A DNA stretch of 64,000 nt from Tagaea sp. (GTDB lineage Bacteria > Pseudomonadota > Alphaproteobacteria > CACIAM-22H2), in NCBI GenBank assembly GCA_965279525.1, contig CBDIIB010000005.1, positions 1,472,001 to 1,536,000 of the forward strand. The letters run 5' to 3'. Shown piece by piece: positions 1 to 64,000 of this stretch (positions are counted from its first letter, which is position 1; each line of letters opens with the position of its first letter). Under the pieces are notes generated by a model. It had not been told where the DNA came from, made no database searches, and saw only the letters and a program-made list of their open reading frames with translations. A program made the translations under genes and the position numbers.

Positions 1-36
1 CCTCTCCCCTTGCGGGAGAGGGCTAGGGTGAGGGGT
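1..36. repeat. REP-like palindromic element (right half, truncated by the window edge)
   Basis: CCTCTCCC-CTTGC-GGGAGAGG hairpin followed by GGGTGAGGGG; matches the second arm of the element at 2515-2553. Confidence 0.75.
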
Positions 37-607
37 GTGTCGCCAGCTTCGTCGGCTTCAGCCGGTCGCGCTGTCTTGCTGTCTCCGCGTCTTCCGGCGG
101 GGCGGGGAGGCGGCGTTTGGCTTCGTGGATGATCTGTTCGGCGACGAGGTCGACGAGTTCGTCGCCTGTCTTCACGAGCGCGGCGGCCAGTTCGGACCCG
201 AGCAGTGCCCGCACGGTGCGTTCGACATCCTCGGGCACCCGGCCGACGATGCGCTTGCCGTCGAGGTCGTGCAGCTTCACGCGGTGGACGAAGATGTGCA
301 GGTTGCGCAGTGCGCGCAGCAAGGGCGCGTCGAGCCTGGCGATGCGCGCGTTGTAATCGCCACGATGGAAGGCGTAGCACTCGCTTCCTGCGATCGCGAT
401 GGCGCACGTGGCGCGCGGGGCGCGTTCCACCAGTGCGGTCTCGCCGAACAGGCGGCCCTCGACCAGCTCGTCGAGCACGATCTCGCGCGGCTCCCTTGCG
501 TGGAACAGCTTCACCTTGCCGGTCTTGAGGAGGAAGGCGTCGTTGCCCAGTTCCCCTTCGCGGAAGACGTACGTGCCGGCGATGTATTTGCGAACGAGTT
601 CTTGCAT
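23..607 (-). CDS. Cyclic nucleotide-binding domain protein
   Basis: cNMP fold motifs VFREGELG, LLKTGKV and FGETAL...PRAT; ATG at 607. Confidence 0.8.
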   Translation of the reverse strand: MQELVRKYIAGTYVFREGELGNDAFLLKTGKVKLFHAREPREIVLDELVEGRLFGETALVERAPRATCAIAIAGSECYAFHRGDYNARIARLDAPLLRALRNLHIFVHRVKLHDLDGKRIVGRVPEDVERTVRALLGSELAAALVKTGDELVDLVAEQIIHEAKRRLPAPPEDAETARQRDRLKPTKLATHPSP

Positions 608-658
608 TGCCCCCGGTTCCGAGGGCAAGTGTCGGCCAAACCTGTTTCCGAACTGTTA

Positions 659-2476
659 ATGCCGCCGCTTCTGATCCTCCAGGACATACGTGTCGCCTTC
701 GGCGACCCGCCCTTGCTCGACGGTGCCACCCTCGCGGTCGGCCCGGGCGAACGGCTGGCGCTTGTCGGGCGCAACGGCTCGGGCAAGTCGACGCTGCTCA
801 AGATTGCGGCAGGGTTTGTCACGCCGGACGGCGGGACACGCTTCGTCCAGCCCGGTACCACGATGCGCTACCTGCCGCAGGAACCCGACCTCACCGGCTT
901 CGACACCACACTTGCGTATGTCGAGGCGGGGCTGGTCGGCGACCAGGACCATTACCGCGCGCGCTACCTGCTTGAGCGCCTCGGCCTGACCGGGGAGGAA
1001 AACCCCGCCCATCTGTCGGGCGGCGAAGCGCGCCGGGCAGCCCTCGCGCGCGTGCTGGCCCCGTCGCCCGACATCCTGCTGATGGACGAGCCGACCAACC
1101 ATCTGGACCTGCCGGCCATCGCGTGGCTGGAAGCCGAACTCGCGAGCTTGCGCGGCGCCATGGTGACGATCAGCCACGACCGGCGCTTCCTGCAATCGCT
1201 GTCGCGCGCGATGGTGTGGCTCGACCGCGGCACCACGCGCCGGCTCGAACAGGGCTTTTCCGCGTTCGAGGAATGGCGCGACGACATTCTCACGCAGGAA
1301 GAAACGCAAGCCCACAAGCTCGTGCGCAAGATCGCGCGCGAGGAGGACTGGCTGCGCTACGGCGTGACCGCCAGGCGCAAGCGCAACGTGAAGCGGCTGG
1401 GCGACCTGCACGCCTTGCGCAAGCAGCGGCGTGAGCGCGTGGCCGCCGCCGGCAAGGCGACGATGTCGGCCTTCGCGGCCGATGGCTCCGGCACGCTCGT
1501 CATCGCGGCCGACGGTGTCACGAAGGAATATGGCGGCATCGCCGTCGTGCGTGATTTCTCGATCCGCATCCTGCGCGGCGACCGCATCGGCATCGTCGGC
1601 CCCAACGGGGCTGGCAAGACGACGCTGCTCAACATGCTGGTGGGTCAGCTTGCGCCCGACACCGGCGACGTGCGGCTGGGCACCGGCCTTGCGATGGTCA
1701 CGCTCGACCAGCGGCGCGAATCGCTCGACCCCGAGATGAGCCTTGCCGACACGCTGACCGGCGGGCACGGCGAGACCGTGTCGGTCGGCGGCACCACGCG
1801 CCACGTGCTGGCCTACATGAAGGACTTTCTCTTCGCCGCCCCGCAGGCGCGCACGAAGATGGCGGCGCTGTCGGGCGGCGAACGCGGCCGCGCGATGCTG
1901 GCACGCGCATTGGCGAAGCCCTCGAACCTGCTGGTGCTCGACGAGCCGACCAACGATCTCGACATCGAAACACTCGATCTGCTGCAGGAAGTGCTCGCCG
2001 AGTATACCGGCACCGTGCTTGTCGTCAGCCACGACCGCGACTTCCTCGACCGCGTGGCCACGTCCACCATCGTCGCCGAGGGCGACGGGCTGTGGCGCGA
2101 ATATGCCGGCGGCTATACCGACATGCTCGCCCAGCGCGGGCGCGGCGTGGAGGCGAAGTCGGTCCCGGTGTCGCTTGCCCCCACGCGCACGCCGGAAAAG
2201 CCGCGCGCGTCGAACGAACCGAAGAAGCGCATGGGCTTCAAGCAGAAGCACGCGCTCGAAACGCTGCCGGGCCGGATGGAAAAGCTGCGCGCCGCGATCG
2301 TCGCGGCGAACGCCGCGTTGGCCGATGCCGGTCTCTACGCGCGCGACCGCGCGGCATTCGACCGGCACACCGCTGCCCTCGCCAAGGCCGAAGCCGATCT
2401 GGCGGCCGCGGAAGACGAGTGGCTGGAGCTGGAGATGCTGCGCGAAGAGATCGAGAACCCCTCACCCTCACCCTAA
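659..2476 (+). CDS. uup: ABC-F family ATPase, Uup-like
   Basis: Two ABC domains (GRNGSGKST/LSGGE/DEPTNHLD and GPNGAGKTT/LSGGE/DEPTNDLD), GVTARRKRN linker and C-terminal coiled coil ending WLELE. Confidence 0.9.
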   Translation: MPPLLILQDIRVAFGDPPLLDGATLAVGPGERLALVGRNGSGKSTLLKIAAGFVTPDGGTRFVQPGTTMRYLPQEPDLTGFDTTLAYVEAGLVGDQDHYRARYLLERLGLTGEENPAHLSGGEARRAALARVLAPSPDILLMDEPTNHLDLPAIAWLEAELASLRGAMVTISHDRRFLQSLSRAMVWLDRGTTRRLEQGFSAFEEWRDDILTQEETQAHKLVRKIAREEDWLRYGVTARRKRNVKRLGDLHALRKQRRERVAAAGKATMSAFAADGSGTLVIAADGVTKEYGGIAVVRDFSIRILRGDRIGIVGPNGAGKTTLLNMLVGQLAPDTGDVRLGTGLAMVTLDQRRESLDPEMSLADTLTGGHGETVSVGGTTRHVLAYMKDFLFAAPQARTKMAALSGGERGRAMLARALAKPSNLLVLDEPTNDLDIETLDLLQEVLAEYTGTVLVVSHDRDFLDRVATSTIVAEGDGLWREYAGGYTDMLAQRGRGVEAKSVPVSLAPTRTPEKPRASNEPKKRMGFKQKHALETLPGRMEKLRAAIVAANAALADAGLYARDRAAFDRHTAALAKAEADLAAAEDEWLELEMLREEIENPSPSP

Positions 2477-2553
2477 CCCTCTCCCGCAAACGGGAGAGGG
2501 GACAAGAGTGAGCGTCCCCCTCTCCCCTCCGGGGAGAGGGCCGGGGTGAGGGG
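2458..2553. repeat. REP-like inverted doublet between convergent genes
   Basis: CCCTCACCCTAA-CCCTCTCCCG-CAAA-CGGGAGAGGG, then the inverted copy CCCTCTCCCC-TCC-GGGGAGAGGG-CCGGGGTGAGGGG. Confidence 0.85.
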
Positions 2554-2559
2554 TGGCCC

Positions 2560-3411
2560 TCAGAACTTCCCCGCCCGATAATCCTCGATCGCCTGGCGGA
2601 TCTCGGCTTCGGTGTTCATCACGAACGGGCCGTATTTGGCGACGGGTTCGCCCAGCGGCTTGCCGGCCACGAGGATGACGCGGGCGGGTTCGTCGCCGGT
2701 GCGCAACGTCACGCGGTCGCCCGCCGACAGCACGCCCATCTCGCCCTTCGACAACGGCGTGGGGCCGGCGACGGCGACACCTTCATAGACATAGAGGAAC
2801 GCGTTGTGTCCGGTGGCGACGGGTACGGCGATGCTCGCCTGCGGGGCGAGCGTCACGTCCAGATAGAGCGGCTCGGTCGCACCGGTGCGGACCGGACCCG
2901 CTGCACCGGCATAGCGCCCGGCGATCACCTTGACGCTCGAACCGTCGCCAAGCTCCACGACCGGCATCGCGTCGGCCGGCAGGTCCTGGTAGGCGGGTTC
3001 GCACATCTTGTCGGCTGCGGGCAGATTGACCCACAGCTGGAAGCCGCGCATCAGCCCTTCTTCCTGTTCGGGCATTTCCGAATGCACGATGCCGCGCCCG
3101 GCGGTCATCCACTGCACCGAACCGGGGCCAAGCAGGCCCACGTTGCCCTTGTTGTCGCCGTGGCGCATGCGCCCGTCGAGCATGTACGTGACCGTCTCGA
3201 AGCCGCGGTGCGGATGGTCGGGGAAGCCGGCGAGATAGGCATCCGGATCGTCCGAGCCGAACTCGTCGAGCATCAGGAACGGGTCGAGGTCGGGCAGGGC
3301 CCGCGTGCCGATCACGCGCGTGAGACGCACGCCGGCCCCGTCGCTGGTCGGCTGGCCCTTCACGATGCGGGCGACGGCGCGTTCGCGCAGGTCGGAGGCG
3401 ATGTCGGTCAT
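2560..3411 (-). CDS. Pirin family protein
   Basis: DPFLMLDEF, GFPDHPHRGFETVTY, WMTAGRGIVHSE and GPFVMN motifs. Confidence 0.95.
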   Translation of the reverse strand: MTDIASDLRERAVARIVKGQPTSDGAGVRLTRVIGTRALPDLDPFLMLDEFGSDDPDAYLAGFPDHPHRGFETVTYMLDGRMRHGDNKGNVGLLGPGSVQWMTAGRGIVHSEMPEQEEGLMRGFQLWVNLPAADKMCEPAYQDLPADAMPVVELGDGSSVKVIAGRYAGAAGPVRTGATEPLYLDVTLAPQASIAVPVATGHNAFLYVYEGVAVAGPTPLSKGEMGVLSAGDRVTLRTGDEPARVILVAGKPLGEPVAKYGPFVMNTEAEIRQAIEDYRAGKF

Positions 3412-3618
3412 GGTCGGATCCTTCGCAAGGTTCGCCGGATATTTGGGCGTTCCGCGACAGTTTTGCCAGATGCAGGCCCGCAACGCACCGTTCGCATGGC
3501 AGCAATGATGCACCCGAACCGTCACATTCCGGCTCGATTCTTGCGATAGACTGGCTTCCAAGTTGGGGAGTGAAGCGCATCTGCCATGTCCGTCTCCGGA
3601 CGAAGGGAAGATGTGCCA

Positions 3619-4152
3619 ATGCTTTACTATCGCAAGCTTCGCAGCTTCGACGCCGCCGATTTCGAAGCGCACCTGCTGAAGCTGGACGCGGCCGACCGGC
3701 GTGCCCGCTTTTCGGGCAACGTTTCCGACGCGGTCGTGGCGGCCCATGCCGCATCCGTCGACTGGCCTTCCGCCTGCCTGCTCGGCTGTTTTGACGGCAC
3801 GCTGCTGTGCGCGGTCGCCGAACTGCATGCCGACGGGAACCTTGCCGCGCGCGGCGGCGAATTCGCCGTGACGGTCGCACCCGCCTATCGCAACCGCGGT
3901 GTGGGGAGCGAGCTTCTGCGCCGCACGATCCTGCTGGCGCGCAACCGGATGATCGGCCGGCTGCACATGATCTGCCTGATCGACAACCAGCCGATGCGCC
4001 GCATGGCCGACAAGTTCCACGGCCAGCTCGATTTCGAGGACGGCCAGGTGTGGGCGAAGCTCGCCGTGCCCTATCCCGATCCGATGTCGCTGTTCTCGGA
4101 AGCCTATGCCGAAGGGATGGGGCTCGCCGCCGCGATGGGGGCCGCGCGGTAG
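3619..4152 (+). CDS. GNAT family N-acetyltransferase
   Basis: EFAVTVAPAYRNRGVGSELL acetyl-CoA-binding motif and NQPMRRMA. Confidence 0.85.
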   Translation: MLYYRKLRSFDAADFEAHLLKLDAADRRARFSGNVSDAVVAAHAASVDWPSACLLGCFDGTLLCAVAELHADGNLAARGGEFAVTVAPAYRNRGVGSELLRRTILLARNRMIGRLHMICLIDNQPMRRMADKFHGQLDFEDGQVWAKLAVPYPDPMSLFSEAYAEGMGLAAAMGAAR

Positions 4153-4154
4153 AT

Positions 4155-5717
4155 TCAGCCCGCCGTCTGGAACCGCGCGAGGAACTCGGCGAACGGCATC
4201 GGCCTTCCGAAATGCCAGCCTTGCGCGAACCGGACGCCGTGCTCGCGCAGGAACTGCGCCTGGGCTTCGGTCTCGACGCCCTCGGCGATCATCTCGAGCT
4301 TGAGGGACTTGGCCATCTCGATGATGTGGTGCACGACCTGGCTTGTCGCGGCCTCGGTGCCGATCGTGTCGACGAACGACTTGTCGATCTTCAGATAGTC
4401 GATCTCGAAACTCTCGAGCGACGACAGGCTCGAATAGCCGGTGCCGAAATCGTCGATGGCGACCCGCAGCCCCGCCGCGCGCAGCCGCCGGACGATGGCG
4501 CCCGCCAGCTTCGGGTCCGTGAAGCCGCGCTCGGTCGCCTCGACGATGAGATTGCCCGGCGCCGCCGCCGTCGCTTCGACCAGCCGTTCGAGCAGGGCGA
4601 CGGTCGTTTGCGAATGCAGGTCCTGCGACGACAGGTTTATGCCGATATGCAGGTTCGGATGCGTGCGGAACAGGCCGGCTGCGTCGCGGGCGACGAGTTT
4701 GACGACGCGCTCGGTGACGCGCTGGATCAGCCCGGCCCGCTCGGCCACCGGTATGAAGATGTCGGGCCGGACGGTCTCGCCGCCGCGCCGGCGCCAGCGG
4801 ATCAGCGCCTCGGCGCCGACCCATCGGCCGGTGCCGAGTTCCACGATCGGCTGATAGTGAAGGTGGAACTCGTCGTGCTTCAGGGCCGAGCGGATCACGG
4901 CCGGCATCGCAAGCTGGAGCCGCGCCAGGAACACGACGGCCGCCAGCAGGACCAGCCCGGCCGCCACGCCCACCGGCACGAGGATCTTCGTCGTCTCCCA
5001 CACGCGGTCGTCCAGCCGCGCGCGCGGCAGGGCGGCGATGGTGCCGATGTGGTAGCGCTTCGACGCGACGATGGCCACGATGCGGTCGCCTTCCACGAAC
5101 ACGGCCTCGGACCGGTCGCCGAGCCGGGCGACCCACTCGGGATGGATGTAGCCGCGCGAGGCCAGCACCCGGCGCTGGCCGCCCGACAGCGTCGCAAGCG
5201 AGATGTCGGCATCCACGGTCGTCACGTCGATGGGCAGATCCTTGTGGATGATCGCGGCGAATCCGTCCTGCTCGACCACCATGAACTTTTGCCCGGGTGC
5301 GAACGGAAACTCGACATTGATCCGGATTTTGGCACCCGCGGGCTGGACGACATCGACTTCGCCGAGCTGGAGGCGACTGCCATCGTTGCTGATCGACGAG
5401 CAGACGAATTCGTTTCCCGAGACGTGGCCGATGGCCTGGAGATAGCTCGACCCGATGTCGATCTCCTTCATCAGCGCGATCGCCTTGTCCGAGCACGGGT
5501 CCGTGCTGACGGCGTCGACGAGCCGGCCGATTCCGGACACGAGCTGGTCGGCGGTGCTGTCCGATCTCGACAGGGCGTCGCGCGCATAGACGAGCGCCAG
5601 ATCGGTCTCGGCGCGAAGCCCCTGCCGTTTCGCGAGTTCGAGCGCCAGCAGGACGGGTGCCGCGATCGCGGCGGCCCCGACGACCAGCGTCAGGAGCAAG
5701 GCGGCCCTTTTCTCCAT
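4155..5717 (-). CDS. CSS-motif EAL domain c-di-GMP phosphodiesterase
   Basis: Two TM segments flanking a periplasmic domain with PCS and VCSS; EAL domain with [25 protein letters not shown] and QG. Confidence 0.92.
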
Positions 5718-5908
5718 CGAGCTCCACCGCGGGTTGCCGGAATTCTTCGGACCGGGTCATGCCTGTCGGATCGAGCGCTATTTTCTGGCTTCCGTCACCA
5801 CGCTATATCTTCCCGATCGGGACACATAGCGGGATTTCCCCGATCGCGGGGCCGGCGCGCCAGATTGCGCTTGCCCCTGCGGCGGCAAAACCGGTATCCG
5901 CTTGCCGC

Positions 5909-6466
5909 ATGATCCGCACGACAGTCCATCTCATCCGCCACGGCCAGTCCCAGTTCAACGCCGCGTTCGACAGCATCAAGCGCATCGATCCGATGATCTT
6001 CGATCCGCGCCTGACCGAACTGGGACGCGCGCAGGCCGCGGCCCTTGCCGATCGCGCGCGCTGGGCGAAGGTCGAACTCGTCGTCGCCTCGCCGCTGACG
6101 CGCGCGATCGAGACCGCCCATCTCGCCTTCGACGGACACACGGCCCCCTTTCGCGTCGAGGCGCTGCACCGCGAGCGTGCCGAGCATTCGGGCGACATCG
6201 GCCGGCGCACGCAGGCACTGAAGGCCGATTTCCCGCATCTGGATTTCGACCATCTCGACGATCCGTGGTGGCATCACGATCCGGCCCGTCCCGACGCGAT
6301 CGCGGTCGAGAGCGAGGACCATCTGCTGGCGCGCGTGGAAACGTTCCGCGACTGGCTTGTCCAGCGGCGCGAGCGCGAGATCGCGGTCGTGGGCCACGGC
6401 ACGTTCCTCAACCGGCTTACCGGCAGGCATTTCCAGAACTGCGAAGTCCTGACGCTGGAGTTCTAG
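5909..6466 (+). CDS. Histidine phosphatase (phosphoglycerate mutase-like) family protein
   Basis: LIRHG, SPLTRAIET and VVGHG motifs. Confidence 0.9.
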   Translation: MIRTTVHLIRHGQSQFNAAFDSIKRIDPMIFDPRLTELGRAQAAALADRARWAKVELVVASPLTRAIETAHLAFDGHTAPFRVEALHRERAEHSGDIGRRTQALKADFPHLDFDHLDDPWWHHDPARPDAIAVESEDHLLARVETFRDWLVQRREREIAVVGHGTFLNRLTGRHFQNCEVLTLEF

Positions 6467-6520
6467 ACAGCCCGGGCTCCACGGCCGATGATGTCCGCCT
6501 TTCCCATCGTGGAGGCCGAC

Positions 6521-6850
6521 ATGCGCGGAATGCGGGTTTTCTTCGTCGCGACCGGGCTTTGCATCGCGGGACTTTCGCCAGCACTCGCCGATGCGATCGA
6601 CGGCGACTGGTGTTCGCCCAACGGCGCGCGGCATCTCTCCATCGACGGCCCGCGCATCGTCACTCCCACCGGTGCACGCATCGAGGGCAGCTACACGCGG
6701 CATACATTCGACTATGTCGCGCCGGCACGCGAACCCGAAGCGGGCAAGCGCGTCGAGATGCGCCTGATGGGCGAAACAGCGGTACAGTTCAGACCCGACG
6801 GCGAAAGCCAAGCGCAGATCTGGCGGCGATGCGCACGTCCCAATAGTTGA
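6521..6850 (+). CDS. Small exported hypothetical protein
   Basis: GGAGG RBS; signal peptide ending ALA-DAIDGDWC; two Cys in the mature region. Confidence 0.7.
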   Translation: MRGMRVFFVATGLCIAGLSPALADAIDGDWCSPNGARHLSIDGPRIVTPTGARIEGSYTRHTFDYVAPAREPEAGKRVEMRLMGETAVQFRPDGESQAQIWRRCARPNS

Positions 6851-6941
6851 GCGGTACTCTCAAAAGCGCGGATTTCCTCGGTTTTTGAAGATCGACCGTC
6901 GCGCAACATCGATTCTATCGGCATTTTCACAATTTTCCTGC

Positions 6942-6970
6942 TTGCCAAGATTCGGGCGAAGCGGCATACC
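6942..6970 (+). promoter_or_regulatory. Putative sigma70 promoter of the HU gene
   Basis: TTGCCA-N17-CATACC, an alphaproteobacterial-type -35/-10, surrounded by GANTC sites. Confidence 0.5.
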
Positions 6971-7166
6971 GAGTCTCAACCGCATGGCCGATTCGCCATC
7001 GAGTCGCCCTTCAAGGCGCTTCGAACGGATCGTCCAGCGGCGGCGCGTACGCCAACCGGGATGTCCCCGACCTGGCGCGCGCGACGTCCCGCCCCCGAGG
7101 GTCTCCGCGCCCGCGTTGCGAGGACCGTCGACAACCAAGAACCCTCAAGAGGAGGCCTATCCTCAA

Positions 7167-7457
7167 ATGGCCGAGAAGCAAGAAGTTGTGACGCTGAAGG
7201 CGATCGCTTACGAGCTCGCCGAGAAGCACGAGATCTCCAAGAAGCAGTCGGTCGAAGTCCTCGACGGCTTCGTGGCTGCCCTGACGAAGAGCCTCAAGAA
7301 GGGCGCGAAGATCCGCGTTCCGGGCCTGGGCATCTTCCAGGTGCGCAAGCGCCCGGCCCGCATGGGCCGCAACCCGGCGACGGGCGAAGCCATCAAGATC
7401 AAGGCGTCGAAGAAGGTTGCCTTCCGCGCTGCCAAGGATCTCAAGGAAGCGGTCTGA
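7167..7457 (+). CDS. HU family DNA-binding protein
   Basis: GLGIFQVRKRPARMGRNPATGEAIKI signature; GAGGAGG RBS. Confidence 0.95.
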   Translation: MAEKQEVVTLKAIAYELAEKHEISKKQSVEVLDGFVAALTKSLKKGAKIRVPGLGIFQVRKRPARMGRNPATGEAIKIKASKKVAFRAAKDLKEAV

Positions 7458-7487
7458 GCTTTCTTCTGATTTGATCTGACGACGTTC

Positions 7488-7526
7488 GAGGGGCGCGGGA
7501 TTTCGATCTCGCGCCCTTCTTCGTTT
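7488..7526 (+). terminator. Intrinsic terminator after the HU gene
   Basis: GAGGGGCGCGGGAT-TTCG-ATCTCGCGCCCTTC stem followed by TTCGTTT. Confidence 0.75.
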
Positions 7527-7537
7527 GGGGGTGCCGG

Positions 7538-7906
7538 ATGATGCTGAGTTACGTGATGCAGGGCACGAACGACCCGGAAGCGGCGTTCGCCTTCTACGAC
7601 GCGGTCCTCGCCCCGCTCGGCTATGTGCGCGGGGCCGGCACGCGTGGCTACGGGCCGCCGGGTGGCCCGCTCGAATTCTGGGTCGGCCGGCCCTTCGACG
7701 GCAAGCCGCACAATGTCGGCAATGGCTCGATGGTGTGCTTCATTGCACCCAGCCGTGCGGCCGTCGACGCCTTCCACGCCGCGTGCCTTGCCAATGGCGG
7801 CACGGATGAAGGCCCGCCAGGCATCCGGCGCTATGCCGCCGACTGGTACGCCGCCTACGCCCGTGACCGCGACGGCAACAAGCTGAGCGCGGTTTTCCGG
7901 GGTTGA
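7538..7906 (+). CDS. VOC/glyoxalase family protein
   Basis: FYDAVLAPLG, GNGSMVCF, GGTDEGPPG and YARDRDGNKL. Confidence 0.9.
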   Translation: MMLSYVMQGTNDPEAAFAFYDAVLAPLGYVRGAGTRGYGPPGGPLEFWVGRPFDGKPHNVGNGSMVCFIAPSRAAVDAFHAACLANGGTDEGPPGIRRYAADWYAAYARDRDGNKLSAVFRG

Positions 7907-8029
7907 TGCCGCCCCTTGTATCCGACTACATTCGACCCCGCGCGCGGCACAACAGGGGCGAAACCCGCCGTCGCGCGCCCCGATCCTGACCGTCAGTGGC
8001 AGGCGTGGAAACCTGGGAGCGAAACGAAA

Positions 8030-9085
<1,056 letters not shown>

Positions 9086-9182
9086 GACGGTTTCCGGCCG
9101 GGTTTTGCGCCCGGCCGGACGACCGCTAGGGAACGGGGGCCTCCGGGTGTAGAATTCCTCTCCTTCAGGGGAGGGACGCGCC

Positions 9183-9542
9183 ATGGCCTTGCCGGTTCCC
9201 GGTACCCGTTCGAAGCTCGCGATCCACGTCGCCGCCGGTGCCGCCGCCGACGACAAGAGCGTCATCGTCAAGCTGGTCGGGGTCACGCTGGTCTTCATCA
9301 CGGTGATGGGGATCATCGGCTATGTCGTGACCCGCTTTCCCGAACTGCTGACGGACGACAGCATCGCCGTCGTCGACGGCGTGGCCGTCAGCGTGCCCGA
9401 CGAACGCAATGCCGGGGAGTCGCAGACCTACCGCTGCCGGATGAGCAAGGAATTCGTCATGGAGCCGAACTCGACCCGCGTCAGCACGACCGTCACGCGG
9501 ACGGCCTGCGGCTACGAAAACACGGCCGGCCCGTCGCGATGA
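9183..9542 (+). CDS. Hypothetical single-pass membrane protein
   Basis: GGAGG RBS; one hydrophobic segment; codon usage like neighbouring genes. Confidence 0.6.
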   Translation: MALPVPGTRSKLAIHVAAGAAADDKSVIVKLVGVTLVFITVMGIIGYVVTRFPELLTDDSIAVVDGVAVSVPDERNAGESQTYRCRMSKEFVMEPNSTRVSTTVTRTACGYENTAGPSR

Positions 9543-9622
9543 TGGGGGCGTTAACCGCCTGATCCGCAAAGCCGCCTCGCCGTCGCCGCACGCCCGCCGC
9601 ATTCGCGTGTAGAATCCGGCCT

Positions 9623-11740
9623 ATGACGAGTCGCTCGCCCGGATCCCGCGCGCGCCGCGAGCCGCGCCTGGGGCGCGAGGCGGCGGAAGACGACGCGCGC
9701 GAAGAAGGTCTGCGCGCCGACCCCGACGCGCGCGCGCGCCCCTCGCGCGGCCCGAAGCGCGCGAAGAAGGCGAAGAAGCCGGGCACCGTCAGGTGGCGCA
9801 AGCTCGGTTCCCTCGCGGTCAAGTGGGGCGCGGTCGCGTCGATCTGGGGCGCCATCGCCGTCGCCGGCGTGCTCGCGGCCTTCTGGATCACGCTGCCGCC
9901 GATCGACGCGATCAACAAGTTCGAACGCCGGCCAAGCCTCACGTTCGTCGACGGTGGCGGCGAGACGGTCGCCACCTACGGCGATCTCTATGGCGGGCTC
10001 GTGCGCCTCGACGAGATGCCGCCGTGGCTGCCGATGGCCGTGCTCGCGACCGAGGACAGGCGCTTCTACGCGCATTTCGGCATCGATCCGCAGGGGCTGG
10101 CGCGCGCGGCCCTCGCCAATTTCCGCGCGGGCCGCGTCGTGCAGGGCGGCTCGACGATCACCCAGCAGCTCGCCAAGAACGTGTTCCTGACGAACGACCG
10201 CAGCTACAAGCGCAAGGTGCAGGAGATGCTGCTCGCCTTCCGGCTCGAGCGCGCCCTCTCCAAGGACGAGATCCTGACGATCTATCTCAACCGCGTCTAT
10301 CTGGGCGCCGGCACCTATGGCGTGGAGGCAGCGTCGCGGCGCTATTTCGGCAAGTCGGCGCGCGAGGTCAACGCGCACGAGGCCGCGATCGTGGCGGGCC
10401 TGCTGAAAGCGCCCTCGCGCCTTGCTCCCACCGCCAGCATCGAGCGTGCGCGCGACCGTGCGAGCGACGTGCTCGACAACATGGTCGAGGCGGGGTTCCT
10501 GACGCCCGCCCAGCGCGCGGCCGCCGCGCGCCTGCCGATCGCCTCGGCGGGCGCCACGGTGGCGCAACGCGGCAACCGCTATTTCACCGACTGGCTCGCC
10601 GAGCAGGTGCAGGGCTTCGTCGGCTACCAGGCGCAGGATCTCGTCGTCGTCACGACGATGGATGCGCGCCTGCAGCGCGTGGCGGAAACGGCGCTGGAAG
10701 ACATCCTCGCACGCGAGGGCCCCAAGGTCGGCGTCGGGCAGGGCGCTTTCGTGCTGATGCGCCCGGACGGCGCCGTGCAGGCGATGGTCGGCGGGCGCGA
10801 CTATGCGAAGAGCGCTTTCAACCGCGCGGTCGATGCGCGCCGCCAGCCGGGCTCCGCGTTCAAGGCGTTCGTCTATCTCGCCGCCGCCGAGCAGGGCCTG
10901 CGGGCGGACGAAAGCATCGCCGATACGCCCATCCAGCTCGCCACATGGCGGCCACGCAATTTCGACAACAAGGTGTTCGGCGAGATTTCCATCCGCGATG
11001 CCTACGCGCGGTCGGTCAACACGGCCGCCGTGCGCGTGGCCCAGCGCGTGGGCGTCGACAATGTCGTGCGCGAGGCGCGGGCCCTTGGCATCTCCTCGCC
11101 GATCCCGCGCAACCTCTCGATCGCGCTGGGCACGTCGGAAGTAAGCCTGCTCGAACTGACGGGCGCCTACGCTTCATTCGCCAACGGCGGCAACGGCGTG
11201 CTGCCGCACGCGATCCTCGAGATCCGCGATCCGTCGGGCAAGCCGCTCTACCGGCGGGCGGGCTCCGGCCCCGGCCAGGTGATGACGCCGGCCGCCCTCG
11301 CCACGATGACGGACCTGATGCAGGCCGTGGTCACGCAAGGCTCGGGCCGGGCGGCGTCGCTGGGCGACCGGCCGGTCGGCGGCAAGACCGGCACCACCAA
11401 CGACTATCGCGACGCGTGGTTCGTCGGCTTCACGTCCGACTATGTCGGCGGGGCGTGGTTCGGCAACGACGACGGCGACGAGATGGAGCGCACGACCGGC
11501 GGCTCGCTGCCGGCACGCCTGTGGAAGGCCGTGATGCTCGAGGCGCACAAGGGCATGCCGGTGAAAGCGCTGCCCGGTGCGGTCGTGCCCGAAGCGCCGG
11601 GCTGGTTCGCGCGCCTGATCGGCAGCTTCCCGGCATCGGCGCCCGCTTCGCCGGCACCCGTACCCGCCGCGAACGCGACACCGACCGGCAACTACGACTT
11701 CGCCAACGACCCGCTGCTGCGCCAGAACCAGAACCGCTGA
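9623..11740 (+). CDS. Class A penicillin-binding protein (PBP1A family)
   Basis: Transglycosylase EDRRFY/QGGSTITQQLAKN; transpeptidase SAFK, SVN and KTG motifs. Confidence 0.95.
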   Translation: MTSRSPGSRARREPRLGREAAEDDAREEGLRADPDARARPSRGPKRAKKAKKPGTVRWRKLGSLAVKWGAVASIWGAIAVAGVLAAFWITLPPIDAINKFERRPSLTFVDGGGETVATYGDLYGGLVRLDEMPPWLPMAVLATEDRRFYAHFGIDPQGLARAALANFRAGRVVQGGSTITQQLAKNVFLTNDRSYKRKVQEMLLAFRLERALSKDEILTIYLNRVYLGAGTYGVEAASRRYFGKSAREVNAHEAAIVAGLLKAPSRLAPTASIERARDRASDVLDNMVEAGFLTPAQRAAAARLPIASAGATVAQRGNRYFTDWLAEQVQGFVGYQAQDLVVVTTMDARLQRVAETALEDILAREGPKVGVGQGAFVLMRPDGAVQAMVGGRDYAKSAFNRAVDARRQPGSAFKAFVYLAAAEQGLRADESIADTPIQLATWRPRNFDNKVFGEISIRDAYARSVNTAAVRVAQRVGVDNVVREARALGISSPIPRNLSIALGTSEVSLLELTGAYASFANGGNGVLPHAILEIRDPSGKPLYRRAGSGPGQVMTPAALATMTDLMQAVVTQGSGRAASLGDRPVGGKTGTTNDYRDAWFVGFTSDYVGGAWFGNDDGDEMERTTGGSLPARLWKAVMLEAHKGMPVKALPGAVVPEAPGWFARLIGSFPASAPASPAPVPAANATPTGNYDFANDPLLRQNQNR

Positions 11741-11749
11741 GCGCTTGCG

Positions 11750-12808
11750 TCAGATCGCGCGCGCGGCCATCGGCGGCAGGTACTTGTCGGTCCACAGGTC
11801 GGCGACCGCGGGCTTGCGCGGCAGTTCCATGGCGCCCGCGACCTGGTCGATGCCGCGCGCGAAGCGGGCCGGGTCGAGCGTGCCGATGCCCAGCCGCTTC
11901 GAGTGGTCGTTGACGACCTGGTTGGCGAGCAGCCATTTCAGCCGGTCGATTTCCAGCGGCTTGTCGACGAGACCGTCGACGGCGCCCAGCGCGTTGACCG
12001 CGTCCTCGGGCTTGGCGATCGCGTCGCGCCACGCCTTGACGAAGGCGGCCACGACGCCGGGCACCAGCTTCTCGTTCTCGCGCAGGAACTTGCGCGAGAC
12101 CACGAGGCCGTTCGAATAGAAGTCGAGATTGTAATCCGAGAAATAGAGGAACTTGACGTCCTCGCGCTTGATGCCGACGCGCAGCAGGTTGAACAGCGTC
12201 GTCGAATCGAAGCCGGTCACGGCGTCGACGCGGCCTTGCGCAAGGGAGGCTTCCCGCAATGACAGGTCGATCGCGTCGACCTGGATCTTCGACCGGTCGA
12301 TGCCGGTCGACTGCACGAAGGCCGGCAGCAGAAGAAACCCTGCGTCGGTCGGGGGTGCCCCCAGCTTCTTGCCTTCGAGATCCTTGGGCTTGGAGATGCC
12401 CGACTTGGCAAGGCTGATGATCGAGATCGGCGAGCGCGTGTAGAGGGCCGCGATCGCGATGGGCGCGTTCTGCGGGTTGCGCGCGGCAAACTGCACGAGC
12501 ACCGTGAAATCGCTGAAGCCGAAATCGTAGGTCTCGCTCGCCACGCGCTGGATCGAATCGCCGGCCCCGCGCGAAGGGTCGAGTGTGGCTTCCACGCCCG
12601 CTTCGGCAAAATAGCCCTTCGCGGCGGCGAGGAAAAAGGCGGCATTCGAGCCGTCGCGCGGGGCATTGAGCGTGATGCGGATCGGCACGCGGCTCTGGGC
12701 GCGAAGGGCGGGGGCGGCCAGCGTGGCGATGCCGGCGGCACCGGCGGCCAGCAGAATGCGGCGGCGCGACAGGGGCTTGGCGGTCGGCAGGCGCTTGTCT
12801 ATCGTCAT
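11750..12808 (-). CDS. ABC transporter substrate-binding protein, NMT1/THI5-like, Tat-exported
   Basis: SRRRILL Tat signal; KGYFAEAGV and KPKDLEGKKLG motifs. Confidence 0.85.
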   Translation of the reverse strand: MTIDKRLPTAKPLSRRRILLAAGAAGIATLAAPALRAQSRVPIRITLNAPRDGSNAAFFLAAAKGYFAEAGVEATLDPSRGAGDSIQRVASETYDFGFSDFTVLVQFAARNPQNAPIAIAALYTRSPISIISLAKSGISKPKDLEGKKLGAPPTDAGFLLLPAFVQSTGIDRSKIQVDAIDLSLREASLAQGRVDAVTGFDSTTLFNLLRVGIKREDVKFLYFSDYNLDFYSNGLVVSRKFLRENEKLVPGVVAAFVKAWRDAIAKPEDAVNALGAVDGLVDKPLEIDRLKWLLANQVVNDHSKRLGIGTLDPARFARGIDQVAGAMELPRKPAVADLWTDKYLPPMAARAI

Positions 12809-12879
12809 CGGAACTTCCTCCAGTCGGACGCGCGGACGGTTCCCCGAAGCGGGATGTCCGGCAAGGCGCTGCAAGATCC

Positions 12880-13944
12880 ATGACAGACCATTCCCGCCGC
12901 GCATCGGTGCTTTGCCTGTCCTTGCCGCGCGTCGACGATCTTGCGGCACTCGATGCGGCCCTCGGTGCCGGGCTACCCGCCGCACGCGATGTGGTGGCGT
13001 TGCTCGCCAAGACGCAGGGCGACGGCGGGCCGGCCGACACGTCGCGCGCGGCCTTCGTCGCGGCGGCGAAGAAGTGCCTCGCCCGGCATCTGGGGATGCG
13101 CGCCTCGGATGTCGAATCGCGAATCGCGTTCGTCGTGTCGGGCGGCATCGAGGGGGCGAGTGCGCCGCACATGATCGTGCTGTCGCGAAGCGCTTCGCAG
13201 GCACCGCCGCGCGGCAAGGCGCTGGCGATCGGCCGGCATGTGTCTGCCCCGCTGCCGGCGAAGGACACGGGCCGCGTTACGCAGATCGACGCCGCCGCCG
13301 CGGCCGTGCGCGCCGCACTCGCCGACGGCGGGCTTTCGCCCGTTGACGCGCACCTCGTGCTCATCAAGGGCCCGGCCGGCGACGGGGCCGCCGGGATCGC
13401 CGCCGCGCGCGCGGCGACCGCACTGGGGGCGGGCGTGGCGCTGGGCGAATTCTCCCTTGCCGGCGCGCGCAAGGCATGGCGGACGCGCGACATGACAACG
13501 TGGAGTGCGCGCGTCGCGGTTTCGTCGGCCGCCGAGTTCCCGTGCCACGAGGTCGTCGTGCTGGGCAATGCCAGGGGCTGGAGCGGGACCTTACGCATCG
13601 CGCATCGCGCGATGGCCGATCTCGTCGATCTCAGATCGGTCGTCGAAGCACTTGGCGAACTCGGCCTGCGCGCGGCGCCGCAGCTTTCGCAAGGCGCACG
13701 CAAGCGCCTCGTCGCATCCATCGCCAAGGGCGGGCCGCCGCCGGGCGAAATGCTGCGCGGCGTGCCGATGGGACTTGCCAGCGACCAATCGCAGCCCGCG
13801 TTCCGCCGCGTGCGCGGCGCGCTTGCCGGCACCATCGTTGCGGCGACCGGCGAGCCGTTCACGTTTGTTTCAGGCGGCGCCGAACACCAGGGCCCGCCGG
13901 GCGGCGGACTGGTCGCGTTCGTGGCGCGCAGGAAACGGCGTTAG
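12880..13944 (+). CDS. Ring-opening amidohydrolase (AtzD/barbiturase family), divergent
   Basis: KTQGDG, SGGIEG and ARAATALG motifs; C-terminal FVSGGAEHQGPPGGG family signature. Confidence 0.85.
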   Translation: MTDHSRRASVLCLSLPRVDDLAALDAALGAGLPAARDVVALLAKTQGDGGPADTSRAAFVAAAKKCLARHLGMRASDVESRIAFVVSGGIEGASAPHMIVLSRSASQAPPRGKALAIGRHVSAPLPAKDTGRVTQIDAAAAAVRAALADGGLSPVDAHLVLIKGPAGDGAAGIAAARAATALGAGVALGEFSLAGARKAWRTRDMTTWSARVAVSSAAEFPCHEVVVLGNARGWSGTLRIAHRAMADLVDLRSVVEALGELGLRAAPQLSQGARKRLVASIAKGGPPPGEMLRGVPMGLASDQSQPAFRRVRGALAGTIVAATGEPFTFVSGGAEHQGPPGGGLVAFVARRKRR

Positions 13945-15158
13945 CGCTTCGTGAAAGGCCTCACCAGAAAGACGAGGCTCGCCGTCAGCGCCAGCGCGCA
14001 GCCCAGCACCAGCGCGGCGAGTACCACCGGCGTGCCGGCATGCAGCCAGCCGAACGCGATGCCGACGAGGGCGGCCGAGCCCATCTGGATGAAGCCCATC
14101 AGCGCCGAGGCCGATCCCGCCATGTGCGGATAGGGGCCGAGCGCGCCGCCTTGCGCGTTGGGCATGTTGATCCCCATGCCGAGCACGAAGACGGCCATCG
14201 GGAAAACGAGGAATGCCGCCCCGACCACGTCGGGCGTGGCGAGGCCCGTCAGTGCCACCGCCAGCATGCCGGCACCGCCCGCGACGTTGATCGCGGCGCC
14301 CAGCACCAGCATGCGGTCGATGCCGAGGCGCATCGTCAGGTGCGTGGCGATCTGCGCACCGATGAAATAGCCGACCACGCACATGACGAAGTACCAGCTG
14401 TACACGTCGGGGCTGAGACCCAGATCGTCGATCAGCACGAAGGACGAGCCGGAGATGAACGCGAACAGCCCGCTATAGCCGGCCGACACGCAAAGCGCGT
14501 AGCCCAGATAGCGTCGGTCGGCGAGCAGCGTGGCGTAGTTGCGAAGCATGCGGACAGGATCGAGCGCGCTCGCGTCGCGCAAGCGGTTGGTCTCGACCAG
14601 TTTCCACGCCAGCAGTGCGAGCAGCACGGTGGCGAAGAGGACGAGCAGCGAGAAGTTCCACCGCCAGCCGAAATTTACCTCGACGATGCCGCCCAGCACC
14701 GGGCCGATGGCCGGTGCGAACGCCATCACCGAGCCCACGAGGGCGAGCATGCGTGCCGCCCCTTCGCGCCCGTAGACGTCGCGCACGATGGCCCGGCCCA
14801 GCACGACGCCGGCGCACGCCCCGGTGGCCTGCAGGGCGCGCGCCACGATCAGCTGGTCGATGCTGCCCGCGAACGCGCACGCGACCGAGGCCACGACATA
14901 GATCGCGATCCCGCCGATCACCACCGGCCGGCGGCCGAAGCGGTCGGACAGCGGCCCGTAGACGAGCTGGGCGAATGCGAACGCGACCATGTACATCGAC
15001 AGCGTGAGCTGCGTGCCGGCGACGTCGGCCGCAAGGTCGCGCCCGATGGCCGGCAGCGAGGGCAGATAGAGATCGGTCGACAGCGGCCCGATCGCGACGA
15101 GGGCGATGATCAGGCCCAGCAACATGCGGCCGGCGACAGGTGGCGGGGCAGGATTCAC
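13941..15158 (-). CDS. Bcr/CflA family MFS efflux transporter
   Basis: TDLYLPSLP and GPLSDRFGRRPV; multiple TM segments; GTG start overlaps the upstream TGA. Confidence 0.9.
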   Translation of the reverse strand: MNPAPPPVAGRMLLGLIIALVAIGPLSTDLYLPSLPAIGRDLAADVAGTQLTLSMYMVAFAFAQLVYGPLSDRFGRRPVVIGGIAIYVVASVACAFAGSIDQLIVARALQATGACAGVVLGRAIVRDVYGREGAARMLALVGSVMAFAPAIGPVLGGIVEVNFGWRWNFSLLVLFATVLLALLAWKLVETNRLRDASALDPVRMLRNYATLLADRRYLGYALCVSAGYSGLFAFISGSSFVLIDDLGLSPDVYSWYFVMCVVGYFIGAQIATHLTMRLGIDRMLVLGAAINVAGGAGMLAVALTGLATPDVVGAAFLVFPMAVFVLGMGINMPNAQGGALGPYPHMAGSASALMGFIQMGSAALVGIAFGWLHAGTPVVLAALVLGCALALTASLVFLVRPFTKR

Positions 15159-16363
15159 GCGGCCTTCTTCTCGGCCGGCCGGGCCAGCACGAAATAGCCG
15201 AACGCCGTGAGCAGGCCGCCGGCGCACACGCCAAGTGCGGTGGACAGCGGCGTGCCGTCGGACAGGGCGGCCACGCCGACGGTGCCCGCCGCCGCGATGG
15301 TCATCTGCAGGAAGCCTTGCAAGGCGGCCGCCGCACCCGCGATGCGCGGGAAGGGCTGCATGGCGTTGGCCATCGCGTTGGGCATCGCGAGACCGAAGCC
15401 GAACGTGAACACCATCATCGGGGCGACGACCGTGACGGGGTTCGAAAGCCCGGCGAGGACGAAAGCGACGAACGCGATGCCGGACACCGCACAGATCGCC
15501 GAGCCGGTGGCGACGAGCCGCGAGCCGGCAGCACGGTGTGCCATCCGGCTTGCCACGGCCGATCCCGCCAGGAAGCCGATCACCGTGAAGCCCGGCACGA
15601 AACCGAACATCGCCGGCGACACGCCGAACATGTCGATGAACACGAACGGGATGCCGGTCGTGTAGGCCATCAGGCCGGTGAACGTGCCCGACATCGTCAG
15701 CGCGTAGCCGACGTAAGTCCGGCTTCCCAGCAGCGTGCCGAACGAACGCAGCAGGCGCATCGGCTCCAGCGCATGCGGATCGGGATTGCGGTTGGACTCG
15801 TCGAGCCGCAGATACGTGGCCACCGCCACGATCACGGCGAAAAGTGCGAGCACCAGGAACGCGGCCCGCCAGCCGAACCAGGTCTGGAGCTGGCCGCCGA
15901 GGATCGGTGCCAGTGCCGGCCCCACCGCGATCGCCATGCCGATATAGGCAAGCGTGCGCGCGGCTTCGTTGCGTTCGAACCGGTCGCGCGTGACGGCGCG
16001 CGAGACGGTGGCGCCGACGCACGCGCCGATCCCCTGCACGCCGCGCGCGAGGATCAGCGCCCAGATGTTGGGTGCGAGCGCGCAGGCGAGCGTGCCGGCG
16101 AGATAGACGCCGATGCCCGCGAACAGGATCGGCCGGCGGCCGAACCGGTCGGACAGCGGCCCCCAGACGAGCTGCGAGAGCGCGAAGCACGCGAGATAGA
16201 GCGTCATCGTCAGCTTGACCTGCTCGGGCGGAGCCGCGAGCGCTTCGGTCAGCGAGGGCAGCGAGGGGATGTACATCGAGATCGTCATCTGCCCGAGCAT
16301 CACCATCGAGGTGAGCAGGACGATGGTTCCGGGCGTGGCCCGGGCCGCCGGCGTCTCAGCCAT
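15155..16363 (-). CDS. Bcr/CflA family MFS efflux transporter
   Basis: SMYIPSLP and GPLSDRFGRRPI; multiple TM segments. Confidence 0.9.
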   Translation of the reverse strand: MAETPAARATPGTIVLLTSMVMLGQMTISMYIPSLPSLTEALAAPPEQVKLTMTLYLACFALSQLVWGPLSDRFGRRPILFAGIGVYLAGTLACALAPNIWALILARGVQGIGACVGATVSRAVTRDRFERNEAARTLAYIGMAIAVGPALAPILGGQLQTWFGWRAAFLVLALFAVIVAVATYLRLDESNRNPDPHALEPMRLLRSFGTLLGSRTYVGYALTMSGTFTGLMAYTTGIPFVFIDMFGVSPAMFGFVPGFTVIGFLAGSAVASRMAHRAAGSRLVATGSAICAVSGIAFVAFVLAGLSNPVTVVAPMMVFTFGFGLAMPNAMANAMQPFPRIAGAAAALQGFLQMTIAAAGTVGVAALSDGTPLSTALGVCAGGLLTAFGYFVLARPAEKKAA

Positions 16364-17111
16364 GACGCAGCAGCTTCGCGCCGTTTTCGGCAAGCCATGC
16401 GCGCGGGCCCGACACGTCGCCGGCAAGTTCGGCCACCAGCGCCCAAAACGCGGGTCCGTGGTTCATGTGGCGCAGGTGTGCCACCTCGTGCGCCACGACA
16501 TAGTCGAGCACGTCGGGCGGCGCCAGCACGAGGCGCCAGGAAAAGGCGAGCGTGCCGTCGGACGCGGCACTGCCCCAGCGCGTGCGCGGATCGGCGATGC
16601 GCACGGCCTTGAGCTTGCGCCCGATGCCCTGCGACAGCGCATGCGCCTTGGCTGTCAGGATCGTGCGGGCCTGGCGCTTGAGCCAGTCGCGCACGCGGCG
16701 CGCGACGAACTCGGGCGCACCGCCGACCAGCAGTGTGTCGCCGTCGCGCTTCGTCAGCCGGCCGGAGACGTGGCGTACGGTGAGATTCGTGCCCTGGAAA
16801 TCGAAGCGCGTGCCGCAGGCGAACTCGACGCGCGCGGGCACGGCCGCCAGGCGCGCGCGCAGCCAGTCGCCCTGCCGGCGCGCGAAGCGCAGACCTTCCT
16901 CGACCGGCGTGTGCCACGGCACGGTCAATGCGATGGCCCCGTCGGCGGCATCGACGCGCACCGAGATGCGCCGGGCGCGCGGGTTGCGGCGCACGCGCAC
17001 GTCGGTGGTTTCGCCGGGCGCGAGGAGACCTTCGACCGCGACGGTCTTGTCGCGGCCGTCGGTCGGGCGTTTGCCGCGCGGCTTGGGAAACAGGATGCTC
17101 AAAAGGCCCAC
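16356..17111 (-). CDS. M48/YgjP-like (DUF45) zinc metallohydrolase
   Basis: TRWGS and LDYVVAHEVAHLRHMNHG..FW; start codon uncertain. Confidence 0.88.
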   Translation of the reverse strand: MGLLSILFPKPRGKRPTDGRDKTVAVEGLLAPGETTDVRVRRNPRARRISVRVDAADGAIALTVPWHTPVEEGLRFARRQGDWLRARLAAVPARVEFACGTRFDFQGTNLTVRHVSGRLTKRDGDTLLVGGAPEFVARRVRDWLKRQARTILTAKAHALSQGIGRKLKAVRIADPRTRWGSAASDGTLAFSWRLVLAPPDVLDYVVAHEVAHLRHMNHGPAFWALVAELAGDVSGPRAWLAENGAKLLRHG

Positions 17112-17179
17112 AAAACGTTTTTAGGGGCTTGCTCGTGACCGGCGCAAGCGTCGATGATGCGGCAGGGAGAAACGCAAAA

Positions 17180-17962
17180 ATGCCAGTCCTGAAACCAAAC
17201 CAGCTCAAGCGCCGGCTCGCCGGCGGTCGCAAGGCCTTCGGTGCCTGGCTGCACACCGCCAGCCCGATGGCCGTCGAAGTGCTTTCCGGCGTGGGCTACG
17301 ACGCGCTGATCATCGACAACGAGCACGGGCCCGCCAGCCTGCAGGCCACGCACGCGATGCTCCAGGCGAGCGTGCCCTACGACCTTGGCATCGGCGTGCG
17401 CGTGCCCATCGGCGATCCGGTCTATTTCAAGCAGCTTCTCGACATGGGTGCCGACAGCGTCATGGTGCCGATGATCCACAATGCCGACCAGGCGCGTGCG
17501 GTCGTCGATGCCTGCCGCTATCCGCCCAAGGGCTCCCGCGGCATCGGGCCGTGGCGCGCGATGGCCAACGGCGTGTCGATCGACGACTACCGCGCGCACA
17601 TGGCCGAGAACCTCTTCATCATGGTGCAGATCGAATCGGTCGAGGCGATGGCGAATGCCGAGGCGATCGCGCGCGTCGACGGCATCGACCTGCTCGTCAT
17701 CGGCCCCAACGACCTGTCGGGCTCGATGGGCATCGTGGGCCAGTTCGACCACCCGGACCATCTCGCCGCGATGGACCGCATCCTTGCCGCCGCGACCAAG
17801 GCGGGCAAGCCGTGCTGCACCGTTCCTTACGGCAAGTTCAGCACGGGCGCCCTGTTCCAGCGCGGCTACTCGTTCATCATCGCGTCGACCGAATACACGC
17901 TGATGCGCCGTTCGGCCCTGGCCGAGATCGCGGATGCCAAGAAGGCAATGGGCAACGGCTAG
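17180..17962 (+). CDS. HpcH/HpaI aldolase family protein
   Basis: IDNEHG, RYPPKGSRG, VQIES and IGPNDL. Confidence 0.9.
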   Translation: MPVLKPNQLKRRLAGGRKAFGAWLHTASPMAVEVLSGVGYDALIIDNEHGPASLQATHAMLQASVPYDLGIGVRVPIGDPVYFKQLLDMGADSVMVPMIHNADQARAVVDACRYPPKGSRGIGPWRAMANGVSIDDYRAHMAENLFIMVQIESVEAMANAEAIARVDGIDLLVIGPNDLSGSMGIVGQFDHPDHLAAMDRILAAATKAGKPCCTVPYGKFSTGALFQRGYSFIIASTEYTLMRRSALAEIADAKKAMGNG

Positions 17963-17965
17963 CGT

Positions 17966-19228
17966 CTAGCGGCGCGGGACGCGGGCTTTCTTCGGTTTCG
18001 TGAACGTCGCGACCAGTTCGAGGTGGCCGGTCCACAGGAACTGGTCCACGGGGACCACGCGCGCCAGCGTATAGCCGCCATCCACCAGCACGCGCGCGTC
18101 GCGCGCGAAGCTCGCCGGATTGCACGACACCGCCACGACGACGGGCACCGACGAGGCGGCCAGATACGTCGCCTGTTCGCGCGCACCCTCGCGCGGCGGA
18201 TCGAAGATCGCCGCGTCGTATTCGTCGAGCTCTTCCACCAGCAGCGGCCGGCGTTCGAGATCGCGCGCCTCGCACGTCACGCGGCCCGCGCGGAAGCCGG
18301 CGCGGGCCCCGGCCTGCATGGCGGCACTGGCGGCGGCATCGCCCTCGACCGCGTGCACGCGACCGGTGAGCGGGAACGAGAACGTGCCGAGCCCGGCATA
18401 GAGATCGACGATGCGCTTGGCGCGGCCGACCGAGGCCGCGATCTCCGACGCGATCGCAAGCTCGGCGGGGCGCGCGGCCTGCAGGAAGGCGCCGGGTGGC
18501 GGCACCACTTCGACCGTGCCGAACGACACGCGCGGGCTTTCGTGCAGCACGACGATTTCGGGTTCCTCGCCCGTCTCGCGCCGCCAGGCGATGCGCACGA
18601 TGCCGTTGGCTGCGGCGAAGTCGGCGAGCGAGGCGCGCTTGCGCGCGTCGGGGCTGCGCCCGGTGAGCAAGAGGTCGATGCCGTTGTCGGCGGCCGTCAC
18701 GTGGATGTCGAAGGTTTCGGCGGGGCGCAGGAAATCGACAAGGAACGCGCGCAGTGCCGGCAGCAGCGACACGATCTTCGGCAGCAGCACGAGACACGAA
18801 TCGATGTCGACGAGTTCGGTGCTTCCCTCGGTGTGGAAGCCGAGCGTCACGCCGCCTTGCGTGCGCAGGGCCGAAAGCTCCGCGCGCCGGCGTGTACCAC
18901 CGGCGATGCGCAGCATCGGCGCGGGTGCGATGTCGAGACCGCGCGCGGACAGCGCCGCGACGAGCAGCCCCTGCTTCCACGCGACGTAAGAGGCTTCGGC
19001 CAGATGCTGCACGGCGCAGCCGCCGCACGCATGGAAATGCGGGCACGGCGGATCGACGCGGTCGGGCGCCTTGGTCAGGATCTCGACCGCGCGCGCGCGG
19101 TCCTTGCCGAAGCGCTGCGCGCGCACGCGCTCGCCGGGCAGGGCGCCGGGCACGAAAAGCGGGCCGTCGGCGACGCCGTCGCCGCTTGCGCCCAGCTTGC
19201 GGATTTCAAGTTCGACCGTTTCTTCCAT
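17966..19228 (-). CDS. rlmD: 23S rRNA m5U methyltransferase (RlmD/RumA family)
   Basis: TRAM-like N-terminus; CPHFHACGGC Fe-S motif; DLYAGLG, DPPREG and VSCNP. Confidence 0.85.
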   Translation of the reverse strand: MEETVELEIRKLGASGDGVADGPLFVPGALPGERVRAQRFGKDRARAVEILTKAPDRVDPPCPHFHACGGCAVQHLAEASYVAWKQGLLVAALSARGLDIAPAPMLRIAGGTRRRAELSALRTQGGVTLGFHTEGSTELVDIDSCLVLLPKIVSLLPALRAFLVDFLRPAETFDIHVTAADNGIDLLLTGRSPDARKRASLADFAAANGIVRIAWRRETGEEPEIVVLHESPRVSFGTVEVVPPPGAFLQAARPAELAIASEIAASVGRAKRIVDLYAGLGTFSFPLTGRVHAVEGDAAASAAMQAGARAGFRAGRVTCEARDLERRPLLVEELDEYDAAIFDPPREGAREQATYLAASSVPVVVAVSCNPASFARDARVLVDGGYTLARVVPVDQFLWTGHLELVATFTKPKKARVPRR

Positions 19229-19534
19229 GGGGGGCGAGGTGTAGCCGCGATCCGGGCGGCGGCGAAGCGAAACCTCTGCCGGCCCCGGGACTTGACAGGT
19301 TTTGCCCGGCGGCCCCGGTTTTGCCGCGACCCGACCGCGTCCCGGCCGGCCGAGGGCGGATTACCAAATGAAATCAATGGCCGACGCGATGGGATGGGAA
19401 AGGCGACTCGGCCCCCGACGCGAGGCCGCGACCCCGAGCCATTTCCCTCAACCTATTGAAATAACTTGGAATACCAAATTTCCCAAAATCCGATTGGCGG
19501 GGGGGGAGGGGGCGTGTTACGCAAAAACCGTCAG

Positions 19535-20510
19535 GAAAGCGAAGTCTTCATAGCCTTCGCGCCGTGTTGTCCGGGCGGGACATCAGGCTCCGACGTGCCG
19601 ATGGGGTGCCGGCGGTCTTCGCGAGGGGGCCGTCGGCACCACCTCGCCCCAAATCCACAAAAAATCTCCCAAAAATGAAGAGGCGCCAGGGGCGATCTTG
19701 CGATCGGCCGTTGTCCGGGCGGGACAAAGGGCTCCCTGACGCCTCGCGAGGACCGTCGAAGCGGGCGTGCACGCCGCGCATCCGACACCACCGACACCCC
19801 GCTCTCGCGGACCGCCGGCCGCCCCATGGCAGCCAAAAACCCGGGTCTTCCCTCGGGGGGCCTGCTTCGCACGTCCGGTCAGGCCCTGGTCCGCCCGATT
19901 CCGTCCGCGTCCCCCCGACGAGGGCTCCGGCGGCCACGCGCGGCCATCCAGAACCCGAACCCGAGACGTCCGACCCTTGCCTGCAAACGCGGTCCCAGAC
20001 CTGACCCGGGCCTCGCGCGAGCTTCGATCGACGGCGCTTTGAGCACCTGCCTTTCGTGCCTCGCAGCCGGTCCGCCGGTCGCGGGTTCCTGAACCCCTGT
20101 GGTCCGCCCCGCCGTCACCGCCGTACCCGCCGATCCCTTGCGGGACCCTCGTGACCCCGACCGTCGGCCTGGATCCCCGCGCCCGCGCGGATCCGTCGAC
20201 GCCGTCCCTTCCCGCTGCACCGGCCTGTCCCCAGGGGAACCGGCCGGCCGTCTTGAAGGGAATGGAGTTGCCACCTTCCGCCCGGCTTGCGCCGTGCTTC
20301 CGGCGACCGCTCCGGCGCAACGCCCCGACCCCGTCCTTCCCGCGCCGCCACCCTTTCGGGGCCGGCTCCTGCCAGTGGATCGCGTCCTAGCTACCGGACA
20401 CGCTGGAGAAGGATCGCTGCCGTCTTGTCGCGCCTCGCTTTCGCTTACCGGAAACGATGGTCTCAAAGCCGCGCATCGCCGCCAATCCCAATCGCCCGCG
20501 CACGGTCAGA
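19535..20510 (-). ncRNA. Candidate large structured non-coding RNA, unclassified; ends approximate
   Basis: No credible ORF; minus-strand GNRA-capped hairpins, G-U-containing helices, repeated modules and U-tracts near 19671 and 19535. Confidence 0.6.
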
Positions 20511-20539
20511 ATCTTGTTGATGGAATCCCGCGTTGATCA

Positions 20540-20575
20540 CAATCCACACACAGGCGATCCACAGGTCTGTCCACA
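20540..20575 (+). promoter_or_regulatory. Three tandem DnaA-box-like 9-mers
   Basis: CAATCCACA, CGATCCACA and CTGTCCACA in the same orientation. Confidence 0.35.
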
Positions 20576-20728
20576 GCGTTTTGTTCGCAGCCGCGGTAAG
20601 CTTCTCGCCCGACGCGCCAAACCCATCAATTGACGCGCCGGTATGCAGGGTCTAAATCCTTAAGCCTGCCGGGAAGAATTGCGAAGGCCGTCGAATACCG
20701 GCCACGCAATCAGGAAGACCGAGGGGCC

Positions 20729-21148
20729 ATGGCCGCAGAATCCAAGAGTTCCGCCAAACCGCATCCGCGACCGCTATCGCCGCACCTGCAGGTCTACCGC
20801 CCGCAGATGACGTCGATCCTGTCGATCACCCACCGCGCCACCGGCGTGGCGCTGGCGGTCGGCACGCTGATGCTGACGTGCTGGCTGGTCGCCGCGGCGA
20901 CGGGCGAAACGCCCTTCGCGCGCGTCAACGCGTTCCTAGGATCGGGCATCGGCATGGTGCTGCTGTTCGGCTGGTCGGTGGCGCTTTTTTATCACCTCGC
21001 CAACGGCATCCGGCACCTGTTCTGGGATGCGGGCTACGGCTTCGACCTGCCGACGATGGAAAAATCGGGCTGGGCCGTAATCGCGTTCACGGCCGCCGCG
21101 ACGATCCTCGCCTGGGCGCTGGGCCTTGCCGTGCTGGGAGGGCGCTAG
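20729..21148 (+). CDS. sdhC: Succinate dehydrogenase cytochrome b556 subunit
   Basis: RPLSPHLQVY, SITHRATG and YHLANGIRHLFWD. Confidence 0.97.
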   Translation: MAAESKSSAKPHPRPLSPHLQVYRPQMTSILSITHRATGVALAVGTLMLTCWLVAAATGETPFARVNAFLGSGIGMVLLFGWSVALFYHLANGIRHLFWDAGYGFDLPTMEKSGWAVIAFTAAATILAWALGLAVLGGR

Positions 21149-21150
21149 AC

Positions 21151-21543
21151 ATGGACACCGGAAAATCGCTCCGCTCGCCGCTCGGGCGCGCGCGCGGTCT
21201 TGGCTCCGCCAAGGACGGCACGCATCACTGGTGGGCGCAGCGCGTCACGGCGATCGCGCTCATTCCGCTGACGGTGTGGTTCGTCGCCAGCGTCATCAGT
21301 CTCGTCGGCGCACCGCTGATCGAGCTGCAGGCGTGGGCCGCCTCGCCGGTCGTCGCCGTACTGCTGATGATCCTCGTCGTCGCGACATTCCAGCACGCGC
21401 GGCTGGGTGTGCAGGTCGTGATCGAGGACTATGTCCATCATGAAGGGCTGAAGGTCGCCTTGCTGCTCGCGGTCAACGGGGCCTCGTTGCTGTTCGGCGC
21501 CGTCGCCGTCTTCTCGATCCTCAAGCTCGCTTTCGGAGGCTGA
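21151..21543 (+). CDS. sdhD: Succinate dehydrogenase membrane anchor subunit
   Basis: HWWAQRVTA and HARLGVQVVIEDYV. Confidence 0.97.
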   Translation: MDTGKSLRSPLGRARGLGSAKDGTHHWWAQRVTAIALIPLTVWFVASVISLVGAPLIELQAWAASPVVAVLLMILVVATFQHARLGVQVVIEDYVHHEGLKVALLLAVNGASLLFGAVAVFSILKLAFGG

Positions 21544-21546
21544 TCC

Positions 21547-23361
21547 ATGCCCGATGCTTCGTCCCCGTCGCTGGGCGGACAGGCCTACAAGGTCGTCGAC
21601 CACCAGTACGACGTCGTCGTCGTGGGAGCCGGCGGTGCGGGCCTGCGCGCCACGTTCGGCATGGCGGCCAAGGGCCTGAAGACCGCGTGCATCTCGAAGG
21701 TGTTCCCGACGCGCAGCCACACGGTTGCCGCACAGGGCGGGATCTCGGCGGCGCTGGGCAACATGGGTGCCGATGACTGGCGCTGGCACATGTACGACAC
21801 GGTCAAGGGTTCCGACTGGCTCGGCGACCAGGATTCGATCGAGTACATGTGCAAGGAAGCCATCCCGGCGATCATCGAGCTCGAGCATTACGGCGTGCCG
21901 TTCAGCCGCACGACCGAGGGCAAGATCTACCAGCGCCCGTTCGGCGGCATGACCACCGATTACGGCAAGGGTGTCGCCCAGCGCACCTGCGCTGCCGCCG
22001 ACCGCACCGGCCACGCGATCCTGCACACGCTCTACCAGCAGAGCCTCAAGAACAACGCCGAGTTCTTCATCGAGTATTTCGCCCTCGACCTCATCATGGA
22101 CGAGGAAGGCCAGTGCCGCGGCGTGATGGCGTGGAACCTGCTGGACGGCACGCTGCACCGCTTCCACGCACACCTCGTCGCACTCGCCACCGGCGGCTAC
22201 GGGCGTGCCTATTTCTCGGCGACCTCGGCGCACACCTGCACGGGCGACGGCAACGCGATGGCGCTGCGCGCCGGATTGCCGCTGCAGGACATGGAATTCA
22301 TCCAGTTCCACCCGACCGGCATCTACGGGGCGGGCTGCCTGATCACCGAAGGCTCGCGCGGCGAAGGCGGGTACCTCACCAACTCCAACGGCGAGCGCTT
22401 CATGGAGCGCTATGCGCCGTCGGCCAAGGATCTCGCCTCGCGCGACGTCGTCAGCCGCGCGATGACGATGGAGATCCGCGAGGGCCGCGGCGTGGGCAAG
22501 GAGAAGGACCATATCCATCTCCATCTCGAGCATCTCGACGCCAAGCTGCTGCACGAGCGCCTGCCCGGCATTTCGGAAACCGCGAAGATCTTCGCCAATG
22601 TCGACGTGACGAAGGAGCCGATCCCCGTCCTGCCGACCGTGCACTACAACATGGGCGGCATCCCGACCAACCACCGCTGCGAAGTCGTCACGATGAAGAA
22701 CGGCACCGCCACCGTGGTGCCCGGCCTGATGGCGATCGGCGAGGCGGCGTGCGTGTCGGTGCATGGCGCGAACCGTCTGGGTTCCAACTCGCTGCTCGAT
22801 CTCGTCGTGTTCGGGCGCGCGGCCGCGATCCGGGCGGCCGAGCTCGTCCAGCCCGGCACGCCGCACAAGCCACTGCCCAAGAATGCGGGCGATTCGTGCC
22901 TCGCGCGCTTCGACAAGATGCGCCACGCCAAGGGTCCCGCACCCACGGCCGTTCTGCGCGCCGAGATGCAGCGCATCATGCAGAACAACTGTGCGGTCTA
23001 CCGCACGGGCGACGTGCTCGCCGAAGGCTCGAAACTGATCGCGCAGACCTTCGCCAAGAACGGCGACATCGGCGTCACCGACCGCTCGCTGGTGTGGAAC
23101 TCCGACCTTGTCGAGTCGCTCGAGTACGACAACCTGATCGCGCAGGCGGTGGTCACGCTGGAGTCGGCGTTGAACCGCAAGGAAAGCCGTGGTGCGCACG
23201 CCCGCGAGGACTATCCCAACCGCGACGACAAGGACTGGATGAAGCACTCGATCGCGTGGCTCGACGCCAAGGGCAATGTCGATTTCGCCTACCGCCCCGT
23301 CGTGCTGACCTCGCTGACCAACGAAGTGCAGTCCTTCCCGCCCAAGGCGCGCGTCTACTGA
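21547..23361 (+). CDS. sdhA: Succinate dehydrogenase flavoprotein subunit
   Basis: [22 protein letters not shown] and [11 protein letters not shown]. Confidence 0.99.
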
Positions 23362-23387
23362 AGTTCCCGAAAGGCTGAGCGATCCCC

Positions 23388-24164
23388 ATGGCCGAATTCA
23401 CGCTTCCCGCCAACTCGAAGGTCCAGACCGGCAAGACGTTCCCGCCGCCGGCCGGCGCCACGCGGACCAAGACGTTCAAGATCTACCGCTGGGACCCGGA
23501 CACGGGTGCGAACCCGCGCGTCGATGTCTACACGCTCGATCTCGACCAGACCGCGCCGATGGTTCTCGACGCGCTGATCAAGATCAAGAACGAGATCGAC
23601 CCGACGCTGACCTTCCGCCGCTCGTGCCGCGAGGGCGTGTGCGGGTCGTGCGCGATGAACATCGACGGCACCAACACGCTCGCCTGCACCAAGGGCATCG
23701 ACGAGTGTGCCGGCGACGTGAAGATCTATCCCTTGCCGCACATGCCGGTCATCAAGGACCTGGTGCCCGATCTCAGCCAGGCCTACGCGCAGCTGCGCTC
23801 GATCGAGCCGTGGCTGAAGAGCGAGACGCCGCCGCCCGACCGCGAGCGCCCGCAGAGCCCGGAAGAGCGCGCCAAGCTCGACGGCATGTGGGAATGCATC
23901 CTGTGCTTCTGCTGCTCGACCTCGTGCCCGAGCTACTGGTGGAACGCCGACCGCTATCTGGGGCCGGCCGTGCTGCTGCAGGCCTATCGCTGGATCGCCG
24001 ACAGCCGCGACGAGGCGACGGGCGAACGGCTCGACAATCTCGAGGATCCGTTCCGCCTCTATCGCTGCCACACGATCATGAACTGCACGAAGACGTGCCC
24101 GAAGAGCCTCAACCCCGCCAAGGCGATCGCCGAGATCAAGAAGCTGATGATCGCGCGCCAGTAA
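23388..24164 (+). CDS. sdhB: Succinate dehydrogenase iron-sulfur subunit
   Basis: [22 protein letters not shown] and [12 protein letters not shown]. Confidence 0.99.
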
Positions 24165-24198
24165 CGGCGCAGGCACGCCGAAAGAAAACGGGCGCACA

Positions 24199-24241
24199 AA
24201 AGAAAACGGGCGGGACCTTTTCCAGGTCCCGCCCGTATTTC
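24199..24241. terminator. Bidirectional intrinsic terminator after sdhB
   Basis: A-run, ACGGGCGGGACCT / AGGTCCCGCCCGT stem, then ATTT. Confidence 0.85.
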
Positions 24242-24260
24242 GTTGCGGCCGACGGTATTG

Positions 24261-24374
24261 CTATTCGGCCTGCTGGGCTGGCGCCTGGGCGCGCGCCTTG
24301 CCGTCTTCGGCCATCATCTGGAGGCCGGCGACGCCAAGGGTGAAGGCGAGAATGAGAAGGGCGAAAAGACGCAT
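24261..24374 (-). CDS. 37-aa small protein with a hydrophobic N-terminus (not in the ORF track)
   Basis: Translated by hand as MRLFALLILAFTLGVAGLQMMAEDGKARAQAPAQQAE; GGAG upstream; ends just before the terminator. Confidence 0.6.
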   Translation of the reverse strand: MRLFALLILAFTLGVAGLQMMAEDGKARAQAPAQQAE

Positions 24375-24390
24375 CGGGGCCGGCTCCGGC

Positions 24391-24636
24391 TCAGGGGTAA
24401 CGGACGAGCTTCCAGACGCACGACTTCTTGTCGTACGCCGGCATGCGCGTGCCCTTCGGGAACGACGAGCGGCCCGATGGGGTTCCCTGGCTTTCCCAGA
24501 TCCCGCTTTCCGGGCAGGTCTGGCCGGTCACGATCAGCGTGCCGATCGGCATCTTGTTGGACGGTGCGGCCCCGGGCTTCCCCGGCATGCCTGGTCTGGG
24601 TGGTAGTGCCATTGCATTCCTCTGGCGGCCGAACAT
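24391..24636 (-). CDS. Small YjzC-like protein
   Basis: TGQTCPESGIW...KGTRMP....W pattern; GAAAGG RBS; promoter-like sequence upstream. Confidence 0.6.
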   Translation of the reverse strand: MFGRQRNAMALPPRPGMPGKPGAAPSNKMPIGTLIVTGQTCPESGIWESQGTPSGRSSFPKGTRMPAYDKKSCVWKLVRYP

Positions 24637-24706
24637 GGACTGGCCTTTCTTTTTAGTCAGATAGGCTAGATTCTCGAAACGCACAACATCGAAGCGGATT
24701 TAAAGA

Positions 24707-24735
24707 ATATTATACCAGATTCGTTAATAGGTCAA
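24707..24735 (-). promoter_or_regulatory. Putative sigma70 promoter for the two small ORFs
   Basis: TTGACC-N17-TAATAT (overlapping TATAAT) within an AT-rich patch. Confidence 0.6.
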
Positions 24736-24779
24736 CTCAGCCAGCCGCTTCAACCTTTTGAAAAACATACAAATTATGC

Positions 24780-25259
24780 TCAGCTTCGGGGATTCCGGCG
24801 CTTCGGCACGGAATATTTGCGCGGTAAAAGCACGTCCACGGGCACCCCGACCGGTCCGTCCTCGCCGGGAACGATGACCTTGGAGCCCGGTGCGAAATCC
24901 GAAAGCATCTCGCGGCAGATGCCGCACGGGCTGACGATGCGGATCGTGCGGTCGCTCTCGGCCGGGCGCGGATGGCGCACCGACACGATCGTCTCGATGT
25001 CGCTCTCGCCCTCGGCGATGGCGCGGCCCAGCGCCACGGCTTCCGCGCACACCGACGCGCGGCCGACATAGGTGTCGAGATGGACGGCCGTGTAGACGCG
25101 CCCCGAGCGCGTGCGCAGTGCCGAGCCGATATGATGGCGGTTCTCGGAATAGAGCCTGGCGATCGCGGCGCGCGCTGCCTCCACCAGTTCGAGATCGGCG
25201 GCAGTGACCGGCGTGCCGCCACCATTGCCGTTGGGGCCTTCGTCGTTCTCCCTGCTCAT
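24780..25259 (-). CDS. Cytidine deaminase family protein, blasticidin-S deaminase (Bsr)-like
   Basis: VCAE and SPCGICRE zinc motifs; HHIGSALRT and IVSVRHP segments. Confidence 0.85.
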   Translation of the reverse strand: MSRENDEGPNGNGGGTPVTAADLELVEAARAAIARLYSENRHHIGSALRTRSGRVYTAVHLDTYVGRASVCAEAVALGRAIAEGESDIETIVSVRHPRPAESDRTIRIVSPCGICREMLSDFAPGSKVIVPGEDGPVGVPVDVLLPRKYSVPKRRNPRS

Positions 25260-25657
25260 TCGGCCAGCGACTCCAGATGTTCCATGTCGTCGTCGGAAAA
25301 GCCGAAATGGTGGCCGATCTCGTGGATCATCACGTGGCGCACGAGCGTGTAGAGATCCTCGCCGGTCTCGCACCAGTAGTCGAGCAGCGGCCGGCGGTAG
25401 AGGAAGATCATGTCGGGCTGGGTGCGCAACGTGGACGTGGATTCGCGGATCATGTCGACGCCGCGATAGAGGCCCATGATCTCCCACGGGCTCTCCAGGT
25501 CCATCTCCTTCTCGGTCTCCTCGTCGCAGAAATCCTCGACGCGCAGCACGATGTTGCCGGCATGCTTGCGCAGTTCGGCCGGAATCGTCGTCATCGCCTT
25601 TTCGGCGAGACGTTCGATCTCGGCAAGATCGGGTGCTGGACGCGGCGGCTCGGACAT
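25256..25657 (-). CDS. Zincin-like metallopeptidase (Zincin_1/DUF1025)
   Basis: GLYRG, IFLYRRP and [13 protein letters not shown]. Confidence 0.9.
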
Positions 25658-25721
25658 GATCGGCTCGAAGCCTAGCGCGCGGCGAACGGCCGTGCCAAGC
25701 GACGTCGGGGGAGAAGCAGGC

Positions 25722-26009
25722 ATGGCCGGACGACTTCAGGGGCCCGCACGCAACGAAGCGCTTGCCGGGCTCGACGGCTGGGCGGAACTGCCCGACCGCG
25801 ACGCGATCGCGAAATCCTACAGGTTCGCGGATTTCAACGCCGCCTTCGCCTTCATGACGCGCGTGGCGCTGAAGGCCGAGAAGATGGATCACCATCCCGA
25901 GTGGTTCAACGTCTACAGCAAAGTCGATGTCGTGCTGTCCACGCACGATGCCGGCGGGCTGACGATGCGCGACATCGAGTTGGCGAAGTTTATGGACGGG
26001 GTTGCCTGA
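25722..26009 (+). CDS. phhB: Pterin-4-alpha-carbinolamine dehydratase
   Basis: [10 protein letters not shown] and STHDAGGLT signatures. Confidence 0.93.
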
Positions 26010-26012
26010 CGT

Positions 26013-26603
26013 TCAGACGGGCGCCAGCCGCGCGCTCGGATGCACGAGCGGCTTGTACCCGGCCTTCAGCACCGCGACCGTGCCTTCGGGCGTCAGCGCT
26101 TCGATCTGGCCTTCGGGGATTTCCGCCGGCGTGTAGCCGGTGTGCGACCAGCGCCACGCCTTGGCGTCCCATTTGAGATACGCCGCATCGTCGTGCGCGT
26201 ACATGGCCCCATCGGGCAGCTCGCCGAAGGTCGCGGGCCACGGGCGGCGGCGGTCGGCGGCGAGCGCGTTGTCGAGCTTCGTCGCGTCGGCCTTCTTGCC
26301 GGGCCACAGCTTCAGGAAACTGTCATAGGCCGCGCGCCGGCATTCGGCGCACGGGCGATGGCCGGCGGCCAGCGCCGTCACCTCGTCGAGGAAGAACAGC
26401 TCGGTATAGTGGCCGGGCTGCATGATGCGCCGCTTGCGGCCCTTGAAGGCGAGCTGGCAGATCAGCCAGCGCTTCTCGCGCGTCGCCTCGACCTCGAGGA
26501 CGCGCCCTTCGCCGTGCAGGCAGCCGCGATTGCCCATCAAAAGGCCGCGCGCGGGATCGGCCTCGATCGTCGAGAAGGGCGTGACGCGGTTGCGCAGCGT
26601 CAT
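26013..26603 (-). CDS. Conserved hypothetical protein with an Ada-like Cys motif
   Basis: MGNRGCLH and YTELFFLDEVTALAAGHRPCAECRR; start overlaps the upstream stop. Confidence 0.75.
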   Translation of the reverse strand: MTLRNRVTPFSTIEADPARGLLMGNRGCLHGEGRVLEVEATREKRWLICQLAFKGRKRRIMQPGHYTELFFLDEVTALAAGHRPCAECRRAAYDSFLKLWPGKKADATKLDNALAADRRRPWPATFGELPDGAMYAHDDAAYLKWDAKAWRWSHTGYTPAEIPEGQIEALTPEGTVAVLKAGYKPLVHPSARLAPV

Positions 26604-27361
26604 TTGGGTCCCATGCGGATGGCGCCGTCGAGGCGCACGGTCTCGCCGTTCAGCATCGTGTTGGCCAGGAAGTGCATCACGAGGGCCGCGTACTCGTCCG
26701 GCCGGCCGAAGCGCGACGGGAACGGCACCTGTGCGGCGAGGCTGTCCTGCACGGGCTGCGGCATGCCCAGCAGCATCGGCGTGCCGAACAGGCCGGGGGC
26801 GATCGTCATGACGCGGATGCCCGACTTGGCGAACTCGCGCGCGGCGGGCAGCGTCAGCGCCGCGACCCCGCCCTTCGACGCGGCATAGGCCGCCTGGCCG
26901 ATCTGCCCTTCGAACGCGGCGACCGAGGCGGTCATCACGACAAGGCCGCGTTCGCCGTCGGCGTTGGCGCCAAGCGCCTGCATGTCGGCGGCCGCGAGGC
27001 GCATCATGTTGAAGGTGCCGATCAGGTTGATCTCGATCGTGCGGCGGAACGCGTCCAGCGCCATCGGACCTTCCTTGCCGACGATGCGCGCGGCCGGGGC
27101 CACGCCCGCACAATTGACCAGCACGCGCGCCGCCCCGTGCGCCTCGCGCGCCTGTTTCACGCACGCGGTCGCGGCATCGGCCGACGACACGTCGCAGGCA
27201 AGGGCGAGCCCGCCGATCTCGGCAGCCACGCGCTTTGCCGCATCGAGATTGACGTCGAGGACGGCGACTTTCGCACCCGCCTTGGCAAGGGCGCGCGCCG
27301 TGCCTTCGCCGAGGCCCGAGCCGCCGCCCGTCACGATCGCCGCTTCGCCCTTGATGTCCAT
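26600..27361 (-). CDS. SDR oxidoreductase (3-hydroxyacyl-CoA dehydrogenase type II-like)
   Basis: TGGGSGLG, NCAG, YAASKGG and NGETVRLDGA. Confidence 0.92.
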   Translation of the reverse strand: MDIKGEAAIVTGGGSGLGEGTARALAKAGAKVAVLDVNLDAAKRVAAEIGGLALACDVSSADAATACVKQAREAHGAARVLVNCAGVAPAARIVGKEGPMALDAFRRTIEINLIGTFNMMRLAAADMQALGANADGERGLVVMTASVAAFEGQIGQAAYAASKGGVAALTLPAAREFAKSGIRVMTIAPGLFGTPMLLGMPQPVQDSLAAQVPFPSRFGRPDEYAALVMHFLANTMLNGETVRLDGAIRMGPK

Positions 27362-27429
27362 GGCTTGATTCCTTCCGCGTGGCGGTCCAGTTTCCAGCTC
27401 CCTCCTAGCGGATTCGAGGATGGCCGCCA

Positions 27430-27873
27430 ATGACCGCATTTTCACTCGCCGGCGTGCCGCGTGCGGCCGTCTGGCTCGGCTTCGGCGGGCTGCTGCCGTT
27501 CTGGCTCGCGGTCGCCGCGATCTGGGCGAACCCGGAGGCGGCGTCGTTCGCCCTCTCGGCACAGCTTGCCTATGGCGCCGTCATCCTGTCGTTCCTGGGC
27601 GGCGTGCACTGGGGGCGCGCCCTCGCGGGTCCCGGGGAGCCGGTGCCGGGCTGGAGCGTGGTGCCGGCCTTGCTGGGCTGGCTTGCCGCCGCGTGGATGG
27701 AGCCGGCGCCGGCGCTGATCCTGCTGATCGTCGGCTTCTGGGCCGCGTTCACCGTGGACATGCGCGCCGTCGCCGCGGGCCGCTTTCCGGGCTGGTACCT
27801 GCAATTGCGCCGGCCCTTGTCGGCACTCGTGGTGCTGGCCCTCGCCTTCAGTCTGCTGGCGGTCTGGTCCTGA
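27430..27873 (+). CDS. DUF3429 family membrane protein
   Basis: LGFGGLLPF, YGAVILSFLGGVHWG and WYLQLR. Confidence 0.85.
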   Translation: MTAFSLAGVPRAAVWLGFGGLLPFWLAVAAIWANPEAASFALSAQLAYGAVILSFLGGVHWGRALAGPGEPVPGWSVVPALLGWLAAAWMEPAPALILLIVGFWAAFTVDMRAVAAGRFPGWYLQLRRPLSALVVLALAFSLLAVWS

Positions 27874-28759
27874 CGCCGAGCGCCGCCTCGCGCCGCGCGA
27901 TATAGAGCGTGCTCGAAACGATGATCGCGGCCCCGGCAAGCGTGTACATGTCGAGCGCTTCGCCGAACACGAACAGGCCGAACGCGGCGGCCAGCACCAT
28001 GCGGCCGTAATCGACCGGCTCGATCGCGGTCGCTTCGGCGATCCGGTAGGCGCGCATCGTGCAGAACTGCCCGCCCGCCCCCATGGCCCCCAGTGCTGCC
28101 GCCCCGGCCCATTCCACCGGCTCGGGCCAGCGCCACACCGCGAGTGCCGGTCCCAGCGACACGAGCGTGGAGAACACGCTGAACCAGAAGACCGTGCACA
28201 CGGCCGTCTCGGTGGCACTCAGGCGCTTGATCGACACCGTCACGCACGCGACGAAGAAACCGCTGAGCAGCGCCACCAGCGCGAACGGGTCGAGCACGCC
28301 CGCACCCGGGCGCACCATGACGACGACGCCCAGGAACCCCACCGCCGTCGCCGTCCAGCGCCGCCAGCGCACGATCTCGCCCAGCATCGTCACCGCGAGC
28401 ACCACGACGAAAAGCTGGCGCACATAACCAAGCGCCACCGCGTCGGCGATCGGCAGGTGCGTGATGGCGATGAACCCGGTCGCCATCGCGGCATAGCCAA
28501 GGATCGTGCGCGCGAAATGCGCGCCGAGGCGCCGTGTGGCGATCTGCGCGAGGCCGCCGGTGCCCAGCACGATCGGGGCGATGATGAAGAGCGCGAACAT
28601 GCAGCGGAAGAACGCGAGCTGCAACGGGTGCATCGTCGAGCCCAACGCCTTGATCAGCGCCTCCATGCTGCCGAACAGCAGCATCGCCGCGAAGGCCCAC
28701 AGGCAGCCGCGCGTGTTGCCGGGCAGGGCCAGGGCCCAGCTCGAAAGCCGCGCGCGCAT
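27848..28759 (-). CDS. DMT/EamA family transporter
   Basis: Multiple TM segments; LGEIVRWRRWTATAVGFLGV..VRPG. Confidence 0.9.
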   Translation of the reverse strand: MRARLSSWALALPGNTRGCLWAFAAMLLFGSMEALIKALGSTMHPLQLAFFRCMFALFIIAPIVLGTGGLAQIATRRLGAHFARTILGYAAMATGFIAITHLPIADAVALGYVRQLFVVVLAVTMLGEIVRWRRWTATAVGFLGVVVMVRPGAGVLDPFALVALLSGFFVACVTVSIKRLSATETAVCTVFWFSVFSTLVSLGPALAVWRWPEPVEWAGAAALGAMGAGGQFCTMRAYRIAEATAIEPVDYGRMVLAAAFGLFVFGEALDMYTLAGAAIIVSSTLYIARREAALGVRTRPPAD

Positions 28760-29646
28760 CACCCGCCACCCACGGCGGGCGCCTTGCCCAGTCTGATCTC
28801 GCGATAGGCGATATAGAGCGTGGCGCCGATCAGGATCGCGGAGCCTGCGAGCGTCCAGCCGTCGGGCACCTCGGCGAAGAACAGCCAGCCATAGAGGATC
28901 GCGAAGACGAGGCGCAGATAATCGTACGGCACGACGGCCGACGCCTCGGCCGCGCGGAAGGCCTTCAGCGCCATCCACTGCCCGGTGCTTGCCGAAGCGC
29001 CGATGCCGGCGAGCAGCGCAAGCTCGGTCCAGGTCGGCGTCTGCCACACGAGAAGTGCGGGGCCCAGGCTCGCGATCGACGTGACGATGCCGAAATAGGC
29101 CATGATCGTCGCGTTCTTCTCGCTGCCCTGCAGCTTCTTGACCAGCACGATCACGTCGGCGATCAGGAAGGCGCCCAGCAGGGCCGCGACATGCGCCAGC
29201 TCGAACGTCTGGGTGCCCGGCCGCACGATCACGACGACGCCCAGGAACCCCACCGCCGTCGCCGACCAGCGCCGCCAGCCGACCAGTTCGCCAAGGAACG
29301 TCGCGGCCAGCACGACCGCGAACAGCGGCTTGGCGAACGAGATGGCGGTCGCGTCGGCAAGCGGCAGGCGCGTGAGCGCGTACATGCCGCAGAACATGCC
29401 CGACACGCCGACAAGGGCGCGCACGACGTGCAGGCCCGGCCGCCCTGTCAGGAAAAGTGCCGTGCCGCCGCGCAGGACGAACGGCAGCACGACGAGAAGC
29501 CCGAAGACGCAGCGGAAGAACGCGATCTCGAACGAGTCGAGCCGCATGCCGAGCAGCTTGACGATGGCGCCCTGCGCCGAGAACACGATGCCCGAGGCGA
29601 TCATCCACAAGGCACCTTCGAGATTGCGCCGGCCCGCCTCGTTCAT
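28759..29646 (-). CDS. DMT/EamA family transporter
   Basis: Multiple TM segments; LGELVGWRRWSATAVGFLGV..VRPG. Confidence 0.9.
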   Translation of the reverse strand: MNEAGRRNLEGALWMIASGIVFSAQGAIVKLLGMRLDSFEIAFFRCVFGLLVVLPFVLRGGTALFLTGRPGLHVVRALVGVSGMFCGMYALTRLPLADATAISFAKPLFAVVLAATFLGELVGWRRWSATAVGFLGVVVIVRPGTQTFELAHVAALLGAFLIADVIVLVKKLQGSEKNATIMAYFGIVTSIASLGPALLVWQTPTWTELALLAGIGASASTGQWMALKAFRAAEASAVVPYDYLRLVFAILYGWLFFAEVPDGWTLAGSAILIGATLYIAYREIRLGKAPAVGGG

Positions 29647-30584
29647 GCCGGCGGCTCGGGCTTGCGCACGGGCGGCGTGCGGCCAAGCTCGGCGGCCTTG
29701 CGCGCGATATAGGCCTCGCGCTGGGCGATGTAGAACGTCGATCCGATGATCACGCCGCCGCCGATCCACGTATAGATGTCGGGCTGCTCGGCGAAGATGA
29801 AATAGGCCATCGTGGCCGAGATCGGCAGGCGCGCGAACTCGAACGGCAGCACGTATGAGGCTTCGCACGCGGCCATCGCGCGCGTGAAGCACTGGTGGCC
29901 GACCGTGGCGCATGCGCCCAGGACGCCGACCAGCATCAGCGCGTCCGCCGACGGCCAGCGCCAGACGAACAGCGCCGGCAGCAACGCCACCGGCAGCATG
30001 TAGAGCGACATGTAGACGATGATGACGTTCGCGTTGTCGGTGCGCGTGAGCTGCTTGACCGTGATCGCGTTCCAGCCGCCAAGGGCCGCCGACGCGAGCA
30101 CCAGCAGGTGCGCGAATTCGAGATCGCCGAACCCCGGCCGGATGACGATCATGGCGCCCGAAAGGCCGATCAGCGTGGCGGTCCAGCGCCGGGCGCGCAC
30201 GACTTCGCCCAGCAGCAATGCTGCGGCCGCCGTGGCGAACAGCGGCGAGGTGAAGCCCAGCGCCGTCGCCTCCGCGATCTCGAGGCTGGCAAGGCCGGTG
30301 AACCAGCACAGCATCGACGCGTAGCCGAGCATCGAGCGGCTCAGATAGAGCTTGTGGCTGGCGGTGGCGAGTGCGCCGATCCCTGCGCGCATCACCCACG
30401 GCATCATGAAGGCAACGCCGATCGCGACGCGGAAGAACGAGATCTGGAACGGGTGCAGCTCGAAGCTCAGCGCCCGGATGATGATGTTCATCCCCGCGAA
30501 AGCGGCGGCGGCGACGGTCATCAGGATGGCACCCTGGATCGGGCCGGGCAGGCCCCGGTACCGGTCGCGCGACCCCTCGAACAT
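29643..30584 (-). CDS. DMT/EamA family transporter
   Basis: Multiple TM segments; LGEVVRARRWTATLIG..IRPG. Confidence 0.9.
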   Translation of the reverse strand: MFEGSRDRYRGLPGPIQGAILMTVAAAAFAGMNIIIRALSFELHPFQISFFRVAIGVAFMMPWVMRAGIGALATASHKLYLSRSMLGYASMLCWFTGLASLEIAEATALGFTSPLFATAAAALLLGEVVRARRWTATLIGLSGAMIVIRPGFGDLEFAHLLVLASAALGGWNAITVKQLTRTDNANVIIVYMSLYMLPVALLPALFVWRWPSADALMLVGVLGACATVGHQCFTRAMAACEASYVLPFEFARLPISATMAYFIFAEQPDIYTWIGGGVIIGSTFYIAQREAYIARKAAELGRTPPVRKPEPPA

Positions 30585-30695
30585 GCGGGCGAATTCCTCT
30601 CCGCCGGCAGGTTAGCCCAGCCGTGCCGCGCGCGCGCGGTTATTTCCCGTCAATGCAGGATTGCCCGATGCACAGGTCTCGGCATGAGGGACCGG

Positions 30696-31325
30696 TCAGG
30701 CGACGAGCTTCGCCTCGGTCGCTTTGCGGAATTCGGCGTCGGTCACGCCGTCGGCCAGCTCGACGAGCTTGAGGCCGCCGGGCACCACGTCCATCACGCC
30801 GAGATTCGTGATGATCCGGTTGACCACGGCCTTGCCGGTCAGCGGCAGCGTGCACGCCTTCAGGACCTTGGATTCGCCGGCCTTGTTGGTGTGGTCCATC
30901 ACCACCACGACGCGGCCCACGCCGGCGACGAGGTCCATCGCCCCGCCCATGCCCTTGACGAGCTTGCCCGGGATCATCCAGTTGGCGAGGTCGCCGTTTT
31001 CCGACACTTCCATGGCGCCGAGGATCGCCATCGCGATCTTGCCGCCGCGGATCATCGCGAAGCTCTGCGCGGAATCGAAGAACGACGTCTGCGGCAGCTC
31101 GGTGATCGTCTGCTTGCCGGCATTGATGAGGTCGGGGTCTTCCTCGCCCTCGAACGGGAACGGGCCCATGCCGAGCATGCCGTTCTCCGACTGCAGCGTC
31201 ACTTCCACGCCCTCGGGAATGTAGTTGGACACCAGCGTCGGGATGCCGATGCCGAGATTGACGTACCAGCCGTCCTGCAGTTCCTTGGCGGCGCGTGCGG
31301 CCATCTGATCGCGGTTCCAGGGCAT
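30696..31325 (-). CDS. scoB: 3-oxoacid CoA-transferase subunit B
   Basis: VNLGIGIPT, catalytic QSENG and GMGGAMDL. Confidence 0.92.
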
Positions 31326-31336
31326 TTGCTTTCTCC

Positions 31337-32038
31337 TCAGGCCGCGCGCTTGCGGGTGGTGCGCTGTTCGATGCGCTTCTCGTGCTTGCCCTGCACGATG
31401 CGGTGCACGTAGATGCCGGGCAGATGGATATGGTCGGGATCGAGCGCGCCCAGCGGCACGATCTCCTCGACCTCGGCCACGCAGACCTTGCCGCAGGTCG
31501 CGGCCGGCGGATTGAAGTTGCGCGCGGCCTTGCGGAACACGAGGTTGCCCGACGGATCGGCCTTCCACGCCTTGACGATGGAAAGGTCGGCGACGTAGCT
31601 GCGCTCGAGAATGTAGGTCTGGCCGTCGAACTCCTTGTGCTCCTTGCCCTCCGCGATCACGGTGCCGACACCGGTGCGCGTGTAGAAGCCGGGAATGCCG
31701 GCGCCGCCCGCGCGCATGCGCTCGGCCAGCGTGCCCTGCGGATTGAATTCGAGTTCGAGCTCGCCTGCGAGATACTGGCGCATGAACTCCGCGTTCTCGC
31801 CCACGTAGGACGAGACCATCTTCTTGACCTGGCGCGTGCCGAGCAGGATGCCGAGGCCGAAGCCGTCGACGCCCGCGTTGTTGGACGCGATCGTCAGGTT
31901 CTTGGTGCCGGCATCGCGGATCGCCGCGATCAGCAGCTCGGGGATGCCGCACAGGCCGAAGCCGCCGGCGGCGATCTGCATCCCGTCGAACAGCAGGCCA
32001 TCGAGCGCCTCTGCCGCGTTCTTGCGAATTTTCTTCAT
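31337..32038 (-). CDS. scoA: 3-oxoacid CoA-transferase subunit A
   Basis: [16 protein letters not shown] and [13 protein letters not shown]. Confidence 0.92.
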
Positions 32039-32117
32039 TTCCCCCTCGATGTTCTTGGTTCGGCGGTGCTGAGTACAACAAGACCGGGAGCCGGAATCAA
32101 GGCCCGCAATTCTTGTT

Positions 32118-33089
32118 TCACGGATCGACCGGTGTTGGTGCCGGCAGCGCCTTGCCCTTGGCCGCAAGCACGGCGCGCAGGCGGTCGGGATAGTCGCTGA
32201 TCAGGCCATCGACGCCCAGGTCGACCAGCCTTGCCATGTCGGCTGGTTCGTTGACCGTCCACGGGATTACCGTCAGGCCAAGCCCCTTCGCTTCGGCATA
32301 GGCCGCGTCGGTCAGATCGCGGAAAAAGGGCGACCAGATCGTCCCGCCCGCCGCCTTGACCAGCCGCGGCGCCGAATCGCCATGGGCGGCGGCGTCGAGA
32401 CCGGTCCACGGGCTCACGCCGCGCCCCTTCCATACATTGTCGCCGTTGCCGCGCTCCAGCGTCAGGTAGGCGCGCGCGAGATCGGGGGCCATTCGTGCGG
32501 CGACCGCCAGCGTGCGCCAGTCGAAGGATTGCAGCGTGGTGCGTGCGCGCATGGCGTTGCGGTCGATGGCCGCGATCGCGACGCGCGCGAATTCCTCGGG
32601 CGGCAGCGTTTCGTCGGGAAAGAGCGGGGAGAGCTTCGTCTCGATATTGAAGCGCACGGCCGCATTGCCGGACCGGCGCACCAGATCGAAGACCGCGTCG
32701 AGGGCCGGCATGCGCGTGCCCGGTACGGATTTCTGGCCGGCAAACGTACGCGCGTAGTCGCTGTCGGGACGGATCGTGCCCACGTCGTGGCGCTGCAGTT
32801 CGACAAGCGTCAGGTCGCGCACGCGCGGGGCGGGGTGCGCGATCCAGTTTCCGTCGGGCGCTTTCGTGATCTCGGGATTGAGCCGGCGGTCGTGCGCCAC
32901 GACGGCGATCCCGTCGCGCGTGACGCCAAGGTCGAACTCGAGCGTCGTGACGCCAAGGGACAGGGCGGCCGCGAAGGCGGGCAATGTGTTTTCGGGTGCG
33001 AGCCCACGCGCACCGCGATGGCCCTGCAGGTCGAACGCGACGGCCGGCACGGCCGCCAGCAGGACCGCAAGGGATGCGATAAGACGCAT
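32118..33089 (-). CDS. Exported glycerophosphodiester phosphodiesterase
   Basis: Signal peptide; [25 protein letters not shown] and ISDYP. Confidence 0.92.
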
Positions 33090-33155
33090 GGAATTTCCTT
33101 CCGACGTGAATCGGCGCATTATGGATGCCAATCGTTACAGACGGAGACGCCCGCA

Positions 33156-33662
33156 ATGAAGCCCGATCATTTCCGCGTGCTCGCGCGCTACAACCAGTGG
33201 GCCAACGAACGGCTCTACGCCGTCTGCGGCAAGCTGCACGACAACGAGCTTTTCATGCAGCGCCCGTCCTTCTTCGGGTCGATCCACGCCACGCTCAACC
33301 ATATCCTTGTCGGCGACCGCATCTGGATGGGCCGGCTGACCGGCCACCCGGCGACGGCCACGCGGCTCGACGAGATCCTCTACGGCGATTTCATCGGGCT
33401 CAACGTCGCGCGCGTCGCCGAGGACGCGCAGATCGTCACCTTCTGCGACGCACTCGACGAGCCGACGGTCAACACGACGCTGCGCTACAAGAACATGGCC
33501 GGCGAGACGCACGCCACGCCGATTCGCTGGGTGCTGACGCACATGTTCAACCACCAGACCCACCACCGCGGCCAGACGCACGGGCTGCTTTCCCAGACGG
33601 ACGTGCCGCCGCCGCCGCTCGACCTGATGCACTACCTGCGCGAAGCGCCGCCGGCGGCGTGA
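33156..33662 (+). CDS. DinB family protein
   Basis: YNQWAN, SIHATLNHIL and HMFNHQTHHRGQ. Confidence 0.92.
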   Translation: MKPDHFRVLARYNQWANERLYAVCGKLHDNELFMQRPSFFGSIHATLNHILVGDRIWMGRLTGHPATATRLDEILYGDFIGLNVARVAEDAQIVTFCDALDEPTVNTTLRYKNMAGETHATPIRWVLTHMFNHQTHHRGQTHGLLSQTDVPPPPLDLMHYLREAPPAA

Positions 33663-34557
33663 GCGCGGCGCGCAGTTCCGCGGTCTCCTCGAGCATCCAT
33701 TCGCGGAATGCCTTGACGGTCGGCCGCTCGACATCCTGGCTGCGGCACACGAGCCAGTACGACTTGCCCGCCGGCACCACCAGCGGCAGCGGCTGGACAA
33801 GCCGCCCCGACGCGATCTCGGCCGAGAACAGGAACGGCGCGCCAAGAGCGATGCCCATCCCTTCCATCGCCGCCTCGACGGCCACGCGCGTCGAATCGAA
33901 CACGGCCGCGCGCTTGCGCGGCTGGCGCACCGGGATGCCGGCGGCGGCGAGCCACACGCCCCATTCGTCGTAGAGGATGTGGTCGTCGAGAAGCGGATGG
34001 ACCAGCACGTCGGCTGCCTTGCGGATCTTCTTGGCGAGACCGGGGGCGCAGAGCGGCGTCAGCGTGTCGTCGAACAGCCGGTCGGCATGCAGGCCCGGAT
34101 ATTCGCCTGTCCCATAGCGGATCGCCGCGTCGACCGGCTCGCGGTCGAAATCGACGAGCCGGGCGGAGGTTTCGAGCCTGAGCTCGATCGCCGGATGGCG
34201 CGCGGCGAACCGGCCCAGCCGCGGCACGAGGAACGTCAGCGCGATCGTCGTCAGCAGGCTGAGCCGGATCGTGCCCTTGGCCTCGCGCTCGCGTGCGCGG
34301 TCGACCGCCATCGAGATGCGCACGAACGCGCCGTTGAGTTCCGGGGCAAGGGCGGCACCGGCCGAGGTGAGGGCAAGCGCACGCGTCAGGCGACGGAACA
34401 GCTTGGTGCCGAGCGCTTCCTCCAGCCCCTTCACCTGATGGCTGACGGCGGCCTGCGTGACGCCGAGTTCCTCGGCTGCCTTGGTCAGCGACAGGTGGCG
34501 GGCCGCCGCCTCGAAGGCGCGCAGGCCGTTGAGCGGCGGCAGGCGGGTCGTCGCCAT
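33547..34557 (-). CDS. LysR family transcriptional regulator (GcvA-like)
   Basis: LPPLNGLRAFEAAARHLS..AAEEL.VTQAAVSHQVK; 3' end overlaps dinB. Confidence 0.92.
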   Translation of the reverse strand: MATTRLPPLNGLRAFEAAARHLSLTKAAEELGVTQAAVSHQVKGLEEALGTKLFRRLTRALALTSAGAALAPELNGAFVRISMAVDRAREREAKGTIRLSLLTTIALTFLVPRLGRFAARHPAIELRLETSARLVDFDREPVDAAIRYGTGEYPGLHADRLFDDTLTPLCAPGLAKKIRKAADVLVHPLLDDHILYDEWGVWLAAAGIPVRQPRKRAAVFDSTRVAVEAAMEGMGIALGAPFLFSAEIASGRLVQPLPLVVPAGKSYWLVCRSQDVERPTVKAFREWMLEETAELRAALTPPAALRAGSASGRAAAAARPSGKAARASGRGGGSGG

Positions 34558-34559
34558 GG

Positions 34560-34575
34560 CTTAGGTTTCCTTATG
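34560..34575. promoter_or_regulatory. LysR-type T-N11-A box between lysR and the DUF1127 gene
   Basis: TTAGGTTTCCTTAT imperfect dyad immediately upstream of the lysR start. Confidence 0.45.
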
Positions 34576-34665
34576 CATCGCCCGAGATAAGGTCGTTTGT
34601 ATGGGCCCTATTTTACCGGCAAATTCGCGTCAGTTCCAAGGTTCGCACATGAAGAGGATTTGGTC

Positions 34666-34896
34666 ATGATCTGTCAGACGGTAAACGGGGATGTCGATTT
34701 CCGGACGGCCTGGCGCGAGGCGTTCGCCGCCATCGGGACGGCAATGGGGGCCAGCCTGCTGGCCGTCGTCGTGTGGCAGGAGCGTGCGCGCGACCGCACG
34801 CGGCTCGAAGGGCTCGACGATGCCGCCCTCAAGGACATGGGCATCAGCCGCGCCGACGTGTCGCGCGAGATCGAAAAGCCGGTCTGGCGCGCGTGA
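34666..34896 (+). CDS. DUF1127 (YjiS-like) small protein
   Basis: R..L..LDD..LKDMGISR...E..KP.WR; GAGGA RBS; divergent from lysR. Confidence 0.88.
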   Translation: MICQTVNGDVDFRTAWREAFAAIGTAMGASLLAVVVWQERARDRTRLEGLDDAALKDMGISRADVSREIEKPVWRA

Positions 34897-35285
34897 GTGC
34901 TGCCCCGCTCCAGGGCGGGTGTCTGTGCAAGGCCGTGCGCTATTCGGCGCGCGGCCCGACGACACGCGTCAACCACTGCCATTGCGACATGTGCCGGCGT
35001 GCCAGCGGCGCCATTGCCGCGACTTGGGCGACCGTGCCGCTGGCGGGCTTCGTGCTGACCGGCAAGCCCGCCGAATATCGCGCGTCCGGCTTCGCGACCC
35101 GCTCGTTCTGTGCGGCCTGCGGCTCGACGTTGTTCTGGCAGCGCGACGGCGATGCGACGATCGACCTTTCCGTCGGCACGCTCGACGATGCAGGCGGTCT
35201 TGCCGCCACGCGCCATGATTTCGTCGAGGGGCGCCTTGCGGGCTTCAGCCTCGACCCGCATCTGCCGGAATTTCCCGGTACCTAG
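34893..35285 (+). CDS. GFA/CENP-V family protein
   Basis: GGCLC, HCHCDMCRR and FCAACGS; GTG start overlaps the upstream TGA. Confidence 0.9.
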   Translation: MSAAPLQGGCLCKAVRYSARGPTTRVNHCHCDMCRRASGAIAATWATVPLAGFVLTGKPAEYRASGFATRSFCAACGSTLFWQRDGDATIDLSVGTLDDAGGLAATRHDFVEGRLAGFSLDPHLPEFPGT

Positions 35286-36385
35286 CCCTTCAGGGCTTCT
35301 TCCATCGCCGACCAGAGCGCTTCGAGCGGCTCGCAGCCGACCGACAGGCGCACATAGCCCGGGGCGACCGCATCGCCCCAGCGCGCGCGGCGCTCGGCAC
35401 TGGTGTGCACGCTGCCGAAGCTGGTGCTTGGCCGGATGAAGCGACAGGAGATGAATTTTTCCGCCAGCGCCTCGCTTGCGAACGTCACGCCGACGAGGCT
35501 GCCGAACTTCGCCATCTGCTTTCGCGCGATGGCGTGCGAGGGATCGTTGCCGAGCCCCGGATGGCGCACTGACACCGTGCCTTCGTGCACCGCGAGGCGC
35601 CGCGCGATCTCGACGGCGGAGTCGCACATGCGTGAAAACCGCAGCTCCAGCGTCTCCAGCCCGCGATGGACGAGCCACGCCTCGAACGGGCCGGGGATGG
35701 CGCCGCCGAGCTTGCGCCAGTCGCGTACCGCATCGAGCAACGCCTTGTCGCGCGACGCGACATGGCCAAACAGCACGTCGGCATGCCCGCCGGGCGCCTT
35801 GGTGTCGGCGGCCACGACGAAATCGGCGCCCAGATCGAGCGGGCGCTGGCCCAGCGGCGTCATCGTCGTGTTGTCGACGACGACCTTGGCACCCTCGGCG
35901 TGTGCTGCCGCCGCGACGGCGGCGATGTCGCACACGTCGAGACCCGGGTTGGACGGGCTTTCGATCCACACCAGCCGGTAGCCGGCAAAGCCGCCCGCCA
36001 TGAATTCGGCGGTCGCGCGCAGGTCGAACGACACGCCGAGTGGTGCGAGGAATTTTTCGGCGAGGGCGCGCGTCGTGTAGTAGCCGTCCGACGGCAGCAG
36101 CACGCGGTCACCGGCACGAAGCTGCGAATAGAGCACGGCGGCGATGGCCGCCATGCCCGACGGGAACGCGACGACCGGGGCGTCTTCGAGGATCGCAAGC
36201 GCATGCTCGACGGCATCCCAGCTCGGATTGTGGAAGCGCCCGTACTGGAAGGGTGCGTCCGCCGGCATGCCGGGCAGATGATAGGAACTCGCCATCACGA
36301 TGGGCGGGGCCACCGGCTCGCCGGGGGCGAGGTCGGCGCGTGCGTGCAGCAGGCGGGCGATGCGCTCGTCGTTGGCAGCACTCAT
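35282..36385 (-). CDS. Cystathionine gamma-lyase family PLP enzyme
   Basis: YGRFHNP, SGMAAI, ESPSNP, VDNT, ADTK and RLSVGCE. Confidence 0.9.
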   Translation of the reverse strand: MSAANDERIARLLHARADLAPGEPVAPPIVMASSYHLPGMPADAPFQYGRFHNPSWDAVEHALAILEDAPVVAFPSGMAAIAAVLYSQLRAGDRVLLPSDGYYTTRALAEKFLAPLGVSFDLRATAEFMAGGFAGYRLVWIESPSNPGLDVCDIAAVAAAAHAEGAKVVVDNTTMTPLGQRPLDLGADFVVAADTKAPGGHADVLFGHVASRDKALLDAVRDWRKLGGAIPGPFEAWLVHRGLETLELRFSRMCDSAVEIARRLAVHEGTVSVRHPGLGNDPSHAIARKQMAKFGSLVGVTFASEALAEKFISCRFIRPSTSFGSVHTSAERRARWGDAVAPGYVRLSVGCEPLEALWSAMEEALKG

Positions 36386-36389
36386 CGCA

Positions 36390-37391
36390 TCACCAGTTGG
36401 GTGCCGGGCGGATGTCGCCCACGGTGCGGCCGGCCGCGTTGGTGATCTTCGGGTTGAGGAGGGCGTCGATCTCGGCGCGCGGCGTTTCGGCGAAGCCGCC
36501 GTACTTTTCGAGGAAATGCGCCATCGCCACTTCGGCCCCGCGTCCGTTGCCGTCCTCGATCTTCAGCGCGATGCCGATCTTCCGGGCCGGCACGGCCGCC
36601 ATGTACACGCCTTCGGCGCCGGTCTTCAGCACCGCATGGCCGCGCGCGGCAATGAGCGCGCGCGTGCAGAAGCGCCCCGTGCCGGCAAGCATGAACGGGT
36701 TCTCGCGGATCGCGGCGGACATGCGGTTGCACGCGGCCGCGCGCTCGGCAGGTAGCCCGTCGGGTGTGCCGACGCGCGCAATGCCCAATGCGAGATTGCG
36801 CACGGGGATCGCCACCTGCGGCAGCGAGCAGCCGTCGAGCCCCGTGGCGGCATCGGCGAGCGACAGGCCGAGCATCGCTTCGTATGTGGCAACGATGCGC
36901 TTTTGCAGCGGATGGGCCGGATCGATATAGCCCTTCAGCGGCCAGCCCATGTGCTTGCACACCGCCAGCATGCCGGTGTGCTTGCCCGAGCAGTTGTTGT
37001 GCGACGCGTCGGGCTCCTCGAAGGCGCGGATCAGCAGGTTGGCGCTGGGCGCGTGGGTGGGCAGGTGCGCGCCGCATTCGAGGTCGCCCACATCCAGTCC
37101 CATGCGGTTGAGCCATGCCACGACCGTGCGCGTGTGCATGGGTTCGCCGCCGTGGCTGGCCGACGAAATCGCGATCTCGGTGGTCGAGCAGCCGAACGCG
37201 TCGGCCGCACCCGTCTCGATCAGGCCCAGCGACTGGATCGGCTTGATCGCCGAGCGCGGGAAGACCGGCCTTGCGATGTCGCCGTGCGATTCGATCAGGG
37301 TGCCGTCGGCGGAAACGACGGCGATTGCGGCGCGGTGGCGGCTTTCGACCAGGCTGCCGCGGGTGACTTCGACGATCAGGGGTTCGCTCAT
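36390..37391 (-). CDS. L-asparaginase II (Rhizobium AnsA type)
   Basis: FPRSAIKP, ASHGGE, HNNCSGKH, DGCS and KTGAEG. Confidence 0.92.
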   Translation of the reverse strand: MSEPLIVEVTRGSLVESRHRAAIAVVSADGTLIESHGDIARPVFPRSAIKPIQSLGLIETGAADAFGCSTTEIAISSASHGGEPMHTRTVVAWLNRMGLDVGDLECGAHLPTHAPSANLLIRAFEEPDASHNNCSGKHTGMLAVCKHMGWPLKGYIDPAHPLQKRIVATYEAMLGLSLADAATGLDGCSLPQVAIPVRNLALGIARVGTPDGLPAERAAACNRMSAAIRENPFMLAGTGRFCTRALIAARGHAVLKTGAEGVYMAAVPARKIGIALKIEDGNGRGAEVAMAHFLEKYGGFAETPRAEIDALLNPKITNAAGRTVGDIRPAPNW

Positions 37392-37441
37392 GATTCCAGA
37401 AACTTGCCTCTTGCGCGCGGCCAAGGCAAGGTCCCGCCATC

Positions 37442-37975
37442 ATGCGCGGCTATTTCGGCATCGGGGCGGAGGGCATTTCCAAGCCCATGAATCTGGGGGC
37501 GCTGGCGCGCACGGCGCACGCCTTCGGCGCGTCGTTCGCCTTCACGCTCGCCGCCGCGTTCGACCGGACGGAGGCCAACCGCGCCGACACGTCCGACGCG
37601 TCGGACAGCATGCCGATCTACGACTGGGCCACGCTCGACGACATGCGCCTGCCGGTGGGCTGCGTGCTGGTCGGCATCGAGCTCACGCCCGACGCAGTCG
37701 AGCTGCCGAGCTTCCGCCATCCGCGTTCGGCGGCCTACATCCTCGGCCCCGAACGTGGTTCGCTGTCGCCCGAGACGACCGCGCGCTGCCGGCACGTGGT
37801 CAAGATCCCGACGAAGTTCTGCATCAACGTGTCGCTGGCGGGGGCGCTGGTCATGTACGACCGCGTGCTGTCGATGGGCCAGCACGAGGCGCGCCCCATC
37901 CTGCCCGGCGGGCCGACGGTGTCGACGCGCCGCAAGCACGTGTCCGGCGGTCCGGTATTGCGGAAGAAGACCTAA
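37442..37975 (+). CDS. TrmH/SpoU family RNA methyltransferase
   Basis: NLGALART, LGPERGSL and CINVSLAG. Confidence 0.9.
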   Translation: MRGYFGIGAEGISKPMNLGALARTAHAFGASFAFTLAAAFDRTEANRADTSDASDSMPIYDWATLDDMRLPVGCVLVGIELTPDAVELPSFRHPRSAAYILGPERGSLSPETTARCRHVVKIPTKFCINVSLAGALVMYDRVLSMGQHEARPILPGGPTVSTRRKHVSGGPVLRKKT

Positions 37976-38631
37976 CCGCGCAGGCGCAGCAGCGGGTTGA
38001 GCAGGCGGCCCCAGCCGCCGGTCAGCTTGATGGGCCCCGTCGTGACCGCAAGGCACAGGCAGTCCTTCGCGCGGTCGGCGGTGGGTGCGTGCTTGACCGT
38101 CTCGTCGGCCGCGCACACGTCGCCGCGCACATAATGGCCGCGGCCGTCTTCGAAGCTGCCGTCGAGCACCAGAAGCAGTTCGTCGCCGTAATGCGTGTGC
38201 GCCGGGATCGCGCGCCCGCCGGCGATGCGCAGCAGGCTCATCCGGTGGGTGGCGGCAGCCGCGGTGGGCAGCGTCACTTCCTCCACACCCTTGACGATCC
38301 GCGACCAGGCGAGCTTTTCCAGATCGCCGCCCGTGTAGGGCAGGATCGAATCGGGCAGCAACGGATGCGGCGTGCGCGGTGCGACGCTCGCCGGCGCCGG
38401 CGCTGGCCGGTCGAGGCGCGCGAGCATGCGCTCCAGCGCGTCGGGGGCGAGGGCCGCCGGCTCCAGCCGGTCGAGCAACGCACCGCCCACGGCGTCGAGC
38501 CGGGCCACGGTGGCGCGGGCTTCCGGGCACAGCGAAAGGTGTGCTTCGAGCAGCACGCCGACCGGTTCGGGCGCCGAGCCGGAAGCGTAGTCGACGAGCC
38601 ATTCGTCGGAGAGGGGGCGGGGCTGTGTCAT
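37972..38631 (-). CDS. chrR: ChrR-type anti-sigma factor with a cupin domain
   Basis: N-terminal anti-sigma domain (DYASG...HLSLC); cupin HTHYGDE...H; coupled to the sigma gene. Confidence 0.88.
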   Translation of the reverse strand: MTQPRPLSDEWLVDYASGSAPEPVGVLLEAHLSLCPEARATVARLDAVGGALLDRLEPAALAPDALERMLARLDRPAPAPASVAPRTPHPLLPDSILPYTGGDLEKLAWSRIVKGVEEVTLPTAAAATHRMSLLRIAGGRAIPAHTHYGDELLLVLDGSFEDGRGHYVRGDVCAADETVKHAPTADRAKDCLCLAVTTGPIKLTGGWGRLLNPLLRLRG

Positions 38632-39197
38632 CGGTCCGTCTCGAACATAGTGCGCAGGCGTGCGACGGCAAGCCGCAGGCGCGATTTCACGGTGCCCAGC
38701 GGCACGCGCAGGCTCTGCGCGATGTCGCCGTGCGAGCGGTCTTCATAATAGGCAAGGCGCAGCATCTGCGCCTGCTCGGCCGGCAGTTCGTCGAGTGCTG
38801 CGGCGAGCCGCTTTTCCCAGCGCCCGGCATCGAGCGTGCGGTCGGGCATCGCCTCGGGCTCGGGCATCAGGCCCGGATCGTCGACATCGAGGCGCGTGCG
38901 CTTGTCGCGACGGAGCGCGTCGATGCGCCGGTTGCGCGCGATGGTGAAGATCCATGTCGCGGGGCTGGCGAGCTTCGCCTCGTAGGCCGGCGCCTTGCGC
39001 CACACCGTCAGCATCACTTCCTGCGTCAGGTCCTCGGCCTGGCCCCTGTCGGCCCCCAGCCGCAGCAGATAGGCCTTCACGCGCGGGCCGAAATGGTCGA
39101 ACAGGCGCGCGAACGCCGCGCGGTCCTGGAAGCGCGCGACCGCCGCGATGTCGCGGATCTGGGCGTCGAGTGCGGAAAGGTCGGATTGGGAACGCAT
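38628..39197 (-). CDS. rpoE: ECF sigma factor, RpoE/ECF11 type
   Basis: QEVMLTVWRKA, TWIFTIARNRRID and PLGTVKSRLR; alternative in-frame ATG at 39344. Confidence 0.88.
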   Translation of the reverse strand: MRSQSDLSALDAQIRDIAAVARFQDRAAFARLFDHFGPRVKAYLLRLGADRGQAEDLTQEVMLTVWRKAPAYEAKLASPATWIFTIARNRRIDALRRDKRTRLDVDDPGLMPEPEAMPDRTLDAGRWEKRLAAALDELPAEQAQMLRLAYYEDRSHGDIAQSLRVPLGTVKSRLRLAVARLRTMFETDR

Positions 39198-39355
39198 CGC
39201 GCCCTGTATAGAGGCCGGTGGCCGGATCGCAAACTGCCGGGGTGCCAGCAGCCGGCACGCCAGCAGGCCCGCAGGAAGGCTTGCGGCCTTGCCTGTCGGG
39301 CCGGGGGTCCGGCGGGGCGGCGGTCGGCGGTTGACGTCAATCATCCTCAATGCGA

Positions 39356-39381
39356 TACGCAAGGTCATCCAGCCCGGATCA
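39356..39381 (-). promoter_or_regulatory. Putative autoregulatory RpoE (ECF11) promoter
   Basis: TGATCC-N15-GCGTA on the minus strand upstream of rpoE-chrR. Confidence 0.7.
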
Positions 39382-39390
39382 CGGATCGCC

Positions 39391-39990
39391 ATGAAACCTC
39401 GATTTCACATCGTCGTTGCCGCTTCGTTCCTAGTCGTTGCGGGTAGCGTGCAGGCCCAGCAGCGCCCGGCTGCCCCGGCTCCTGCCGCGCCTGCGCAGCC
39501 GGCCCCGGGTGCGGGCCTGCCGCGCCAGCTCGGCGCGCATGACGGCTGGATCGCGGTCGAGGCCGGAACCGGCCCGACGCGCGTGTGCTATCTCGTCGGC
39601 CGGCCGGCCAAGTCGGAAAGCAAGCCTGCCAACGCGCGCCGCGGCGAGATCTCGCTGACCATCGCGCACTATCCGGGCGCCAACCGCACCAACGAGGTGA
39701 CGTGGGTCGCCGGCTATGCGCTGCGCGACAACGGTCCGATGGAGATCGAGGTCGGCCGGGTCAAGGTGCCGCTGTCGAACCTGAACCAGCCCAACTCGGA
39801 GAAGGCGTGGACGCGCGACGAGGTCGGCAACCGCCAGGCGATCGACGCGATGCGCCAGGCGGCGGCCAACGCCAGCGCGCTGGTGCGCGGCATATCCGGG
39901 CGCGGCACCGAGACGGTCGACCATTTCGCGCTTGCCGGCTTTGCGCGCGGCCTTGCCGACATCGACAAGGCCTGCGCCGTCCGGCGGTAA
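39391..39990 (+). CDS. Invasion-associated locus B (IalB)-like exported protein
   Basis: Signal peptide; W...CY, S.RGT.T.D.F.L.GF and C-terminal Cys; conserved position before rlmN. Confidence 0.75.
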
Positions 39991-40046
39991 GAAAGCGGGC
40001 GCCGTCCGCCGGTGACAGGCCGGGTCCAAGCGCCTATATAGGCGCC

Positions 40047-41210
40047 ATGCTCGAACCGGTCGTCCCCAAACCCCAGCTTGCCGAATTCAAGGAGGCGCTG
40101 CCCGCCCCGCAGAGCCCGGACGGCCGCGCCAACCTCGTCGGCCTGTCGCGCGAGGAGCTGACGGCGCTGTTCGCCGAGATGGGCGAGCCGGCGTTCCGCG
40201 CGCGCCAGCTCTGGGGCTGGATCTATTGCAAGGGGGCCAGGGATTTCTCCGACATGACCGACATGTCGAAGAAGCTGCGCGCCAAGCTCGAGACGAAATA
40301 CGCCATGCGCCGGCCCGAGGTGGCGCGCCTGCAGGATTCGATCGACGGCACCAAGAAGTGGCTGCTGCGCTATCCCGACGGGCAGGAAATCGAGACCGTC
40401 CACATCCCCGAGGAAGACCGGGGCACGCTGTGCGTGTCGAGCCAGGTCGGCTGCACATTGACGTGCAAGTTCTGCCACACCGGCACCCAGCGCCTGGTGC
40501 GCGACCTGACGGTCGAGGAGATCGTCGGCCAGGTGATGCTCGCCAAGGACACGTTCGACGAATGGCCGGCACCTGAGTCCAGCCGCAAGCTCACCAACAT
40601 CGTGATGATGGGCATGGGCGAGCCGCTGTTCAACTACGAGAACGTCGCCAAGGCGCTGAAGATCATCATGGACCCCGACGGCATCGCGGTATCGCGGCGC
40701 AAGATCACGCTGTCGACGTCGGGCGTGGCGCCGATGATCAAGCGCTGCGGCGAGGAGCTGCGCGTGATGCTGGCGATCTCGCTGCATGCCGTGACCGACG
40801 AGCTTCGCGACGTGCTCGTGCCGCTCAACAAGAAATATCCGATCGCCGAGCTGCTCGACGCGTGCCGTTCCTATCCCACGCTGTCGAACGCGCGGCGCAT
40901 CACGTTCGAGTACGTGATGCTGAAGGGCGTCAACGACAGCCCGGCCGACGCGCGGGCACTGGTGAAGCTCATCGCCGGCATCCCGGCCAAGATCAACCTG
41001 ATCCCGTTCAACGCGTGGCCCGGTGCCCCGTTCGAATGCTCGTCCGACGAGGCGATCGCGAAATTCGCCCAGATCGTCAACGATGCGGGCTATCCCAGCC
41101 CGGTGCGCAAGCCGCGCGGCAGCGACATCTTCGCGGCCTGCGGCCAGCTCAAAAGTGCGAGCGAGCGCGTGCGCAGGAGCGTCGCGGCGGCGTCGGTCGA
41201 TCCTGCATGA
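40047..41210 (+). CDS. rlmN: Dual-specificity rRNA/tRNA methyltransferase RlmN
   Basis: [21 protein letters not shown] and AACGQL. Confidence 0.97.
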
Positions 41211-41272
41211 TCGACGATGTTTGGGGACTGCTGGATTTGTAGGATTCCGGTATCTGTGTGTATCCATCATGG

Positions 41273-42220
41273 ATGCACGTTTCGATATTGATATCGTCTC
41301 TTGATACAACTGTATTAAAGAGCGCGGTCGACGACATCTTGGCGACCGTCGACGGTGCCATCGAATTCGAGATCGTGGCGAGCACACCCGTTGCCTTCGA
41401 GGCGCCGCGCACGCGCATCGTCGTCGAAGATCGCCCGGCCGGCGCCGCCCGCGCCTATAACGCGGCGGCGGCAGCGGCGCGCGGCACGTACATCGCCCAC
41501 GTCACCGACGGCAAGAAGCTGCGCAGGGGTTGGCTCGAAGCCGCACTCGCGACGATCGCGGCGCGTGACGATGGCAGGTCACCCTTCGTGGCCTGCCTGC
41601 CGATGTTCGACGGCACGGAGGGCGATACCTTTGTCGGCACGGCCATGGGACGGCTCTATCCCTGGTTCTTCGTCGCCCATCGCCGGTTGACCGATGCCGT
41701 CGGCCCCTACTGCGATGAAAGCTACAAGGACAGCTTTCTCGATGTCGATCTGGGTTTCCGGGTCTGGGCGGCAGGCGGCCGCTGCGAGATCGTGCCGGGC
41801 GGGCCCTGGTACGAGCACGTAGCGGATGCCAGGCGCGTCCGGCTGGGATCGCGCAATCTCGAAGCGGATTTCGGCCTGCTGTTCGAGCGCTGGTTCGCCA
41901 GGTTCGGCGTTGCCGCCGGATTCGGCGAACCCCGGCCGGACGGACGCACGGTCGTGGCCCCCTGGCACGTGTGCCTGGATGTACCGTCGATCTTCTTCTC
42001 GCACTTCGTGCGCGACCACACGATCCTGCAGGCAGGTCGCGAATGGCCGCGGATCGGGGCGTCCCTGCGCGCGGCGACCCGGCTGATTCACAAGGACGGG
42101 ATCGCGATACCCGGTTCCGTCCTCGTCGAACCGGCGCATCTGCCGGATTGGGTGCTGACGGTGACGCGTGCCCGCCAGGATGCCGTTCAGAGCGCGACCA
42201 CGCCGAACGGGTCGCAATAG
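41273..42220 (+). CDS. Putative GT-A fold glycosyltransferase
   Basis: VSILIS, GAARAYNAAAAAARGTYI and FLDVDLGFRVW..GGR resemble GT2; DxD is degenerate. Confidence 0.6.
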   Translation: MHVSILISSLDTTVLKSAVDDILATVDGAIEFEIVASTPVAFEAPRTRIVVEDRPAGAARAYNAAAAAARGTYIAHVTDGKKLRRGWLEAALATIAARDDGRSPFVACLPMFDGTEGDTFVGTAMGRLYPWFFVAHRRLTDAVGPYCDESYKDSFLDVDLGFRVWAAGGRCEIVPGGPWYEHVADARRVRLGSRNLEADFGLLFERWFARFGVAAGFGEPRPDGRTVVAPWHVCLDVPSIFFSHFVRDHTILQAGREWPRIGASLRAATRLIHKDGIAIPGSVLVEPAHLPDWVLTVTRARQDAVQSATTPNGSQ

Positions 42221-42924
42221 ATTTCGAGGATGTGGTGCAGCTCGGGCAGCTTGTCCGCGGGTGCGAGCACGCCCATGCCCGATGCCGTGCGCGTCAGGAT
42301 GCGCGCCTTGTGGCCGGGCAGCCGGGCCGCGATCGCCTTGAACGAGTCCAGCATCTGGCAGACCATCACGTCGTGGAAGACGAAGACGGCGTCGGGCGCG
42401 CAGAAGGGCAGGATGCCCTCGAAGTCGGCCGTCTGCGCTTCGTTGGTGTGGTCGGCATCGATGAAGACCATGTCGACCGGCCCGTCGAGATGCGCCGCCA
42501 CCGCCGCGGGCACGTCGGTGGGCGAAGCGCCCAGCACGCCCGTGACGTTGTAGCCCTTCTCCGCCGCGATCCGGTTGGTGAGGGCGAGCCCGTCCTTGCC
42601 CATGCCAAGGCCGATGTCGATGGCGACGATCTTCGCCTTGGGCATCGCCATGGCGAGGGCAAGCGTGCTCCAGCCGAACGAGCAGCCGATCGCGAAGATG
42701 CGCTTGGGCGCATAGACCTGGCCGACATCCTCCATCAGCGCCACTTCCGACAGGCTGATGCCGCCGCCGGAATGGCCGATATTGACGCCGTCCTTGATCG
42801 CGTAGGTGAAGGTGCCGTCCTCGGCGGGGCTGTTCGAGATCTTCGTCAGCAGGAACGGCGACATGCTGGAGCGGATCTGGAATCCGTAGCTTGCGTAGAG
42901 ATCGACGAGTTTCGCGAAAATCAT
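42187..42924 (-). CDS. Class I SAM-dependent methyltransferase (Methyltransf_24-like)
   Basis: IGCSFGWST, VFIDADH and VFHD. Confidence 0.8.
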   Translation of the reverse strand: MIFAKLVDLYASYGFQIRSSMSPFLLTKISNSPAEDGTFTYAIKDGVNIGHSGGGISLSEVALMEDVGQVYAPKRIFAIGCSFGWSTLALAMAMPKAKIVAIDIGLGMGKDGLALTNRIAAEKGYNVTGVLGASPTDVPAAVAAHLDGPVDMVFIDADHTNEAQTADFEGILPFCAPDAVFVFHDVMVCQMLDSFKAIAARLPGHKARILTRTASGMGVLAPADKLPELHHILEIYCDPFGVVAL

Positions 42925-42928
42925 CTGC

Positions 42929-43633
42929 CTACCGCTTCTGGTACTGGGTTGCGCCGAACAGCACTTCCTTCTGCTTGTCGTCCATCGGCCCGACGCGCCG
43001 GCGTTCCTCGAGCAGCTTGAGACCTTTTACCACCGCCGGGCGCGTGTTGATCGCGTCGAACCAGCGCTTCACGTTCGGGAAGTCTTCGAGCTTCTGGCCC
43101 TGGCGCTCGTGGCTGCGCGTCCACGGGAACACGGCCATGTCGGCGATCGAGTATTCGCCGGCGAGGAACGGCGTTTCGGCCAGCCGCCGGTCGAGCACGC
43201 CGTAGAGCCGTGCGGTCTCGTTCGTGTAGCGGTCGACCGCATACTTGATCGGTTCGGGCGCGTACTGGCGGAAATGGTGGGCCTGGCCGAACATCGGCCC
43301 CACACCGCCCATCTGGAACATCAACCACTGGATCACGTCGTAGCGGGCCCGCGTATCCGACGGCAGGAAGCGCTCGCCCGCGGCCCCCGAGCGGTCGCAC
43401 AGATACATCAGGATGGCGCCCGATTCGAACACCGCATAGGGCCCGCCGCCCGGGCCGTCGCTGTCGACGAGGGCGGGCATCTTGTTGTTGGGGCTGATCT
43501 TCAGGAAATCCGGCTTGAATTGCTCGCCCTTGCCGATGTCGACCGCATGGACGTTGTAGGCGAGGCCCAGCTCCTCCAGCAGGATCGAGACCTTGTAGGC
43601 ATTGGGGGTCGGCCAGACATAGAGATCGAGCAT
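42929..43633 (-). CDS. Glutathione S-transferase, YfcG/YghU-like
   Basis: [21 protein letters not shown] and [16 protein letters not shown]. Confidence 0.93.
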
Positions 43634-43751
43634 CGCGGGGGTTCCTCGGCATCCGGGGGATAGGGCCAGTCTAGCAGCGCTTGCAGGTGGCGGCGCAATC
43701 CTTATACTCCCGCGCGTTTTCAAGGGCTCCAGGTTCGCGGCGGAAAATCAG

Positions 43752-44962
<1,211 letters not shown>

Positions 44963-44966
<4 letters not shown>

Positions 44967-45223
44967 GCGACCGCATCGCCGACGAAATCGACCGCTCGAT
45001 CCTCGAGCTGACGGCCGCGCGCGGACCCCGCAGCTCGATCAGCCCGTCCGAAGTGGCGATCGCGGTGCAGCCCGACGGCAAATGGCAGTCGCTGCTGACC
45101 AAGGTGCGGTCACGCGCCGTGGCGCTGATGCTCGAAGGCAAGATCGAGATCCTGCGCAAGGGCAAGCCGGTCGAGGATCCAGAAGACGTGCGCGGCGTGA
45201 TCCGGTTGCGGGCGAAAGCCTAG
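44963..45223 (+). CDS. DUF3253 domain protein
   Basis: [11 protein letters not shown] and RKGKPV..RGVIRL; GTG overlaps the argG stop. Confidence 0.85.
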
Positions 45224-46095
45224 GCGATATTCCGCCGCGCCTTGGCGGCCTGGATCGTGTTGGCGAGCAGGCACGCGATGGTCATCGGCCCCACGCCGCC
45301 GGGCACCGGCGTGATGGCGCCGGCGACCTGTTCGGCCTCGGCGAACGCGACGTCGCCCACGAGCTTTCCTTTGCTGCCGTCGCCCGCCGGCAGTCGGTTG
45401 ATGCCCACGTCGATGACCGTCGCACCGGGCTTGATCCAGTTTCCGCGGATCATCTCCGCCCGGCCGACCGCCGCGACGAGGATGTCGGCCTGGCGCACGA
45501 CCGCGGCGAGGTCGCGCGTCTTCGAATGCGCCAGCGTGACCGTGCAGTCGGCGGCGAGCAGGAGCTGGGCCATCGGCTTGCCCACGATGTTCGAGCGGCC
45601 GACGATCACGGCATGCAGGCCGGCGAGATTTGGGACCGCATGCCGGATCAGGCGCATGGCGCCCGCCGGCGTGCAGGGCACGAGTGCGGCACGGCCGGTG
45701 GCGAGCATTCCGGCGTTGACCGCATGGAACCCGTCGACATCCTTCTTGGGGTCGATCGCGTCGAGCACCTTGCCCGCGTCGATATGTGCCGGCAGCGGCA
45801 GCTGGACGAGGATGCCGTCCACGTCGTCGGAGCGGTTGAGCTGCTGGACGAGTTCGAGCAATGCTGCTTCGCTCGTGTCGGCGGGCAGCCGGTGCTCGAA
45901 GCTCTTCATGCCCACTTCGAGCGTCGCCTTGTGCTTGGCGCCGACATAGACCTGGCTTGCCGGATCGGCACCGACCAGCACGACGGCAAGGCCGGGCGTG
46001 AAGCGGTGCTTCTCCTCGATCTCGTCGACTTCCAGCGCCACGGCCGCACGCAGGTCGGCCGCGATCGCCTTGCCGTCGATGCGCCGTGCGGTCAT
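45220..46095 (-). CDS. folD: Methylenetetrahydrofolate dehydrogenase/cyclohydrolase
   Basis: [20 protein letters not shown] and [11 protein letters not shown]. Confidence 0.98.
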
Positions 46096-46403
46096 GGCAG
46101 GCGCGCCTTCATCGCGGCGTAGAGATCGGCGGGCTTGCCTTCGATCTTGAATCGCTTGTGCCGGGCGCTTGCCCCTTGCGTCAGCACGAAGGCGCGCTTG
46201 GGCAGGCCGAAATGTTCGGCGAGCAGTTCGACCGTCGCTTCGGTCGCGCGGCCGTTTTCGGGTGCCGCACTGACCGCGACGGCGAGCGTGCCGTCCTCGA
46301 TCACGCCGCCGATGCCCGGCCGGCGCGAACGCGGTGTCACGCGCACGTTGAGGAAGACCCCGTCGGACACGGCCGTCAGCGGTGTCGCCTCGACCGTCGC
46401 CAT
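46092..46403 (-). CDS. DUF167 (YggU) family protein
   Basis: [15 protein letters not shown] and GASARHK; yggT-yggU-folD synteny. Confidence 0.85.
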
Positions 46404-46408
46404 GGCGC

Positions 46409-46687
46409 CTAGAGCCAGTACTCGTAGATCAGGTTCTGCACGAAGATCAGCAGCAGGATCAGCACGACCGGCGAGATGTCGATGCCGCCGAGATTGGGCA
46501 CGAAGCGCTTTATCGGGCGCAAGGCCGGCTCGGTCACGCGATGCAGGAAGTCGGCGATCGTGTAGACGACCTGGTTGCGCGGGTTGAGGACGTTGAAGGC
46601 CAGCAGCCACGACAGCAGTGCCGAGCCGACGAGCAGCCAGATATAGATCTGGATTGCGGAGACGAGCAGCGAACCGAGCGCGTTCAT
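46409..46687 (-). CDS. YggT family membrane protein
   Basis: [12 protein letters not shown] and GGIDISP. Confidence 0.92.
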
Positions 46688-46772
46688 GGCGGCCGAAGCC
46701 CTCTTGTTGCGGACAGGCCGGGAACCGTACACGAAGGGCACAAGCCCCTGCAAGGTCTGGTAAATCCGTCGC

Positions 46773-46801
46773 TTGACAGGGCGGGGGGTCGAACGCATTA
46801 T
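46773..46801 (+). promoter_or_regulatory. Sigma70 promoter of tRNA-Ala
   Basis: TTGACA-N17-CATTAT followed by a GC-rich discriminator. Confidence 0.75.
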
Positions 46802-46824
46802 CGCCCGCCTTTCGACGGGCGTGT

Positions 46825-46900
46825 GGGGCCGTAGCTCAGCTGGGAGAGCGCCTCGTTCGCAATGAGGAGGTCGTCGGTTCGATCCCGATCGGCTCCACCA
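46825..46900 (+). tRNA. tRNA-Ala (anticodon CGC)
   Basis: 76 nt GGGGCCG...CGGCTCCACCA; anticodon arm CCTCG-TT-CGC-AA-TGAGG; GTTCGAT T-loop; G3-U70 pair; encoded CCA. Confidence 0.98.
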
Positions 46901-46930
46901 TCCCGCCCGCCCGTCGCGGCATACCTGTTT

Positions 46931-48259
46931 TCAGTGCAGTTTGAGCTTCGGCCGGATCACCTGATTGACGTGGCCGACCGCGATCAGCAGCAGGCCCTTG
47001 AGCCAGCCGTGGATGGCGATCAGGTGCATCCGGTAGAGCGACACGTAGACGAGGCGCGCCAGCCGCCCTTCCACCGCCATGCGTCCGCCCACGAGATTTC
47101 CCATCAGGCTGCCCACTGTCGTGTAGCGCGCGAGGCTGACCAGCGAGCCGTGGTCGCGATAGACGAAATCGACCGGCGGCCGGTCGGCGATCAGGCGGCG
47201 GATGTTCTCGAACGCGGTCGCGGCCATCTGGTGTGCCGATTGCGCGCGCGGCGGTACGGGCCGCTCGCTGCCGGGCAGCACGCACGAGCAGCAGTCGCCG
47301 ATGGCGAAGACGCGCTCGTCGCGCGTGGTCTGCAGGGTCGGGCGCACGACGAGCTGGTTGTTGCGGTTGGTCTCCAGCCCGCCGATGTCCTTGAGGAACT
47401 CCGCCCCCTTGACGCCGGCCGCCCAGACGCGAAGGTCCGCCTCGATGCGCTCGCCGCCCTTGGTCACGATGGCGCGGTCGTCCACTTCGGTCACCTGCGT
47501 TCCGGTCAGCACGCGCACGCCCAGCGCTTCGAGCTCGGCGTGTGCCGCTTCGGCCAGCTTCTCGGGCAAGGCGGGCAGGATGCGCGGGCCCGCTTCCACC
47601 AGCGTGATGCGCAGGCGGCTCTCGTCGAACACCTCGAGACCGTAGAAGCGCAAGGCGGCGGCCGCACTGTAGAGCTCGGCCGCCAGTTCCACGCCCGTCG
47701 CACCGCCGCCGACGATGGCGACATCGACATGCAGGTCGGCCTGCGTGTCGCCCGCCATGCCGCGCGACACGCGCAGGCACTGGCTGAGCAGCATCTGGCG
47801 GAAGCGGTCGGCCTGCGCGCGCTCGTCGAGGAAGATGCAGTTGGCGCGCACGCCCGGCGTGCCGAAATCGTTGGAGACCGAACCGACAGCGATCACCAGA
47901 TAGTCGTAGCGGATGCGGTGGCGGCCGACGATCTCGACGCCCTTCTCGTCGAGCATGGGCGCGATCACGACATGGCGCGTCTCGCGGTCGATGCCCTCGA
48001 GCGTGCCGTCGAAGAACCGGTAGCCCCAGCGATAGGCGTGGCTGCGGTAGCCGACCTCGTCGAGATTGGCGTCGAGCGAGCCGGCCGCGACCTCGTGCAG
48101 CAGCGGCTTCCAGACATGCGTGCGGTTCCGCTCGACGAGGATGATGTCGTATTCCTCGCGCCCGTACGTGGCACCCAGCCGCGCGACAAGTTCGAGGCCG
48201 CCGGCACCGCCGCCGACGACGACGATCTGGGTCTTCTTGGGCTTCATCGGGTTCTGCAT
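46931..48259 (-). CDS. ndh: Type II NADH dehydrogenase
   Basis: GGGAGG, WKPLLHEVAAG, GGGATGVELAAE, AIGDC and PPRAQSAHQ. Confidence 0.92.
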   Translation of the reverse strand: MQNPMKPKKTQIVVVGGGAGGLELVARLGATYGREEYDIILVERNRTHVWKPLLHEVAAGSLDANLDEVGYRSHAYRWGYRFFDGTLEGIDRETRHVVIAPMLDEKGVEIVGRHRIRYDYLVIAVGSVSNDFGTPGVRANCIFLDERAQADRFRQMLLSQCLRVSRGMAGDTQADLHVDVAIVGGGATGVELAAELYSAAAALRFYGLEVFDESRLRITLVEAGPRILPALPEKLAEAAHAELEALGVRVLTGTQVTEVDDRAIVTKGGERIEADLRVWAAGVKGAEFLKDIGGLETNRNNQLVVRPTLQTTRDERVFAIGDCCSCVLPGSERPVPPRAQSAHQMAATAFENIRRLIADRPPVDFVYRDHGSLVSLARYTTVGSLMGNLVGGRMAVEGRLARLVYVSLYRMHLIAIHGWLKGLLLIAVGHVNQVIRPKLKLH

Positions 48260-48330
48260 GGCGGCCGTTCGGGTTTGCTGCTACATCCCGATGATAGTCA
48301 CCATTTGCGGGACAGGCAGCGGAATTTGCG

Positions 48331-48789
48331 ATGAGCGAAGAGCTTCTGCGCACCATCGAGAGCGACGTCCTGCGGCGGCTTTTCCGTTTCTGGCTCGACC
48401 AGACGCCGGCGTCGGGCGGGCCGCCGCGCACCAAGGGCTTCCCGGTCGAGGGGCTGGCCGAATGGGCGCCCAACCTCGTCATCATCGAGGTCAAGGCACA
48501 GGCGCGCTTCCGCTACGGCTTCTACGGCACGACCTTCCGCAAGGCCTTCGGTGTCGATCTCACGGGCACGTCCGTCGAAGACCTGCCGAGCGAGCAGGCA
48601 AGCCTGCTGACGGCGGAATACCGGCTGGTGCGCCGCACGCAGCGCCCGTACTGGCGCGTCTATGCCGGCTGGTTCGGGCCGGGCGAAGAGCCGCAGACCT
48701 GGGAACGCCTGTCGCTGCCGCTGGCCGGCGCCAAGGGCGACGTCGCCTTCATCCTCGCGGCGGCCTACAGGGTCGACAAGCGTGGCTAG
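48331..48789 (+). CDS. Stand-alone PAS-like domain protein (PAS_5-like)
   Basis: L...W....G.P, FRY...GT, G.DLTG and ERL.LPL pattern. Confidence 0.7.
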   Translation: MSEELLRTIESDVLRRLFRFWLDQTPASGGPPRTKGFPVEGLAEWAPNLVIIEVKAQARFRYGFYGTTFRKAFGVDLTGTSVEDLPSEQASLLTAEYRLVRRTQRPYWRVYAGWFGPGEEPQTWERLSLPLAGAKGDVAFILAAAYRVDKRG

Positions 48790-48792
48790 CTT

Positions 48793-50220
48793 CTAGTTTC
48801 CGGCCTTCAGTTTCGCGATGCGGGCGGAAAGGTCCGCATGCGCCGCGCTGTTCGCCGGAAGCTGGGCGAGCAGGCGCTGCCACAGCGCGGTTGCGGCCAT
48901 GTCCTTGCCGGCGAGCGCTTCGTCCTGGCCGAGCAACCACAGTGCCACGCCCTCGTTCGGCGATTTCGCCAGCAGGCTGGCGACCGCCGCGCGCGCCGGC
49001 GGGTCGAGCGGCTTGTCGGGATCGTGCAGGTCGATCAGCGCGCCCGCAAAGTCGTGCAGCACCTCGAGATTGTCCGGTGCGATCGCCGCAGCGCGCGCAT
49101 GGGCGGCAAGCGCCTTGTCGGCTTCGCCCAGCACCTTGCGCGAGCGCGCGAGCCGTCGCCAGCCGTCGAGATCGTCGGGCTGGGTCTCGAGGCGGGCGGC
49201 AAGCCCCTCGACCATGCTGCGGATCGCGGCCAGCCGGTCGCCTTCGGGAAGGGCGGCAAGCGCGCCGGGATCGGGTACCGCACCTCCGCCGCCACTCCCC
49301 ACGCGGGGGCCGCCGAGCCGCACGACCGCCGGCGGATTCTTCATCGACGGGGTCATCTGCTTGAGGTCGATGCGTGCCTCGCGCGCGGTGCGTTCCATCG
49401 CCTCGCGCACTGTGGGCAGCCATGGCGAATCGGGCGGCGAGGCGGCGATCAGGTCGAACCACACGCGCACGGCGTCGGCCCGGTCGCCGGCCTGTGCGCG
49501 CGCGAGGCCGGCATAGTAGCGTGCGCGCGGATCGCCGGGATCGGCCGACAGAACGCGCCCGAAGGCGGCTTCGGCCTCCGGCGTCACCACGCCGTTCGCG
49601 ACGGCGACCGCCGTCTCGCCGAGCAGGCCCGCGATCTCGGGCTGGCCGCCGGAAATCTCGTCTGCCTTGCGCCACGCGTTCAGTGCCTGTGCGGCAAGGT
49701 TCATCGCGGCGGATGCCTGTGCCAGGCGCACCCAGGCTTCCAGGTCCTTGGGGTCGCGCTCGACGCGCTCGAACATCGCGCGCGCGAAGGCGGCAAGCTG
49801 GCGGTCGGGCAGGTCCTGGGCGGGCTCGGTCGCGCGCCGTTCGGCAAGCGGCATGCCCGGCAGCGTGGGCGAGCCCTGCCGCCCGTAGACCGAGAACGCG
49901 ATCGCCGGCAGCACGATGGCGAGCGCCACGGCGACATAGCGGATACCGCTGCTGTCGACGGGCGCTTGCGCTGCGCGCACCGTCTTGCCGCTGTCGGCAA
50001 GTGCGAGCATGCGCCGGCCGATTTCCGCGCGCGCGGCGCGCGCCTCTTCCGGCGTGACCGTTCCGCGGTCGAGATCGCGGGCGATCTCCGCCATCTGGTC
50101 GCGGTAGATCTCCATGTCGAACGCCGCGCGCGTCGGAACGGGCTTCGCACGGCGCAGCAGCGGCCACACGAGCAGTGCGACGACCAGGACGGTAAGTGCG
50201 CCGAGGATCGCTTGCGTCAC
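48793..50220 (-). CDS. ccmI: Cytochrome c biogenesis protein CcmI/CycH
   Basis: IYRDQMAEI..D, second TM then YGRQGSP, TPR-like repeats and IRSMVEGLAARL. Confidence 0.9.
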   Translation of the reverse strand: MTQAILGALTVLVVALLVWPLLRRAKPVPTRAAFDMEIYRDQMAEIARDLDRGTVTPEEARAARAEIGRRMLALADSGKTVRAAQAPVDSSGIRYVAVALAIVLPAIAFSVYGRQGSPTLPGMPLAERRATEPAQDLPDRQLAAFARAMFERVERDPKDLEAWVRLAQASAAMNLAAQALNAWRKADEISGGQPEIAGLLGETAVAVANGVVTPEAEAAFGRVLSADPGDPRARYYAGLARAQAGDRADAVRVWFDLIAASPPDSPWLPTVREAMERTAREARIDLKQMTPSMKNPPAVVRLGGPRVGSGGGGAVPDPGALAALPEGDRLAAIRSMVEGLAARLETQPDDLDGWRRLARSRKVLGEADKALAAHARAAAIAPDNLEVLHDFAGALIDLHDPDKPLDPPARAAVASLLAKSPNEGVALWLLGQDEALAGKDMAATALWQRLLAQLPANSAAHADLSARIAKLKAGN

Positions 50221-50684
50221 TTGCGCTGTTCCTCGTCGAGCAAGGCGGCGAGGCGCTTCTCCTCGTCGGCCGAAAGCGGCACGGCTGCCGCCTGTGCGGC
50301 CGGCCGCCGGCGGCGCAGATAGACGAAGGCGCCCGCCGCCGCCAGTGCGAGCACCGCGAACGGCCCGTACCACAGCACGTAGGTGTCGACGCGTACCGGC
50401 GGCTTCAGCAGCACGTAGTCGCCGTAGCGCTGCGTGACATAGGCGAGTACGGCCGCGTTGCTGTCGCCTTGCGCGATGCGTTCGCGCACGAGGCGGCGCA
50501 GGTCGGCGGCGAGCGGCGCGTTCGAATCGTCGATCGCCTGGTTCTGGCACACGAGGCAGCGCAGTTCCTGCCCCAGCACGCGCGCACGCGCCTCCAGTGC
50601 GGGATCGGAGAGCATCTCGTGCGGCAGCACGGCCATGGCCGGGCCGCCAAGCAGCGAGACGAGAAGTACGAGGACGTATCTCAT
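50217..50684 (-). CDS. ccmH: Cytochrome c biogenesis protein CcmH/CycL
   Basis: LRCLVCQNQ and RYGDYVLLKPP. Confidence 0.95.
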   Translation of the reverse strand: MRYVLVLLVSLLGGPAMAVLPHEMLSDPALEARARVLGQELRCLVCQNQAIDDSNAPLAADLRRLVRERIAQGDSNAAVLAYVTQRYGDYVLLKPPVRVDTYVLWYGPFAVLALAAAGAFVYLRRRRPAAQAAAVPLSADEEKRLAALLDEEQRK

Positions 50685-51220
50685 GACTCGCGCCGCAGCT
50701 TCTGGACGAGCGGCATCAGCGTGCGCTCGAGCACGTCGGGCGTGATGGCACCGACATGGCGGTAGCGGATCGTGCCGTGCCGGTCCACGACGAAGGTTTC
50801 CGGTGCGCCATAGACGCCCCAGTCGACGGCCACGCGGTTCTCGAAATCCCAGCCGATCGCGCGATAGGGGTTGCCGAGATCGGCGAGCCACCGCGCGGCG
50901 TCGGCCGCCTTGTCCTTGTAGTTGATGCCGTAGATCGGCACGTCGCCGTCGCGTGCCAGGCGCATCAGGATCGGATGCTCGACGCGGCACGGCGGGCACC
51001 ACGACGCGAACACGTTGACGAGCGACACCTCGCGCGCGAGTGCCGCCGACGCGAGACCGGGGCGGTCCACGCCGGCGACCGCCGGCAGGTCGAACACCGG
51101 CACCGGCCGGTCGATCAGCGCACTGGGGATGTGCTGGGGATCGCGCGTCAGGCCGAAGCCCAGATAGCCGGCCAGCACAGCGAACAGCGCCAGCGGCAGG
51201 AAAAACAGGACCCGCTTCAT
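50681..51220 (-). CDS. ccmG: Thiol:disulfide interchange protein CcmG/DsbE
   Basis: ASWCPPCRVEHP and GVYGAPETF. Confidence 0.95.
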   Translation of the reverse strand: MKRVLFFLPLALFAVLAGYLGFGLTRDPQHIPSALIDRPVPVFDLPAVAGVDRPGLASAALAREVSLVNVFASWCPPCRVEHPILMRLARDGDVPIYGINYKDKAADAARWLADLGNPYRAIGWDFENRVAVDWGVYGAPETFVVDRHGTIRYRHVGAITPDVLERTLMPLVQKLRRES

Positions 51221-53250
51221 TCGGCCGCCGACGGCAAGGCGGCACCGTCGCCCGTGCGGCGCGGGGCACCCACGCGGTGGCGCCGGTCGGTCAGCGACAC
51301 GATGCCGCCCAGCACCATCGCGCACGCTCCCAGCCAGATCCACGGGACGAGCGGGTTGTGATAGATGCGCACGGTCCACGCCGTTTCGGGCGTCGTAGGC
51401 GCCAGGAACGCGGGCATGTTGCCGGCCGGTGCGGCAAGTTCCGGATCGCCGATGGTCGCGTAGAGATCGGCAAGCAGGTTGGTGCGGATCGCCGTCTCGG
51501 TCGTCGCCGTGCCCGCGACCGGGAACCAGCGCCGCTCGGGTGCCAGCACGGCAAGGAGCCTGTCGTCGAGATAGACCTCGAACGTGCCGCGCACGGCGAG
51601 GAAGTTCGGCCCCTCGACGCGCGAAGCCCCCTTGAAGACGAAGTTGTAGCCCGCCACGTCGAACGCGTCGCCGGCCTTGGCCAGGCGGATCACTTCGGTC
51701 TGCCACGCGGTCACGCCGGCGATGCCCATCACGGTCAGCCCCATGCCGGCGTGCGCGATGGTCATTCCCCAGCTCGCGCGCGGCAGGTTGAGGGCGCGCG
51801 ACAGCACGGTGCCGGCGGGGGCGCGGAACAGCCGCACGCGTTCGGCCCATTCGACGGCGGCACCGAAGAACAGCCACGCCGCCAGCCCCATCGCGAGGGC
51901 GGCGTACACGGAGCGGCGGTCGTCGGTCCAGTAGACGGCCGCGACGATGGCGATCGAGATGAAGATCGCCGCGCGCAGGCGCTGGAGTGCGCCGCCAAGG
52001 TCGCCGCGCTTCCAGCCCATCATCGGGCCGATGCCCACGGCGAGCAGCAGCGGGATCATCAGCGGCACGAACGTGGCGTTGAAGAAAGGCGGGCCGACCG
52101 AAACCTTGGCGCCGCCCACCGCTTCGAGGAACAAGGGATAGAGCGTGCCGATGAAGACGGTCGCGGCTGCCGTGGCGAGCAGCACGTTGTTGAGGACGAG
52201 GGCCCCCTCGCGGCTGATCGGCTGGAACAGGCCGCCGCCCTTCAGCATGGGGGCCCGCCACGCGTACATCGCGAGCGAGCCGCCGATGGCGACGACGAGG
52301 ATGGCGAGGATGAAAACGCCGCGCTCGGGATCGACCGCGAAGGCATGCACCGAGGTGAGCACGCCCGAGCGCACGAGGAACGTGCCGACCAGCGAGAGCG
52401 CGAAGGCGAGGATGGCGAGCAGGATCGTCCAGGTCTTCAGCGCGTCGCGCTTTTCCGCGACGATGGCCGAATGCAGCAGCGCGCAGCCCACCAGCCAGGG
52501 CATGAAGCTCGCGTTCTCGACCGGGTCCCAATACCACCAGCCGCCCCAGCCGAGCTCGTAATAGGCCCACCACGAACCCAGCGCGATGCCCAGCGTGAGG
52601 GCGGCCCACGCGGCAAGCGTCCAGGGGCGCACCCAGCGCGCCCACGCGGCATCCACGCGCCCCTCGATGAGGGCGGCCATCGCGAAGGCGAAGACGATCG
52701 AGAAACCGACATAGCCGAAATAGAGGAACGGCGGATGGAAGGCGAGGCCGGGATCCTGCAGGAGCGGGTTGAGATCGTTGCCGTCCGCCGGCGGCGGCAT
52801 CACGCGCTCGAACGGGTTCGACGTGAACACGATGAAGGCGAGGAACGCCACGCCGATCATGCCCTGGATGGCGAGCGTGCGCGCCTTCAGCCCCGGCGGC
52901 AGGTTGCGCCCGAAGGCCGCGACCATGGCGCCGAACAGCCCGAGGATCAGCGACCACAGCACCATCGAGCCTTCGTGGTTTCCCCACGCGCCCGACACCT
53001 TGTAGAGCATGGGCTTGGCCGAGTGCGAGTTCATCACGACGTTCTTGACGGTGAAGTCCGACACGACGAACGAATAGACGAGGCAGCCGAACGCGACGGC
53101 CACGAGCGCGAACTGGAGGAGGGCGGCGGGCTTGGCAAGTGCCGTCAAGGCAGGTTCGCCCGTCTGCGCGCCGACCAGCGGCAGCACCGACTGCACGAGC
53201 GCCACGCAAAGCGCCAGGACGAGCGCGTAATGGCCGAGTTCCGCGATCAC
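51217..53250 (-). CDS. ccmF: Heme lyase CcmF
   Basis: WGNHEGS, HPP, WAYYELGWGGWWYWDPVENAS and SVHAF. Confidence 0.97.
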   Translation of the reverse strand: MIAELGHYALVLALCVALVQSVLPLVGAQTGEPALTALAKPAALLQFALVAVAFGCLVYSFVVSDFTVKNVVMNSHSAKPMLYKVSGAWGNHEGSMVLWSLILGLFGAMVAAFGRNLPPGLKARTLAIQGMIGVAFLAFIVFTSNPFERVMPPPADGNDLNPLLQDPGLAFHPPFLYFGYVGFSIVFAFAMAALIEGRVDAAWARWVRPWTLAAWAALTLGIALGSWWAYYELGWGGWWYWDPVENASFMPWLVGCALLHSAIVAEKRDALKTWTILLAILAFALSLVGTFLVRSGVLTSVHAFAVDPERGVFILAILVVAIGGSLAMYAWRAPMLKGGGLFQPISREGALVLNNVLLATAAATVFIGTLYPLFLEAVGGAKVSVGPPFFNATFVPLMIPLLLAVGIGPMMGWKRGDLGGALQRLRAAIFISIAIVAAVYWTDDRRSVYAALAMGLAAWLFFGAAVEWAERVRLFRAPAGTVLSRALNLPRASWGMTIAHAGMGLTVMGIAGVTAWQTEVIRLAKAGDAFDVAGYNFVFKGASRVEGPNFLAVRGTFEVYLDDRLLAVLAPERRWFPVAGTATTETAIRTNLLADLYATIGDPELAAPAGNMPAFLAPTTPETAWTVRIYHNPLVPWIWLGACAMVLGGIVSLTDRRHRVGAPRRTGDGAALPSAAE

Positions 53251-53717
53251 TTGGCGGTACCCGTCGTTTCCTGCCAGCGGCCCGAGCGCTTGAGCGCCTC
53301 GGCCACTTCGGCCGGCATGTAGTTCTCGTCGTGGCGGGCCAGCACTTCGCCGGCGCGGAACGTGCCGTCGGCCGAAAGCTTGCCGTTGGCGACCACGCCC
53401 TGTCCTTCGCGGAACAGGTCGGGCAGCACGCCGACATAGGCGACGGGGATCGCATGCTCGAGATCGGTCACCTTGAAGCGCACCTCGGCCGAGCCCGCGA
53501 CGCGTTCGACCGAGCCGACCTCGACCAGACCGCCGATGCGCATCTGCCGGTCGATCGGCACCTTGCGCGCCGCGATGTCGCTGGGCGTATGGAAGAACAC
53601 GAGATGGTCGTCGAACGCGGTCAGCGTCAGGGCGGCCGCGGTCGCAAGGCCGAGGCCCGCGAGCAGCAGCACCATCATCCGCCGGCGCTTTGCGGTGCGC
53701 GCCTTGGGAAGTTTCAT
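53247..53717 (-). CDS. ccmE: Heme chaperone CcmE
   Basis: LPDLFREGQG and LARHDENYMP. Confidence 0.97.
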   Translation of the reverse strand: MKLPKARTAKRRRMMVLLLAGLGLATAAALTLTAFDDHLVFFHTPSDIAARKVPIDRQMRIGGLVEVGSVERVAGSAEVRFKVTDLEHAIPVAYVGVLPDLFREGQGVVANGKLSADGTFRAGEVLARHDENYMPAEVAEALKRSGRWQETTGTAK

Positions 53718-53878
53718 GGCCGCGAATCCTTGCCGTCTTCCGCCGCCGCAAGCTCGCGCTCGAGTGCGCGCAGGTGGCGCCAGCTTCCCGCGGCGATCGC
53801 GACGAGCACGGCGGCCGTCAGCGCGTAGGCCGGCCAGACGAAGGCGGCATAGCCGCCCATGTCGAAAAACGCCGCCAT
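53714..53878 (-). CDS. ccmD: Heme exporter protein CcmD
   Basis: MGGYAAFVWPAY followed by a TM segment; lies between ccmC and ccmE. Confidence 0.92.
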   Translation of the reverse strand: MAAFFDMGGYAAFVWPAYALTAAVLVAIAAGSWRHLRALERELAAAEDGKDSRP

Positions 53879-54624
53879 CACGCACGCTCCGGCATCGCGG
53901 TCCCGGCGACGCGGGCCTGCTGCAGCACCGCGATGCGCCGCTCGATGAGGCCCGCGCGCATGCGCACCAGCGTTACCGCGACGAAGAACAGCGTGTAGCC
54001 GATCGCCATCGCCAGCAGCGGCAGCAGCATCGAGGAATGGATCGCCGGCGCGTCGAGCCTGGTGACCGACGCGGGCTGGTGCAGCGTGTTCCACCAGTCG
54101 ACCGAGAACTTGATGACCGGCAGGTTGACCGCACCCACGAGTGCGAGCACCGCGGATGCGCGCGCGCCGCGTTCGGCTTCGTCGAACGCCGAGTTGAGCG
54201 CCATGTAGGCAAGATAGATGAAGAACAGGATCAGCACCGACGTGAGGCGCGCGTCCCACACCCACCACGTCCCCCACATCGGCTTGCCCCACAGCGAACC
54301 AGTGACGAGGCACAGGAACGTGAACGCGGCCCCCACCGGTGCCATCGCGCGTCCGGCCACGTCGGCGAGCGGATGGCGCCACACGAGCGTCGCGGCACCG
54401 GCAAGGGCAAGGTTCGTGTAGACGAACATCGCCATCCACGCCGCGGGCACGTGCACGTACATGATGCGCACCGTCTCGCCCTGCTGGTAATCGGCCGGCG
54501 ACACGAACAGCGCGTTCCACAATCCGAGCCCCAGGAAAAGCGCCGCGCCGCCCGCCATCCACGGCAGCAGCCGGTCGGAGAGACGCTTGAAATTCGCCGG
54601 ACTTGCGTAGCGGTGCCAGTTCAA
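53878..54624 (-). CDS. ccmC: Heme exporter protein CcmC
   Basis: YVHVP, WGKPMWGTWWVWDARLTS and WWNTLHQ; probable TTG start. Confidence 0.95.
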   Translation of the reverse strand: MNWHRYASPANFKRLSDRLLPWMAGGAALFLGLGLWNALFVSPADYQQGETVRIMYVHVPAAWMAMFVYTNLALAGAATLVWRHPLADVAGRAMAPVGAAFTFLCLVTGSLWGKPMWGTWWVWDARLTSVLILFFIYLAYMALNSAFDEAERGARASAVLALVGAVNLPVIKFSVDWWNTLHQPASVTRLDAPAIHSSMLLPLLAMAIGYTLFFVAVTLVRMRAGLIERRIAVLQQARVAGTAMPERA

Positions 54625-54724
54625 AAATGTAGTCCCTTCGCTGCCTTGCCGATCGGCCGGGAGTATTGCGCGGCGGGGCGCATTTTCCAACCCAAACGGG
54701 GCGACATAAGGGCGCAAGGCCCGG

Positions 54725-55390
54725 TCATTCGCTGGCCTGGCGCAGCGATGCCGCCATGGCGAAAGGGGCGAGCGTCAGCGCGAACACGCCGAGCCCGGAA
54801 AGCAGGAACAAATGGGGCCGCACGGGCAGGCCGGCGACTGCCGCCTCCACCGCCGCGACCGCGAAGATCAATACCGGCACATAGAGCGGCAGCACGATCA
54901 GGGCAAGGAGGGCGCCGCCTTTTCGTGCCCCCACCGACAGTGCGGCACCGATCCCGCCCATCAGCGACAGCGTCGGCGTGCCGAGCAGCAGCGTGGCCAG
55001 CAGCGTGCCGTAGGCCTCGGCCGGCAGCTGCAGCATCATCGCGACGAGTGGCGACACGACGATCAGCGGCAGCGCCGTCGTCAGCCATTGTGCGGCGCAC
55101 TTGGCCAGCGCCAGCAGCTCGAGCGGGGCAGGGGCGAGGACGAGCTGCTCGAGGCTGCCGTCGTCGGCCTCGGCCTGGAACAGCCGGTCGAGCGACAGCA
55201 GGCAGGCGAGCAGGGCGACCACCCACACGATGCCGACCGCCACGCGCGCCAGCACCTGCGGCTCGGGTCCGATGCCGAAGGCGAAAAGTGTTGCCGCGAT
55301 GACGAAGAACGCGAGGATCGTCAGCGTCTCGGCCGGCGTGCGCAGCGCCAGCTTCACGTCGCGCGCGACGAGGGCGAAGGCGGCGTTCAC
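54725..55390 (-). CDS. ccmB: Heme exporter protein CcmB
   Basis: LF..E.DDGSLE and LPLYVPVLIF. Confidence 0.95.
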   Translation of the reverse strand: MNAAFALVARDVKLALRTPAETLTILAFFVIAATLFAFGIGPEPQVLARVAVGIVWVVALLACLLSLDRLFQAEADDGSLEQLVLAPAPLELLALAKCAAQWLTTALPLIVVSPLVAMMLQLPAEAYGTLLATLLLGTPTLSLMGGIGAALSVGARKGGALLALIVLPLYVPVLIFAVAAVEAAVAGLPVRPHLFLLSGLGVFALTLAPFAMAASLRQASE

Positions 55391-56019
55391 TTGGCCGTCC
55401 CCAGCGTCAGCGTGCGCGCGTCGGCACCCGCGAAATCCAGATGCGTGGCCGCGATGACGATGCCACCGCCGGCCCGGTGGTGCGCGATGGCGCGCGCAAG
55501 ACTGCCGGTCGCCGCCTCGTCGAGGCCGTTGGTCGGCTCGTCGAGCAGCCACAGCCGGGCCGGGGCCGCGAGCAGGCGCGCAAGGGCCGCGCGCCGGCGC
55601 TGGCCCTGGCTCAGGAAACGCGCGGGAACGTCGGCAAGTGCGCCAAGCCCGAACGCGTCGAGGGCTGCCGCCGGATCGCCGCCGGCGGCACCGCGCAGGG
55701 CGGCGTGGAACGCGATGTGTTCGCCAAGCGTCAGCGTGGGCTTGAGCGCGTCGTTATGGCCGACGAAATGCAGCCGCGCGCGGTGGCCGGCCGGATCCCC
55801 GGCAACGTCTTCGCCGTCCCACGCGAGCGTGCCGTCGGCGGGGCCGAGCAGGCCCGCCAGCACGCGCAGCAGGCTCGACTTGCCCGTCCCGTTGGCACCG
55901 CGCAGCACGACGAGGTCGCCCGGCCGCGCGTGCAGGCCGACATCGCGGAACACCAGCCGGCCGCCGCGACGGCAGGCGAGTGCTTGCCCTTCGAGGCCAG
56001 CGGTCGAATCCGTGTTCAT
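55387..56019 (-). CDS. ccmA: Heme ABC exporter ATP-binding protein CcmA
   Basis: GANGTGKS, LSQGQRRR and WLLDEP. Confidence 0.93.
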   Translation of the reverse strand: MNTDSTAGLEGQALACRRGGRLVFRDVGLHARPGDLVVLRGANGTGKSSLLRVLAGLLGPADGTLAWDGEDVAGDPAGHRARLHFVGHNDALKPTLTLGEHIAFHAALRGAAGGDPAAALDAFGLGALADVPARFLSQGQRRRAALARLLAAPARLWLLDEPTNGLDEAATGSLARAIAHHRAGGGIVIAATHLDFAGADARTLTLGTAK

Positions 56020-56036
56020 CGGCGAGAGATTAGCGG

Positions 56037-56082
56037 AAAAAAAGTGGCGGATACGAACCGTACATCCGGGCCCGTATCCGCC
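56037..56082 (-). terminator. Intrinsic terminator directly upstream of ccmA
   Basis: GGCGGATACG / CGTATCCGCC 10-bp stem followed by T7 on the minus strand. Confidence 0.75.
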
Positions 56083-56416
56083 TTCGCACAAGTTCCCGGC
56101 TGGGGCTGGAGTCCGGGGAGCTCCAGTCGGGTAAATAAGTCGGCAACAAGTTGCGTGCGCGATCGCAGTGGACTTGCCGATGGTCCAATAAAACGCGACC
56201 GCCACGGCTTTATTCGGGCCGCTTTATGGCCGAAACGTGAAATCGCACCGGGGCGACAAGTTATGCGGATTTTGTAATCATTATCGAATAGTTAATGCAT
56301 GAAACGCATGTCTCGGCTGTGTGCAATGCAGCGTGAAATTCAGATTTCAGTCACGATTGAGGTCCATATTGCTCCCATCGGACGCCGGACATGACCGGTG
56401 CCGTTTGGAGATCAAA

Positions 56417-56545
56417 ATGCTCGCGTTCGCAGCCCTCGCCGCCATTCCCGCCGTCATCGCCCTGCTCGCGATGGCGCATGACGTGATCGACGAGTCGTTC
56501 GTCGTCACCAACCCGGCGTTGATGGCAGCGGCCGCCGGCCGCTGA
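56417..56545 (+). CDS. 42-aa small hydrophobic protein
   Basis: GGAG RBS; MLAFAALAAIPAVIALLAMAHDVIDESFVVTNPALMAAAAGR; AT-rich upstream region. Confidence 0.55.
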   Translation: MLAFAALAAIPAVIALLAMAHDVIDESFVVTNPALMAAAAGR

Positions 56546-56557
56546 GCTGCCGGGCGT

Positions 56558-57802
56558 CTAATCGAACTTCCGCACGTCCTCGATCACCTTGCCGTCGTTC
56601 GGCAGGGTGCCGGGGGCGGTGAATTCGATGGCGCCCTTCATCTTCGTGACGGACTGAAGCGCCTCGGCGAGTTTCGCCGCGAGGCCCGCATCCGCCACCC
56701 CCTCGACCTTCAGCGTCATCGTGTCGTTGTCGCCCTCGCGCGCCACGACAAGACGGTATTTCGCGATCCCGTGCCGCTTGGCCGCCTCGGCCACCTGGCC
56801 CGGATGGACGAACATGCCCTTCACCTTCGTGGTCTGGTCGGCCCGTCCCATCCAGCCGCGCAGGCGCCGGTTGGTGCGACCGCACGATGAGGTGCCGGGC
56901 ACGAACATCGATAGATCCCCGGTCCCGAAGCGGATCAGCGGATAGTCGGGATTGAGCGTCGTCACGACGACCTCGCCCACTTCGCCGTCGGCCAGCGCTT
57001 CGCCGGTTCCCGGCCGCACGATCTCGACCACCAGCCATTCGTCGAGGATCAGCCCCGCGTCGGGTACGCTCTCGTAGCCGATCAGGCCGAGATCGGCCGA
57101 CGCATAGCATTGGCGAAGGGAAATCCCCTTGGCGTCCATCTCGCCGCGCAGCGCCTTTGGCACCGCCTCGCCGGACACGAGGGCGAGCTTCAGGCTCGAC
57201 ATGTCGGCCTGAAGCTCCGCGCCTTTTTCCAGAACGATCTTCAGGAACGACGGCGTGCCGACGTAGCCCTTCGGGCGGATGTCGGCGATCGCGCGCACCT
57301 GCTGTTCGGTGTTGCCGGTTCCCGCCGGCACGACCGGACAGCCGATGGCGTGGGCGCCCATTTCAAGCATCGAGCCCGCCGGCGTCAGGTGATAGCTGAA
57401 GCAGTTGTGCACGATGTCGCCGCGCCGGAACCCGGTCGCCCAGAGTGCGCGCGCCAGCCGCCAATAGTCGGGGCGCATCGCCTCGGGATCGTAGATGGGG
57501 CCGGGCGACATGAAGATGCGGCCCAGATGCTTGGTCTTGATCGCCGTCAGCCCGCCGAACGGATCGCGCGCCTCGAAGCGCTTCTTCTGTAGCTCGATGA
57601 GATCGCCCTTGCGCACGACTGGCAGCTTCGAAAGGGCCGCACGGTCGGTCACGCGCGACGGATCGACGTCTGCCAAAGTCTCGGCGAAATGCGGCGCGTT
57701 GGCCTTCGCGTTCTCGATCTGGTTGCGCAGGTCGGCGAAGTGCCGGTCCTCGCGCAGGGAAGGATCGCGGGTTTCCAGATCGTCGAAATATTCCGATGTC
57801 AT
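56558..57802 (-). CDS. Phenylacetate-CoA ligase family protein
   Basis: SPGPIYDPE, YVGTPSFL, YPLIRFGTGDLS and GRADQTTKVKG. Confidence 0.88.
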   Translation of the reverse strand: MTSEYFDDLETRDPSLREDRHFADLRNQIENAKANAPHFAETLADVDPSRVTDRAALSKLPVVRKGDLIELQKKRFEARDPFGGLTAIKTKHLGRIFMSPGPIYDPEAMRPDYWRLARALWATGFRRGDIVHNCFSYHLTPAGSMLEMGAHAIGCPVVPAGTGNTEQQVRAIADIRPKGYVGTPSFLKIVLEKGAELQADMSSLKLALVSGEAVPKALRGEMDAKGISLRQCYASADLGLIGYESVPDAGLILDEWLVVEIVRPGTGEALADGEVGEVVVTTLNPDYPLIRFGTGDLSMFVPGTSSCGRTNRRLRGWMGRADQTTKVKGMFVHPGQVAEAAKRHGIAKYRLVVAREGDNDTMTLKVEGVADAGLAAKLAEALQSVTKMKGAIEFTAPGTLPNDGKVIEDVRKFD

Positions 57803-57880
57803 GCCGTCTTTCCCCGCTCGCCCGAATCGCCGGCCGCAAGCGTGTCGGACGGCGCCGGCCGCTTCAAGCGCCAAATCGCT

Positions 57881-58732
57881 TCAGGCAAGCCAGCGCTTGC
57901 GCCGCTTGTAATGCTTGATGTCGCGGAACGACTTGCGCCCGCCGGCGGCGATGCCGAGGTAGAATTCCTTGACGTCCTCGTTGCCGCGCAGCGTTTCGGC
58001 CGAGCCGTCGAGCACGACGCGGCCGTTCTCCAGGATGTAGCCGTAATGCGCGTGGCGCAGCGCGATCGACGTGTTCTGCTCGGCCAGCAGCAGCGACACG
58101 CCCTGCTCGCGGTTGAGCTTGACGACGATCTCGAAGATCTCCTCGACCAGCTGCGGAGCAAGGCCCATCGAGGGTTCGTCGAGCAGGATCATGTCGGGTT
58201 TGCTCATCAGCGCGCGGCCGATGGCCGTCATCTGCTGCTCGCCGCCCGACGTGTAGCCGGCCTGCGACTTGCGCCGTTCTTTCAGGCGCGGGAAGTAGCC
58301 GTAGACCATCTCGAGATCGCGCGCGATGGCGGCACGCCCCTCGGTGCGGGTGTAGGCACCCGTCATCAGGTTTTCCTCGACGGTGAGATGGCCGAAGCAG
58401 TGCCGGCCCTCCATCACCTGGATCACGCCGCGCTTCACGAGGTCGTTGGGCGTCATCCCGTCGATGCGCTCGCCCTTGTATTCGACCGAGCCCTTGGTGA
58501 CCTCGCCGCGCTCGGCGCGCAGCAGGTTGGAAATGGATTTGAGCGTGGTGGACTTGCCCGCCCCGTTGGCGCCGAGCAGGGCGACGATGCCGCCCTTGGG
58601 CACTTCGAGGCTCACACCCTTCAGCACCAGAATCACATGGTCGTAGATGACCTCGACGTTCTTGACCTCCAGCAGCGGCTTTTCGCGCGGGGTCCCGAGT
58701 TTGCGTTCGAGTTCGGCGGCTTGGGATGTCAT
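57881..58732 (-). CDS. LivF-type ABC transporter ATP-binding protein
   Basis: GANGAGKST, SGGEQQM, LDEPSMGLAP and AEQN. Confidence 0.93.
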   Translation of the reverse strand: MTSQAAELERKLGTPREKPLLEVKNVEVIYDHVILVLKGVSLEVPKGGIVALLGANGAGKSTTLKSISNLLRAERGEVTKGSVEYKGERIDGMTPNDLVKRGVIQVMEGRHCFGHLTVEENLMTGAYTRTEGRAAIARDLEMVYGYFPRLKERRKSQAGYTSGGEQQMTAIGRALMSKPDMILLDEPSMGLAPQLVEEIFEIVVKLNREQGVSLLLAEQNTSIALRHAHYGYILENGRVVLDGSAETLRGNEDVKEFYLGIAAGGRKSFRDIKHYKRRKRWLA

Positions 58733-58752
58733 GCGGGTGCTGTCCGGCAAAT

Positions 58753-58783
58753 AAAAAGGGGCGGACCGTTTCCGGCCCGCCCC
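58753..58783 (-). terminator. Hairpin/terminator after the substrate-binding protein gene
   Basis: GGGGCGGGCCG-GAAA-CGGTCCGCCCC-TTTTT on the minus strand. Confidence 0.8.
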
Positions 58784-58818
58784 GTCAGGCTAGGATCCCT
58801 GGACCACTGACGGGTCCT

Positions 58819-60150
58819 TCAGGACTGGCGCGCGCAGTCGCGCGGCTGTGTGTTCTTCTCCTTGGCGTACTGGGCCGAACCCGTCTCGTACATCTCGCGC
58901 AGCATCGGGCGGTTCGGCTCGATCCAGTCGGAGACCCAGTTCCACTTCTTGCCGTCCCACTGCTGGATGCGGACGACGCCGCCACCCTCGTGGTCGGCGC
59001 AAGACGTGCGCAGCGGCGGCATGAAGCCTTCGAAGCCCATCACGGCAAGCCGCTGCGGGTTGAGGTTCAGGTTCTCGAAGCCCCAGCGGACCTGCTCGCC
59101 CGTCATCGGCTTGTTGCCGTAGCGCTCCTGCGCCGTGCGCACCGCCTCGACCACCATCGCGGCGTTGATCGCCCCGCGGTTGTAGAGGACCGTGCCCACA
59201 TGCTTGCCGTCACCGGTCGCCTGGCCGGCCTTGACCACGGTGTTCTCGATGTCGCGCATGAACTTGTAGTCCTTGCCCGTGCCGTGGAAGTTCGCGGCCA
59301 TGTAGCCCTTGGCCGCGTCGCCGGGCGGCGTCACGTCCTGCTCGGAGCCGGCCCACCACACGCCGATGAACTTGTCGCGCGGGAAGCCGACGGCCGCCGC
59401 TTCGGTGATCGCGGTCGGGTTCATGACGCCCCAGCCCCACATGATCACGTAGTTCGGACGGATCTGGCGGCCGATGCGCAGCCAGATGGCCTTCTGTTCC
59501 ACGCCCGGGTTCGGCACCGGGAACTCCGACAGCTCGAAGCCCTGTTCCTTGGCGAGGCGCTGGATGACCGGCAGCGGTTCCTTGCCGAACGCGCTGTCGT
59601 GATAGATGTACGAGATCTTCTTGCCCTTGAGCGAGCCGCCTTCCTTCGACTTGATGAACTGCAGGATCGCGTCCATCTGCGAATAGTAGGTGGCGGGCAG
59701 CGTGAACATCCACGGGAAGACGCGGCCGTCCGAGCCGTCCGAGCGGCCGTAGCCGGACGTCAGCATCGGGATCTTGTCCTGCGCGGTGCGCTCGATGAGG
59801 GCATAGGTGATGCCCGTCGAGAGCGGCACGATGGCGGTCGCACCGGTCGGGCCCTTGGCCTTCAGGCGCTCGTAGCATTCCACGCCGCGGTCGGTGTTGT
59901 AGGCCGTCTCGCATTCCTCGTAGGTGATCCGGACGCCGTTGATGCCGCCGTCGCGCGCGTTGATCATCTTGAAATAGTCGAGGAAGCCGTCGGCGAACGG
60001 CGTGCCGTTCGGCCCGAACGGGCCGGTGCGGTACGAGAAGGACGGAATGAACTGTTCGTTGGCTTGCGCGTTGGCGGGTGCCGGCATCGCGAGCGGGGCC
60101 GCGAGAATCGCGGCACCAAGCAATGCAGACCCAAAGCGGATGAGGCTCAT
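58819..60150 (-). CDS. Liv-type ABC transporter substrate-binding protein
   Basis: Signal peptide; YRTGPF, NARDGGING and ECETAYNTDRGVECYERLK. Confidence 0.9.
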   Translation of the reverse strand: MSLIRFGSALLGAAILAAPLAMPAPANAQANEQFIPSFSYRTGPFGPNGTPFADGFLDYFKMINARDGGINGVRITYEECETAYNTDRGVECYERLKAKGPTGATAIVPLSTGITYALIERTAQDKIPMLTSGYGRSDGSDGRVFPWMFTLPATYYSQMDAILQFIKSKEGGSLKGKKISYIYHDSAFGKEPLPVIQRLAKEQGFELSEFPVPNPGVEQKAIWLRIGRQIRPNYVIMWGWGVMNPTAITEAAAVGFPRDKFIGVWWAGSEQDVTPPGDAAKGYMAANFHGTGKDYKFMRDIENTVVKAGQATGDGKHVGTVLYNRGAINAAMVVEAVRTAQERYGNKPMTGEQVRWGFENLNLNPQRLAVMGFEGFMPPLRTSCADHEGGGVVRIQQWDGKKWNWVSDWIEPNRPMLREMYETGSAQYAKEKNTQPRDCARQS

Positions 60151-60318
60151 CGGGCGTTCTCCCTGTTGACGTCGCGTAGGTCGCCGGGCGCTTGGCCCGG
60201 CAGATCGTTGACCGACCTTGAGGGCCAGACCTTACGCCATGCCCGGTCCGGCGCCAAGACCCGGAAAAATGGCGGCGATCGGGCGTCGGGTCGGCCCGTC
60301 TGCAGGCAGAAAATAACA

Positions 60319-60348
60319 TTGACACATTCAAATCTATCGATGTATAAG
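60319..60348 (+). promoter_or_regulatory. Sigma70 promoter with an overlapping putative ArsR operator
   Basis: TTGACA-N18-TATAAG; ACAT...ATGT dyad in the spacer; ATG only 7 nt after the -10 element (likely leaderless). Confidence 0.7.
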
Positions 60349-60355
60349 CGGATCC

Positions 60356-60664
60356 ATGATCGAAACCTGCAAGGCTCTCGCCGACCCCGCCCGGCTCAAG
60401 ATCCTCGAATTCCTGCGCAAGCCGGATTCGCAATGCTGCACGTTCGCCGACCGCGTGTGCGCGTGCGACGTCGAATCGCATCTCGGCCTGTCGCAGCCCG
60501 CCACCAGCCACCACATGCGCATCCTCGTGCGCGCCGGCCTCGTCACGTCGGAGAAGGACGGGCGCTTCATCTATTACCGGCTCGACCATGCGGCCTTCGC
60601 TTCGGCCGTCGAATTCTTCGCCCGCTTCACGCGCCCGCCCAGGCGGCCGGCGCGGGCGGCCTGA
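60356..60664 (+). CDS. ArsR/SmtB family regulator
   Basis: KALADPARLKIL, CC..RVCACD and LSQPATSHHM. Confidence 0.92.
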   Translation: MIETCKALADPARLKILEFLRKPDSQCCTFADRVCACDVESHLGLSQPATSHHMRILVRAGLVTSEKDGRFIYYRLDHAAFASAVEFFARFTRPPRRPARAA

Positions 60665-60684
60665 CACAAGGAAAGGATTTCAAG

Positions 60685-62067
60685 ATGACCAAGCTTCCCG
60701 TTGCCGTGATCGGTGCCGGCCCCGTGGGCCTCGCCGCGGCCGCCCGCCTTCTCGAACGCGGCCTCGAGCCGGTCGTGCTCGAAGCCGGCCCCGCCGCGGG
60801 CCATGCGGTGGCGCAGTGGGCGCATGTGCGCATGTTCTCGCCGTGGTCGTTCAACATCGACGCGGCAGCACGCAAGCTGCTCGAAGCGACGGACTGGGTC
60901 GCTCCGAAGGCGACGCGGGCACCCACGGGTGCGGAACTGCTCGAACACTATATCCGCCCGCTCGCCGCAACCGCCGAACTTGCCCCGCGCATCCGCTACG
61001 GCGCGAAGGTCGAGGCCGTCGCACGAGCGACGCGCGACAAGCTGCGCGATGACGGGCGCGACGAGCCGTTCGTCGTGCGCTACCGCAAGGACGGCCGGCT
61101 CGAAACGCTTGCCGCCAGTGCGGTGATCGACGCGTCGGGCACCTGGTTCACGCCCAACCCGCTCGGCGCCAACGGCCTTGCGGTCGATGGCGAGGAAGCG
61201 TGTGCTGCCGCGATCGCCACCGGCATTCCGGACGTGCGCGGCGTCGACCGGCCGCTTTACGAAGGCAAGACGACGCTCGTGATCGGCAGCGGCCATTCGG
61301 CTCTCAACGCGCTTCTCGATCTCGTGTCGCTGCGCAAATCCGATCCGGGTACGCGCATCCTCTGGGGCATCCGGCGGGCGAACGGGTCGCGCGCGGTCGG
61401 CGGCGGGGCCGCCGATGCACTTCCCGAACGCGGTGCGCTGGGCACGCGCCTCGAGGCGGCCCTCGCGGCCGGCGACATCGAACTGATCCCGTCCTTCGCC
61501 GTCGAGCGGCTGGCACGCGACGGCGAACGCGTCGGTGTCGAGGCCCGCACCGGCGGCCGGCCGCTCGCATTCGCCGTCGACCGGATCATCGCGACGACCG
61601 GCTTCCGGCCCGATCTTGCGCTGACGCGCGAGGTGCGCGTGGCGCTCGATCCGGCCCTCGAATGCCCGCCGGCATTGGCCCCGCTGATCGATCCCAACCT
61701 GCATTCGTGCGGCACGGTGCGCCCGCATGGGGCCGCGGTGCTCGCCCACCCGGACAAGGACTTCTACATCGCCGGGATGAAGAGCTACGGGCGCGCGCCG
61801 ACATTCCTGCTCGCCACGGGCCACGAACAGGTGCGCTCGATCGCGGCGGCCCTCGCCGGCGACAAGGAAGCGTCCGAGCGCGTCGAACTGGACCTGCCGC
61901 AGACCGGCGTGTGCTCGGTCGCCGTGCGCGACGTGACCGAAGTGGAGCTTGCCGCGACGGCGGGCGGCGGTTGCTGCGGCGGACCTGCACCCGAATCTTC
62001 GGGTTCGTGCTGCGTAGCCGATGTCGAGGCGAAGGCCGTCGGCAAGACCGGCTGCGGCTGCAGCTAG
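60685..62067 (+). CDS. Arsenic-locus flavoprotein monooxygenase/oxidoreductase with a Cys-rich tail
   Basis: GAGPVG and GSGHSA dinucleotide motifs; HSCGTVRPHG; GMKSYGRAPTFL; C-terminal CC..CC..CGC. Confidence 0.85.
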   Translation: MTKLPVAVIGAGPVGLAAAARLLERGLEPVVLEAGPAAGHAVAQWAHVRMFSPWSFNIDAAARKLLEATDWVAPKATRAPTGAELLEHYIRPLAATAELAPRIRYGAKVEAVARATRDKLRDDGRDEPFVVRYRKDGRLETLAASAVIDASGTWFTPNPLGANGLAVDGEEACAAAIATGIPDVRGVDRPLYEGKTTLVIGSGHSALNALLDLVSLRKSDPGTRILWGIRRANGSRAVGGGAADALPERGALGTRLEAALAAGDIELIPSFAVERLARDGERVGVEARTGGRPLAFAVDRIIATTGFRPDLALTREVRVALDPALECPPALAPLIDPNLHSCGTVRPHGAAVLAHPDKDFYIAGMKSYGRAPTFLLATGHEQVRSIAAALAGDKEASERVELDLPQTGVCSVAVRDVTEVELAATAGGGCCGGPAPESSGSCCVADVEAKAVGKTGCGCS

Positions 62068-62717
62068 CGCAACAGCCGGCGCGCGAGGGCGAAGGCCAAG
62101 AACGCGCCGGCCGCCTGCGCCAGCATGAAGCCCGGTGCATCGGCCGGCCGGATGCCCGCGAAGCTGTCGGTCAGCGAACGCGCCAGCGTGACCGCCGGAT
62201 TGGCGAAACTCGTCGACGCGGTGAACCAGTAAGCACCGGCGATGTAGCCGGCGACGGCCGCCGGAATGTGCGCCGGGTTGCGCTTCGAGGCGACCAGCAC
62301 GATCAGCAGCAGCCCGAATGTCGCGACGGCTTCGGCGAGCCACTGCGGCATACCGGCCCGGACCTTCACACCCAGCTGGAAGACCGCCATGTCGAACATG
62401 CCGTGCGCGACCAGTACGCCCGCGACGGCGCCCGCGACCTGGGCCGCGACATAGGCCGGCACGTCGGCGCGCGCGAGATCGCCGCGCGCGGCCAGCGCCA
62501 GTGTCACCAGCGGATTGAAATGCGCGCCCGAAACAGGGCCGAGCGTGGCGATCAGCGCGTAGAGCACGCCCGCCGTCGCGATCGCGTTGGCGAGCAGGGC
62601 CAGCGCCACGTTCCCGCCCGAAAGCCGCTCGGCCATGATGCCCGAGCCGACGACGGCCGCGAGCAGCAGGGCGGTACCCGCACCCTCGGCCGCGGCACGC
62701 TGCGAAAGTCCCGTCAT
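62064..62717 (-). CDS. MIP/aquaglyceroporin, AqpS-like
   Basis: SGAHFNPLVT and YWFTASTSFANPAVT; within an ars operon. Confidence 0.9.
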   Translation of the reverse strand: MTGLSQRAAAEGAGTALLLAAVVGSGIMAERLSGGNVALALLANAIATAGVLYALIATLGPVSGAHFNPLVTLALAARGDLARADVPAYVAAQVAGAVAGVLVAHGMFDMAVFQLGVKVRAGMPQWLAEAVATFGLLLIVLVASKRNPAHIPAAVAGYIAGAYWFTASTSFANPAVTLARSLTDSFAGIRPADAPGFMLAQAAGAFLAFALARRLLR

Positions 62718-63220
62718 GCCGGCACGGCCGGCTTGCCCATCTCGTCGATCTTGCGCTGGATCTCGAGCTTCGAGAGCGTGGCCAGCGGCAGGCTCGCGAA
62801 GATCCGGATGCGCCGTTCGATCATCGCGAAGACGTCGGCGGTGAAGGCGGCCTTCTCGGCGTCCGTGCCCTCGAACGACGACGGATCGGGAAAGCCCCAG
62901 TGCGCGGTCATCGGCATGCCCGGCCAGATCGGGCAGACCTCGCCGGCGGCCTGGTCGCACACCGTGAAGACGAAATGCATGACCGGGGAACCGGGCTTCG
63001 CGAACTCGCTCCAGTCCTTCGAGCGGAAGCCGGACGTGTCGAAGCCGAGCCGGTCGAGCAGCGATTTGACCGACGGGTTGATCCGGCCCGACGGCTGGCT
63101 GCCGGCGCTGAAGGCGTGGAACCTTCCCGCACCATGCTTGTTCAGCAGCGCTTCGGCCATCACCGAGCGGGCGGAATTGTGCGTGCACAAGAACAGCACG
63201 TTCTTGATCGCGTCGGTCAT
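62714..63220 (-). CDS. arsC: Arsenate reductase, LMW-PTP fold
   Basis: LCTHNSARS, TVCDQAAGEVCP and HWGFPDP. Confidence 0.9.
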   Translation of the reverse strand: MTDAIKNVLFLCTHNSARSVMAEALLNKHGAGRFHAFSAGSQPSGRINPSVKSLLDRLGFDTSGFRSKDWSEFAKPGSPVMHFVFTVCDQAAGEVCPIWPGMPMTAHWGFPDPSSFEGTDAEKAAFTADVFAMIERRIRIFASLPLATLSKLEIQRKIDEMGKPAVPA

Positions 63221-63573
63221 GGGCGGAGGGTCTCCTTCCGGCGTGGCTTTCCCGCAGGCGCGCAAGGAACGGGCGCGCAGAGTTCCGGCCGGCTGCCGCA
63301 GCAATTGGCGGTGAGATACGCCATCAGCGCGTTCATCGCCTCGAAGTCGGCCGCATAGAAATGCGAGCGGCCGTCGCGCCGCAGCACGGCCAGGCCCGCA
63401 TCGGCCAGATCGCGCAGGTGGAACGACAGCGTGGGCGGCGGCACGTCGAGCCGGCGCGCGATGTCGCCGGCGGCAAGCCCGTCGGGCCCCGCCTCGACAA
63501 GCAGGCGGAAGACGGCAAGACGCGTGTCGTGCGCGAGGGCACCCAGCTTTCCGGCGGCGTCCGACAGTTTCAT
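63217..63573 (-). CDS. arsR: ArsR family regulator with C-terminal CC..C
   Basis: TRLAVFRLLV, TLSFHL and NCCGSRPELC; TTCGATATTTCTAGAA dyad just upstream. Confidence 0.9.
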   Translation of the reverse strand: MKLSDAAGKLGALAHDTRLAVFRLLVEAGPDGLAAGDIARRLDVPPPTLSFHLRDLADAGLAVLRRDGRSHFYAADFEAMNALMAYLTANCCGSRPELCAPVPCAPAGKPRRKETLRP

Positions 63574-63615
63574 GTTTCTAGAAATATCGAACCGATACCC
63601 GGCCGTCACGTTAAA

Positions 63616-64000
63616 TCAATATGACAACAGCCCCCGCACGGCGGCCGCGATGGCGCGCGGCCGCTCACCGAGCCCGGCGACGGCCGCGTCCGGCCGCGGG
63701 TCGATTTCCAGAAGCTTGGTGCCGGCGGCGACCGGCACGCCGTCATGCACGAGGCCGCGGATCGTCCCGGCAAGCGGGGCTGCGATGGCCGCTGCACCGA
63801 CCGACCCGACGGCTTCACCCGCCGCGACGGCAGCACCGATGCGCGCGTGCGTGCGGAACGTGCCGGCAGCCGGCGCATAGACCAGCCGCTCGCGCCCGGC
63901 GCCGCCCAGCGCCTTGGGTTCGCCGCGCAGCGCCATCGTCGGGCCGTCGCGCACGACGCGGCCAAGTGCTTCCCAGCTTGTCTCGACCGCGACATGGCAG
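63616..64000 (-). CDS. YqeB-like molybdenum-hydroxylase accessory protein (C-terminal part; runs off the window)
   Basis: GEP..GG...ER.VYAP..G, AP..G.IRGL.HDG and KLLEIDPR. Confidence 0.65.
   Translation of the reverse strand, partial: CHVAVETSWEALGRVVRDGPTMALRGEPKALGGAGRERLVYAPAAGTFRTHARIGAAVAAGEAVGSVGAAAIAAPLAGTIRGLVHDGVPVAAGTKLLEIDPRPDAAVAGLGERPRAIAAAVRGLLSY

Follow-up and report, generated by a model that had tools for sequence, protein, structure and literature searches.

A large, structured non-coding RNA gene adjoining sdhC in Tagaea and other Alphaproteobacteria

The region upstream of sdhC in Tagaea sp. raises the question of whether a long, GC-rich stretch next to the succinate dehydrogenase genes encodes a structured RNA, a protein or nothing beyond chance hairpins. 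It is part of a segment of 64,000 nucleotides of contig CBDIIB010000005.1, i.e., the whole stretch of DNA that was analysed, hereafter called the window. A sequence-only reading had proposed a large, modular, structured non-coding RNA of a possibly undescribed class on the minus strand between positions 20510 and 19671. Rfam searches, homologues, coding analysis and strand-specific folding all support this proposal. The RNA gene adjoining sdhC is large (~780 nt), G-rich, highly structured, non-coding and resides on the minus strand. That it represents a real and separately transcribed RNA from an undescribed family appears highly probable to us.

Limits of the gene and its presence in RNA libraries

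The intergenic gap comprises positions 19229-20728 and contains, in addition to the RNA, a second conserved module downstream of it (~19640-19440). Uncovered stretches of at least 350 nt number 18 in the window according to a crude GC3 filter that misses real genes. The RNA gene is present in one copy per genome and is transcribed away from sdhCDAB, i.e., divergently from sdhC. The conserved association of the RNA is with sdhC and not with rlmD. The minus strand is indeed rich in G (0.417 compared with 0.303 for C between 20449 and 19671), and GC skew of the plus strand ranges from -0.18 to -0.22. The main features are as follows.

20450-20485, minus strand: promoter-like block, proposed from cross-lineage alignment
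19671-20449, minus strand: predicted primary transcript of ~779 nt, limits from promoter alignment and terminator
20204-20432, minus strand: 5' third (model R1, alignment A4 with 23 sequences)
19966-20203, minus strand: central domain (model R2, alignment A7 with 22 sequences)
19746-19965, minus strand: 3' third (sequence-only alignment A10 with 22 sequences, structure from clade A alone)
19671-19745, minus strand: T1, three-way-junction terminator module (direct reading, MFE fold, model R3)
19440-19640, minus strand: T2 block, conserved across same-genus genomes and in other genera
20630-20658, plus strand: sdhC promoter-like site TTGACG-N17-TAAATC, putative, ~70 nt before the ATG of sdhC (20729)

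The transcript likely runs from ~20449 to 19671. The 5' limit first put at 20510 is probably ~60 nt too far upstream, because 20510-20450 aligns with the promoter-like block of other lineages and because contigs from RNA libraries begin at 20427-20416. The first 60 nt on this side are thus probably promoter rather than RNA, and the 5' end is nearer 20449. Within the block, a -35-like TTGGCG (20485-20480) is separated by a 17-nt spacer from a -10-like GACCAT (20462-20457), with a predicted start at a G at ~20449. In AT-richer relatives, the corresponding elements are TTGCAA or TTGCAC, 17 nt, GACTAT, AAAGAT or CAGTAT, and 7 nt, followed by GGTACGC. A consensus scan did not find a sigma-70-like site at this block. 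The alignment hints that a promoter is probably located at ~20485-20457, just downstream of four DnaA-box-like sites. These sites, the promoter-like block and the 5' end can be aligned across 14 lineages.

The sdhC promoter-like site is context and lies outside the RNA. Read on the minus strand, it corresponds to a block GTTTAGACC...GTCAAC that recurs in other genera and families. It was missed by the consensus scan because the sixth base of its -10 element is a C.

At the opposite end, T1 consists of a closing helix of 11-12 bp, a hairpin UUGUCC-CGCCC-GGACAA, a GCAA hairpin and a U-run at 19679-19671, which follows T1 on the minus strand only. The sequence-only reading had described the closing element as a 12-bp helix followed by a U-run. 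Both were recovered, the helix (19745-19734/19691-19680) fully paired with one U-G and present in the MFE fold, and the U-run as UUCAUUUUU. This helix (helix 11) is 100% paired in 21-22 relatives, the variable pair being U-A in 13 and U-G in 8 of them. Model R3 scores 97.4 bits at T1. As in intrinsic terminators, T1 ends in every lineage with a GC-rich helix of 11-12 bp directly before a U-run; in contrast to them, it is not a simple stem-loop: its helix encloses a three-way junction whose inner hairpin, GUCC-CGCCC-GGAC, hardly varies. This is the reason why a consensus terminator scan missed it. Since the conservation of T1 exceeds what termination requires, the module may also serve another purpose, for instance protection or recognition of the 3' end.

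The T2 block further downstream contains a hairpin GGUGGUGCCG...CGCCGGCACC, a T1 paralogue (19596-19528) after which the U-run is not conserved, and a tail that is conserved (GUAACAC...CGCCAA...AUUUUGGG). All 20 same-genus genomes analysed retain the block, also the two without the large RNA, and it occurs in other genera as well. T2 is probably a separate unit outside the abundant RNA. A reading of T2 as leader of the downstream gene was rejected because the next gene varies between clades and is often convergent.

Sequencing runs matching the locus provided a view of the RNA itself. Among the 23 runs listed, 14 are recorded as RNA, and these contain 0.21-0.27 of the sampled words. Three RNA-library runs from three studies have contigs that cover 19706-20422 (X5, with one contig of 717 nt entirely inside the RNA stretch), 19706-20416 (X9) and 19680-20427 (X12), and none of these contigs reaches sdhC, rlmD or T2. 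Contigs from a probable DNA run span everything at the locus. In X12, adapter sequence directly after 20427 marks a fragment end and does not decide the strand. A discrete piece of ~720-750 nt is present in RNA libraries, whose contigs carry neither strand, exact ends nor level and may include DNA carry-over; lack of contig cover over the promoter, T2 and the flanks is no evidence of absence. The strand was assigned on the basis of G-U versus A-C counts, the U-run and folding z-scores. Presence in environmental RNA libraries spans several habitats.

Fold, compensatory changes and coding potential

Five hairpins with GNRA loops had been listed as evidence for a minus-strand RNA, and direct reading of this strand located every one of them:

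20360-20351, minus strand: hairpin CCC-GAAA-GGG
20294-20283, minus strand: hairpin CGGC-GCAA-GCCG
20147-20132, minus strand: hairpin GGUCCC-GCAA-GGGAUC
19810-19799, minus strand: hairpin CCGC-GAGA-GCGG
19706-19693, minus strand: hairpin CGAUC-GCAA-GAUCG

Compared with dinucleotide shuffles, the minus strand folds far better than expected (MFE -463.8 kcal/mol, z -4.91, 0 of 20 shuffles as good), whereas the plus strand does not (z +2.02, 20 of 20 shuffles as good). Bodies from other lineages show the same tendency, with the sense z below the antisense z in eight of nine cases; one of the other lineages (L147) yields z-scores without strand asymmetry. When four clades were folded separately, all four agreed on the columns of 52 pairs, and three of the four agreed on another 61. 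Cells with G-U outnumber those with A-C by 158:31 and 195:16, favouring the minus strand.

The 5' third begins with a domain closed by GAUCCUUCUCC/GGGAAGGA, in which a GAAA hairpin is found along with CACUGGCAG, a conserved motif that stays unpaired. Next come a hairpin GGAGC...AACUCC and another domain, whose closing strands are UCCCUUC and GAAGGGA. The observation that two domains are closed in the same manner, by UCC(C)UUC and GAAGG(G)A, is borne out by the model, where the closing strands form helices 2 and 9 and show both-sided changes in 6 of 11 and in 11 of 17 pairs, respectively. The central domain is closed by GCGUCGACG/...GUCGGACGU, includes the GCAA hairpin at 20147-20132 and accommodates an insert of variable length between GCGAGG and CUCGC. 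In the 3' third, a domain closed by CUCGGG/CCCGGG with conserved GACCAGGG and GUGCGAAGCAGG precedes more hairpins.

Across homologues, these helices are kept through compensatory changes. For the alignments A4, A7 and A9, the following values carry a bias toward pairing as the alignments were fitted to the model structure. In the 5' third, 92.0% of the cells are paired versus 75.0% after shuffling, and 42 of 74 pairs exhibit both-sided changes; when partners were slid along the sequence, 43-46% remained paired and 11-14 pairs showed such changes. The central domain reached 93.9% versus 78.3% in shuffles with both-sided changes in 54 of 84 pairs (slid-partner controls: 28-47% paired, 9-20 pairs), and T1 (A9) reached 99.5% with both-sided changes in 7 of 16 pairs. 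The 3' third was assessed on the sequence-only alignment A10. Here, 87.7% of the cells are paired versus 82.6% in shuffles, a value reached by 0 of 500 shuffles, and both-sided changes in 27 of 103 pairs were reached by 3 of 500 (slid-partner controls: 36-49% paired). Helices 2-4 of this part are paired to 87.5-99.5% and helices 1, 7, 9 and 10 to just 66-76%; for additional pair types, 66 of 500 shuffles reached the observed number. Slid-partner controls did not exceed 57% paired in any alignment. The shuffle control overstates significance because sequences within a clade are close relatives.

A raw all-against-all helix scan of a MAFFT alignment returned 19 helices with at least two covarying pairs in minus sense and seven in plus sense, and RNAalifold recovered just 32 pairs from the MAFFT alignment of 23 sequences. 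The scan was noisy, and the models were therefore built from a close clade instead. In the four alignments above, covariation supports the conserved fold.

Could the hairpins nevertheless have arisen by chance in a GC-rich spacer, or could the stretch be a protein-coding gene that has decayed or is unusual? At the GC content of this DNA (67-74%), long open stretches are found in each of the six frames, a minus-strand frame of ~250-280 codons recurs in several relatives, and high GC alone gives rise to stable folds. The longest minus-strand frame is Arg/Gly/Ala-rich. Codon-phase and indel analysis, however, which ruled out the recurrent frame as a coding gene, yielded no coding signal, in keeping with the non-coding assignment of the sequence-only reading. 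Substitutions relative to L001 are spread evenly over the codon phases (e.g., 35/39/42 for L005 and 89/86/79 for L011, compared with 8/3/17 for the rlmD control). None of the indels in the six closest relatives has a length that is a multiple of three (0/7, 0/8, 0/8, 0/4, 0/6 and 0/6); nearly all are 1 nt long, even at 89-91% identity. The z-scores, which were taken against dinucleotide shuffles, frequent compensatory changes, conservation of the locus throughout an order and beyond, and the restriction of RNA-library contigs to the RNA stretch speak against a spacer as well. We regard this explanation as extremely improbable. What was found is a conserved, compensated structure lacking a coding signal, as is generally expected of structured non-coding RNAs, with the proviso that alignments were model-fitted and sequences are related.

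Distribution and comparison with known RNAs

The body of the RNA was detected in 18 of 20 genomes of the genus Tagaea. With model R1 and strict filters, it was found in none of 29 genomes from 14 other genera; with the filters off, weak collinear matches of 21.6, 17.2, 13.2 and 12.1 bits emerged in other genera. Comparison of bodies from different genera by blastn gave almost nothing, and homology of the body between genera rests on synteny, conserved ends and the weak collinear model matches. T1 is far more widespread: Within the order, model R3 gives a single match in each of 36 genomes out of 49, representing 14 of 15 genera, and 10 of the 150 other alphaproteobacterial families that were sampled have a match as well. 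At class level, sdhC is present at six of the 11 T1 loci.

The members share a common gene plan, which recurs in these 14 genera and 10 families. DnaA-box-like sites are followed by the promoter-like block, a 5' end of the GGUAMGCG type, a variable, hairpin-rich body made up of tandem modules with GNRA or UUCG loops at their tips, and finally the three-way-junction terminator. As a rule, the gene is divergent from sdhC and 0.9-1.5 kb upstream of it; the distance increases to 2-7 kb in three genomes (G051, G058 and G059). Body length varies from ~370 to 800 nt among lineages, with internal duplications. In two genomes (G006 and G008) the whole unit is lost, boxes and RNA gene having been deleted together. 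Judged from these comparisons, the family appears to extend well beyond the genus and to have a fast-evolving body.

The family matches no described RNA family in Rfam 15 or in our literature search. A search of the whole window with Rfam 15 at gathering score returned a tRNA at 46825-46897 as the only match, and at E≤10 the region 19100-20850 gave no match within 19671-20510 and two at chance level at 19279-19337. The proposal of a possibly undescribed class thus held for the RNA stretch at either threshold. Among the families that failed to match are OLE, GOLLD, ROOL, HEARO, raiA, the group II intron, RNase P, tmRNA, 6S and alphaproteobacterial sRNAs, and 12 loci taken from further genera and families gave no credible match either. 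A published description of this RNA was not found in the literature searched or in the consulted passages of PMC11109978.

With its size, GNRA loops and multi-domain layout, the RNA recalls large ribozymes, and one alternative is that it derives from a known catalytic or housekeeping RNA, of which it would be a remnant or a form too strongly diverged for the models to recognise; candidates are a tmRNA precursor, an RNase P-like RNA and a group II intron without an ORF. In group II introns, domain V is a hairpin of ~34 nt with a paired AGC triad and a 2-nt bulge, domain VI carries the branch site, and exons flank the element. The GAAA hairpin at 20366-20340 with its 3' bulge of 1-2 nt loosely recalls domain V, but it is 28 nt long instead of 34, and its AGC is not paired as in domain V. 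Flanking exons are absent, and the gene has a promoter-like block and terminator of its own. A body that ranges from ~370 to 800 nt with internal duplications is unlike a ribozyme core, and the features of a group II intron were not found. The absence of RNase P, tmRNA and group II intron signatures reported at first sight is confirmed by Rfam, which gives no match in the gap at E≤10, intron models included, nor at the 12 loci from other lineages. Housekeeping RNAs sit elsewhere in the genome: RNase P RNA (RF00010, 293.7 bits, C5:36880-37269), 6S RNA (RF00013, 57.2 bits, C2:286641-286798) and a tmRNA fragment at a contig end (RF01849, 24.5 bits, C5:1-45). We consider such a derivation very improbable.

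OLE, GOLLD and ROOL, large ornate bacterial non-coding RNAs with Rfam families and the subject of cryo-EM work (PMC12286853), are comparable in kind. They share with the RNA adjoining sdhC a length of 500-800 nt, a multi-domain and GNRA-rich layout, covarying helices, conserved unpaired motifs and an existence as stand-alone genes. They differ in that the Rfam search finds no match in sequence or structure and in that their hosts are Firmicutes, Lactobacillales or phages, whereas the RNA described here occurs in Alphaproteobacteria and is not associated with phage, tRNA or OLE-partner genes. It further stands apart by its fast-evolving body with a variable number of modules, its conserved ends and promoter and its upstream DnaA-box-like sites.

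Protein-sequestering RNAs of the CsrB/RsmZ and 6S types resemble it in being stable and found in RNA samples, in repeating hairpin modules in lineage-dependent number and in ending with a strong terminator. The motif GACGG occurs 69 times versus 30.9 expected (2.2-fold) in 14 of 14 RNAs, counted without regard to loops. Sponge RNAs of the CsrB/RsmZ type display the binding motif of a known partner protein many times in loops. In contrast to them, the RNA adjoining sdhC is far larger, repeats GACGG and not the GGA of CsrA targets, and is mostly paired rather than presenting loops. A separate 6S RNA exists in the same genome. A function as a protein sponge would be conceivable by analogy.

DnaA-box-like sites and possible roles

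The cluster upstream of the gene comprises the following elements, all read on the minus strand.

20515-20575, minus strand: cluster of DnaA-box-like sites upstream of the promoter-like block, putative DnaA-binding region
20575-20567, minus strand: DnaA-box-like site TGTGGACAG
20563-20555, minus strand: DnaA-box-like site TGTGGATCG
20548-20540, minus strand: DnaA-box-like site TGTGGATTG
20541-20538, minus strand: invariant TGTG
20523-20515, minus strand: inverted, weaker DnaA-box-like site CCATCAACA

Across 14 lineages (alignment A11), the consensus reads CTGTGGATAA-N-TCTGTGGATAA, invariant TGTG, then TTATCAACAG, and the layout is repeated in other families. Three of the sites deviate by two mismatches each from the 9-mer DnaA consensus. 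Nowhere in the genome did a search detect a cluster of three or more boxes with at most one mismatch. DnaA-controlled promoters and box clusters are known from dnaA, nrdAB, mioC, datA and DARS in E. coli and from Cori in Caulobacter. The arrangement in front of the RNA gene is similar in that tandem and inverted consensus-like sites with constant spacing immediately precede a promoter-like block. It differs in that the product is a large structured RNA instead of a protein gene. The boxes themselves are putative, assigned by sequence likeness and conservation.

Alphaproteobacterial origins of replication usually lie beside hemE. An origin at the locus, an idea prompted by the DnaA-box-like sites, is opposed by GC skew, gene orientation and the positions of hemE and dnaA. 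On contig C5, the GC-skew minimum is at ~1.105 Mb, the gene-orientation minimum at ~1.03 Mb and hemE at 1.231 Mb, compared with 1.4916 Mb for the RNA locus. The RNA locus is probably not the chromosomal origin; the evidence against an origin is moderately strong, since the GC skew is weak.

Two different functions of the locus can be envisaged. In the first, the mature RNA would act in trans. Transcription away from sdhCDAB would start at a promoter beside the DnaA-box-like sites, DnaA would set its level, and synthesis would end at the T1 intrinsic terminator (19745-19671). The resulting RNA may be a stable scaffold, serving either as a multivalent protein-binding platform or as a self-assembling RNA built from repeated modules. 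We put forward this trans-acting scaffold tentatively, at somewhat less than even chances.

In the second, the locus would act mainly in cis, with the boxes titrating or recycling DnaA, the G-rich RNA or its R-loop tuning box occupancy or the divergent sdhCDAB promoter, and the RNA product being secondary. Elements for DnaA titration and recycling exist in E. coli as datA and DARS, and G-rich transcripts favour R-loops. Such a role would agree with four DnaA-box-like sites kept at fixed spacing across 14 lineages, their loss together with the RNA gene, a G content of 42% in the RNA, the position of the gene beside sdhC in most lineages and the distance of ~260 kb from the locus to hemE and the GC-skew minimum. 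However, it leaves unexplained why selection acts on ~250 covarying base pairs and a near-invariant 3' module and why a discrete piece of ~720-750 nt is found in RNA libraries, and the link to sdhC is loosened to 2-7 kb in G051, G058 and G059. A mainly cis-acting locus is therefore unlikely in our view, although cis and trans roles are compatible with each other.

Returning to the trans-acting RNA, multimers composed of RNA only have been found for ROOL, GOLLD and OLE. As a more far-reaching and rather doubtful extension, the family may form a new class of ornate RNA, housekeeping-like in many Alphaproteobacteria, with synthesis coupled to DnaA and modules that would assemble as an RNA-only multimer or a multivalent ribonucleoprotein, linking DnaA status to sdh metabolism.

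Large structured bacterial RNAs without assigned function are few, and each is instructive. To our knowledge, no such large RNA is typical of Alphaproteobacteria. The candidate described here is strongly supported by comparison, and its gene plan can be traced from family to family. The DnaA-box-like sites provide a concrete regulatory lead, and the family illustrates how a long structured RNA can retain promoter and ends despite rapid turnover of its modular body. Because of this fast turnover, sequence and Rfam searches miss the family, and the results suggest that synteny-anchored searches, here upstream of sdhC, may uncover more such RNAs.

The gene unit between rlmD and sdhC

The non-coding gap at 19229-20728, flanked by the divergent genes rlmD and sdhC, contains a gene for a structured RNA that is conserved as a unit of its own and occurs in RNA libraries.

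Features of the locus (window positions)
17966-19228, minus strand: rlmD, flanking the gap
19640-19440, minus strand: T2, a second conserved non-coding unit downstream of the large RNA
20449 (approximately), minus strand: predicted start, giving a 779-nt primary transcript
20462-20457, minus strand: putative -10-like element, from the 14-lineage alignment
20485-20480, minus strand: putative -35-like element, from the 14-lineage alignment
20575-20567, 20563-20555, 20548-20540 and 20523-20515, minus strand: DnaA-box-like sites, from the 14-lineage alignment
20630-20658, plus strand: sdhC promoter-like site TTGACG-N17-TAAATC, some 70 nt ahead of the sdhC start codon
20729, plus strand: ATG of sdhC, flanking the gap

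GC content is 0.70-0.74 over 19800-20499, and the minus strand is G-rich. The sequence-only reading had proposed a large modular minus-strand structured RNA, possibly of an undescribed class, and the feature is indeed real and that reading supported. Direct inspection found its five GNRA-capped hairpins exactly where it had placed them, together with the U-run, the 12-bp helix (19745-19734 with 19691-19680, including a single U-G pair) and both domains closed by UCC(C)UUC and GAAGG(G)A. CAAGACGGC occurs near each of these similarly closed domains. A recurrent minus-strand open frame made a protein-coding gene conceivable. Substitutions relative to the window's copy are even over the three codon phases (35/39/42 in locus L005, 89/86/79 in L011); the adjacent rlmD, used as a control, gave a coding pattern (8/3/17). 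All 39 indels in the six closest relatives are single-base, and none is a multiple of three. Even codon phases and single-base indels rule out a coding gene and leave GC content as the origin of the open frame; the suggested check for a coding signal thus came out non-coding. Just upstream of rlmD (19279-19337), Rfam gave only chance-level matches far below gathering scores, the L31-Actinobacteria leader (E 0.94) and the COG3860 RNA (E 3.4).

In a promoter alignment of 14 lineages (-150 to +25), the upstream part contains two tandem sites with the consensus CTGTGGATAA, an invariant TGTG and an inverted TTATCAACAG-like site, and the downstream part a -35-like element with ATTG, a hexamer resembling a -10 box and an invariant GG. 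The 9-mer consensus of the tandem sites matches the DnaA-box consensus, from which each box in the source genome deviates by two mismatches. Since a consensus scan found no promoter in the predicted promoter region of the large RNA, these elements are regarded as putative. In two same-genus genomes, G006 and G008, the boxes, promoter block, body and T1 (the terminal three-way-junction module, 19745-19671) are missing together, whereas the sdhC promoter-like site and T2 are retained, which assigns the boxes to the RNA gene. The promoter-like block of sdhC is also seen ahead of that gene in further genera and families. Of the limits first proposed, 19671-20510, the 3' one was kept and the 5' one moved, placing the RNA at about 20449-19671. 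A chromosomal origin was considered and rejected: the locus (1.4916 Mb on contig C5, with dnaA at 0.763 Mb) lies away from hemE (1.231 Mb) and from the minima of GC skew (about 1.105 Mb) and gene orientation (about 1.03 Mb), and is probably not an origin.

Fold, covariation and strand

The minus strand folds with -463.8 kcal/mol (z -4.91; 0/20 dinucleotide shuffles as good), whereas the plus strand has a z of +2.02 with 20/20 shuffles as good, so that the fold is strand-specific. Separate alignment and folding of four clades of 56-66% mutual identity put 52 base pairs into the same columns in all four and a further 61 in three, and the hairpins at corresponding places differ in sequence between clades. 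Conserved unpaired motifs are CACUGGCAG, GACCAGGG and GUGCGAAGCAGG, and a variable insert lies between GCGAGG and CUCGC.

For covariation, ten metagenome loci joined the set; removal of redundancy, which took out L071, L073 and L074 (identity to another member of 98% or more), brought it to 23 sequences. The 10 sequences of the close clade alone supplied the covariance models, to which the remainder were then aligned. In the 5' third (alignment A4, 23 sequences), 92.0% of cells are paired versus 75.0% after shuffling, and both partners vary in 42/74 pairs; sliding the partners by 1-3 columns lowers these figures to 43-46% of cells and 11-14 pairs. The central third (A7, 22/23 sequences matched at E<=0.001) yielded 93.9% versus 78.3% and 54/84 pairs (slid: 28-47%, 9-20 pairs). 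For the 3' third, a sequence-only alignment (A10, 22 sequences) with the structure taken from the close clade gave 87.7% versus 82.6%, a value reached by 0/500 shuffles, and both-sided changes in 27/103 pairs, reached by 3/500; slid controls paired at 36-49%. Four helices in this third are weakly kept (66-76% paired), and its count of further pair types is not exceptional (reached by 66/500 shuffles). Fitted alignments are biased towards structure, and kinship of the sequences inflates the shuffle control; the sequence-only result, together with the slid controls, leads us to argue that the covariation signal is real and that homologues carry compensatory changes in all three thirds.

Orientation on the minus strand, as originally read, is backed by these z-scores, by a U-run that follows the terminal helix on this strand only and by an excess of G-U over A-C cells in modelled pairs (158 vs 31 in A4, 195 vs 16 in A7). 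Read on the opposite strand, pairing would fall to 84.3% and 83.7%, respectively.

Distribution and comparison with known RNAs

The stretch is single-copy in the source genome, and a DNA search recovered it in all 20 relatives of the genus (21 genomes with the source) and in 0/20 genomes outside. The ~850-nt body occurs in 18/20 relatives; G006 and G008 keep only the downstream block. Of the two flanking genes, sdhC adjoins the element in 19/20 first loci, rlmD in only 9/20. T2 is found in 20/20 same-genus genomes, including the two without the large RNA, and in other genera. It comprises a hairpin GGUGGUGCCG...CGCCGGCACC, a T1 paralogue (19596-19528) and a conserved tail GUAACAC...CGCCAA...AUUUUGGG, and the gene that follows varies between clades and is often convergent. 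Around the modules some changes are confined to single lineages: locus L014 carries three tandem ~20-nt units (GGGCYCAAGGCUUUUUC-like) ~70 nt after T1, ~730 nt are inserted between T1 and T2 in G001, and G178 has two strong T modules ~870 nt apart plus a weak third, adjacent one.

Across 14 other genera of the family (29 genomes), a model of the 5' third found no match. Several of these genera have at least 1 kb without codon periodicity upstream of sdhC. Read divergently from sdhC, such stretches follow the same layout as the gene here. DnaA-box-like sites come first, followed by a block TTCTATCAACAG..., a -35-like element (AT-rich, ATTG...) and a GGUACGCG-type start; a G-rich body of 370-800 nt (G 0.38-0.43) comes next, with many hairpins capped by GNRA or UUCG loops and some internal duplication, and GAGGCGUCAGG...GUCCCGCCCGGAC...CCUGACGCCUC with a U-run closes the unit. 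A T1 model (13 sequences, 5 genera) matched once per genome in 36/49 genomes of the order and 14/15 genera, missing one genus (0/9), G006 and G008. In a sample of 150 other alphaproteobacterial families, with a single genome for each, it matched 10, at 57.7 to 25.6 bits, the weakest possibly by chance; sdhC lay inside the 3-kb locus in 6/11 class-level loci examined. Across these lineages T1 is 99.5% paired, with both-sided changes in 7/16 pairs. Bodies show almost no blastn alignment between genera; with filters off, 5' and central models gave only weak matches (L107 21.6 and 12.1 bits; L110 17.2; L100 13.2), yet on the right strand and collinear. Sense-strand z was the lower in 8/9 bodies of other lineages (-2.5 to -11.6; exception L147). 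These comparisons indicate that the RNA family spans several alphaproteobacterial families. In L149, L150 and L148, from other families, structured units of ~100-210 nt are tandemly duplicated within the body, which seems to grow by module duplication.

Outside the genus, 18 genomes are T1-positive: in 13 the module sits upstream of sdhC at 0.9-1.5 kb, in divergent orientation, in 3 it is 2-7 kb away and in 2 on another contig.

Rfam 15 gave no match in the large RNA at gathering thresholds or E<=10, as expected for an undescribed class, and none in 12 loci from other lineages. RNase P RNA, 6S RNA and a tmRNA fragment lie elsewhere in the source genome; the latter, the sole alpha-tmRNA match (24.5 bits, C5:1-45), is cut by the contig end, the gene probably being split by the assembly. 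In article full text nothing relevant turned up on the genus, sdhC- or DnaA-box-linked non-coding RNAs, ornate or large alphaproteobacterial RNAs or the module motifs, and passages of PMC11109978 contain no such motif. As far as this literature and Rfam 15 reach, we could not find the family described. In size, number of domains and GNRA content the RNA resembles OLE, GOLLD and ROOL, and in its repeated modules sponge RNAs, but it is a member of neither.

Presence in RNA libraries and proposed working

Fourteen of 23 public runs with part of the stretch are RNA on record; they derive from various habitats and about a dozen studies, and every one contains 0.21-0.27 of the sampled words. Contigs from three of them, belonging to different studies, cover 19706-20422 (X5, with one 717-nt contig wholly inside), 19706-20416 (X9, which totals just 16 million letters) and 19680-20427 (X12, where adapter letters follow directly on 20427); none reaches the promoter, T2, sdhC or rlmD. 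One run, probably DNA, covers the whole stretch. The contigs fit a discrete RNA of ~720-750 nt or slightly more and are silent on strand, exact ends and level; DNA carry-over is a conceivable source. The word share is nearly constant across bioreactor, plant, sediment, mine drainage, biofilm and freshwater runs (X5-X18), which could stem from Tagaea-like bacteria that are widespread and contain the RNA in great abundance, or from a contaminant shared by reagents or laboratories.

We propose that DnaA binding at the upstream box-like sites would set transcription of the large RNA and that T1 would terminate it. Because its conservation exceeds the needs of termination, T1 may also protect or mark the 3' end. 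GCAA-loop words are enriched about 3-fold in the body and GACGG 2.2-fold in 14/14 RNAs. A mainly cis-acting role, linked to DnaA or sdh, appears improbable to us. The modular body may act in trans as a scaffold; a trans-acting scaffold or sponge seems to us possible, at somewhat less than even odds.
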